Under the pieces are notes generated by a model. The model saw nothing but the letters and a program-made list of their open reading frames with translations, did not search any database and was not told the origin of the DNA. From Pedosphaera sp. (GTDB taxonomy: Bacteria; Verrucomicrobiota; Verrucomicrobiia; Limisphaerales; SIBH01), in the NCBI GenBank assembly GCA_031414955.1, contig JANOQV010000178.1, forward strand, positions 1-36,115: 36,115 nucleotides of DNA, written 5' to 3'. Below are positions 1 to 36,115 of the stretch, piece after piece (positions within the stretch are counted from its first letter, which is position 1; every line of letters starts with the position of its first letter). A program made the translations under genes and the position numbers.

Positions 1-1366
1 ATGGGCCTTTCGTGAAAAGGGTGTCGCGTTGCGGGTCGGTGTTGGCGGTGAGGTGGAAGAGAACTTCGCTCGTGTTGTGGACATTCACGTCCGCATCCAC
101 GACCACGATGTATTTGCTAAACATCATCTGCCCCATGCCCCACAGGCTGTGCATGATTTTGAAAGCCTGCATCGGGTAGGTCTTCTTGATGCTGACAAAG
201 ACTAGATTGTGGAAGACGCCCTCGGCTGGCAGCGCGCTGTCCACGATCTCGGGGAAGTTCATCTTGAAGATGGGCAGAAAGAGTTTCACCGACGCGCCGC
301 CGATATAGAAATCCTCCATCGGCGGGATGCCCACGATCGTCGCGGGATAGACGGCGTTCTTCCGATGGGTAATCGCAGTAACGTGAAAGACCGGATAAGG
401 CTCGGGCAAAGTATAGTAGCCAGTGTGGTCGCCGAAGGGGCCTTCGTCGCGGAGTGGCTCGGTCGGGTCCACGTAGCCTTCGATCACGAAGTCGGCGTTG
501 GCGGGGACTTCCAGATCGTTGGTCTCGCACTTGACTAACTCCACGGACTTCTTCCTTAAGTAGCCAGCGAGGAGAAACTCATCGAGACCATCCGGCATCG
601 GCGCAGTCGCGGCGAAGGGATACATCGGGTCGCCACCGAGAAAGATGGCGACCGGCATCCGCTCGCCGCGCTCGTAGTAACGGCGTCCGTGGCGCGCGGC
701 CACCTTTTGCAACTGCCAGTGCATCCCCGTGGTTTCGTTGTCGTAGATTTGCACGCGATACATGCCCACGTTGCGCTCGCCCGTATCCGGGTCTTTGGTG
801 ACGACGCAGGGGAGGGTGATGAAGCGTCCGCCGTCGAGCGGCCAGCAGCGAAGGATGGGAAGGTTGAGCAGGGTTGAGGGTTGAGGGTTGAAGGTTGAAG
901 GTTCGGCGACATCCGGCGCGGGCGGCCAACTTTGGACTTTGGACTTTGGACTTTGGACCAAATGCACCACTTCCTTGCATACGCCGTCCTTCACAACTTT
1001 GGGCTTCGCGTGGCGCAGGTCGAGCGCGAGCGACAGCAGCTTCATCGCCTCGCGCATGGAGGTCGGCGGCTTGGCTTTCATCAACGCGCCGAGTTCAGCG
1101 GCGACTTCATCCACGGAATCTGCGCCCATGCTCATGGCCATGCGCTTGTGCGAGCCGAGCGTGTTGATGGCGACGGGGAACGGGGACACGACGCCGTTCA
1201 CGGTGGGTTTCTCGATGAGCAGCGCCTTGCCGCCACCGGGCTTCTTCATCTCGCGGTCGGCGAGTTCGGTTATCTCCAGTTCGGTGGCGACGGGCTGCGC
1301 GATGCGAATCAACTCCCCTGCCCGGTCGAGCGTGTTTATCCAGTCGCGGAAAGAATCAAATGCCAT
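1..1366 (-). CDS. ubiD: UbiD-family (prFMN-dependent) decarboxylase, menaquinone-pathway type; 3' end runs off the window
   Basis: Absent from the ORF track because it has no stop in the window. Hand translation from ATG 1366 gives MAFDSFRDWINTLDRAGELIRI...LPILRCWPLDGGRFITLP...RNVGMYRVQ...EGPFGDHTGYY...GIPPMED, which are UbiD motifs. The frame is open to base 1. Confidence 0.93.
   Translation of the reverse strand, partial: MAFDSFRDWINTLDRAGELIRIAQPVATELEITELADREMKKPGGGKALLIEKPTVNGVVSPFPVAINTLGSHKRMAMSMGADSVDEVAAELGALMKAKPPTSMREAMKLLSLALDLRHAKPKVVKDGVCKEVVHLVQSPKSKVQSWPPAPDVAEPSTFNPQPSTLLNLPILRCWPLDGGRFITLPCVVTKDPDTGERNVGMYRVQIYDNETTGMHWQLQKVAARHGRRYYERGERMPVAIFLGGDPMYPFAATAPMPDGLDEFLLAGYLRKKSVELVKCETNDLEVPANADFVIEGYVDPTEPLRDEGPFGDHTGYYTLPEPYPVFHVTAITHRKNAVYPATIVGIPPMEDFYIGGASVKLFLPIFKMNFPEIVDSALPAEGVFHNLVFVSIKKTYPMQAFKIMHSLWGMGQMMFSKYIVVVDADVNVHNTSEVLFHLTANTDPQRDTLFTKGP
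862..958 (-). repeat. Heptamer arrays (GTCCAAA)x4 and (AACCYTC)x4-5 inside ubiD, in frame
   Basis: Plus strand ctttgga x4 at ~930-958 and ggttgag/ggttgaa units at ~862-903; translates as VQSPKSKVQS...EPSTFNPQPST. Confidence 0.9.
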
Positions 1367-1454
1367 AACGCGGCCACCCTAGCGCAGGCGGGTTCGAGAC
1401 GTCCATGCCGCGCGTGGCAGCACTCGCTCCATTCCATCCGCGGCCTGAAATCTT

Positions 1455-1482
1455 TTGACCGCTCAATCGCGCGCTCTAATCT
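1455..1482 (+). promoter_or_regulatory. Sigma70-type promoter, probably giving a leaderless mRNA for the SIS gene
   Basis: TTGACC (1455-1460), 16 nt, TAATCT (1477-1482), 7 nt, ATG 1490; no SD visible. Confidence 0.6.
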
Positions 1483-1489
1483 CGCCGCC

Positions 1490-2281
1490 ATGTCGCCCAG
1501 CGCTGATTACCTGAACCAATGCCGCGAGTTGCTCCACGTCGTCGAGGCCCAGCACAACGCCATGGCCCAGGCGGCCGACCGCTTCGCGGACACGATTCTG
1601 GCGGGGCGCATGGTGCATCTCTTCGGCTCCGGCCACAGCCGCATCCTGGTCGAGGAGATGTGGCCGCGCTACGGATCGTTCCCCGGCTTCAACCCCATCG
1701 TGGAACTCTCCTTGAGCTTTCATAATCTGGTCGTCGGGTCGAATGGACAGCGCCAGGCCATGTTCCTGGAAAATGTTTCAGGACTGGCCGAGCGCATCCT
1801 GCGCAACTTCGATCTCTCGCCCCAGGATTCCGCGCTCATCGCCTCGTCCAGCGGCTGCAATGTGGTGCCCATCGAGATGGCCCAGGTCTTCCAACGGCGC
1901 GGGGTCAAGGTCGTGGCCATCATCAGCCGCCGCCACTCGGAAGCCAGCGCCAGTCAGCATCCCGAGGGCAAAAAGCTCCAGGATTTCGCCGACCTCGTGT
2001 TGGACACGGGGGCGCCCGTGGGCGACGCGATGGTGTCAATCGAAGGACTGGATACGCCCGTCGCGCCCGGCTCGACCGTGGGTGGCTGTCTGCTGGTGAA
2101 TTCGATCAAGGCCGAAGTCGCGGCCCGGCTTACGCGGGCCGGCCAGCCGCCGCGCGTGCTGACGGCGGGCGCGCTTATCGGCAAACAGCGCGCGACTGAG
2201 TTGTTTGAGGCTGCCTACGACGAACACGCCTGGCGGCTGGCGCGGCTCTACGCCAAGGTGGGCACGGCACCGGCCAGTTAA
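1490..2281 (+). CDS. SIS (sugar isomerase) domain protein
   Basis: Motifs FGSGHS, SSSGCN.VPIEMA, D.VLDTG.P.GDA, PGST. Start moved from 932 to ATG 1490 because the upstream part lies antisense to ubiD. Confidence 0.85.
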   Translation: MSPSADYLNQCRELLHVVEAQHNAMAQAADRFADTILAGRMVHLFGSGHSRILVEEMWPRYGSFPGFNPIVELSLSFHNLVVGSNGQRQAMFLENVSGLAERILRNFDLSPQDSALIASSSGCNVVPIEMAQVFQRRGVKVVAIISRRHSEASASQHPEGKKLQDFADLVLDTGAPVGDAMVSIEGLDTPVAPGSTVGGCLLVNSIKAEVAARLTRAGQPPRVLTAGALIGKQRATELFEAAYDEHAWRLARLYAKVGTAPAS

Positions 2282-2328
2282 GCACAACTCGCAGTCAGTT
2301 TTACCCGCTGCCTGCCGATAGACCATGA

Positions 2329-3141
2329 GTGTCGTCGCAGCTCGAGGTTCCGTTGCCCCCCGATCAATCCACCGTGATTGGCCGGTCGCTGTGCCTTTGC
2401 GCCCTGCTCGTCCGCGGCGCTTTGGAGTCGGCCCGGCCAGGCATGAACAGCCCGATGAATGCGGATCGCCTTCAGGCACTGGCCCATCGTCTGAGTCACT
2501 GGCTGAACGAACAGGATTTCACGGCTCAATTCACGGTCGATGAGTTGGAGGCTCTTTCGTCGGCACCCGGCTCCTGGACGGAGGCCCAACACCAGTGGCA
2601 AGGCGATCAGGCGGAGGCGCTCGGCGTTCTGCGCTGGGCCTTGTCCCTGGAAGAGGTGGTTCCGAATTACGACCAGCCTTTTCCGCCGCCCGATTTGCAG
2701 GCGATGCTTGGCTGGCCGGCGGACGCGATTCACGGTTCAGACCACACCACGCTGGCGGGCTTTCCCTATAACGGAACTGCCCTGCTCACGGGACTCGCCC
2801 AACTGCGCCCGTGGCCCGCCTTGCTGGCCCAGCGCGGCGCGGCGGATTGCTGGTTGTGGCGCGTGAACATGGCCGACCATCAACGTGCGCATCCCACCCC
2901 GCCGCCCGGCCATGACTACGGCATGTTGATTGGCATCGCCTCCGAGGAAGCCCGGGTCGCCGGAGCCATCAGCCGCCCGGTGCAGAATGATTTTCCGGTG
3001 CGAGGCCAGCCGTTTTCCGCAGTCCCGGAGACGCTGCAAACCCAGTGCGGCCGACTGGCCGCAGCCCGCCACCTCGCGCTCGACTGGCTGTGCGGTTACG
3101 CCTCCTCGTGGGATGCGCTGCCGCTGGCCAGCGCCGCCTAA
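2329..3141 (+). CDS. DUF4272-like protein
   Basis: 270 aa; pattern W....EAL.VL.WAL...P..D...LR......W.W...DF...G.P...RH.AL.WL.G....WD matches my recollection of DUF4272. Start (GTG) uncertain. Confidence 0.65.
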   Translation: MSSQLEVPLPPDQSTVIGRSLCLCALLVRGALESARPGMNSPMNADRLQALAHRLSHWLNEQDFTAQFTVDELEALSSAPGSWTEAQHQWQGDQAEALGVLRWALSLEEVVPNYDQPFPPPDLQAMLGWPADAIHGSDHTTLAGFPYNGTALLTGLAQLRPWPALLAQRGAADCWLWRVNMADHQRAHPTPPPGHDYGMLIGIASEEARVAGAISRPVQNDFPVRGQPFSAVPETLQTQCGRLAAARHLALDWLCGYASSWDALPLASAA

Positions 3142-3429
3142 GAGCCTTTCGGATCGATCTGTCCGCGGCCGGGCCAACCCTGCCTTGCGCCGCATGACTT
3201 CCGGCTCTTCTCGAAGCGGCGTCCTTGGAATCATGTCGGGAGCAGTGGCTGGAAAAACACTTCACACCCGCGCGCGGCTCGCACATGCTGCGCGCATCAA
3301 TTCCAACCTGAAGGATTGGTCCGCAGGCAAACCGGGGCAGCAGGCCGGTGCGGCGGGTTCGTCGCCGCCGGTCATCGTCGCCGGTGCGTGTCCAACCTCC
3401 GCCTGCGCACGACTCACAAAAGGAATCCT

Positions 3430-4584
3430 ATGACATGGTATCACGCCGCCAATGGCCAGCAGGCCGGCCCCTTCACGGATGAACAGTTCCAGCAGCTTGT
3501 CGCCAACGGCACCATTCAGCCCGCGACGCTGGTTTGGGAAGCGCGCCTGCCCAACTGGGTGCCGCTCTCGCAGGTGCCCCCGGAAATGCTGACCACTGCG
3601 CCCACGGCCGGCACCGAATCCGCCGCGCCCGCCGCTCTCGGCGGGGTCGTGTGCAGCGAGTGCCAGCAGACCTTCGCGCCGGATCAGGTCATCGTCATCG
3701 CCGGACGCCCGGTGTGCGGCGCGTGCAAGCCGATCCTGGTGCAACGCCTGTCCGAAGGCGCGGCCACCGGGGCCATTCCCGGCGTATCGGTGAGCGAGCA
3801 ACAAGTGCTCGATCGGGATTATCAGATTGAAATCGGAACCGCGTTGGAGCGGGCCTGGAAGACCTTCACGAGCCACGTCGGCCCTGTCATCGTCAGCAGT
3901 TTATTAATGCTCCTGCTCCTCGCGATCGTGGCGGGCGTGGTCGGCGCGGTGGGCGTGCTGGGGTTCCAAGGCATCCGTGCTGGCGGAGGAATGAGTGCCG
4001 GCGTCATCGCCGGGGTGATTCTGTTCGCCTTCTTCGTGATGCTTCTGCTCCTGGCCTTCGTCATCGTCAACGCCGGTTACGGGTGGTTCTACCTGAACCT
4101 CCATCGCCACGGCGATACCAGTTACGGGAACATCTTCGCCGGCTTCCGCCGGGGCTTGGGCAGTCTGCTCGGCGCGTGGTTCATCCAGATTCTCATCAGC
4201 ATCGGCGTGTCCGTGCCGTTCAGCGTGGCCAGCCAGGTCATCCTCCATTCGGGGTTGCCGCCGGCCGCCAGCATGGGCATCAACGCCATCCTGCAACTGA
4301 TCAGCACCGCCATCGGCATTTACCTCAGCGTGCTCTGGATCTTTACGAATTTTCTCATCATGGACAAAGGGATGGGAGCCTGGGCAGCGATGAAGTTAAG
4401 CCGCAAGGTGATAGCGAAGCGCTGGTGGATGAGCTTCCTCTTTCTCATTGTCGCCGGAATCATTGCCAGCGTCGGGTTCCTGGCCTGCGGGGTGGGCCTG
4501 TTGGTTTCCATGCCTTTGTGCCTGCTGATGATCGTCGCGCTTTACGACGACAACTTCCGCGACTTGGAACCGGCGCAATCGTAG
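3430..4584 (+). CDS. GYF_2 (DUF4339) domain + CxxC..CxxC Zn ribbon + multi-pass membrane protein
   Basis: MTWYHAANGQQAGPF...L...G.I...TLVW...L.NW.P is the GYF_2 signature; CSEC...CGAC; ~5 hydrophobic helices; AGGA upstream of ATG 3430. Confidence 0.85.
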   Translation: MTWYHAANGQQAGPFTDEQFQQLVANGTIQPATLVWEARLPNWVPLSQVPPEMLTTAPTAGTESAAPAALGGVVCSECQQTFAPDQVIVIAGRPVCGACKPILVQRLSEGAATGAIPGVSVSEQQVLDRDYQIEIGTALERAWKTFTSHVGPVIVSSLLMLLLLAIVAGVVGAVGVLGFQGIRAGGGMSAGVIAGVILFAFFVMLLLLAFVIVNAGYGWFYLNLHRHGDTSYGNIFAGFRRGLGSLLGAWFIQILISIGVSVPFSVASQVILHSGLPPAASMGINAILQLISTAIGIYLSVLWIFTNFLIMDKGMGAWAAMKLSRKVIAKRWWMSFLFLIVAGIIASVGFLACGVGLLVSMPLCLLMIVALYDDNFRDLEPAQS

Positions 4585-4589
4585 CCTGA

Positions 4590-5168
4590 ATGTCCGCCGT
4601 CCCCGCTTGTCCCCACTGCGCCGCGCCCTGGCCGGTCGTGCCGGGTGAAGCGACCGGGTCTCGGGCCTGTCCGTCCTGCCAACGGCCCGGTGGCTTGCTG
4701 ATCTTTTCCGCGCTCCACCGGTTGCCGCCCGTGGAGGAGGCGGCGGCGAGCCTCGTGGTGGAAGGGGAAGCCTCCTGCTTTTATCATCCGGGCAAACGTG
4801 CCGCCATCCCGTGCGGTTCGTGCGGTCGTTTCCTTTGCGCGCTGTGCGACGTGAAGATCGGCGGAAGGAATCTCTGCCCGGCCTGCGTCGAGTCCGGCCG
4901 GACCAAGGGGCGCTTCACCGAGTTGGAAACCGGTCGCACGCTCTGGGACACGACCGCGTTGATGCTGGCGGTGCTGCCGCTGGTGCTTTGTTTCTACGTC
5001 AGCGTCGTCACCGCGCCGGCCGCGCTGGTGGTGAGCTGGGTGGGGTGGAAGAAACCTTCGAGCGTGGTGCCGCGCGGCCAGTGGCGGTTCTGGGTGGCCA
5101 TCATCGCGGCCTTGCTGCAAATCGCGGGGTGGATTGGCCTGGTCGTTTTCCTGGTCGTGAAAACCTGA
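4590..5168 (+). CDS. Cys-rich (Zn ribbon + B-box-like) membrane protein
   Basis: CPHC..CPSC, then CFYHP...CGSCGRFLCALC...CPAC, then 2-3 TM segments; 5 nt after the previous stop. Confidence 0.8.
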   Translation: MSAVPACPHCAAPWPVVPGEATGSRACPSCQRPGGLLIFSALHRLPPVEEAAASLVVEGEASCFYHPGKRAAIPCGSCGRFLCALCDVKIGGRNLCPACVESGRTKGRFTELETGRTLWDTTALMLAVLPLVLCFYVSVVTAPAALVVSWVGWKKPSSVVPRGQWRFWVAIIAALLQIAGWIGLVVFLVVKT

Positions 5169-5170
5169 AC

Positions 5171-5695
5171 ATGAGCGCCGCACCCTCACCGTACCAGAAA
5201 CTCCCCGGCACGGGCCATCAACTCGGCAGCTACACCAAGCTCTACCGCGGCGAGGATCATTTGCTCCAGGTGATCTCCGTGACCTTCAGCGAGCGCTACA
5301 AGCGGTTTTACTTCCGCGACATCCAGGCCATCACTCTGGTCCGCACCCGCGCCTGGCTGATCTGGGCGGGCCTCTCGGGGTTCGGAGCGCTGTCGCTGCT
5401 GGCCGTCGCGCTGGCGGTCGATGAGGCCGTGGGCCGGGGGGTCTGCGCGAGCGGGGCGGGCGTGTTCGCCCTGATCGCCTTGAGCCACCTGCTGCGCGGC
5501 CCCTCGTGCCGGTGTTGCGTGCAAACGGCCGTGCAGACGGAGCGCATCCCCAGCCTGAATCGCGAGCGCAAGACGCGGAAAGTGCTGGCCGGTTTGCAAC
5601 CGCTGATCGAAGCGGCCCAGGAACCGATGACGGAATTACCGCCCGTCGCAAGCGCCACCACGCCGGACCCCGGCCAACCTGCTCCTCTCCCGTGA
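5171..5695 (+). CDS. Hypothetical two-TM membrane protein
   Basis: ATG 2 nt after the previous stop; MSAAPSPYQKL...FSERYKRFYFRDIQAI, then two TM helices; GTGA overlap with the next gene. Confidence 0.75.
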   Translation: MSAAPSPYQKLPGTGHQLGSYTKLYRGEDHLLQVISVTFSERYKRFYFRDIQAITLVRTRAWLIWAGLSGFGALSLLAVALAVDEAVGRGVCASGAGVFALIALSHLLRGPSCRCCVQTAVQTERIPSLNRERKTRKVLAGLQPLIEAAQEPMTELPPVASATTPDPGQPAPLP

Positions 5696-6024
5696 ACACG
5701 CCCGCCCTGGCCAGCCAACGCTGTTTCCACCACTCGCGGCGCGAGGCGGTGGCGCGCTGCCCGGAGTGCCGCAGCTTTTACTGCCGTGAGTGCATCACGG
5801 AACACGATGACCGTGTCATCTGCGCGAATTGTTTGCGCAAGATCACGGTCCGCGCGGAAGCCGGGCGCAAGTCTTTCGCCTGGCTCAGGCCCGTGCTGCA
5901 ATGCGCCGCCGGTCTCGTGGTGCTGTGGATGGTCTTCTACTTTTTCGGCACGGCGCTGCTCTCCATTCCGTCGTCCTTCCACGAAGGGACGGTTTGGGCC
6001 GACCAATGGTGGAAGGACCGATGA
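5692..6024 (+). CDS. Small B-box-like Zn-finger membrane protein
   Basis: GTG overlaps the previous TGA; CFHH..REAVARCPEC..FYCREC......ICANC plus one TM; ATGA overlap with the next gene. Confidence 0.8.
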   Translation: MNTPALASQRCFHHSRREAVARCPECRSFYCRECITEHDDRVICANCLRKITVRAEAGRKSFAWLRPVLQCAAGLVVLWMVFYFFGTALLSIPSSFHEGTVWADQWWKDR

Positions 6025-7622
6025 AGCGTCGCGCCCAAGACGGAGAGCCAGGCGGCCTCGACCTCGCCGAGCAGGCGCTGCACACGCTGCGCCTCGCCTC
6101 GCCCGCCACCCTGCTCTGCTACTACACCGGCAGCGTGCCGTTCGTGCTCGCGGTGCTTTTCTACTGGTCGGACATGAGCCGGAGCGGAATGGCCCAACGT
6201 CACCTCGTGCCCGGAGCCATTGGACTCGCGCTGCTCTTCGTCTGGATGAAGGCGTGGCAATCAATCTTCACCACCCGGCTCGCGGCGCAGGTGGCGAACG
6301 AACCATCGCCACGCTTACGCGCCGGACAAATCGCGCGCATGATCGGCTCGCAAACTTTTCTGCAATCCACCGGCCTGCTGCTGCTACCGCCGGCCGCGGT
6401 CATCTTGCTGCCCTTCGGCTGGCTCTTCGCGTTTTATCAGAACGCCACCGTGCTGGGCGTGCGCGAACCGGCGCTGCGCGCGCTCCTGCACCGCAGTTGG
6501 AAACAGGCCCGCCAGTCGTCCGGCCAGAACCACACCGGTCTGCTCCTCCTGCTCCTCTTCGGCTTCATCCTGTTTCTGAACGTGATGATCACCATGCTGG
6601 TGCTGCCACATCTGGTGAAAATTTTGTTCGGCGTGGAGAGCAGTTTCACCCTCAGCCCGATGAGCAGCCTCAACACCACCTTTGTCGCGGCGGCGGCGGG
6701 CCTGGCGTATCTCTGCTTCGATCCGATCCTCAAATCGTTTTACACGCTGCGCTGTTTCTACGGCGAGGCGCGGACCACGGGGGAAGATTTGCGGGTGGCG
6801 CTGCGCCGCTTCCAGGTGCCCGCGCTGGCCGGGCTGCTGGCGCTGGCGGTGTTCGCGCCAGGCAGCACCTTCGCCGCGGCGCCCCAACCGGACGTTCCGC
6901 TCCCGCCCCAGACGCAGAGCGGTGCCGCCCTGGATCATTCCATCGACGAAGTGTTGAAGCGGGCCGAGTACACCTGGCGCGCGCCACGCGAGAAACAGGC
7001 TGAGACCATCGAGAAGGAATCCGCATGGTGGAAGCGCGTGCAGGAGTGGTTGCGCGACCTGAAGCGGGGCTTCGCCGACTGGCTCAAGAAACTGTTCAGC
7101 AACCGCTCCCGCCCCACGACGCCGGGCTGGTTCTCCTTCTCGTCCGAGGGATTGATCTACCTGCTCATCGCCGCCGTCGTCGCCATCATCGGCGTGCTGG
7201 TCTATGTGCTCTGGCGCTCGCGCACGAAATCCACCGGCGCGGAACTGGCCGCCACCGCCGCCGCGCCCGTGCCGGACCTGGAGTGGGATGACGTGACGGG
7301 CGACGAACTGCCCGTCGATGGCTGGGCGCGACTTGCGCTGGAATTGCTGGAGCGCGGCGAACTGCGTCTCGCCATGCGCGCCTTCCATCTCTCCAGCCTG
7401 GCCCACCTCGCGGATCGCAATCTCGTCAGCATCGCCCGCTTCAAGAGCAACCGCGATTACGAGCGCGAGCTGCTGCGCCGCAGCCACGCCTTGCCGGAGT
7501 TGACGCAACATTTCTCGGCCAACGTGCTCGTCTTCGATCGCGTCTGGTACGGCCGGCACGACATCGACGCGGAGTTGCTGCAACAATTCCGCGCGCAGGT
7601 GGAAAGGATTCGCGAATGTTAG
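6021..7622 (+). CDS. Membrane protein with C-terminal DUF4129
   Basis: ATGA-coupled start; ~7 TMs; C-terminus G.LR.A.R...L..LA....I...KSNRDY..EL...F...FDRVWYG is typical of DUF4129. Confidence 0.85.
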   Translation: MKRRAQDGEPGGLDLAEQALHTLRLASPATLLCYYTGSVPFVLAVLFYWSDMSRSGMAQRHLVPGAIGLALLFVWMKAWQSIFTTRLAAQVANEPSPRLRAGQIARMIGSQTFLQSTGLLLLPPAAVILLPFGWLFAFYQNATVLGVREPALRALLHRSWKQARQSSGQNHTGLLLLLLFGFILFLNVMITMLVLPHLVKILFGVESSFTLSPMSSLNTTFVAAAAGLAYLCFDPILKSFYTLRCFYGEARTTGEDLRVALRRFQVPALAGLLALAVFAPGSTFAAAPQPDVPLPPQTQSGAALDHSIDEVLKRAEYTWRAPREKQAETIEKESAWWKRVQEWLRDLKRGFADWLKKLFSNRSRPTTPGWFSFSSEGLIYLLIAAVVAIIGVLVYVLWRSRTKSTGAELAATAAAPVPDLEWDDVTGDELPVDGWARLALELLERGELRLAMRAFHLSSLAHLADRNLVSIARFKSNRDYERELLRRSHALPELTQHFSANVLVFDRVWYGRHDIDAELLQQFRAQVERIREC

Positions 7623-8818
7623 CCCGCCGTTTCCTGCTGCTCTTCGCGCTGCTGGCCTTGATCGCGGTCTTTGCCGGCGGGCTGTATCAGCTCTTCAAGC
7701 TGCGCTTCTCCGCCGGCGACAGCTACCCGGCCTACTCTTCCTTGCGCGCCGATCCGCTCGGTTGCCGTGTTTACTACGAAAGCCTCGAACGGCTGGGTGA
7801 ACCGACGGTGCGCCGCCACGTTCAGTCCGTGGAGCGGCTCCCCGACGGGCGCGGCACCACGCTCTTCGTCCTCGGCTTGCCCTGGAACGAAATGACCGCC
7901 GAGGAAGGCGAATACAAAAAGCTCGACGCCTTCGTGCGCGATGGCGGACGCCTCGTGGTCACGCTCTTTCCTGAACTGGGCCGGCCGCGCTTCTTCACCA
8001 CCGGCACCGGCGTCGGCACCAACCCGCCCGCATTCAAGAATCCGCTCCAGGACGATGACTCGCGCCCGGCGTCCATCAACCTGCGCGAGAAGTGGGGCTT
8101 CGGTTACGAGCACATTCCCACCACGCGCCAACTGCTGACGTGGACGCCGGTGAAGGTCACGCGCGCCGAGGACGGTCCCCTGCCCTCCTCGTTGAGCTGG
8201 CACAGCGGCCTGGTGCTGACCAACCTCGATCCGGCGTGGCGCGTCCTCTATGCGCGCGGCCGTGATCCCGTGCTGGTCGAACGCACCCAAGGCCGCGGCT
8301 CCATCGTCATCGCCACCGATTCCTATTTCGCCAGCAACGAGGCCATGCGCGGCGAGCGCGCGCCGGAGTTGCTCGCCTGGCTGGCCAGCACGAACCGTCT
8401 CGTCATCTTCGACGAGGTCCACCTCGGCGTGCAGGAACAGCCGGGCGTCGCCACCCTGGTGCGGCGCTACCAACTGCACGGCGGCGTGCTCGCCCTCCTC
8501 GCCCTGGCGCTGCTCTTCATCGGGAAAAACTCCGTGAGCTTCGTGCCACGCCCCGCCGAGTCACCATCGGCGACGCCGGTGTCCGGGTTGGAATCGTCCG
8601 CCGGATTCCAGAACCTGCTCCGCCGCAGCATCGCGCCCAAGGACTTGCTGCAAGTGAGCCTCGACGAATGGCACAAGTCCGCGCGGCTCGATGGCCGTGT
8701 CACGCCGCCGCGCCGCGAGAAAATTCGCGCCGTGGTGGAAGCCTTTAATGCCACCGAGAAGCCGGACCTGGTGCAGGCGTACCGGGAGATCGCGCGGATT
8801 TTGAACCGGAAGAAATGA
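7616..8818 (+). CDS. DUF4350 domain protein
   Basis: N-terminal TM, YSS.R.DP.G....Y..L, FV..GG.LV, G.G.I....D....SN, .IFDE.H.G, second TM; sits upstream of moxR. Confidence 0.85.
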   Translation: MLARRFLLLFALLALIAVFAGGLYQLFKLRFSAGDSYPAYSSLRADPLGCRVYYESLERLGEPTVRRHVQSVERLPDGRGTTLFVLGLPWNEMTAEEGEYKKLDAFVRDGGRLVVTLFPELGRPRFFTTGTGVGTNPPAFKNPLQDDDSRPASINLREKWGFGYEHIPTTRQLLTWTPVKVTRAEDGPLPSSLSWHSGLVLTNLDPAWRVLYARGRDPVLVERTQGRGSIVIATDSYFASNEAMRGERAPELLAWLASTNRLVIFDEVHLGVQEQPGVATLVRRYQLHGGVLALLALALLFIGKNSVSFVPRPAESPSATPVSGLESSAGFQNLLRRSIAPKDLLQVSLDEWHKSARLDGRVTPPRREKIRAVVEAFNATEKPDLVQAYREIARILNRKK

Positions 8819-8822
8819 TGTG

Positions 8823-8991
8823 ATATCCCAAATCCCAAATCCCAAATCCCAAATAAATTCCAAGCGCCCAAATTCCATTCGCGGGCGGGCACGATTCCCG
8901 CTGGAAGAGAACCTGACGACCGATAGACCGGTCGTTTGGAATTTGAGCCGTTGGAATTTATTTGGGATTTGGGATTTGGGATTTGAAATTT
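8823..8991. repeat. Heptamer-array hairpin element (AAATCCC type), ~55-bp inverted arms
   Basis: Left arm 8823-8877 atatccc(aaatccc)3aaataaattccaagcgcccaaattcca; right arm 8937-8991 is its near-perfect reverse complement. Confidence 0.95.
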
Positions 8992-9031
8992 CGCCCCGCA
9001 ACGTCACCACCTGAACACTATCCTTACACAC

Positions 9032-9994
9032 ATGACCAACACCGACCGTCTCAAAGAAGTCCTCGCCCAAGCCCGGCACGAAGTGGGCAAAGTCATCATT
9101 GGCCAGGGCGACGTCATCGACAAGGCGCTCATCGCCATCTTCACCGGCCAGCACGCACTCATCGAAGGCGTGCCCGGCGTGGCCAAGACGCTGCTCGTCC
9201 GCACCCTCGCGCGAGTGCTGGGCTGCGAGTTCGAGCGCATCCAGTTCACGCCCGACCTGATGCCCGCCGACATCACCGGCACCAACATCTTCAACCTCCA
9301 GCGCAACGAGTTCACTTTGATTCGCGGCCCCGTCTTCACCTCGTTCCTGCTCGCGGATGAAATCAACCGCGCGCCAGCCAAGACCCAGTCCGCGCTCTTG
9401 CAAGCCATGCAGGAGCGCACCGTGACCATCGACCGCGACACCCATGCGCTGCCGGAAAACTTCACCGTGTTCGCCACGCAGAACCCCATCGAGCACGAAG
9501 GCACGTATCCGTTGCCCGAAGCGCAGAAGGATCGCTTCATGATGAAGATCACCATGTCCGCGCCCGGCCGTGACGAGGAGTTCAGTCTCGCGCAACGCAT
9601 GTTGGGCCACGAATCCCCCGAGGCGACGCTGGCGCGCGGCGACGTGCAGGCGGTCATTTCCGCGGACGACTTGCGGGAACTGCGGTTGAACCTCCAGCAC
9701 ATCACGCTGCGCGAGGAGCTGCTCGGCTACATCGTCGATATCGTGCGGGCCACGCGCCAGCACGAAAGCGTGCTGGTCGGGGCCGGCCCGCGCGCCACGC
9801 AGAGCCTGCTGCTCGCGGCCCGCGGGTATGCGGCGGTGGCCAGCCGTGATTTCGTCACGCCGGACGACATCAAGATGATGGCCGTGCCGGTGCTCGAACA
9901 CCGCCTCATCCTGCGGCCCGAGTTCGAGATCGAAGGCTTGTCCATCGGGGAAGTGATTGAACGGATTCTCCAGGAGATCGCCGTGCCGAGATGA
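9032..9994 (+). CDS. moxR: MoxR-family AAA+ ATPase
   Basis: LIEGVPGVAKT (Walker A), RIQFTPDLMPADITG, LLADEINRAPAKTQSALLQAM, ATQNPIEHEGTYPLPEAQKDRF. Confidence 0.97.
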   Translation: MTNTDRLKEVLAQARHEVGKVIIGQGDVIDKALIAIFTGQHALIEGVPGVAKTLLVRTLARVLGCEFERIQFTPDLMPADITGTNIFNLQRNEFTLIRGPVFTSFLLADEINRAPAKTQSALLQAMQERTVTIDRDTHALPENFTVFATQNPIEHEGTYPLPEAQKDRFMMKITMSAPGRDEEFSLAQRMLGHESPEATLARGDVQAVISADDLRELRLNLQHITLREELLGYIVDIVRATRQHESVLVGAGPRATQSLLLAARGYAAVASRDFVTPDDIKMMAVPVLEHRLILRPEFEIEGLSIGEVIERILQEIAVPR

Positions 9995-10037
9995 AGACAA
10001 ACTCCAAACACCAAGGGCCGATTCCTGGCGGCGCGTG

Positions 10038-10142
10038 GGTGGGGCGTCGCTGTCCCCAGCGCGCCGGGCCACTGGGCAAAAGGTGGCCAAGATTCCATTC
10101 ATACGCCTCACCCCGGCGCGCTGAGGACAGCGACGCCCTACC
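10038..10142. repeat. REP-like inverted doublet (GTAG/GTGG-type), 31-bp arms
   Basis: ggtggggcgtcgctgtccccagcgcgccggg (10038-10068) vs reverse complement of 10112-10142 ggtagggcgtcgctgtcctcagcgcgccggg; 2 mismatches. Confidence 0.9.
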
Positions 10143-10151
10143 ATCTGTTGC

Positions 10152-11522
10152 ATGATCATCCCCCGCACCAGACTGCTGATCTGGTTCGCGCTCATCGCGA
10201 TCCCGTTCGCGACCCTTGGCGGAGTGGTGCCGGGTGCGGCCGGCATCGCGGTGGCGTTGATTGCCTTGTTCGCATTGGCCGTGGCGACGGATGCCTGGCT
10301 GGCCTCGCGCTCGCTCCGGGGAATCAGCCTTGAACTCACACCGCTGCTGCGCACCACGCAGGATCGCCCGTTTTCCATCGGCGTGCGTGTGGGCAATCCC
10401 TCCACCGTCGCGCGCCTCGTGCGGATCGCGCTGGCTTTTCCACCTGAGGTGTTTCCGGCGGCTGACGATCTGCTCATCACGCTGCCGGGCGAGTCTGAAT
10501 GGTCCACGTTCGACTGGAGTTGCACGGGCCGGCAGCGCGGCAAATTCCAGATCAGCAGCGCGCGGGTCGAGGCGCGTTCGCCGCTTGGCTTCTGGGCGCA
10601 CTGGAAAACGGTGCCGGCGCAGGCGGAGGTCCGCGTCTATCCCAGCCTCGCCCGAGAGCGCAAGAACCTGGCCGCGCTCTTCCTCAACCGAGGTGCCTTC
10701 GGCATTCACGCCCAGCGACAGGTCGGCCGCGGTCGCGACTTCGAGAAACTGCGCGACTACGTGGCGGGCGACAGCATTGAGGACGTCCACTGGAAGGCCA
10801 CCGCCAAACGCGGCCATCCCGTGACCAAGGTTTATCAAATCGAGCGCACGCAGGAGGTGTATGTCATCATCGATGCGTCGCGACTGAGCGGACGAAAAGT
10901 TGGCCGTGCGGAAAGTTCGGAGTCTTCTCCCCTCTCAACCCTGAACCCTGAACCCTCAACTTCCTTGGAGCGCTTCATCACCGCCGCGCTCATCCTCGGC
11001 CAGGCCGCCGAGCAGCAGGGCGATCTCTTCGGCCTGCTCACCTTCAGCGACAAGATCGAGACCTTCCTCCGGGCGCGCAACGGCCCGGCGCATTACCACG
11101 CCTGCCGCGACGCGCTCTACACCTTGCAGGCCCGTGAGGTCGCGCCGGACTTCGATGAGTTAAGCACCTTCATCCGCCTGCGCATGAGACGGCGCGCGCT
11201 GCTGCTCTTCCTCACTTCGCTCGACGATCCCGTGGCCGCCGAATCGTTCGTGCGCAACATCGACCTCGTCTGCCGCCAACATCTGGTGATCGTCAACGTG
11301 CTCCAACCGTCGGAGGTGCGTCCCATTTTCACCAACGATTCCGTGAACCGGGCGGGTGAAATCTACGGCGAACTGGCCGGCCACCTGCGCTGGCACGCGT
11401 TGCGCGAGCTGGAGAAGGTGTTGCAGCGGCGCGGCGTCCGGCTGGGGATGCTGCCCAGCGAACGCCTCGCCGTGGATTTGGTTTCGCAGTATGTGGGGGT
11501 GAAGCAAAGGCAGTTGATATGA
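10152..11522 (+). CDS. DUF58 domain protein (MoxR-associated)
   Basis: G.G.DFEKLRDY..GD....VHWKATAK...PVTK.YQ.ER.Q...IIDASR; N-terminal TMs. Confidence 0.93.
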   Translation: MIIPRTRLLIWFALIAIPFATLGGVVPGAAGIAVALIALFALAVATDAWLASRSLRGISLELTPLLRTTQDRPFSIGVRVGNPSTVARLVRIALAFPPEVFPAADDLLITLPGESEWSTFDWSCTGRQRGKFQISSARVEARSPLGFWAHWKTVPAQAEVRVYPSLARERKNLAALFLNRGAFGIHAQRQVGRGRDFEKLRDYVAGDSIEDVHWKATAKRGHPVTKVYQIERTQEVYVIIDASRLSGRKVGRAESSESSPLSTLNPEPSTSLERFITAALILGQAAEQQGDLFGLLTFSDKIETFLRARNGPAHYHACRDALYTLQAREVAPDFDELSTFIRLRMRRRALLLFLTSLDDPVAAESFVRNIDLVCRQHLVIVNVLQPSEVRPIFTNDSVNRAGEIYGELAGHLRWHALRELEKVLQRRGVRLGMLPSERLAVDLVSQYVGVKQRQLI

Positions 11523-11660
11523 AACCCCACACTCCACACTCCAAACTCCAGGCAAGCACCAAGCTCCAGGTGCCAGCCGCCGGAAGAGTGCAGCCGCCGT
11601 GCTGTTGGTGCTTGGGACTTGAAGCTTCTCTGGGTTTTGGGGTTTGGGGTTTGGGGTTTT
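11522..11660. repeat. Heptamer-array hairpin element (AAACCCC/AAACTCC variant)
   Basis: Left arm aaacccc acactcc acactcc aaactcc aggc aagcacc aagctcc aggtgcc; right arm 11606-11660 reverse-complements to (aaacccc)3 aaaaccc agag aagcttc aagtccc aagcacc. Confidence 0.85.
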
Positions 11661-11667
11661 TCTAAAC

Positions 11668-12690
11668 ATGATCATCGACCTCCCCAAATTCACCGCCCTC
11701 GAACGCCCCGCCTGGCAGGAGCTGGAGCGACTGCTCGAGCGCCTCGAAGCCGACCCCGCCTTCCGGCTCAAGCTCGATCAGGCCAAGCGGTTCCATTACC
11801 TCTACGAGCGCACCTCGGCGGACCTGGCCAAGCTCGTGACCTTCTCCGCCGAACCGGAACTGCGGCGCTATCTGGAAAGCCTGGTGGCCCGGGCTTACTC
11901 CGAGATTCACGAGACCCGCGGCGGTCGCAAACGCTTCGCGCCTCTCGCCTGGTTCATGCAGACCCTGCCGCAGACTTTTCGCCGCCACGTCCAAGCGTTC
12001 CATCTCTCGCTGGCCATCACGCTCGTCGGGTGCATGTTCGGCGCGGCGGCACTGACCTTCGACCCAGAGTCCAAGGCGGTCATCATGCCGGAAATGTTCG
12101 CCAGTCACCTGGGCGATCCCGCGGAACGGGTACGCCGGGAAGAAGCCGCCACCCGGGACCACATGGCGGGGGGCAAGGCGAGCTTCTCCGCCTCCTTGAT
12201 GCGCAACAACATCTCGGTCTCCATCAAGGCGCTGGCCCTCGGCTTCACCTACGGCCTTGGGACCATCATCCTGCTTTTCTACAACGGCATCATCCTCGGC
12301 CTCATCAGCGCCGATTACGTGGCGGCCGGTCAGACCAAGTTCCTGCTCGGCTGGCTGCTGCCGCATGGCGTGATTGAAATCCCCGCCATCCTCATCGCCG
12401 GCCAGGCCGGGCTGATGCTGGCCCACGCGCTGATCGGCTGGGGCAGTCGCGAGCGGCTGGCCTCGCGCTTTCGCACCCTCGCGCCGGACCTGGTCACGCT
12501 CATCTTTGGCGTGGCCCTGATGCTGGTCTGGGCCGGCTTCATCGAGTCGTTCCTATCGCAATACCACGAGCCGGTGATTCCCTATTCGGCCAAGATTGCC
12601 TTTGGCGTCATCGAACTGGTGATGCTGATTCTCTTCCTCTCGCGCTGCGGCCGGAAAAGTGCCGCGACCGCCCACCGCTCTGCGCCATGA
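11668..12690 (+). CDS. SpoIIM-like (DUF95) membrane protein
   Basis: W.ELE.LL...Y.R.S.DLA...YL..LV.RAY..I; NNI.VS....A.G, NG..LG, LLPHGVIEIPAI.IAG.AG, AG.IES. Start set at ATG 11668. Confidence 0.9.
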   Translation: MIIDLPKFTALERPAWQELERLLERLEADPAFRLKLDQAKRFHYLYERTSADLAKLVTFSAEPELRRYLESLVARAYSEIHETRGGRKRFAPLAWFMQTLPQTFRRHVQAFHLSLAITLVGCMFGAAALTFDPESKAVIMPEMFASHLGDPAERVRREEAATRDHMAGGKASFSASLMRNNISVSIKALALGFTYGLGTIILLFYNGIILGLISADYVAAGQTKFLLGWLLPHGVIEIPAILIAGQAGLMLAHALIGWGSRERLASRFRTLAPDLVTLIFGVALMLVWAGFIESFLSQYHEPVIPYSAKIAFGVIELVMLILFLSRCGRKSAATAHRSAP

Positions 12691-13520
12691 CCCGCACCCA
12701 CACCTTGCTCATCCGCACGCCCGAGGGCGTGGTGTTCGCGCAGACCCTCGCCGGGCCGGTGGCACGCTTCCTGGCCTGGGGCATCGACTTCGCCTGCGCG
12801 GCCATCATCATCATCCTGATGAACATCGCCGTCGCCTTCCTCTCCGTCGTCACGCCTGATCTCGCCGCGACCCTCAGCATCCTGTTCTTCTTCATCGTCT
12901 CCATCGGTTACGGCATGACGCAGGAATGGTTCTGGCGCGGGCAAACCATCGGCAAGCGTGTGCTGCGCCTGCGCGTCGTGGATGCGCAGGGTCTGCGGCT
13001 GCAATTCAGCCAGGTGGCCATCCGCAACTTGCTCCGGGCCGTCGATCTGCTTCCCGGCCTCTACGTCATCGGCGGCGTGGCCACGCTCTGCACGCGCCAG
13101 GCCCAGCGGCTCGGCGATCTCGCGGCCAACACCGTGGTCATTCGCATCCCGAGAATCATCGAGCCAAACCTCGAGACCCTCGGCGCGGACAAGTTCAATT
13201 CGCTGCGCAGTCATCCGCATCTCTGCGCCCGGCTCCGCCAGCGCGTGACCCCCGCCGAAGCCTCCACCGCCCTCCAGGCCATCGCCCGGCGCGATGAATT
13301 CGAGGCCGTGCCCCGCGTGCAGCTTTTCCAGGAACTGGCCGCGCACTTCAAAACCAGGGTCGCCTTTCCCTCCGAGGCCATCGACGGACTCGCCGACGAA
13401 CAGTACATCCGCAATCTCGTCGATGTGCTCTATCGCACCGACCCCAGACGTGCCGCCGCCATCCCGCCGGACCCCGGCGCGCACCGGCCAGACACCAGCA
13501 TTCCGTTCACCCCCGTATGA
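12687..13520 (+). CDS. RDD family protein
   Basis: TPEGV....LAG...RFLA..ID; GQTIGKR.L.LRVV; IRNLLR.VD; QRLGDLAA.T.V; ATGA overlap. Confidence 0.92.
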   Translation: MTRTHTLLIRTPEGVVFAQTLAGPVARFLAWGIDFACAAIIIILMNIAVAFLSVVTPDLAATLSILFFFIVSIGYGMTQEWFWRGQTIGKRVLRLRVVDAQGLRLQFSQVAIRNLLRAVDLLPGLYVIGGVATLCTRQAQRLGDLAANTVVIRIPRIIEPNLETLGADKFNSLRSHPHLCARLRQRVTPAEASTALQAIARRDEFEAVPRVQLFQELAAHFKTRVAFPSEAIDGLADEQYIRNLVDVLYRTDPRRAAAIPPDPGAHRPDTSIPFTPV

Positions 13521-14647
13521 ACACTGGCGAACTCATCGCTTACCATTACGCCACCCGCCGGCCCGTGCGCCTGACCTGGCAGGAGGGACAAATCACCGCC
13601 CTCACTGAAGTCGCGGAGCGGCCGGAGACGAATCTCTGGATCGCGCCCCCGCTGCTGGACCTCCAGATCAACGGCTACGCCGGCGTGGACTTTCAGCGCG
13701 ACGATCTCACCCTGGATAAACTCCTGCACGCCGCCCGCGCGCTGCGCCGCGATGGCTGCGTCCGGTTTTTCTTCACCCTCATCACCGACGAATGGCCGCG
13801 CCTGATGACGCGCCTCGAACGCGCCCGCCAGTTGCGCGCCCAATCGCCCGAGTTGCGGGCCGCCATTGTCGGCTGGCACATCGAAGGTCCGTTCCTCTCC
13901 GGGCAGCCGGGCTTTTGCGGCGCGCACCAGCCAGCCCTCATGTGCGACCCGACCGCGCAGCATCTGCACACCCTGCGCGCCGTGACCGGCCACGACCCCG
14001 TGCTCATCACCCTCGCGCCCGAACGCGCCGGCGCCCTCGACGCCATCCGCCTCGCGCGCCAGCTCAGGATGACCGTGAGTCTCGGACACACTGATGCCCC
14101 GGCCGCCACCCTGCACGCCGCCGTGGCAGCGGGCGCGACCGGCTTCACTCATCTCGCCAACGGCTGCCCGCGCGAACTGGATCGCCACGACAACATTCTC
14201 TGGCGCGTCGCCGACGAACCTGCACTGGGCGCAAGCTTCATCCCGGACGGCCTCCATGTCTCGCCCGCACCCTTCCGCGCCCTGCACCGGCTGCTCGGTT
14301 CCGAACGCCTGATTTACTACACGACCGACGCCATGAGCGCGGGCGGCGCCGGACCCGGCCGTTACACCCTGGGCAACATCGAGTTGGAAGTCGGCCCGGA
14401 CCAAGTGGTGCGCCAGCCCGGCCAGACCAATTTCTCCGGCTCGGCCCTGCGTCCCATCGACGGCGTGTTCCGTGCGGCGGAAATGTTGCGCGTCCCGTGG
14501 CCGGAATGCTGGCAGCGGTTCTCGGAAACACCGGCCCAATTCGTCGGCCTGAGCAATCAACTCGCCGTCGGCGAACCCGTCGCGTTCTGCGCCGTCGAAC
14601 TCGGGGAAGAAAACCAGGTCTTGCACTTGTCCGTGAACCCATATTGA
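13517..14647 (+). CDS. nagA: N-acetylglucosamine-6-phosphate deacetylase
   Basis: DLQINGYAG, HIEGPFL, GAH, TLAPE, SLGHT, THL.NG, DG.HV, TDAM, L/FSGS; ATGA overlap with RDD. Confidence 0.88.
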   Translation: MNTGELIAYHYATRRPVRLTWQEGQITALTEVAERPETNLWIAPPLLDLQINGYAGVDFQRDDLTLDKLLHAARALRRDGCVRFFFTLITDEWPRLMTRLERARQLRAQSPELRAAIVGWHIEGPFLSGQPGFCGAHQPALMCDPTAQHLHTLRAVTGHDPVLITLAPERAGALDAIRLARQLRMTVSLGHTDAPAATLHAAVAAGATGFTHLANGCPRELDRHDNILWRVADEPALGASFIPDGLHVSPAPFRALHRLLGSERLIYYTTDAMSAGGAGPGRYTLGNIELEVGPDQVVRQPGQTNFSGSALRPIDGVFRAAEMLRVPWPECWQRFSETPAQFVGLSNQLAVGEPVAFCAVELGEENQVLHLSVNPY

Positions 14648-14803
14648 GACTCGGGCCAGCGCGGGACAGACCATGAATCCATGGACGTGAGCGCAGGCGG
14701 AGCACTCCGGCACCTTTCATGCACCCGGTCCAGCGACACCCCAGCAGCGCGCCCGGCGCAAAAAGTCGTGAGTTCCAGCCGCGGCGCTTTTATCGTCGCC
14801 GCC

Positions 14804-15733
14804 ATGTCTGCAACCTTGAAAGCCCTGCGTGCGCTGTCCGACTCGACCCGCCTCCGCATCATGGCGCTGCTGGAGCGGGACGAATTGTCGGTGAACGAGC
14901 TGCAGGACATCACCCGCCTGGGCCAGTCGCGCATCTCCACCCACCTGCGGTTGCTCCAGGATGCGGGCTTGCTCCAATCGCGACGCGAAGGCAAGCGCAC
15001 CTTCTACCGCAGCCAGGAGCAGGCGGATGAATCGGCGCGGGAATTCATGGTGCTGGCGGCCAGAGGCGCGAAGGAACTGCCCGAGCACGCCAGCGACGAG
15101 GTGAACTTGAAGCGCATCCTCGCGCGGCGGAAACAGAAGGAGCAGGTTTACTTCAACCAGGTGGCGGGCCGCTTCGACCGCAGCTACGGGCCGGGCCGAT
15201 CGTGGCAGGCGTTTGGACAATTGCTGCTCCACATGCTCCCGCCGATCACGGTGGCCGATCTCGGTTCGGGCGAAGGTTTGTTGAGCGAGTTGCTGGCCCG
15301 TCGCTGCAAGAAGGTCATCGCGGTGGACAACTCGGAGAAGATGGTCGAGTTCGGCGCGCGCAAGGCGCGGAAGAACGGGGTCAAGAATCTGGAGTTCCGG
15401 CTGGGTGACTTGGAGAACCCTCCGGTGGAACCGGAAAGCGTGGACCTGGTGGTGCTCAGTCAGGCGCTGCATCACGCCGAGAAACCCGACGAGACCATCC
15501 AGGCGGCGTATCGCTTGCTGGTTCCCGGCGGGCAGTTGCTGCTGCTCGATCTGGCGAAACACAAGTTTGACCGGGCGCACGAACTCTACGGCGACCGTTG
15601 GCTGGGATTTGCCGAGAGTGATCTGCACCGCTGGCTGGAGGCGGCGGGCTTCAAGAAGATCGAGATCAACCTCGTGGCCCGCGAGGAGCAGCCGCCGCAC
15701 TTCGAGACCGTGCTGGCCTCGGGGCAGAAGTAG
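14804..15733 (+). CDS. ArsR-family regulator fused to a SAM-binding methyltransferase domain (SahR-like)
   Basis: LRALSDSTRLRI..LL...ELSV.EL......QSRISTHL..L...GL...RREG...FY, then VADLGSGEG, AVDNS, QALHHA..P. Start at ATG 14804. Confidence 0.9.
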   Translation: MSATLKALRALSDSTRLRIMALLERDELSVNELQDITRLGQSRISTHLRLLQDAGLLQSRREGKRTFYRSQEQADESAREFMVLAARGAKELPEHASDEVNLKRILARRKQKEQVYFNQVAGRFDRSYGPGRSWQAFGQLLLHMLPPITVADLGSGEGLLSELLARRCKKVIAVDNSEKMVEFGARKARKNGVKNLEFRLGDLENPPVEPESVDLVVLSQALHHAEKPDETIQAAYRLLVPGGQLLLLDLAKHKFDRAHELYGDRWLGFAESDLHRWLEAAGFKKIEINLVAREEQPPHFETVLASGQK

Positions 15734-15777
15734 TCGTGGGCGCGGGACGGACACGGCGTCTCGGCGTTCCGCAGCGT

Positions 15778-17244
15778 TCAGGCGAGGATCTCTTTAATCC
15801 GTTCGCCGTGGTCGAGGTCGAGCCGCTTGCGGCCCGGCACTTCCAGCTTGTGCGAGTCGAGTCCCATCAGATGCAGCACCGTGGCGTGAATGTCCGTGAC
15901 ATAGCGGCGATCTACCGCCGAGTGAAAACCAATCTCATCCGTCGCACCGTAAATCGTGCCGCCCTTCACGCCCGCGCCCGCCAGCCAGGCGCAGAAGGCC
16001 TGCGGATGATGATCGCGCCCCGTGCCTTCCGCGCCAGGTGAGCGGCCAAACTCCGTGCCGAACACGACGAGCGTGTCCTGCAACAGGCCGCGCTGCTTCA
16101 AGTCCTTGAGCAGTCCGGCAATCGGCTGGTCCACCTGCGCCGCAAGCTTGGTGTGATTCGATTTGATCTCCGAGTGCGCGTCCCAATCGCCGCCGCCACC
16201 GCCGCCGTGGAACAATTGCACGAAGCGCACGCCGCGCTCCACCAACCGCCGCGCCGCGAGGCATTGCTCGCCAAAGGCTTTCGTCTCGGGCCGGTCGAGT
16301 CCGTAGAGCTTGCGCGTGGCCTCGGATTCTTTTTCCAACTGCATCGTCTCGGGAATCGAAGTCTGCATCTGGAAGGCCAGCTCGTAGGACTTGATGCGCG
16401 CGCGCAGATTCTGGTCGTCGGGATAATCAATGCCCGCGAGGTTGTTCAACTTGCCGAGCAAACTCAGGTTCGCCGCCTGTTCCTCCGGCGACACGCCATC
16501 GGGCGGCTTGAGGAACGGCAACGGCTTCTTCGCATCCACGTTCAGCCGCACGCCGCCGTACTCCGGACCGAGATACGCCGCGCCGTGCGTGAAGGCTCCG
16601 CCGCAGCAATCGCCCGTGGGCACGCCGAGCACGACATACTCAGGGAGATTTTCGTTGATGGAGCCGAGTCCGTAGCTGACCCACGAGCCGAGCGTGGGAT
16701 GCTCCAGCTCGCGCGGATGCCGCCCCGTCTGCCAAGTCAGTTGCGCGCCGTGATCGTTGTGAATCGTCCAGAGCGAGCGCACCACCGCGAGGTCGTCCGC
16801 GCACTCGCCCACGTTCTTGAACCAGTCGCCCACCACCAGCCCGCTCTCGCCAAACGCCTTGTAGCCGGCCTGCAACGGCATGATGACCTTGCGGTTCCCG
16901 TGCGCCGGATTCGCGCCGATCACGTCCTTGCCCTCGGTCTTAATCACGTCGGCGTACGGCGTCTCGGAAATGGATTTGCCCGCGTATTTGTTCAACTCCG
17001 GCTTCACGTCGAAGCTCTCAAGGTGGCTCACGCCGCCGCACAGAAAAATCCAAATGACCGACTTGGCCTTCGGCGCGAAATGCGGCTTCCCGTCTGGCGG
17101 ACGCCACGCCGACTCCTCCGCCCGCGCCACGCCCTCCTTGAACAACATCGCGCCGAGCGCCAGCCCAGTGAACCCCATGCCGGTGTCGGCGAGGAACGAG
17201 CGGCGGGTGACGCCGGGGCAACCGTGATGGTTGGTGGCTTTCAT
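15778..17244 (-). CDS. DUF1501 protein with Tat-like leader
   Basis: TRRSFL leader, PHF.PKAKSVI..F..GG.SH..SFD.KP, SYELAFQMQ, CL.ARRLVERGVRFVQ, WD.H, EFGR.P, GRDH.P. Confidence 0.93.
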   Translation of the reverse strand: MKATNHHGCPGVTRRSFLADTGMGFTGLALGAMLFKEGVARAEESAWRPPDGKPHFAPKAKSVIWIFLCGGVSHLESFDVKPELNKYAGKSISETPYADVIKTEGKDVIGANPAHGNRKVIMPLQAGYKAFGESGLVVGDWFKNVGECADDLAVVRSLWTIHNDHGAQLTWQTGRHPRELEHPTLGSWVSYGLGSINENLPEYVVLGVPTGDCCGGAFTHGAAYLGPEYGGVRLNVDAKKPLPFLKPPDGVSPEEQAANLSLLGKLNNLAGIDYPDDQNLRARIKSYELAFQMQTSIPETMQLEKESEATRKLYGLDRPETKAFGEQCLAARRLVERGVRFVQLFHGGGGGGDWDAHSEIKSNHTKLAAQVDQPIAGLLKDLKQRGLLQDTLVVFGTEFGRSPGAEGTGRDHHPQAFCAWLAGAGVKGGTIYGATDEIGFHSAVDRRYVTDIHATVLHLMGLDSHKLEVPGRKRLDLDHGERIKEILA

Positions 17245-17254
17245 GCGTTCAGAA

Positions 17255-18352
17255 CTAAAGCTCGACGATTACGTCCTTGCCGAACTTCAACCCGGCAACT
17301 TCTGCCGCCAACCGAATGATGTTCTTCTTCACTACGTTGTTCATGTGCGTGGCGACGAACCAACCTCCCGGCAGCGATTCACGCATGCCACGAAAGTCCT
17401 CACGTTCAGGATAGAGTTCCTCCGGCGTTCGAGCGATGTAGCGGCGCGTGCGACCTTGTGCGTCCGGATGCTGCGAGCAGCGTTCAAGAAATGTCGGATC
17501 GGACTTCGCGAGTTCGCGGAGAACGATGCTCATTGCATCTCTCGCGTTCTGGTAAGAGTGCGCCTTGCCAAGAAGCACCAGCCGCCCGCTTCGCGAAGAT
17601 TCTTTGTGTACGCCGGGCGAGGGCACTGGCCGTGGCAGCAGACGACTCGGTTGTGGCGCGCTCCGTTGTGCCGTTTCGACAATCACTGTCCGGCCCAATC
17701 CAGCGAGAAACTCCGCTACGTCATCGTTGTCAGGACGGACGCCGGCTTTTGACTCGACGGCCCCAGCAAGGAGATCCACCAGGACCTCGTCGCCCTTTTC
17801 CACCAACTCACGCCACGCCTCAGGAATCGCCTCGCGGGCCTGGGAGCGGCGGTTTCGGCTCCGATATTCTTTTCTCGCGGTTTCCAGCGCTTCTCCCGAT
17901 TCGACTCTTGAGTGGGCGAGGTAGCGGTGAAGAATTCCACTGGCTTCGGCAGGCGGACGCTCAAACAAGTCGAGCTTGTAAACCCGCCGGTCCTCGTAGC
18001 TGCCTTGCTCCGCCGGAAGATAAAAACTCCAAGTCCTGCCGTCGGTGAGCACAACGAAGGGAACTCCTTTGTGGAAGGCGTATTCGAGCGCCTGCCGAAC
18101 AGCATCTTCAGCTTTGCCGGGCTGTTTGACCTCGGTGAAAATCGCGGGCTTCGCAGGCGGATGGCAAAGTGCGAAATCAACGCGGCCTTCACCGGTTCCG
18201 TATTCAGGCCAGACCACGGTCGTGTCCCAGGTATCCCAACCAAGTTCTTGAAACACGCGGAGGACGATGCCTTGTGAGATTGACTGCTCATTCGCAAACT
18301 TTCCCTGACGAAGACGCGCGATGATGTCCGTGAGCGTAGTTTCGAGTGACAT
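17255..18352 (-). CDS. HsdR_N-type PD-(D/E)xK nuclease fused to a SeqA-C-like domain
   Basis: N-terminus NE....IV...ELGW...EY....GRVDFAL......FTEVK......A..Q...YA...GV..VLTDG..W..Y; Pro/Arg linker; C-terminus GRTRRYIA..PEEL...GGWFVATHMNN..K..II. Confidence 0.75.
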   Translation of the reverse strand: MSLETTLTDIIARLRQGKFANEQSISQGIVLRVFQELGWDTWDTTVVWPEYGTGEGRVDFALCHPPAKPAIFTEVKQPGKAEDAVRQALEYAFHKGVPFVVLTDGRTWSFYLPAEQGSYEDRRVYKLDLFERPPAEASGILHRYLAHSRVESGEALETARKEYRSRNRRSQAREAIPEAWRELVEKGDEVLVDLLAGAVESKAGVRPDNDDVAEFLAGLGRTVIVETAQRSAPQPSRLLPRPVPSPGVHKESSRSGRLVLLGKAHSYQNARDAMSIVLRELAKSDPTFLERCSQHPDAQGRTRRYIARTPEELYPEREDFRGMRESLPGGWFVATHMNNVVKKNIIRLAAEVAGLKFGKDVIVEL

Positions 18353-18393
18353 TTATCTCTTCGGTTTGTTCCACGTCTCCCACGAAAACGGCA

Positions 18394-18591
18394 TCAGCCC
18401 TTCCCGTTTTTGCGCGCCCCGTGGCGGCGGCTTCTGGCGCCCGCGCGTTTCGCCGGCATCCGCGGGATGCCGGCGACGAAAGCGCCGAGCGTCTGCGGAT
18501 TGCCGAGGTAGCCGGGAAAGTATTTGTCCTCGATGGCGGCGATTCTCCGCAGATGTTTCATGAGCGCGGCCTTTGATTCTTTCATGGTCAC
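18394..18591 (-). CDS. Small basic hypothetical protein (63-65 aa)
   Basis: Fills the gap between two co-oriented genes; GTG 18591 or ATG 18585; no family recognised. Confidence 0.45.
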   Translation of the reverse strand: MTMKESKAALMKHLRRIAAIEDKYFPGYLGNPQTLGAFVAGIPRMPAKRAGARSRRHGARKNGKG

Positions 18592-18616
18592 AATGTCTGT
18601 CTTTCCATTTTCCCGT

Positions 18617-19264
18617 TCAAGCCTCCGTTATTCGCACGCGGCTGAATTCGCGGCGGCAATGCTCCAGCAGCGCGCCGGAAATATTGAAGCCGTCGAGGAG
18701 GGCCGGCGCGTGGAGCGCCTTGCGGTAAAACGTGACGGAAGTTTCCGTGGTCTCGCCCCACACGGCCGGGACCCCGCACTGCCCGGCCAGTTCGCACAGG
18801 CCATAGAGAATCCCCGAACCAACCGTGCGGATGCGCGGCTCGTGCAGCGCGACAATGCGCGGGTGGATGGAGAGAAAATCGAGGTAGATGTGGCCGCACC
18901 AAGTGCGGCGGCAGTGGGCGAGGCCGAGCACGGGGGAAGGCGTTTTCCACGCGGCGCGCGCGAGGAGAAGAAAGGCGAGTTCGGCGCGGGATTGCCGGGC
19001 CGTGGCGGCTCGGATTTCCGCCATGCTGGTGACGACATGCCCCGTGCGGCGATGGTAGCGCCAGCGTTTGGTCGCAAGGCGGGCGAAGGCCAGGGCGTCG
19101 CGGGCCGGCTCGTGGCGGCGGAGCGCGGGCGGGAGCCGCCAGTCGCCGAGCAGGGCAAAATCGGATTCCCGGCCAAACACGAGTTCAACCGGACGCGCCG
19201 CATCGCCCTCCAGAACACGGAAGCGCGTGAACAGGGACGAAGACGTGGTTATCCCTTTGCTCAT
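18617..19264 (-). CDS. Divergent GNAT-fold acetyltransferase-like protein
   Basis: IYLDFLSIHP...RIRTVGSGILYGLCELA...G...VWGETT.TSVTFYRK resembles GNAT motifs A/B; ATGA overlap with the upstream gene. Confidence 0.6.
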   Translation of the reverse strand: MSKGITTSSSLFTRFRVLEGDAARPVELVFGRESDFALLGDWRLPPALRRHEPARDALAFARLATKRWRYHRRTGHVVTSMAEIRAATARQSRAELAFLLLARAAWKTPSPVLGLAHCRRTWCGHIYLDFLSIHPRIVALHEPRIRTVGSGILYGLCELAGQCGVPAVWGETTETSVTFYRKALHAPALLDGFNISGALLEHCRREFSRVRITEA

Positions 19265-22119
19265 CGCACGGTCACAAAGTCGTTGTGGTTGAACAGCACT
19301 GCGACCAGCGCCTCTCTCGCCTTGTCAGCGGATGAACTCCTGGTCCGTGCTTCAAGAAACTCGCGACAGAGCTTCAGCTCATCGTTCTTGGGTTGCCGCG
19401 CCAGAATTCGCACAAAGGACTGACGCGCAAACGATTCCATTTCATCAGCGCCCGGCGCGGCCAGTTTTTTCGCCAGCGCCCTGGCTTCATTGAGCGTGAG
19501 TTCGCTGTTCGCCATCGCGAGGGCCTGTTGCGGGACCACGGTCGGGTGGCGGATGTAGCATTCGGTTACGGCCGGGCCGTCGAAAATTTTCAGGAACTCC
19601 ATTTCCTTCTCTGCCGCCTGCCGGAAGTAAATGCTGCGACGCTTCGATTTGAGGCCGAGGTTGTGATCGATGTCCGGTCCGCCCCTCGCCAGGTCAAGAC
19701 TGCCGCTCACGTAGAGCAAATTATCGCGCACCACTTCCGCCTCCATCCGCCGCGAGTTCATGCGCCAGAGGAAGGTGTTGTCCGGATCAATCTTCGCGTC
19801 CGCCTCGTCCGGCGTGGAGGCCATGCGGTAAGTGCTGCTGGTGACGATGAGGCGGTGGAGGTGTTTCATGGACCACGACAACGTGCCGCCAGCATCTTGC
19901 TGGCGTTCTTCGGAGTTTCGCCAGCGAGACGCTGGCGGCACGCTGGACTGCATCAACTCACTCGCCAGCCAGTCGAGCAACTGCGGGTGGCTCGGCGGTT
20001 TGCTGGCGCGTCCGAAGTCCTGCGGTGTCGGCACTAGCGCCTGGCCGAAGTGACGCAGCCAAATCTGGTTTGCCGCCACGCGCGCAGTCAGCGGATTGTT
20101 CGTACTCACGACCCAGCTCGCGAAGGCGAGACGGCGGCCGGTGCTGGTGGTGGGAAATTTCTCCGTGGTGCGCGGCTTGAACTCGGTGTCCGGCGCGGCG
20201 TTCCATTTGGTCTCCGCCCCGGCCAAGGACTTCTCAGCCTCCGCCGTTTTCTTTTTTGCATCCGCCAGTGCTTGGACAGTTTTGTCTTCCACCGGTTTCT
20301 TGGCTGCGACCTGCTCAACTTCATTGGTCGCCTTCGCGTACTTTGCTTTCGCCACGTCCGCCTTCCTCTGCGCGTCCGACTCGGCGGCTTTCGCCTGATG
20401 CACTTTCAGCCGCGCCTCGGCCACCACGACCTCGCGCTGGCGCAGCACGGCGTTCGTTGCGGCGATTTTCCACGCACCGCTGCCAAGCCGCACGGCGTCC
20501 TCCAGTTTCTCCGCCTCGATCACGGCGGCCAGCGCGGCCTGGCGCGCTTCGGTGATGGTGAGGGACAATTCCTGCTCCGCGAGTTTTGCGGAATTCGTCT
20601 GGTTCGTCCGCGCCGCCATGAGTTTCGTCCGCGCTTCCATCAGGAAATAATCCGCCGCCGCCAGCGCGTCGCGATACACGAAGTCGCGCTTGTCGGGATG
20701 GCTCGCGCTCAACGGCAACGACACAAGCTGAACGTCCAGCGACCCGCCCAAGGCGCGCGGCACGTCGGGCAACATCACGCGATTGGTGTCCGCCTTGCGC
20801 TCATCGCCGCGGTTCAGGAAGTAAGTCGGAGGATTCGTGTCCGTGTCGAACACGCGCACCAGTCCAGCGTTCAAGGTGTTCGTTTCGCCCGGCACGGCGT
20901 CGGTGCGGACCCAGTGCGGCTCGAAGATGGCGCGCATGGAGTAATACTCCGCCTGCGAAATCGGGTCGGTCATGTGGTCGTGGCATTTCGCGCAGCCGAC
21001 CGTGACGCCGAGAAACGCCAGCGACGTGTGCTTCACCGTGTCTTCCAGCCACTGCTCGCGACTGAGCATCTTGTAATTGCGGACGAGAAAGCCGGTGGCG
21101 CGCAAGGTGTTCGTGTCCTCGGGCGCGAGTTCATCCGCCGCGAGCATCTCGACGATCATCCGGTCGTAGCCCTTGTCCGCATTGAGCGATTCCACGATCC
21201 AGTCGCGCCATTTCCAGATGTGCGGCTTGCTGTCTCGAATCTGGTTGCCGCCGCTCCAGCCCGCCCAGTCGCTGTAACGCCACACGTCCATCCAATGCCG
21301 CGCCCAGCGTTCGCCGTGGCGCGGATCGGCCAGCAACCGGTCCACCACGCGCTCGTAGGCGTCAGGTGACTGGTCGTTTTCATACGCCGCCAGTTCCTCC
21401 GGCGTGGGCGAGAGCCCGATGAGGTCGAGATACAGGCGGCGCAGAAGAATTTCCTTCGCTGCTTCAGGCCGCGGCTTCAAGCCCCGCGCCTGATGCTCGG
21501 CGGCGATGAAGGCGTCGATGGGATTGCGGATGGGAAACTCGCTGGAGCGGCGGGCGGCGCGAGTCCCTGTTCCATTCGCAGAAGACAGAGTGGGACTCGT
21601 GGAACTCTTCCCTCCCACGACCGGCACCGCCGGTCGCGTTACCGGCTCGAAGGGCTGCCAGCGATACGACGCCAGAAACCGGCCGAACTCGGCACGTTTG
21701 CTTTTTGCCGCCGCCAGTTCCTTTTTCGAGGGCGCATCGTTCGCATCGCCGGGATTATGGCCCAGCAGAATTTCCGTCTCGTTGTCCGCGCCGTCGCCAT
21801 CCGCGTCTTCGCGCGCGATCAGTTTCAGCCGCGCGGGAATGTCCCTTTTTAATTCGTCTGCCCCCATTCGTCTGCCCGCCTCCCTCAGTCGCGCACCGAA
21901 GGGATTGTGCGGAAACTCGTCGAGGCTCTCAGGATTCTTGTGGTCGCTGGGCAGATGGCACGTCGTGCAGCGCGCGAGATTCTTCGCGAGGAACTTGTCG
22001 TAATGCTTGTCCAGCGCGGCTTTGTTCGCGGGTGTGGCCGGGGCCAGCCACGCCGAGAGTGCGAGCCACCCGCCGATCAAGGCGAGAGCGGGAAGGCGCC
22101 GCTGGTTCCGCGTGTGCAT
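19261..22119 (-). CDS. DUF1549 (PSCyt2)/DUF1553 (PSD1) c-type cytochrome-like protein
   Basis: Signal peptide, CTTCH, NPIDAFI, LLRRLYLDL.GL.P, GERWARHW.D, CAKCHDH, R..LA.W....NPLTARV.AN..W, PPSHP.LLDWLA, RRMEAE..RD, PQQAL. Start ATG 22119 is supported by TGn-TACGCT 7 nt upstream. Confidence 0.92.
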   Translation of the reverse strand: MHTRNQRRLPALALIGGWLALSAWLAPATPANKAALDKHYDKFLAKNLARCTTCHLPSDHKNPESLDEFPHNPFGARLREAGRRMGADELKRDIPARLKLIAREDADGDGADNETEILLGHNPGDANDAPSKKELAAAKSKRAEFGRFLASYRWQPFEPVTRPAVPVVGGKSSTSPTLSSANGTGTRAARRSSEFPIRNPIDAFIAAEHQARGLKPRPEAAKEILLRRLYLDLIGLSPTPEELAAYENDQSPDAYERVVDRLLADPRHGERWARHWMDVWRYSDWAGWSGGNQIRDSKPHIWKWRDWIVESLNADKGYDRMIVEMLAADELAPEDTNTLRATGFLVRNYKMLSREQWLEDTVKHTSLAFLGVTVGCAKCHDHMTDPISQAEYYSMRAIFEPHWVRTDAVPGETNTLNAGLVRVFDTDTNPPTYFLNRGDERKADTNRVMLPDVPRALGGSLDVQLVSLPLSASHPDKRDFVYRDALAAADYFLMEARTKLMAARTNQTNSAKLAEQELSLTITEARQAALAAVIEAEKLEDAVRLGSGAWKIAATNAVLRQREVVVAEARLKVHQAKAAESDAQRKADVAKAKYAKATNEVEQVAAKKPVEDKTVQALADAKKKTAEAEKSLAGAETKWNAAPDTEFKPRTTEKFPTTSTGRRLAFASWVVSTNNPLTARVAANQIWLRHFGQALVPTPQDFGRASKPPSHPQLLDWLASELMQSSVPPASRWRNSEERQQDAGGTLSWSMKHLHRLIVTSSTYRMASTPDEADAKIDPDNTFLWRMNSRRMEAEVVRDNLLYVSGSLDLARGGPDIDHNLGLKSKRRSIYFRQAAEKEMEFLKIFDGPAVTECYIRHPTVVPQQALAMANSELTLNEARALAKKLAAPGADEMESFARQSFVRILARQPKNDELKLCREFLEARTRSSSADKAREALVAVLFNHNDFVTVR
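19882..19942. repeat. REP-like inverted doublet in frame within DUF1553
   Basis: cgtgccgccagcatcttgctggcg / cgccagcgagacgctggcggcacg; 24-bp arms, 2 mismatches, 13-nt loop. Confidence 0.9.
21544..21615. repeat. Degenerate REP-like inverted doublet in frame just upstream of the DUF1549 domain
   Basis: ggagcggcgggcggcgcgagtccc vs reverse complement of 21592-21615 ggagggaagagttccacgagtccc; shared GGAG...CGAGTCCC. Confidence 0.65.
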
Positions 22120-22312
22120 GCTCTGGAGCGTAGCACCCCGGCCAGGCCGTTGGAAACATCCAAGTCCGCTCAGGACCCGCTGTTCCACCGGTGGATTCGA
22201 GAGTCGCGAGTTGGCGCCGTTTTATGCGCCGCCAAAGCGCGGGGGGCGGTGCAGTCCAAGGCCCGACGGACTTCACGAGGGTTCGTGACATGAGATTGCG
22301 TCCTGGCAGGCC

Positions 22313-22334
22313 GATTTTGGACTTTGGACTTTGG
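22313..22334. repeat. Solo heptamer array (CTTTGGA)n upstream of recG
   Basis: gattttggactttggactttgg; same unit as in ubiD. Confidence 0.75.
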
Positions 22335-22359
22335 GCCGCGGACCTTATAAACCCGGCCC

Positions 22360-24501
22360 GTGTCGGCTGCGTCAAAACTTACGTTGCAATCGCCCGTCCG
22401 CGATCTGGCGGGCGTGGGACCGGAGCGGGCGGCGCAACTCGAACGTCTCGGTCTCCGCACCGTCGAAGACTTGTTGTTGCATCGTCCCCATCGCTACGAA
22501 GATCGCCGTCATTTCATTTCCATCGCGGAGTTGAAGTTGAAGGAGCCGGCCACGGTGCGCGGCAAAATTGTCGCCCAAGGGCTGAAGTATTATCAGCACC
22601 GGGAGAAATCCATCTTCGAGTTCATCCTTGATGACGGCACGGCGCGCCTGCACTGCCGCTGGTGGAACCTGCCGTTCATGGAGAAGTATTTTCAAGTGGG
22701 CGACGACGTGATGGTATTCGGCAAGCCGCTCTCGCTCAAGCCGCGCACCGTGGATCATCCGGACACCGAGGTTCTGGACCCGGACGAGGATGTGTCCATC
22801 CACCTCGACCGCATCGTGCCGGTGTATCCGCTCACGGAAGGGCTGCCGCAGCGCTGGCTGCGCTCGCTGGTATGGCGGGGGCTGCGGGAATGCGAGGAGC
22901 AGTTCGTGGAGGGGTTGCAGGTTGCAGGTTGCAAGTTGCAGGTTCAACCGAGTTCGAGTGGCGCGACGGGCCAACCTGCCACCTTCAACTTTCAACCTGC
23001 AACTTCTCTCCCCACCCGCGCCAACGCCGTTCACATGCTGCATTTCCCCGAAGAACTCGCGGACGCGGAAATCGCGCGGCAGCGGCTGGCCTTCGACGAA
23101 CTGTTCGCGTTGCAGTTGGAGATTCAACGGCGGCGGCGCGCGTTGGAGCAGAACGCCGTGGCGCTACCGTCGGGCGGGACCAATGAGTTGATGCGCCCGT
23201 TCCTGGCCGCGCTCGGATTCAAGCTCACCGGGGCGCAGACGCGTGTGCTCCGCGAGATCCGCAAGGACATGAGCGGGGCGGTCCCGATGCGACGGCTGTT
23301 GCAAGGCGACGTCGGCTCGGGCAAGACGGCGGTCGCGGCGTGCAGCGCGCTCATGTCCATTGAGAGCGGGTTCAACGTGGCCTTGATGGCACCGACGGAA
23401 ATCCTGGCCGAGCAACACTTTCAGAACTTCACGCGCTGGCTGGCGCCGCTGGGTGTGCGGGTGGAGTTGCAGACAGGAGCGAGGAAAACGGTTGAGAGTT
23501 CAGAGTTGAGAGTTGAGAGCAGAATTCCGAACGCCGCCCGTTCCGCCTCTCAACCCTCAACCCTCAACCCTCAACTCTTCATCGGCACTCACGCGCTCAT
23601 CACGCCCTCGTTCGACATGGCGAAGCTCGGGCTGGTCATCATCGATGAGCAGCACAAGTTCGGCGTGGCCCAGCGCGAGCAACTGTTGCGCAAGGGGCAT
23701 TATCCGCACCTGCTGGTGATGACGGCCACGCCCATCCCGCGCACGCTCGGGCTGACGCTTTACGGCGACCTGGATTTATCCGTCATCGACGAATTGCCAG
23801 CCAATCGCGGACGCATCCGCACCTTTGTGCGCAGCAATGCACAACTGGTTAAGGCGCAGGAATTCATGCGCGCGCAAATCAAGCAAGGCCGCCAGGCTTA
23901 CGTCGTGTATGCGCGCGTCGATGTGGCCGACAGCGAGGCCGGCATCAAGGCCGCGACCGAGGAACTCGCGCGCTGGCAGAAAGATTTCGCCCCGGACCGC
24001 GTGGGCTTGTTGCACGGCCGCCTGAACGCCCGGGAGAAGGAGCAGGTCATGGCGGACTTCCGCGCCAACCGCATCCAGGTGCTGCTCGCCACCTCGGTCA
24101 TCGAGGTTGGAGTGGATGTGGCGAACGCGACCGTGATGCTGATCGAGAACGCCGAGCAGTTCGGCCTCGCCCAGTTGCATCAGTTGCGCGGCCGGGTGGG
24201 GCGCGGCGCGCATGAGTCGTTTTGCATTCTGGTCGCGAATCTGAGGACGGATCTGGCCGCGCAACGGATGCGGGCCATCGAGCAGGCCACGGACGGATTC
24301 GCGCTGGCCGAGGCGGATTTGAAACTGCGCGGGCCGGGGGACTTTCTGGGCGCGAACCAGAGCGGGCTGCCGCCGTTTCGTTTCGCCGACCTGGCCGGAG
24401 ATCTCGGTTTGGTGGAGCAGGCGCGCGCGTGCGCCCGGCAGTCCGCTCCGGCGGCGAACGCAGTGGAGGCAGCTCGTCCCCTCAACAGCGACGAAGGGTG
24501 A
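22360..24501 (+). CDS. recG: ATP-dependent DNA helicase RecG
   Basis: GVGP....L..LG..T..DLL.H.P.RYEDR, RLAFDEL, RLLQGDVGSGKT, MAPTEILAEQH, IIDEQHKFGV.QR, MTATPIPRTL, IEVGVDV.NAT, QLHQLRGRVGRG, DGF.LAE.DL.LRG.G. Confidence 0.97.
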   Translation: MSAASKLTLQSPVRDLAGVGPERAAQLERLGLRTVEDLLLHRPHRYEDRRHFISIAELKLKEPATVRGKIVAQGLKYYQHREKSIFEFILDDGTARLHCRWWNLPFMEKYFQVGDDVMVFGKPLSLKPRTVDHPDTEVLDPDEDVSIHLDRIVPVYPLTEGLPQRWLRSLVWRGLRECEEQFVEGLQVAGCKLQVQPSSSGATGQPATFNFQPATSLPTRANAVHMLHFPEELADAEIARQRLAFDELFALQLEIQRRRRALEQNAVALPSGGTNELMRPFLAALGFKLTGAQTRVLREIRKDMSGAVPMRRLLQGDVGSGKTAVAACSALMSIESGFNVALMAPTEILAEQHFQNFTRWLAPLGVRVELQTGARKTVESSELRVESRIPNAARSASQPSTLNPQLFIGTHALITPSFDMAKLGLVIIDEQHKFGVAQREQLLRKGHYPHLLVMTATPIPRTLGLTLYGDLDLSVIDELPANRGRIRTFVRSNAQLVKAQEFMRAQIKQGRQAYVVYARVDVADSEAGIKAATEELARWQKDFAPDRVGLLHGRLNAREKEQVMADFRANRIQVLLATSVIEVGVDVANATVMLIENAEQFGLAQLHQLRGRVGRGAHESFCILVANLRTDLAAQRMRAIEQATDGFALAEADLKLRGPGDFLGANQSGLPPFRFADLAGDLGLVEQARACARQSAPAANAVEAARPLNSDEG
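22913..23004 (+). repeat. Heptamer hairpin (GGTTGCA)x4...(AACCTGC)-type x4 in frame in recG
   Basis: Left arm 22913-22944, right arm 22973-23004; translates as LQVAGCKLQV...QPATFNFQPAT. Confidence 0.92.
23491..23575 (+). repeat. Heptamer hairpin (GTTGAGA)x4...(CCCTCAA)x4 in frame in recG
   Basis: Left arm 23491-23519, right arm 23547-23575; translates as VESSELRVES...SQPSTLNPQ. Confidence 0.92.
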
Positions 24502-24621
24502 GATTTGACCGACGGCCGTCCCGGCTGCCCCGGCGGCACCAGCCAGATGCAGCCCACCGACGGTGCGCCCATGAAAATCCGGTAGCCTCGCCCGGCGATT
24601 TCAGATACAGGTCTCCGCTCC

Positions 24622-25632
24622 ATGACGTCCCAAAAAATTGTTGTTTGTGGTGGCGGCGGCTTTATCGGCGGCCACCTTGTTGCTGACCTGCTGCGCCAGG
24701 GTTATCGCACTGTTCGCTGTGTCGATGCCAAGCCGATGGAAGACTGGTACCAGAAGTTTCCCAACGCCGAGAATCTCCAGCTTGATCTGCGCGACCGTGA
24801 AGCCTGCGAGCAGGCGGTGAACGGCATGGACGTTGTTTACAATCTCGCGGCGGACATGGGCGGCATGGGCTTCATCGAGAACAACCGCGCGCTCTGCATG
24901 TTGACCGTGCTGATCAACACGCACCTGCTCATGGCGGCAAAGAAATTTTCCGCGAAGCGTTTCTTCTACGCCTCCAGCGCCTGCGTCTATGCCGCCGACA
25001 AGCAGACCGACCCGAACGTGACCGCGCTCAAGGAAGCCGACGCCTATCCCGCCATGCCCGAGGACGGCTACGGATGGGAGAAACTTTTCAGCGAGCGCAT
25101 GTGCCGGCATTTCCGCGAGGACTTCGGTATCGCCACCCGCGTGGCCCGCTACCACAACGTTTATGGCCCGCATGGCACCTGGATGGGCGGACGCGAGAAG
25201 GCGCCGGCGGCGATTTGCCGCAAGGTCATCCAGGCGAATATTTCCGGGAAACACGACATCGAAATCTGGGGCGACGGCAAGCAGACCCGCAGTTTCATGT
25301 ATATCGACGACTGCCTTCTCGGCACGCAGCGCATCCTGGGCAGCGACATCATCGAACCGCTCAACCTCGGCAGCAGCGAACTGGTTTCCATCAACCAACT
25401 CGTCGATATCGTTGAGGACATCGCGGGCGTGAAGCTCAAGCGCAATTACAACCTGAGCGCGCCCAAGGGCGTGGCCGGCCGCAACAGCGACAACACGCGC
25501 ATCAAGGAACTGATGGGCTGGGAGCCTTCCACGCGCCTGCGCGTCGGACTGGAGAAGACCTACGCGTGGATCCACGAGCAAATCGTGACCGGGGCGCGGG
25601 ACAAGTCGGCCCCGGCGCTGGCTTATGCGTAA
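24622..25632 (+). CDS. NAD-dependent epimerase/dehydratase, GDP-mannose 3,5-epimerase-like
   Basis: GGGGFIG, NLAADMGGMGFI, YASSACVY, YGWEK, GGREKAPAA.CRK, WGDG.QTRSF.YIDDC, GRNSDN. Confidence 0.92.
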   Translation: MTSQKIVVCGGGGFIGGHLVADLLRQGYRTVRCVDAKPMEDWYQKFPNAENLQLDLRDREACEQAVNGMDVVYNLAADMGGMGFIENNRALCMLTVLINTHLLMAAKKFSAKRFFYASSACVYAADKQTDPNVTALKEADAYPAMPEDGYGWEKLFSERMCRHFREDFGIATRVARYHNVYGPHGTWMGGREKAPAAICRKVIQANISGKHDIEIWGDGKQTRSFMYIDDCLLGTQRILGSDIIEPLNLGSSELVSINQLVDIVEDIAGVKLKRNYNLSAPKGVAGRNSDNTRIKELMGWEPSTRLRVGLEKTYAWIHEQIVTGARDKSAPALAYA

Positions 25633-25711
25633 AGTGCCCCCGGCGTCCACTTGGTCGGGAGCGCAGGTCGAGACTGCTGTCAGAGGTTGAGCCCGTGGAT
25701 CGGACAGGGAA

Positions 25712-25812
25712 AAAGCGGCGCTAAAGCGACCGCACTCCAAACGCTGTCGCGCAGTTTCAGATGCCTCGTGCCGCGCGGAGCGTTTGGAGTGCGGTCGCTT
25801 TAGCGCCGCTTT
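25712..25812. repeat. Perfect 34-bp inverted repeat (REP-like doublet) between convergent genes; possible bidirectional terminator
   Basis: aaagcggcgctaaagcgaccgcactccaaacgct (25712-25745) equals the reverse complement of 25779-25812. Confidence 0.92.
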
Positions 25813-25861
25813 CGATCCAGAGGCGCCCGACCGGCCGACTCGGACGCCGGGGCGGCCCGCT

Positions 25862-27499
25862 TCACACATCCCGATAGCGCTGCGCAATCGGGATGCGCCG
25901 CCCGACCCCGAAGGCCTTGCTCGTCACCCTCAAACCCGGCGCGGCCTGGCGGCGTTTGTATTCCGAGAAATCAATCAGTCGCACCACCCGCTTCACCGTC
26001 GCCTCGTCGAAACCCAGGGCGATGATGTCGCGCGCGGTCTTCAGGTTGACGACGTATTCCTCGAGGATCGCGTCGAGCACTTCGTAGGGTGGCAGTGAAT
26101 CCTGATCTTTCTGGTCGGGGCGCAGCTCGGCGGACGGCGCTTTGGTGATGGATGCGCTCGGGATGATCTCGCGCTCGCGGTTAATCCACTTCGAGATGCG
26201 ATAGACCAGCATCTTCGGCACGTCGCTGATGACGGCGAGACCGCCGTTCATGTCGCCGTAGAGAGTGCAATAACCCACAGCCATCTCGCTCTTGTTGCCC
26301 GTGGTGAGGAGGAACGAGCCGAACTTGTTCGACATGGCCATCAGAATCACGCCGCGCAGCCGGGCCTGAATGTTCTCCTCCGCCACGTCCTCCTTCAGCC
26401 CCTTGAACACTTCCGCAAGCTGGCCTTTCACCGCCTCGAATGCGGGCTGGATCGGCACCACGTCGTAACGGATACCGAGGTTGGCCGCGAGAATACGCGC
26501 GTCATCAAGGCTGCCCTGGGAAGAATATTCCGAAGGCAGAGACACGCCGCGGACATTCTCCTGACCAAGCGCCGCCACGGCCAGCACCGCGACCAGCGCC
26601 GAGTCGATGCCGCCGCTCAGGCCGAGCACGGCGGACTTGAAGCCGCACTTGTGCAGGTAATCACGCAGGCCCAGCACGAGCGCACGATAGACCTTCTCCT
26701 CGTCGCACATCGACGGCGGCACCACCGGCGGCGCGGTCTCGAGGTCGAGCACGAGGAAGTCTTCCTCGAACAGTTTTCCCTGCGCGATGAGCTGGCCGTC
26801 GCCGTTGAAAGCCACGCTGGCACCGTCGAAGACCAGTTCGTCGTTGCCTCCCACCAGATTGCAATAGACCAGCGGACGTTTCGTCTTGGCCGCGAGCTGC
26901 GAGAGCATCTTGTGCCGCGTCTCGTGCTTGCCAAGCTGCCAGGGCGAAGCGGAGTTGTTGAACAGAATCGTCGCCCCTGCGGCGACCAGTTGCGCGGGCG
27001 GATTGCTCTGGTAACGGCGCTCGTCCCAGAACTCCTCGTCATTCCAGACATCCTCGCAAATCGTCAGCCCGACCTTGCGACCGTTGAACTCCACGGGCGC
27101 GTTCGAGGTGGCCGGCTGGAAGTATCGATCCTCGTCGAAGACATCGTAGCTCGGCAACAGCGACTTGCTGCGGGTGGCGACGATCTGGCCGCGCTGCAGA
27201 AGCGCGGTCGAATTCGTGGCTTCGCGTCCCACGCCCTGCTCATTTTTTCCAACGAAACCGACGAGCATCCCAGTGCTGCCAGTGGCCGAGGCCAGCCGGT
27301 TCAACACGGCGAGGTTCTGCTCCACGAAGTGTCCCTTGAGCAGCAGATCACGCGGCGGATAGCCGGTGACGGCCAGTTCAGGAAAGATGACCAACTCCGC
27401 GCCCGCCTCCACGCCGCGCCGGTAGGCGGCGAGGATCTTAGCTTCATTGCCGGCCAGATCGCCGACCGTGGTGTTGATTTGCGCAAGCGCGATTTTCAT
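25862..27499 (-). CDS. nadE: Glutamine-dependent NAD+ synthetase
   Basis: MKIALAQIN..VGD..GN, FPEL...GYPP.DL, LP.Y.VFDE.RYF, ICED.W, GLSGGIDS, ENIQAR.RG, TGNKSE...GY.TLYGD, PSAEL.P.Q.D, EYKRRQ. Start ATG 27499. Confidence 0.96.
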   Translation of the reverse strand: MKIALAQINTTVGDLAGNEAKILAAYRRGVEAGAELVIFPELAVTGYPPRDLLLKGHFVEQNLAVLNRLASATGSTGMLVGFVGKNEQGVGREATNSTALLQRGQIVATRSKSLLPSYDVFDEDRYFQPATSNAPVEFNGRKVGLTICEDVWNDEEFWDERRYQSNPPAQLVAAGATILFNNSASPWQLGKHETRHKMLSQLAAKTKRPLVYCNLVGGNDELVFDGASVAFNGDGQLIAQGKLFEEDFLVLDLETAPPVVPPSMCDEEKVYRALVLGLRDYLHKCGFKSAVLGLSGGIDSALVAVLAVAALGQENVRGVSLPSEYSSQGSLDDARILAANLGIRYDVVPIQPAFEAVKGQLAEVFKGLKEDVAEENIQARLRGVILMAMSNKFGSFLLTTGNKSEMAVGYCTLYGDMNGGLAVISDVPKMLVYRISKWINREREIIPSASITKAPSAELRPDQKDQDSLPPYEVLDAILEEYVVNLKTARDIIALGFDEATVKRVVRLIDFSEYKRRQAAPGLRVTSKAFGVGRRIPIAQRYRDV

Positions 27500-27631
27500 C
27501 GGAAGGAATTGCCGCAAAAGCACGCAAGGAACGCAAAGAGATTCAGTGGCGGCGAGATCGGCCCACAGGTGCGCGCGTGGATATTTGGGGTGTTCTATAA
27601 TCCGGCCGGCTGCTAGCCTGCGGCTCATCAT

Positions 27632-28159
27632 ATGAGCATCGAAGCAACTTCTCTCGGCACCCCTCCACCGAAGACCAACGGACTGGCCATCACGAGCCTG
27701 GTGCTCGGCATCCTCGCGCTGCTCGCGTGTATCGCTGGAGTGCTGTTTGCCATCCCCGGTTTGATCTGCGGCATCGTGGGCCTGAAGCGGGTGAAAAATT
27801 CCGGCGGAGCTGAACAGGGACACGGCCTGGCGGTCACCGGCATCGTGCTGAACGGGGTGGCGCTGGCTTTGTGCCCGATTCTGGCTCTGCTGGCGGCGAT
27901 TGCGGTCCCTAATTTCGTCAAGGCGCGCAATGCTTCGGCGAGCAATGCCTGCGTGGCGAACCTCAAAACCATTGATGGAGCCAAAGCGACGTGGGCTTTG
28001 GAGAACAGAAAACAGCAGTCAGAAACACCCACGGACGCAGACCTGTTCGGTCCCACCTCCTACATCCGCGAGAAGCCGGCCTGCCCGGCCAACGGCCTCT
28101 ACACGATCAATCCCGTGGATTCCAAGCCGACCTGCACCGTGCGCGGACACCGGTTCTAA
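27632..28159 (+). CDS. DUF4190 membrane domain fused to a type IV pilin-like head
   Basis: [14 protein letters not shown]...G.GLA..GI (DUF4190), then [14 protein letters not shown]....C..NLK.I..AK..WA.E and CP..G.Y......P.C. Confidence 0.8.
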
Positions 28160-28200
28160 ATGGTTGCCGCGTCAGGCTGGCTCCGCACTACACTCTGATC

Positions 28201-29133
28201 ATGTCACGCAAGCTCAGTTCCATTGCTCCGGGTTGGTGGGATTACACCACGCTCGATCACGACCTCATCGCCGAGGCCGCGCGCCTGACGCCCCACGACC
28301 TGTCGCAGCTTTCACGACCGGGCTTCCGCGTCGTGCTCTACGATACGCTGGAGGATTTCTATCTCGCCGAAGCGCTCGAATACATCAGTTCGTGGCAGCG
28401 GGCCACAGCGGATAACCCGGTCGGCATCTGCGGCCCCATCGGGCCGACGGAGCAGTTGCCGCTGGTGGCGCGCATCGTGAACGAGCTTGGGCTGTCGCTG
28501 AAGCACGCGCACTTCTGGGGCATGGACGAGTGGGTGATGAACGGCAAGGAAGTGGCGGCGACCCATCCGTTGTCGTTCGAGAAGGCGGATCGCGAGATGT
28601 GTTTTGACCGCATCCGTGCCGAATTGAGAATGCCGGACAGCAACCTCCACTTCCCCAAGGCCGACCCCACGGCTTATCGCGGGAGTTGGGAGGCCGGCGT
28701 GCGTTGCGCGGTGATGCAAGGCGGCCAGGGCGACATCAAGCACTGGGCCTTCAACGACCCGCCCAAGCGAGAGGGCAAATACACGGACGCGCCTCCGACA
28801 CCCGCCGAGTATCGCGCGCTGCCGACGCGCTTGGTGGAGTTGCATCCCATCACCATCGCGCAGAACGCGCGCACCAGCGGGGGTGGGAACATCACGCTGG
28901 TTCCGACCCAGGCGATGACAGTGGGACCAGTCGAGACTTGGAAAGCCGAGAAGGTTTCGATCTGGCATGCCGGCAAACACGACAACCCATTCGGCCAGCG
29001 ATTGACCACGCTGATGATTTCCAAACGACTGCCGGACGCCGCGGTGCCGATATCACTGCTCGCGGACCACCCGAACGTGCAGTTCAACTTCTATCGCGGC
29101 GGCATCGGCTCGTGCGACGTGGAGATGCACTGA
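28201..29133 (+). CDS. Glucosamine-6-phosphate deaminase/isomerase-like (NagB superfamily)
   Basis: [36 protein letters not shown] (cf. GIG..GH.AFNEP), P.QA.T.G, P.S.L..H. Confidence 0.8.
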
Positions 29134-29144
29134 GGGGCTGAGGA

Positions 29145-29234
29145 GGTTGAGAGTTTTTCGTGGAGAGTTGAGAGGGAGGAAAGACAGCGGGGATTCCCCT
29201 CCCGCTCATACCCCCCAACCTTCAACTCTCAACC
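29145..29234. repeat. Heptamer hairpin (GTTGAGA...CTCTCAAC type) between convergent genes
   Basis: ggttgagagtt...gagagttgagaggg and ccccccaaccttcaactctcaacc; same unit family as in recG and DUF58. Confidence 0.75.
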
Positions 29235-29250
29235 CACCCACCCCGCAGGT

Positions 29251-30021
29251 TCACATGCCCATGATCTGATAGCCGGAATCGACGTAGAGCACCTGACCGG
29301 TGATGGCCGCCGCGCCGTCGCTGGCGAGGAAGGTGCCGGTGGCGCCGAGTTCTTCGGGGAGCACGTTGCGCTTGAGCGGCGAGTGGGCCTCGTAGTGCTT
29401 GAGCATCTCGGTGAAGCCGCTGATCCCGCGCGCGGCCAGGGTGTTCATCGGGCCGGCGCTGATGCAGTTCACGCGAATCTTCTTCGGACCCAAATCATAG
29501 GCGAGGTAGCGCGTGCTGGCTTCGAGCGAAGCCTTGGCCACGCCCATGACGTTGTAATGCGGCACCACTTTCTCTGCGCCGTAGTAGCTCATGGCCACGA
29601 TGCTGCCGCCTTCGGTCATGAGCGGAGCCGCGCCGCGCGCCAGCGCGACCAGCGAGTAGGCGCTGATGTCGTGCGCGATGCGATAGGCCTCACGGCTGGT
29701 GTTCACGAACTCGCCTTCCAGCGCCTCCTTGGGCGCGAAGGCCACGGAGTGCAAGAGCAGGTGCAGCTTCCCGAACTTCTCACCCACCGTCTTGAAGACG
29801 TTCGCGATGTCCTCGTCCTTGGTCACGTCGCAGGGCATGAGCAGCGTGTCGCTGCCGAAGGTGCCGGCGAGTTCCTCGACGTTCTCCTTGAGACGCTCAC
29901 CCTGATAGGTGAAGGCGAGCTTCGCGCCGGCCTTGTGCCAGGACTGTGCGATGGCCCAGGCGATGGAGCGTTTGTTGGCGACACCGAAGACGATTCCAAG
30001 TTTTCCAGCGAGTAATGACAT
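29251..30021 (-). CDS. fabI: Enoyl-ACP reductase
   Basis: GVANKRSIAW.IA, CDV, HS.AFAP, S.YSL, YN.MGVAKASLE, RVN.ISAGP..TLAA.GI, TG...YVD.G. Start ATG 30021. Confidence 0.96.
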   Translation of the reverse strand: MSLLAGKLGIVFGVANKRSIAWAIAQSWHKAGAKLAFTYQGERLKENVEELAGTFGSDTLLMPCDVTKDEDIANVFKTVGEKFGKLHLLLHSVAFAPKEALEGEFVNTSREAYRIAHDISAYSLVALARGAAPLMTEGGSIVAMSYYGAEKVVPHYNVMGVAKASLEASTRYLAYDLGPKKIRVNCISAGPMNTLAARGISGFTEMLKHYEAHSPLKRNVLPEELGATGTFLASDGAAAITGQVLYVDSGYQIMGM

Positions 30022-30085
30022 AGTGTTTGGCGCTGCAAGCAGCGGGTGGATTCGTAGGGGAATCGAGCGGGTGTGGCAAGGTTGC

Positions 30086-30336
30086 AAAACTCCAAATCCC
30101 AAAATCCAGAGGCGATTGCAAAACCCTGTTTGGCGGAGCGCCGCAATCTTTGCGGCTCGATGAGTTTCGGGCCGTTTCCGCGCCGCAAGGATTGCGGCGA
30201 TCCGACTTTTGCAATCGCCTCTCCAAACTTCAAACAAACTTCAAATTCCAAGCCTCAAATGTCGTGGTCGTTGGCCGGCTTTGGAATTTGGCCGATTGGA
30301 ATTTGTTTGGAGCTTGGTTTTTGGGATTTGGAACTT
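30086..30336. repeat. AAATCCC-type heptamer hairpin element, left arm interrupted by a MITE
   Basis: Left arm 30086-30108 + 30226-30260; right arm 30281-30336 (reverse complement aagttcc aaatccc aaaaacc aagctcc aaac aaattcc...). Confidence 0.85.
30109..30221. mobile_element. 113-bp MITE with 15-bp terminal inverted repeats and 4-bp target-site duplication
   Basis: TIR GAGGCGATTGCAAAA (30109-30123) / TTTTGCAATCGCCTC (30207-30221); TCCA at 30105-30108 and 30222-30225; internal 23-bp inverted pair. Confidence 0.8.
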
Positions 30337-30796
30337 AACTCCCCGCCACTTCCTCCAGCGCCTTCCGGCAATACCATTTCACGGCATTGCTCATCGGCGG
30401 GTGCAACGCATCGAGTTGCTCAAGGGCAAACCATCCAATGTCGTGGTGCTCGGCCGCGGCAAGGGCCAGCGCACCGGACTTGGGACGCGCGAAGTAGATC
30501 ATCCCGATGTGCTCATGCACGTCGTTGATGCGATGGATGTCGAGGAAGCGCGGCGCGATGAGCGCGCGCGTGCCCGGCTCCGTGGTGGGCGGACGCTCGC
30601 CGATCAGTTCGACCTCGAAGCCGCTCTCCTCACGCGCCTCGCGCAAGGCCGCCTGCTCCGGCTCCTCGTCCAGTTCAACGTGGCCGCCCAGCGGCAGCCA
30701 TTTGTCCAGCTTGCGATGATGCACCAGCAGCACCTTGTGTTCGTGAACCACGAAAATCGCGACCGTGAAGTCGATGGCGTAGTGAAGGTGAGGCAT
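30335..30796 (-). CDS. NUDIX hydrolase
   Basis: Nudix box GGHVELDEEPEQAALREAREESG. Confidence 0.92.
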   Translation of the reverse strand: MPHLHYAIDFTVAIFVVHEHKVLLVHHRKLDKWLPLGGHVELDEEPEQAALREAREESGFEVELIGERPPTTEPGTRALIAPRFLDIHRINDVHEHIGMIYFARPKSGALALAAAEHHDIGWFALEQLDALHPPMSNAVKWYCRKALEEVAGS

Positions 30797-30816
30797 AAGA
30801 AAACGCCGGAAGGATG

Positions 30817-31251
30817 TTACGAGACGTTGAGGGCATCAGCGAGTTCCGCGGCGCAGTGCTCGGCGAGGAAGAGGTATTCCTTGATGCGCCAGTCGCGCCA
30901 GTGCGAACCATGCCGCTCGACCCAGTCGCGCGTGATGCGGCGCGTGTCGTGATCGCCCCGCTCCCCGCAGAACCAGATCTCGTTGTGAATCTCGCGCATC
31001 TGGTCGTGCATCTCGGACTGGTGATGAACCGTGCGCAAGGTGGCGATAAGCTGTCGCGTGGCCAGGGAAAGGGCTGCGGGATCAAGCTGGCCGGCAGCCA
31101 ATTTGAGAATCTCGGCCCGTTCCTCCCGCACGAACGCGAGCAGTCGCTGATGACGGGCCAGCAGCCGGCCTTCGGCCAGGCACCGCCCCAGTTGCGCACG
31201 CTCCAACCCGCTGATGAAGGTGAGCCGGACGGTCTCACTCTGCGAAGTCAT
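30817..31251 (-). CDS. Hypothetical protein, weak resemblance to DUF4032-type helical domain
   Basis: Q..EI....W..GE.G.......DW...H...WR motif; start could be TTG 31269 or ATG 31251. Confidence 0.6.
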   Translation of the reverse strand: MTSQSETVRLTFISGLERAQLGRCLAEGRLLARHQRLLAFVREERAEILKLAAGQLDPAALSLATRQLIATLRTVHHQSEMHDQMREIHNEIWFCGERGDHDTRRITRDWVERHGSHWRDWRIKEYLFLAEHCAAELADALNVS

Positions 31252-31310
31252 GGGCGGTGCGGCGTTCAAGTGTTACGCAGCGGTGGGAAGTGAAGGGAGC
31301 ATCGCGATCC

Positions 31311-31340
31311 TAAAAACGCCCCGGCACCCGCCGGGGCGTT
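31311..31340 (-). terminator. Intrinsic terminator of korAB
   Basis: 11-bp stem aacgccccggc/gccggggcgtt with 4-nt loop, followed by a T-run on the minus strand, 17 nt after the korB stop. Confidence 0.8.
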
Positions 31341-31357
31341 ATTCAAAACGTAACCGC

Positions 31358-32314
31358 CTACTTCATCCGGTTGAAGCTGGACTGGAGAATTTCCCAGTCC
31401 TTCTTACCCGCGACCTTGGCCTGGGCGGCGGCGTTAATGCCGGCTTCGAGGGCGTTCTTGGTCGGGCGGTTGACCTGGTAGAGGATGCCGAAACGGCCCG
31501 GGAACGGCTCGCCCGCCACCTTGTAGGCGGCGAGTTCATCGGTCACGTCGTGGCCTTCGGGCATGCCTTCAAATTTGCCGCCCTTGCGCGGGTTCGCCGT
31601 GTCGAACGCGCCGGGGAAGAACTCGATGCACTCGCTCAGGCACTCGATGAAGCTGAAACCGTCGTGGTCCATGGCGGCCTCCATCATCTGGAGGACGTGA
31701 TTGGGATTCGTGGCCGAGGTGCGCGCCACGAAGGTCGCGCCCGCGCTGATGGCCTGGCGCATCGGGTTGATGGGCTGGTCCACGGCGCCCCAGATGTCGG
31801 TCTTGGACTTGAAGCCAAGCGGCGAAGTGGGCGAGGTCTGCTTCTTGGTCAGGCCATAGACGAAGTTGTCCATGACCACGTAGGTCATCTTGATGTTCTT
31901 GCGCGCCGTGTGGTTGAAATGATTGCCCCCGATGGAAAAGGCGTCGCCATCGCCGCCGAAGGCGAAGACATGCAGATCGGGCCGGCTCAGGGATATGCCG
32001 CTGGCGAAGGGCAACGCGCGCCCGTGGATGTAGTGCGCCCCGTGGGCCTGCACGAAATACGGAAAGCGGCTGGAGCAGCCGATGCCCGCCACGGTGGTGA
32101 TGTTCTCGTGCCAGATCTTGCGCTTCTCGATCAGCTTGAAGTAAAGCGCGAGGACGGAGAAATCGCCGCAGCCAGGGCACCACGTCGGGTGGTCGGCGGC
32201 GGTTTCCTTCTTGGTCAGACCCTTGCGATCGGCATCCGCGATGGGCGCGACGGCCGTGAGGGGAATGCTGCCCGTGCGGGTCAGCGGTTCAAAGGGAACG
32301 GTCAGAGTGCTCAT
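31358..32314 (-). CDS. korB: 2-oxoacid:ferredoxin oxidoreductase beta subunit
   Basis: WCPGCGD, GIGCSSR, HGRA, GGDGD..SIG.NH, DN..YGLTK.Q.SPT. Confidence 0.94.
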   Translation of the reverse strand: MSTLTVPFEPLTRTGSIPLTAVAPIADADRKGLTKKETAADHPTWCPGCGDFSVLALYFKLIEKRKIWHENITTVAGIGCSSRFPYFVQAHGAHYIHGRALPFASGISLSRPDLHVFAFGGDGDAFSIGGNHFNHTARKNIKMTYVVMDNFVYGLTKKQTSPTSPLGFKSKTDIWGAVDQPINPMRQAISAGATFVARTSATNPNHVLQMMEAAMDHDGFSFIECLSECIEFFPGAFDTANPRKGGKFEGMPEGHDVTDELAAYKVAGEPFPGRFGILYQVNRPTKNALEAGINAAAQAKVAGKKDWEILQSSFNRMK

Positions 32315-32341
32315 GGTTGTAAGTGTTAAAGCGGGGCAGAA

Positions 32342-34162
32342 TCAAACCTGTCCGTCCTGGGCGTCCTGCGCGAGGCTCCGGGCGCGGTCGAGGATTTCCT
32401 TCACCTTCCAGGTGAGGCCGTCGGATTTATTGATGCCACGGATGCGCGGGTTGCAGTAGCGCGCGCGCAGGATCTGCGCGAACTGGCCGTAGCCGTAGAG
32501 ACCCTCGTCGTTCAACTCCACCACGAAGATGTGGTGGAAGCCCTTGAAGATTTCCTCCAGCCCGTTCGGCAGCGGATTGATGTATTTGATGTGCAGGCCG
32601 GAAATGGCGTCGCCCATGGCCCGTCCGCGCGAGACCGCCTCCGTGATCGGGCCGAGGGCGGAACCCCAGCCAACGAGCAGAATCTGCCCTTCGTCCGGTC
32701 CAATCGTTTTCGTCGGGGGAATGTCCCACGCCAGCTTGCGCAGCTTGTTGCGGCGCTTGGCCGTCATCTGCGTGTGCAGCTTGGGCGAGCCGGTCGGGTG
32801 GCCCAGTTCGTCGTGCTCGAGTCCGGTGACGACGGGATATTTGCCGCTGCCCACGCGCGTGCCGGGCGCGAGATGGCGCGTGACGCCGTCCGCCGCGCTC
32901 AGATCGTAAGGCTTGTGCTCCGCCACCGGCGTGAAGTCGGGCGAGATGTCCTGACAGACTTTCTTGAAATCAGGTTCGGGGAAGGCCTCGATGCGCGTGG
33001 CAATGCCCTGGTCCGTGAGAATGATGACTGGCGTGCTGTACTTGCGCGCGATGTTCACCGCCTCGATCGCGGTGTAGAAACAATCCTCGACGTTCGCCGG
33101 CGCGATGACGACCCGCGGACTGTCGCCGTGACCGCCGAAGCAGGCGATGTTCAAATCCGACTGCTCCACGCTGGTCGGCATGCCGGTGGAAGGACCGCCG
33201 CGCTGCACATCGACGATGACGAGGGGCATTTCAGCCATCGAAGCCCAGCCGAGCGCCTCGGTCTTGAGCGAGATGCCAGGGCCGCTGGAGCCGGTCACGG
33301 CCACGCGGCCGGAATAGCTGGAACCGATGGCCATCGAGATGGCCGCGATCTCGTCCTCGGTCTGGATGAACGAGCCGCCGTACTTGGGCAGTTCGCGCCG
33401 GAGCAATTCCATGATGTCGGACCACGGCGTGATCGGGTAGCCCGCGCCGAAGCGCACGCCCGCCGCGATGAGACCGTAGGCCAGTGCCTCGTTGCCGTTC
33501 ATCACAACCTGATGGCCGCCTTTGCTCTCGCCGGGATAGAACTGGAACGTCTTGATCAGATTATCCAGGGAGTTGCTGTAGCCCGCGTTGAAGGAGGTCA
33601 GAGCGTTCGTGACCACGGTCGGATCCTTGCCGGTGAAACGCTCCTCGATCAGCTTGGTCAGCTTCTCTACGTTGAGGTCGTAAATTTTCGCGAGCAGTCC
33701 GAGCGCGTAAATGTTTTTGCCCTTGTCGCGTCCGGTGCCGCCGATGGCCTCGACCACGAGGCTCGAAATGGCCACGCCCACATGGCGGTAGTTGTCCTGC
33801 CACTCCGGCTTCGGCGTCACATGGTCTGAATCATAGAGCACGATGCCGCCGAGTTTGATCGACTTGATGTGTTCCTCGTAGCTGTGCTGGTAGAAGCAGA
33901 GCAGCATGTCCGCCTCGTCGCCCGCGCTCAACACTTCGCCCGTGCCGATGCGCACCTGGAAGATGGACGGACCGCCGGAAATCGTGGACGGAATGGTCAT
34001 GAAGGTCATGACCTCCTGCTCGCTGCGCCCGGCCAACCGGGCCAGAAAGCCGCCGATGGCCTGAATGCCGTCCTGCGAGTTGCCGGCAATGCGAATCACC
34101 GCCTCTTGAATGCGGGTTACCTTCGGAGAACCGCCCGCCGCGGTCAAAATTGCGTCACTCAT
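32342..34162 (-). CDS. korA: 2-oxoacid:ferredoxin oxidoreductase alpha subunit (gamma-alpha fusion)
   Basis: IRIAG.S.DG.Q, KN..ALG, GNEA.A.G, GYPITP, Q.EDEIAA, SGPG.SLK.E, QRGGPSTG.PT..EQ.D, GLEH. Confidence 0.94.
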   Translation of the reverse strand: MSDAILTAAGGSPKVTRIQEAVIRIAGNSQDGIQAIGGFLARLAGRSEQEVMTFMTIPSTISGGPSIFQVRIGTGEVLSAGDEADMLLCFYQHSYEEHIKSIKLGGIVLYDSDHVTPKPEWQDNYRHVGVAISSLVVEAIGGTGRDKGKNIYALGLLAKIYDLNVEKLTKLIEERFTGKDPTVVTNALTSFNAGYSNSLDNLIKTFQFYPGESKGGHQVVMNGNEALAYGLIAAGVRFGAGYPITPWSDIMELLRRELPKYGGSFIQTEDEIAAISMAIGSSYSGRVAVTGSSGPGISLKTEALGWASMAEMPLVIVDVQRGGPSTGMPTSVEQSDLNIACFGGHGDSPRVVIAPANVEDCFYTAIEAVNIARKYSTPVIILTDQGIATRIEAFPEPDFKKVCQDISPDFTPVAEHKPYDLSAADGVTRHLAPGTRVGSGKYPVVTGLEHDELGHPTGSPKLHTQMTAKRRNKLRKLAWDIPPTKTIGPDEGQILLVGWGSALGPITEAVSRGRAMGDAISGLHIKYINPLPNGLEEIFKGFHHIFVVELNDEGLYGYGQFAQILRARYCNPRIRGINKSDGLTWKVKEILDRARSLAQDAQDGQV

Positions 34163-34238
34163 TTCAAATACCTCGTATCAACCAAGCTCAATTCCAAGAA
34201 AAAGAAATCGCCGCATTCAAGGGCGATTTCGAGGGCCG

Positions 34239-34266
34239 ACCCTACCATCGGAAGGGGGGCTGTCAA
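34239..34266 (-). promoter_or_regulatory. Sigma70-type promoter for korAB
   Basis: Minus strand TTGACA (34266-34261), 16 nt ending in TGG, TAGGGT (34244-34239). Confidence 0.6.
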
Positions 34267-34460
34267 ACGATTCTCCGGGGGCTTTCCTTGGGGCCAAACC
34301 ACCTCTCCAGTGCTGAAAATGTTCATCGAACCAGCCGGTGCCCGAGCGAGGTAATGGGAAATGGTGGTCCGGGTGAGGATGAGAGGCAGGTCGGGCCACC
34401 TGGCCGCGGTCCAGCCGTGAGCAGGGCGTGGCCTTCACTCCTCACCGGTCCTGTTCGGCC

Positions 34461-35192
34461 CTATTTCTTCCCCATCTGCACGCTGCCGTCGCTGTAGCCG
34501 ACGTTCCCGTGAAAGGGGCAGGCGGCGAGCGGCTTCTGCGGGTCGAGCTCGTTTCCGTTCGGGTTCAGGAACTGGTAGCTGATCGTGTTTGGGTTCAACT
34601 GCGTCCAATCCGCCGCCTGCGCGCCTCCGGGCGCGGCCGGGCAAAACAAAACCTTCGGCGTCACCAGTTCCTGCTTCAGCATCGCCAGATTGGCTGGGAA
34701 GGTGTCCTGGTGGTCGCTGGCATAAATGCGCGCCGCCAGTCCGATTTGTTTCAAGTTGTTCACGCACGCGATGCTTTGGGCCCGTTCCTTGGCCACCAGC
34801 ATTTGCTCCGCCGACATTTTCAGCAGCTCCTCGGAACCTTTTTTTAACTCATCCATTTTCTCGCTGGCTCCGGCGACTTGCGCCCGCAACTGCTCGACTT
34901 CCCGTGCCGCCTGCGCGCGCTGGGCATTCGCAGCGGTGATCTGCTGGCGGAGTTGCCCCGCTTCATTTCGCAGCCGCGCCAGTTCGCGTATGTCCGCGTC
35001 GGAGGTGACAGGCCTGGCTGCGCTCTGCGTCTTCAGCGCCTCGTTCTCCGCGAGCAGGGCTTCGGTATCCCCGGCGGCAGCGCGCACGGCTTCCGACTCG
35101 GCGCGCGTCTGCGCCAACTGCCGCCAGAGAAAAATATTCAACCCCACGCTCGCCATCAGCGCCATGCCGGCCAGTAGGTTCGTCGCTTTCAT
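34461..35192 (-). CDS. Membrane-anchored coiled-coil protein with DUF1559/pilin-like C-terminal domain
   Basis: N-terminal hydrophobic helix, long Ala/Glu/Arg coiled coil, AKERAQ...C.NNLKQIGLA...YA.D....P, C-terminal HGNVGYSDGSV. Start ATG 35192 (GTG 35285 is in frame). Confidence 0.8.
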   Translation of the reverse strand: MKATNLLAGMALMASVGLNIFLWRQLAQTRAESEAVRAAAGDTEALLAENEALKTQSAARPVTSDADIRELARLRNEAGQLRQQITAANAQRAQAAREVEQLRAQVAGASEKMDELKKGSEELLKMSAEQMLVAKERAQSIACVNNLKQIGLAARIYASDHQDTFPANLAMLKQELVTPKVLFCPAAPGGAQAADWTQLNPNTISYQFLNPNGNELDPQKPLAACPFHGNVGYSDGSVQMGKK

Positions 35193-35242
35193 TGTTTCGC
35201 GCCCCGCATCGCCACCCTGAGACTCCTCGCTCCAGTCCGTCG

Positions 35243-35281
35243 GTGCTTGGTGTTGATTTGGATTTGGGATTTGTAATTTCC
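35243..35281 (-). repeat. Solo AAATCCC-type heptamer arm after the actP stop
   Basis: Minus strand gaaattac aaatccc aaatcc aaatc aacacc aagcacc. Confidence 0.7.
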
Positions 35282-35286
35282 GCACT

Positions 35287-36115
35287 TCAGTGCGGCTGGT
35301 GTTCCTGAATGTATTCCTGCTTCAACCCCAACTGCTCGGGCGCGTGGAGGACCAGCATCTTCATCCGGCTGTCGGACGGGACGGTGCTCGCGGTCAGCTT
35401 CGACACCACGATCATCAGGATGATCGCCAGCGGCACGGCCCAGATGGCGGGTTGTTCGCAGAGGATTCTTAGCAGCGGATGCGCGGCCCAGAAATCATTC
35501 AGCGGCGCGAAGCCGGAGAAGAGTTTCCCCATCGGGCCTTTGTCGAGGGCGAGGTTGCTGAAGTTCGTCAGCGCGGCGGCGACCAGTGCGCAGACGCCGC
35601 CCACCAACATGCCGACGGCGGCGCCCTTCATCGTCAGCTTGCGCCACCAGACGGCCATGAAGAGCAGGGGGAAGTAACTCGCCGCCGCGATGGCGAACGC
35701 CTGGCCGACCATGAAATTGATCTCCAACGGTTCCACGAACGAGCCGAGCACGATGGCCACGCCGCCGATCAGCACCGCACCGATCTTGAACATTCTCATG
35801 CGCTGCTCGGGCGTGGATTTCGGGCGCAGGATTCTTCCGTAAACGTCGTGGGCCAGCGCGCCGGTCATGCTCACGAGCAACCCGCTGAACGTGCTCATGA
35901 AGGCCGCGAACGCGCCCGCGCAGGTGATGCCCGAGAGAATGCTCCCGAGCGGCGCGTATTTCTCATTCAGCAGACGCGGCAGTTCGAGGACGATTTTGTC
36001 CGTCCCTTTCGCGCCGAGTCCGTTGTAGAGGTCGGGCAGGAGGTTGCGCCCGATGACGCCGAAGACCGGCGGGAAGACGTAGAACACGCCGATGAGAATC
36101 ATCACCCACATGGTC
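35287..36115 (-). CDS. actP: Sodium:solute symporter, cation/acetate ActP-like; 5' part outside the window
   Basis: AGAFAAFMSTFSGLL......AHD.Y, V..AFAIAA.S.FP.L....WW..LT..GA..G, P....VPL. Confidence 0.8.
   Translation of the reverse strand, partial: TMWVMILIGVFYVFPPVFGVIGRNLLPDLYNGLGAKGTDKIVLELPRLLNEKYAPLGSILSGITCAGAFAAFMSTFSGLLVSMTGALAHDVYGRILRPKSTPEQRMRMFKIGAVLIGGVAIVLGSFVEPLEINFMVGQAFAIAAASYFPLLFMAVWWRKLTMKGAAVGMLVGGVCALVAAALTNFSNLALDKGPMGKLFSGFAPLNDFWAAHPLLRILCEQPAIWAVPLAIILMIVVSKLTASTVPSDSRMKMLVLHAPEQLGLKQEYIQEHQPH

Follow-up and report, generated by a model that had tools for sequence, protein, structure and literature searches.

Short open reading frames bridge hairpin repeats at operon junctions of a Pedosphaera genome and its relatives, consistent with a selected termination-reinitiation relay

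The carrying of ribosomes across an insertion by a short reading frame has close precedents. In MIRUs (mycobacterial interspersed repetitive units; Supply et al. 1997, as summarised in PMC12548453), a short repeat sits at the start codon and contains an ORF that overlaps the gene by 4 nt, an arrangement believed to render the insertion harmless. In integrons the intergenic stem-loop of attC/attI blocks ribosomes, and the downstream gene is translated again when a short ORF with no function of its own carries termination-reinitiation through the loop (PMC8876359); the relay trick itself is known from this one mycobacterial repeat and from the short ORFs of attC. In E. coli and H. volcanii, coupling is almost lost with a spacer of ~20 nt (PMC10666635), and haloarchaea, one crenarchaeal group and cyanobacteria use Shine-Dalgarno (SD) motifs more often for overlapping than for leading genes (PMC6728339, whose main text does not contain the word Verrucomicrobia). 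Among repeats, the GTAG class is abundant in O. terrae (Verrucomicrobia), which has the highest intragenic copy number, and a GTGG variant of its tag has been described (PMC3733652), while Rickettsia palindromic elements are in-frame repeats within genes, fused to the host protein (PMC10969869, PMC3733652).

Here we describe an operon, within a window of 36,115 nt (the whole stretch of Pedosphaera DNA analysed), in which hairpin repeats occupy three junctions between co-directional genes. Its features are as follows.

5692..6024, + strand: B-box-like zinc-finger gene (PF22586, E 7e-5, below cut-off), with a GTGA overlap upstream and an ATGA overlap downstream
6021..7622, + strand: DUF4129 gene (Pfam), sharing 7 nt with the DUF4350 gene
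7616..8818, + strand: DUF4350 gene (Pfam), its stop lying in the ATGA at 8815
8815..8823, + strand: Met-Met-stop mini-ORF, the initial leg of the putative junction-1 relay
8820..9014, + strand: 64-aa GTG ORF spanning hairpin 1, 17 nt short of moxR; the weakest bridge
8822..8992, no strand assigned: heptamer-array hairpin of junction 1 (arms 8822-8877 and 8937-8992, complementarity 89%)
9032..9994, + strand: MoxR-type AAA ATPase gene (Pfam AAA_3, AAA_lid_2, bpMoxR)
9991..10155, + strand: 54-aa bridge ORF of junction 2, an exact bridge with a 4-nt overlap at each end
10038..10142, no strand assigned: GTAG-type REP head-head dimer of junction 2 (31-nt arms, 43 nt apart)
10152..11522, + strand: DUF58 gene (Pfam)
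10931..10961, + strand: in-frame heptamer array within DUF58, in a loop variable among orthologs
11519..11665, + strand: 48-aa bridge ORF of junction 3, overlapping the DUF58 stop by 4 nt and stopping 2 nt before spoIIM
11521..11660, no strand assigned: heptamer-array hairpin of junction 3, from the DUF58 stop to ~8 nt before spoIIM (ends approximate)
11668..12690, + strand: SpoIIM-family membrane protein gene (Pfam)
12687..13520, + strand: RDD-family gene (Pfam), with an ATGA overlap at either side
13517..14647, + strand: final co-directional gene of the junction survey, without a Pfam match at E 0.001; nagA is a provisional working label

The initial annotation of this DNA had placed plain stop/start overlaps at the neighbouring junctions (GTGA at 5692; ATGA at 6021, 12687 and 13517) and ATGA on both flanks of the repeat-filled ones (8815/9032, 9991/10152 and 11519/11668), and all of these coordinates are correct; a further 7-nt overlap, at 7616-7622 between DUF4129 and DUF4350, was missing from its list. 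The bridges it had proposed at 9991-10155, overlapping both the moxR stop and the DUF58 start, and at 11519-11665 are likewise as described, and both are good fits to a relay. Its two-step hand-over at junction 1 holds in part: 8815-8823 does overlap the GTG of 8820-9014, but the junction is unbridged under a single-ORF rule, and 8815-9014 is the weakest case. Here the moxR start is predicted to be open (0.81), with the bridge stopping short of it. All three spacers form long hairpins (fold z of -10.2, -6.4 and -6.7; 0 of 200 shuffles as good). An Rfam search of the window gave zero matches, a Pfam search of the three bridge peptides assigned no family, and an SD motif is absent before all three bridge starts of the window.

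As with MIRUs, the repeats sit at start codons between co-directional genes, and the 4-nt coupling recurs at both ends of 9991-10155 and at one end of 11519-11665. The differences are that the ORF belongs to the MIRU itself as summarised in PMC12548453, whereas here unrelated repeats of varied length bridge, the same REP is mostly unbridged elsewhere, the excess is tested against a null, and the host is probably not mycobacterial. Integron attC/attI sites share a hairpin between genes traversed by a short ORF, but the junctions here belong to an operon whose gene order is conserved, unlike a cassette array, and their hairpins consist of REP dimers or heptamer arrays. Junctions 2 and 3 lie within the distances of coupled pairs, junction 1, at 17 nt, being borderline by the figures of PMC10666635. 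The geometry and SD pattern are those of termination-reinitiation at -4/-1 overlaps, except that here two serial hand-overs would pass through a junk ORF. The junction-2 hairpin resembles the GTAG REP/RAYT system in being a head-head dimer with tagged ends, although coupled bridge ORFs are absent from the available part of the PMC3733652 account. Tolerance of repeats inside genes, as in the Rickettsia elements, is seen in 87 heptamer arrays within called genes of this genome, the bridges instead being separate ORFs. Cyanobacterial STRR heptamers, a possible parallel, have a 7-nt period, which the arrays here share. A literature search, with most subscription papers outside its reach, returned no description of bridging in REP or heptamer repeats. 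An excess of bridging that is independent of element identity, and measured against a null, distinguishes the present case.

The junction-2 REP is multi-copy (46 loci in this genome), and its arms lie 43 nt apart, within the 20-100 bp spacing of GTAG REP head-head dimers. Family copies carry GTAG; the junction-2 copy has GTGG on its left arm. A search for RAYTs gave 12 Y1_Tnp matches, none of them flanked on both sides by this REP as judged by eye; one REP copy lies ~290 nt upstream of one of these matches (C89), outside that gene's own inverted repeats.

Bridging at hairpins is enriched across the genome, in a test of the kind that the initial annotation had proposed. Its caveat, that the arrays are intrinsically stop-free and ATGA is common, is met by a phase-shift null in which each spacer's own sequence and upstream ATGA are retained, with gene starts taken genome-wide from a custom gene caller. 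Against this null, hairpin junctions with an RTGA are bridged, exactly or nearly, in 47 of 116 cases (17.2 expected), with 27 exact bridges (8.2 expected); at hairpin-free spacers there is little excess (exact 27/385, 23.0 expected). Of 218 hairpin junctions between co-directional genes, 116 have the RTGA itself; where the hairpin lies between convergent genes, 22 of the 106 gene ends do (p 2e-8). Under the rule 69 of the 116 are unbridged, 12 of these being N-terminal extensions, a class that is not enriched through hairpins of this genome (12, 13.9 expected). A weak folding bias favours the sense strand (better in 128/218). In an independent 247-kb sample from the same genus (G007), exact bridges number 4 of 5 (0.7 expected).

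The same excess is found in relatives. At 98 orthologous loci with gene order kept, 92 junctions are filled, and a single short ORF bridges 65 of them (22.9 expected under the phase-shift null), 43 exactly (10.7 expected); because related genomes are not independent, p-values from these ortholog counts are overstated. Taking one insert per similarity cluster gives 55/78 bridged (18.9 expected), and the two junctions with homology-anchored ends give 29/44 (11.4 expected). The other 27 of 92 are unbridged under the rule, and admitting relays of as many as three ORFs adds little (69/92 vs 65/92) and does not single out junction 1. At DUF4129/DUF4350, 13 of 13 inserts are bridged (lengths 97-373 nt; 9 similarity clusters) and unfilled relatives overlap in 60 of 61; that every filled junction is bridged suggests strong selection on coupling there, and that ribosomes do not scan such spacers. 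Across 8 junction types, the strictness of overlap in empty junctions did not correlate significantly with the bridging of filled ones (rho 0.47, p 0.24).

The empty states bear on how the inserts arrived. That repeats were inserted into overlaps agrees with the many relatives that overlap at these positions, but not with junction 1, where the nearest empty arrangements within the genus have gaps of 5-16 nt. Similarly, the expectation of a single ATGA overlap at empty sites is borne out insofar as plain overlaps are frequent, yet empty DUF58/spoIIM junctions have GTGA in 31/38. Among exact ortholog bridges, ATGA stands at both ends in 24/37, and simple duplication of an ATGA target was rejected as an account of all cases, the other 13/37 being GTGA...ATGA. 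Long target-site duplications are rare, the shared sequence being mostly ATGA alone, with 8-14 nt direct repeats in a few cases.

We consider it probable that purifying selection retains only those insertions that preserve coupling through a termination-reinitiation relay, the peptides being by-products. Unrelated hairpin repeats would land at or beside operon junctions formerly coupled by a stop/start overlap, both empty and filled states of which occur in relatives. The formerly overlapped start would remain at the upstream stop, as is seen at filled junctions, and now open a short frame within the insert. Inserts that deprive the downstream gene of its arriving ribosome would presumably be purged, and the survivors would be those with an open frame ending on, or a few bases from, the downstream start, in keeping with the statistics above. 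By analogy with known termination-reinitiation, a ribosome would terminate on the first gene, reinitiate on the bridge, read through and thereby melt the hairpin, terminate again and reinitiate on the second gene. Fillers at a given junction are unrelated to one another and vary widely in length (the 92 fall into 78 similarity clusters), and that so many unrelated repeats are bridged points to selection; the bridge is a property of the site rather than of the element. SD-like motifs are consistent with reinitiation at the bridges: they precede 19/47 bridge starts versus 5/51 unbridged hairpin RTGAs (p 8e-4) and 55/251 plain overlaps, and leading genes hardly use them (7% vs 8% at internal ATGs).

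A bridge could act without any ribosome hand-over, its translation protecting otherwise naked hairpin RNA from nuclease cleavage or Rho-dependent termination, or unfolding the hairpin for a new 30S, which we regard as improbable. The genome does have two Rho RNA-binding-domain matches, unfolding of the RNA is accepted as one way in which genes become coupled (PMC12548453), and bridged hairpins adjoin the downstream start (median 12 nt, vs 73 nt if unbridged). Covering the RNA, however, requires an open frame alone, yet frames overrunning the downstream start are depleted at hairpin junctions (6 vs 17.7 expected) and bridge ends concentrate at exactly +4 (27/47 in this genome; 50/65 among orthologs). 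Unfolding is further disfavoured by the predicted openness around the downstream start, equal at bridged (0.45) and unbridged (0.44) junctions; occlusion of that start was rejected as a distinguishing factor. The equality also weighs against the relay.

MIRU-like elements that bring their own ORF and duplicate ATGA at insertion would yield coupling by mechanism, without selection. Heptamer hairpins frequently start at a stop and finish 4-12 nt before the next start, they favour co-directional (113/1615) over convergent (5/325) spacers, and the double ATGA and occasional direct repeats of exact ortholog bridges would fit. Such a design does not account for the unrelated inserts of many lengths at each junction, for the GTGA...ATGA bridges, for ATG at 63/65 bridged downstream starts versus the empty GTGA of DUF58/spoIIM, for a junction-2 REP found in every context and mostly unbridged, or for an excess that extends to non-heptamer hairpins (14/56 bridged, 5.1 expected). 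As a general account it is already weak, and we hold it to be distinctly improbable.

That the de novo micropeptides inferred in the initial annotation are functional is very hard to credit. Heptamer bridges do have in common a polar N-terminal half and a C-terminal half rich in Trp/Leu, but this pattern is imposed by the 7-nt repeat; same-junction peptides are unrelated from genome to genome, the three of the window match no Pfam family, and two pairs of homologous bridges, separated by 6- and 18-nt indels, give pN/pS of ~0.9 and >1 on small counts, against 0.19-0.26 in flanking genes. The frame is conserved and the peptide sequence is not.

Chance, with an ancestral ATGA persisting beside stop-poor repeats (heptamer units are stop-free on both strands in 263/338) and frames incidental, may apply to junction 1 (8815-9014) by itself and is compatible with a repeat-poor and uninformative sample from another family (G376; 56 pieces, 1.09 Mb), in which RTGA occurs at 2 of 10 strong hairpin junctions, 0/2 of them bridged, and a heptamer class, defined post hoc, is bridged in 2/7 (1.2 expected), but it is refuted at the population level, where the phase-shift null is exceeded about threefold in the genome and orthologs, and also in the small same-genus sample, leaving it scarcely any probability.

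If selection for a relay does maintain the bridges, each filled junction would be a natural experiment in translational coupling, showing a route by which mobile repeats colonise tightly coupled operons and allowing junctions to be ranked by coupling need from genomes alone, including those of uncultured lineages. The bridges would also form a class of small ORFs presumably translated yet not encoding functional proteins, relevant to small-protein catalogues.

The heptamer hairpins could, though we think it unlikely, be a selfish repeat class specialised for translated RNA, targeting stop/start overlaps and hiding through host reinitiation. On such a reading, stop-free units with a 7-nt period would encode one identical open peptide whichever of the three frames is read, and per-junction bridge frequency would become a genome-only readout of coupling need in many phyla. 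In its favour, the heptamer repeats lie in frame within 87 genes as well as at coupled junctions, and are nearly absent from convergent spacers. Their autonomous partner may be the four-helix-bundle (PF05635) genes that they flank.

Eight genes make up the operon in the window: by Pfam, a B-box gene, DUF4129, DUF4350, moxR, DUF58, a spoIIM-family gene and RDD, followed by one gene with no Pfam hit, provisionally labelled nagA. Three junctions carry long hairpins, and the ATGA flanks, hairpins and crossing frames reported by the initial annotation are present in the sequence as described. We call a short ORF that crosses such a spacer between co-directional genes a bridge, and an exact bridge where it overlaps both neighbours by 4 nt.

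Hairpins and crossing frames at the three filled junctions of the window
8822-8992: heptamer array hairpin, DUF4350/moxR (junction 1)
junction 1: two-codon ORF leading to a 64-aa GTG ORF, which stops 17 nt short of moxR
9991-10155: bridge ORF, moxR/DUF58 (junction 2), 4-nt overlap with each neighbour
10038-10142: GTAG-type REP dimer hairpin, junction 2
11519-11665: bridge ORF, DUF58/spoIIM (junction 3), overlapping DUF58 and stopping 2 nt short of spoIIM
about 11521-11660: heptamer array hairpin, junction 3

Junctions 2 and 3 fit a relay, in which termination-reinitiation onto the bridge is followed by another onto the downstream gene. Junction 1 is doubtful as a relay: since its ORF falls short of moxR, its hairpin lies 40 nt off and the moxR start is predicted to be open, the junction may owe its frame to chance or to a relay that has decayed.

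Of the 401 genomes of the order that were searched, 103 gave a strong DUF58 match, and the ortholog set comprised 98 loci (the window, 17 found via moxR and 80 via DUF58), with starts and stops positioned by homology. The expectation that empty sites in relatives are plain overlaps held in part: an exact 4-nt overlap is the most frequent single state at moxR/DUF58 (21/82), DUF58/spoIIM (38/91) and DUF4350/moxR (21/79), although at DUF4350/moxR the unfilled state within the genus is a gap of 5-16 nt. Overlap is strictest at DUF4129/DUF4350 (60 of 61 unfilled loci), where the window has a 7-nt overlap at 7616-7622. Hairpins have been inserted into formerly overlapping junctions; counting gaps of 40-400 nt, excluding 19 gene-sized inserts and removing one junction (in locus L100) whose start had no homology anchor, 92 filled junctions remained, including the window's three, with inserts mostly unrelated to one another.

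Open, phased frames are in excess at these junctions. A junction was scored as bridged when an ATG or GTG lay at -10 to +15 of the upstream stop and the frame ended at -12 to +14 of the downstream start, the null being the same spacer with its phase shifted at either end (9 combinations). By this measure 65 of 92 were bridged against 22.9 expected, 43 of them exactly against 10.7; kinship of the genomes inflates the p-values, and the excess persists with one junction per similarity cluster (55/78 against 18.9).

Bridged junctions among filled orthologs
DUF4129/DUF4350: 13/13
B-box/DUF4129: 7/7
DUF58/spoIIM: 19/25
DUF4350/moxR: 10/14
moxR/DUF58: 10/19
RDD/last gene: 3/7
spoIIM/RDD: 2/5
upstream gene/B-box: 1/2

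Other inserts were also seen. Two relatives carry a 598-nt two-ORF insert at moxR/DUF58, a putative toxin-antitoxin pair ending on the ATGA of the DUF58 start (L033:5242-5841, L035:3579-4178). At the same junction, the inserts of two others (L037, 731 nt; L038, 574 nt) have long inverted repeats around a putative Y1/RAYT-type transposase, whole or truncated, and no single-ORF bridge. At L104, an entire gene serves as the bridge: a 322-aa ORF occupies the 961-nt moxR/DUF58 gap and overlaps each neighbour by exactly 4 nt. In the 238-nt DUF58/spoIIM insert of L033, a heptamer hairpin has decayed and now encloses a REP-like palindrome, yet the frame remains exact.

The enrichment of coupled frames over other frames, proposed from the window, extends across its own genome, in which our dicodon gene caller (start choice blind to overlaps) gave 4371 genes at 83% coding. 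Strong hairpins occupy 218 co-directional spacers of 40-400 nt; the upstream stop lies in ATGA or GTGA (RTGA) at 116 of these, vs 22 of 106 convergent-hairpin gene ends and 385 of 1267 hairpin-free spacers. Among the 116, bridges were exact in 27 (8.2 expected) and exact or near in 47 (17.2 expected), with 12 N-terminal extensions (13.9 expected) and 51 early-stopping frames, whereas hairpin-free RTGA spacers held only 27 exact bridges against 23.0. Both heptamer hairpins (33/60 bridged, 12.1 expected) and other hairpins (14/56, 5.1 expected) contribute. In a 247-kb sample of a same-genus genome (G007), exact bridges numbered 4 of 5 where 0.7 were expected, and a 1.09-Mb sample from another family held too few hairpins to tell (0/2 bridged; 2/7 against 1.2 in a post hoc class).

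The frame is kept and the peptide is not, which speaks against the suggestion that bridges yield functional de novo micropeptides. Indels of 6 and 18 nt separate the homologous bridges of the same-genus genomes G007 and G009, and the pN/pS of these bridges, from two pairs only, is about 0.9 (24/130 vs 9/44) and above 1 (10/92 vs 1/34), vs 0.26 and 0.19 for flanking genes; otherwise, bridge peptides show no kinship even at a shared junction. The junction-2 REP family has 46 loci in the window's genome (24 co-directional, 5 convergent, 3 divergent, 5 in genes, 9 at contig ends), and among the co-directional copies, as read from the listing, the window's is the only exact bridge, with two others near. 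As this REP occurs in all contexts and is seldom bridged, bridging is a feature of the site. The two insert ends usually share ATGA alone, and among 37 exact bridges in orthologs 13 have GTGA...ATGA ends, so target duplication explains part at most.

The bridge excess, real and statistically strong, is best read as selection for coupling on unrelated inserted hairpins. Such selection would be purifying, with the ribosome handed from upstream gene to bridge to downstream gene by double termination-reinitiation. In two model species, E. coli and H. volcanii, little coupling reportedly survives a spacing of about 20 nt (PMC10666635); an insert of 150 nt would thus break the coupling of its neighbours unless a relay crossed it. 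Under a less favoured reading, the translated bridge merely covers the RNA against Rho, which this genome apparently encodes, with no hand-over; the pile-up of frame ends at +4 (27/47 in this genome, 50/65 in orthologs) and the scarcity of frames overrunning the downstream start (6/116 against 17.7) favour hand-over.

Signs of start use are mixed. SD-like motifs, whose usage patterns are described in PMC6728339, stand in this genome at background before leading genes (7%, vs 8% at internal ATGs) and rise at plain overlaps (55/251, 22%) and bridge starts (19/47, 40%), with 5/51 at unbridged hairpin RTGAs and 9/149 at convergent ones; all three bridge starts of the window lack the motif. In 6 of 7 ortholog junction types, bridge starts pair more strongly than empty overlaps do, by mean energy with a generic anti-SD, a comparison confounded by lineage. 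The median distance from hairpin end to downstream start is 12 nt when bridged vs 73 nt when unbridged; the start region is predicted to be equally open in both.

Bridges work in the manner of MIRUs, which reportedly insert at a start codon and carry an ORF with -4 coupling (PMC12548453); here, however, the ORF is not fixed in one element, and the bridges are not MIRUs. Short ORFs running through integron attC stem-loops reportedly allow the downstream gene to be translated again (PMC8876359), O. terrae is reported to carry REP dimers and intragenic REPs (PMC3733652), and ORFs within MITEs are mentioned, coupling not (PMC10969869). Searches of literature mostly outside the subscription journals found no paper describing bridge ORFs within REPs or heptamer repeats.

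The window's genome has 338 heptamer arrays, among them 87 gene-internal, 198 in co-directional spacers, 30 divergent and 5 convergent. Arrays occupy 113 of 1615 co-directional vs 5 of 325 convergent junctions (p 3e-5), and no stop occurs on either strand in 263 of the 338 units vs 174 expected from letter permutations, although the units, belonging to few families, are not independent. On a bold reading, the heptamer class would target translated RNA. By eye, heptamer-like repeat arms also stand at the ends of four PF05635 four-helix-bundle genes:

PF05635 genes within co-directional gene runs of the window's genome
C217:29050-29361
C241:18056-18349
C137:15599-15886
C32:21037-21342

The C241 gene has the same opening arm as the bridge ORFs, and a hairpin comes after it. 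Within the window, DUF58, one minus-strand gene and the RecG gene contain in-frame arrays, at 10931-10961, 867-960, 22911-22944 and 23490-23579. A 34-nt perfect inverted repeat at 25712-25812 represents another REP-like family, and a heptamer arm close to that of junction 1 lies at 30280-30336, in a minus-strand junction upstream of an enoyl-reductase-like gene.
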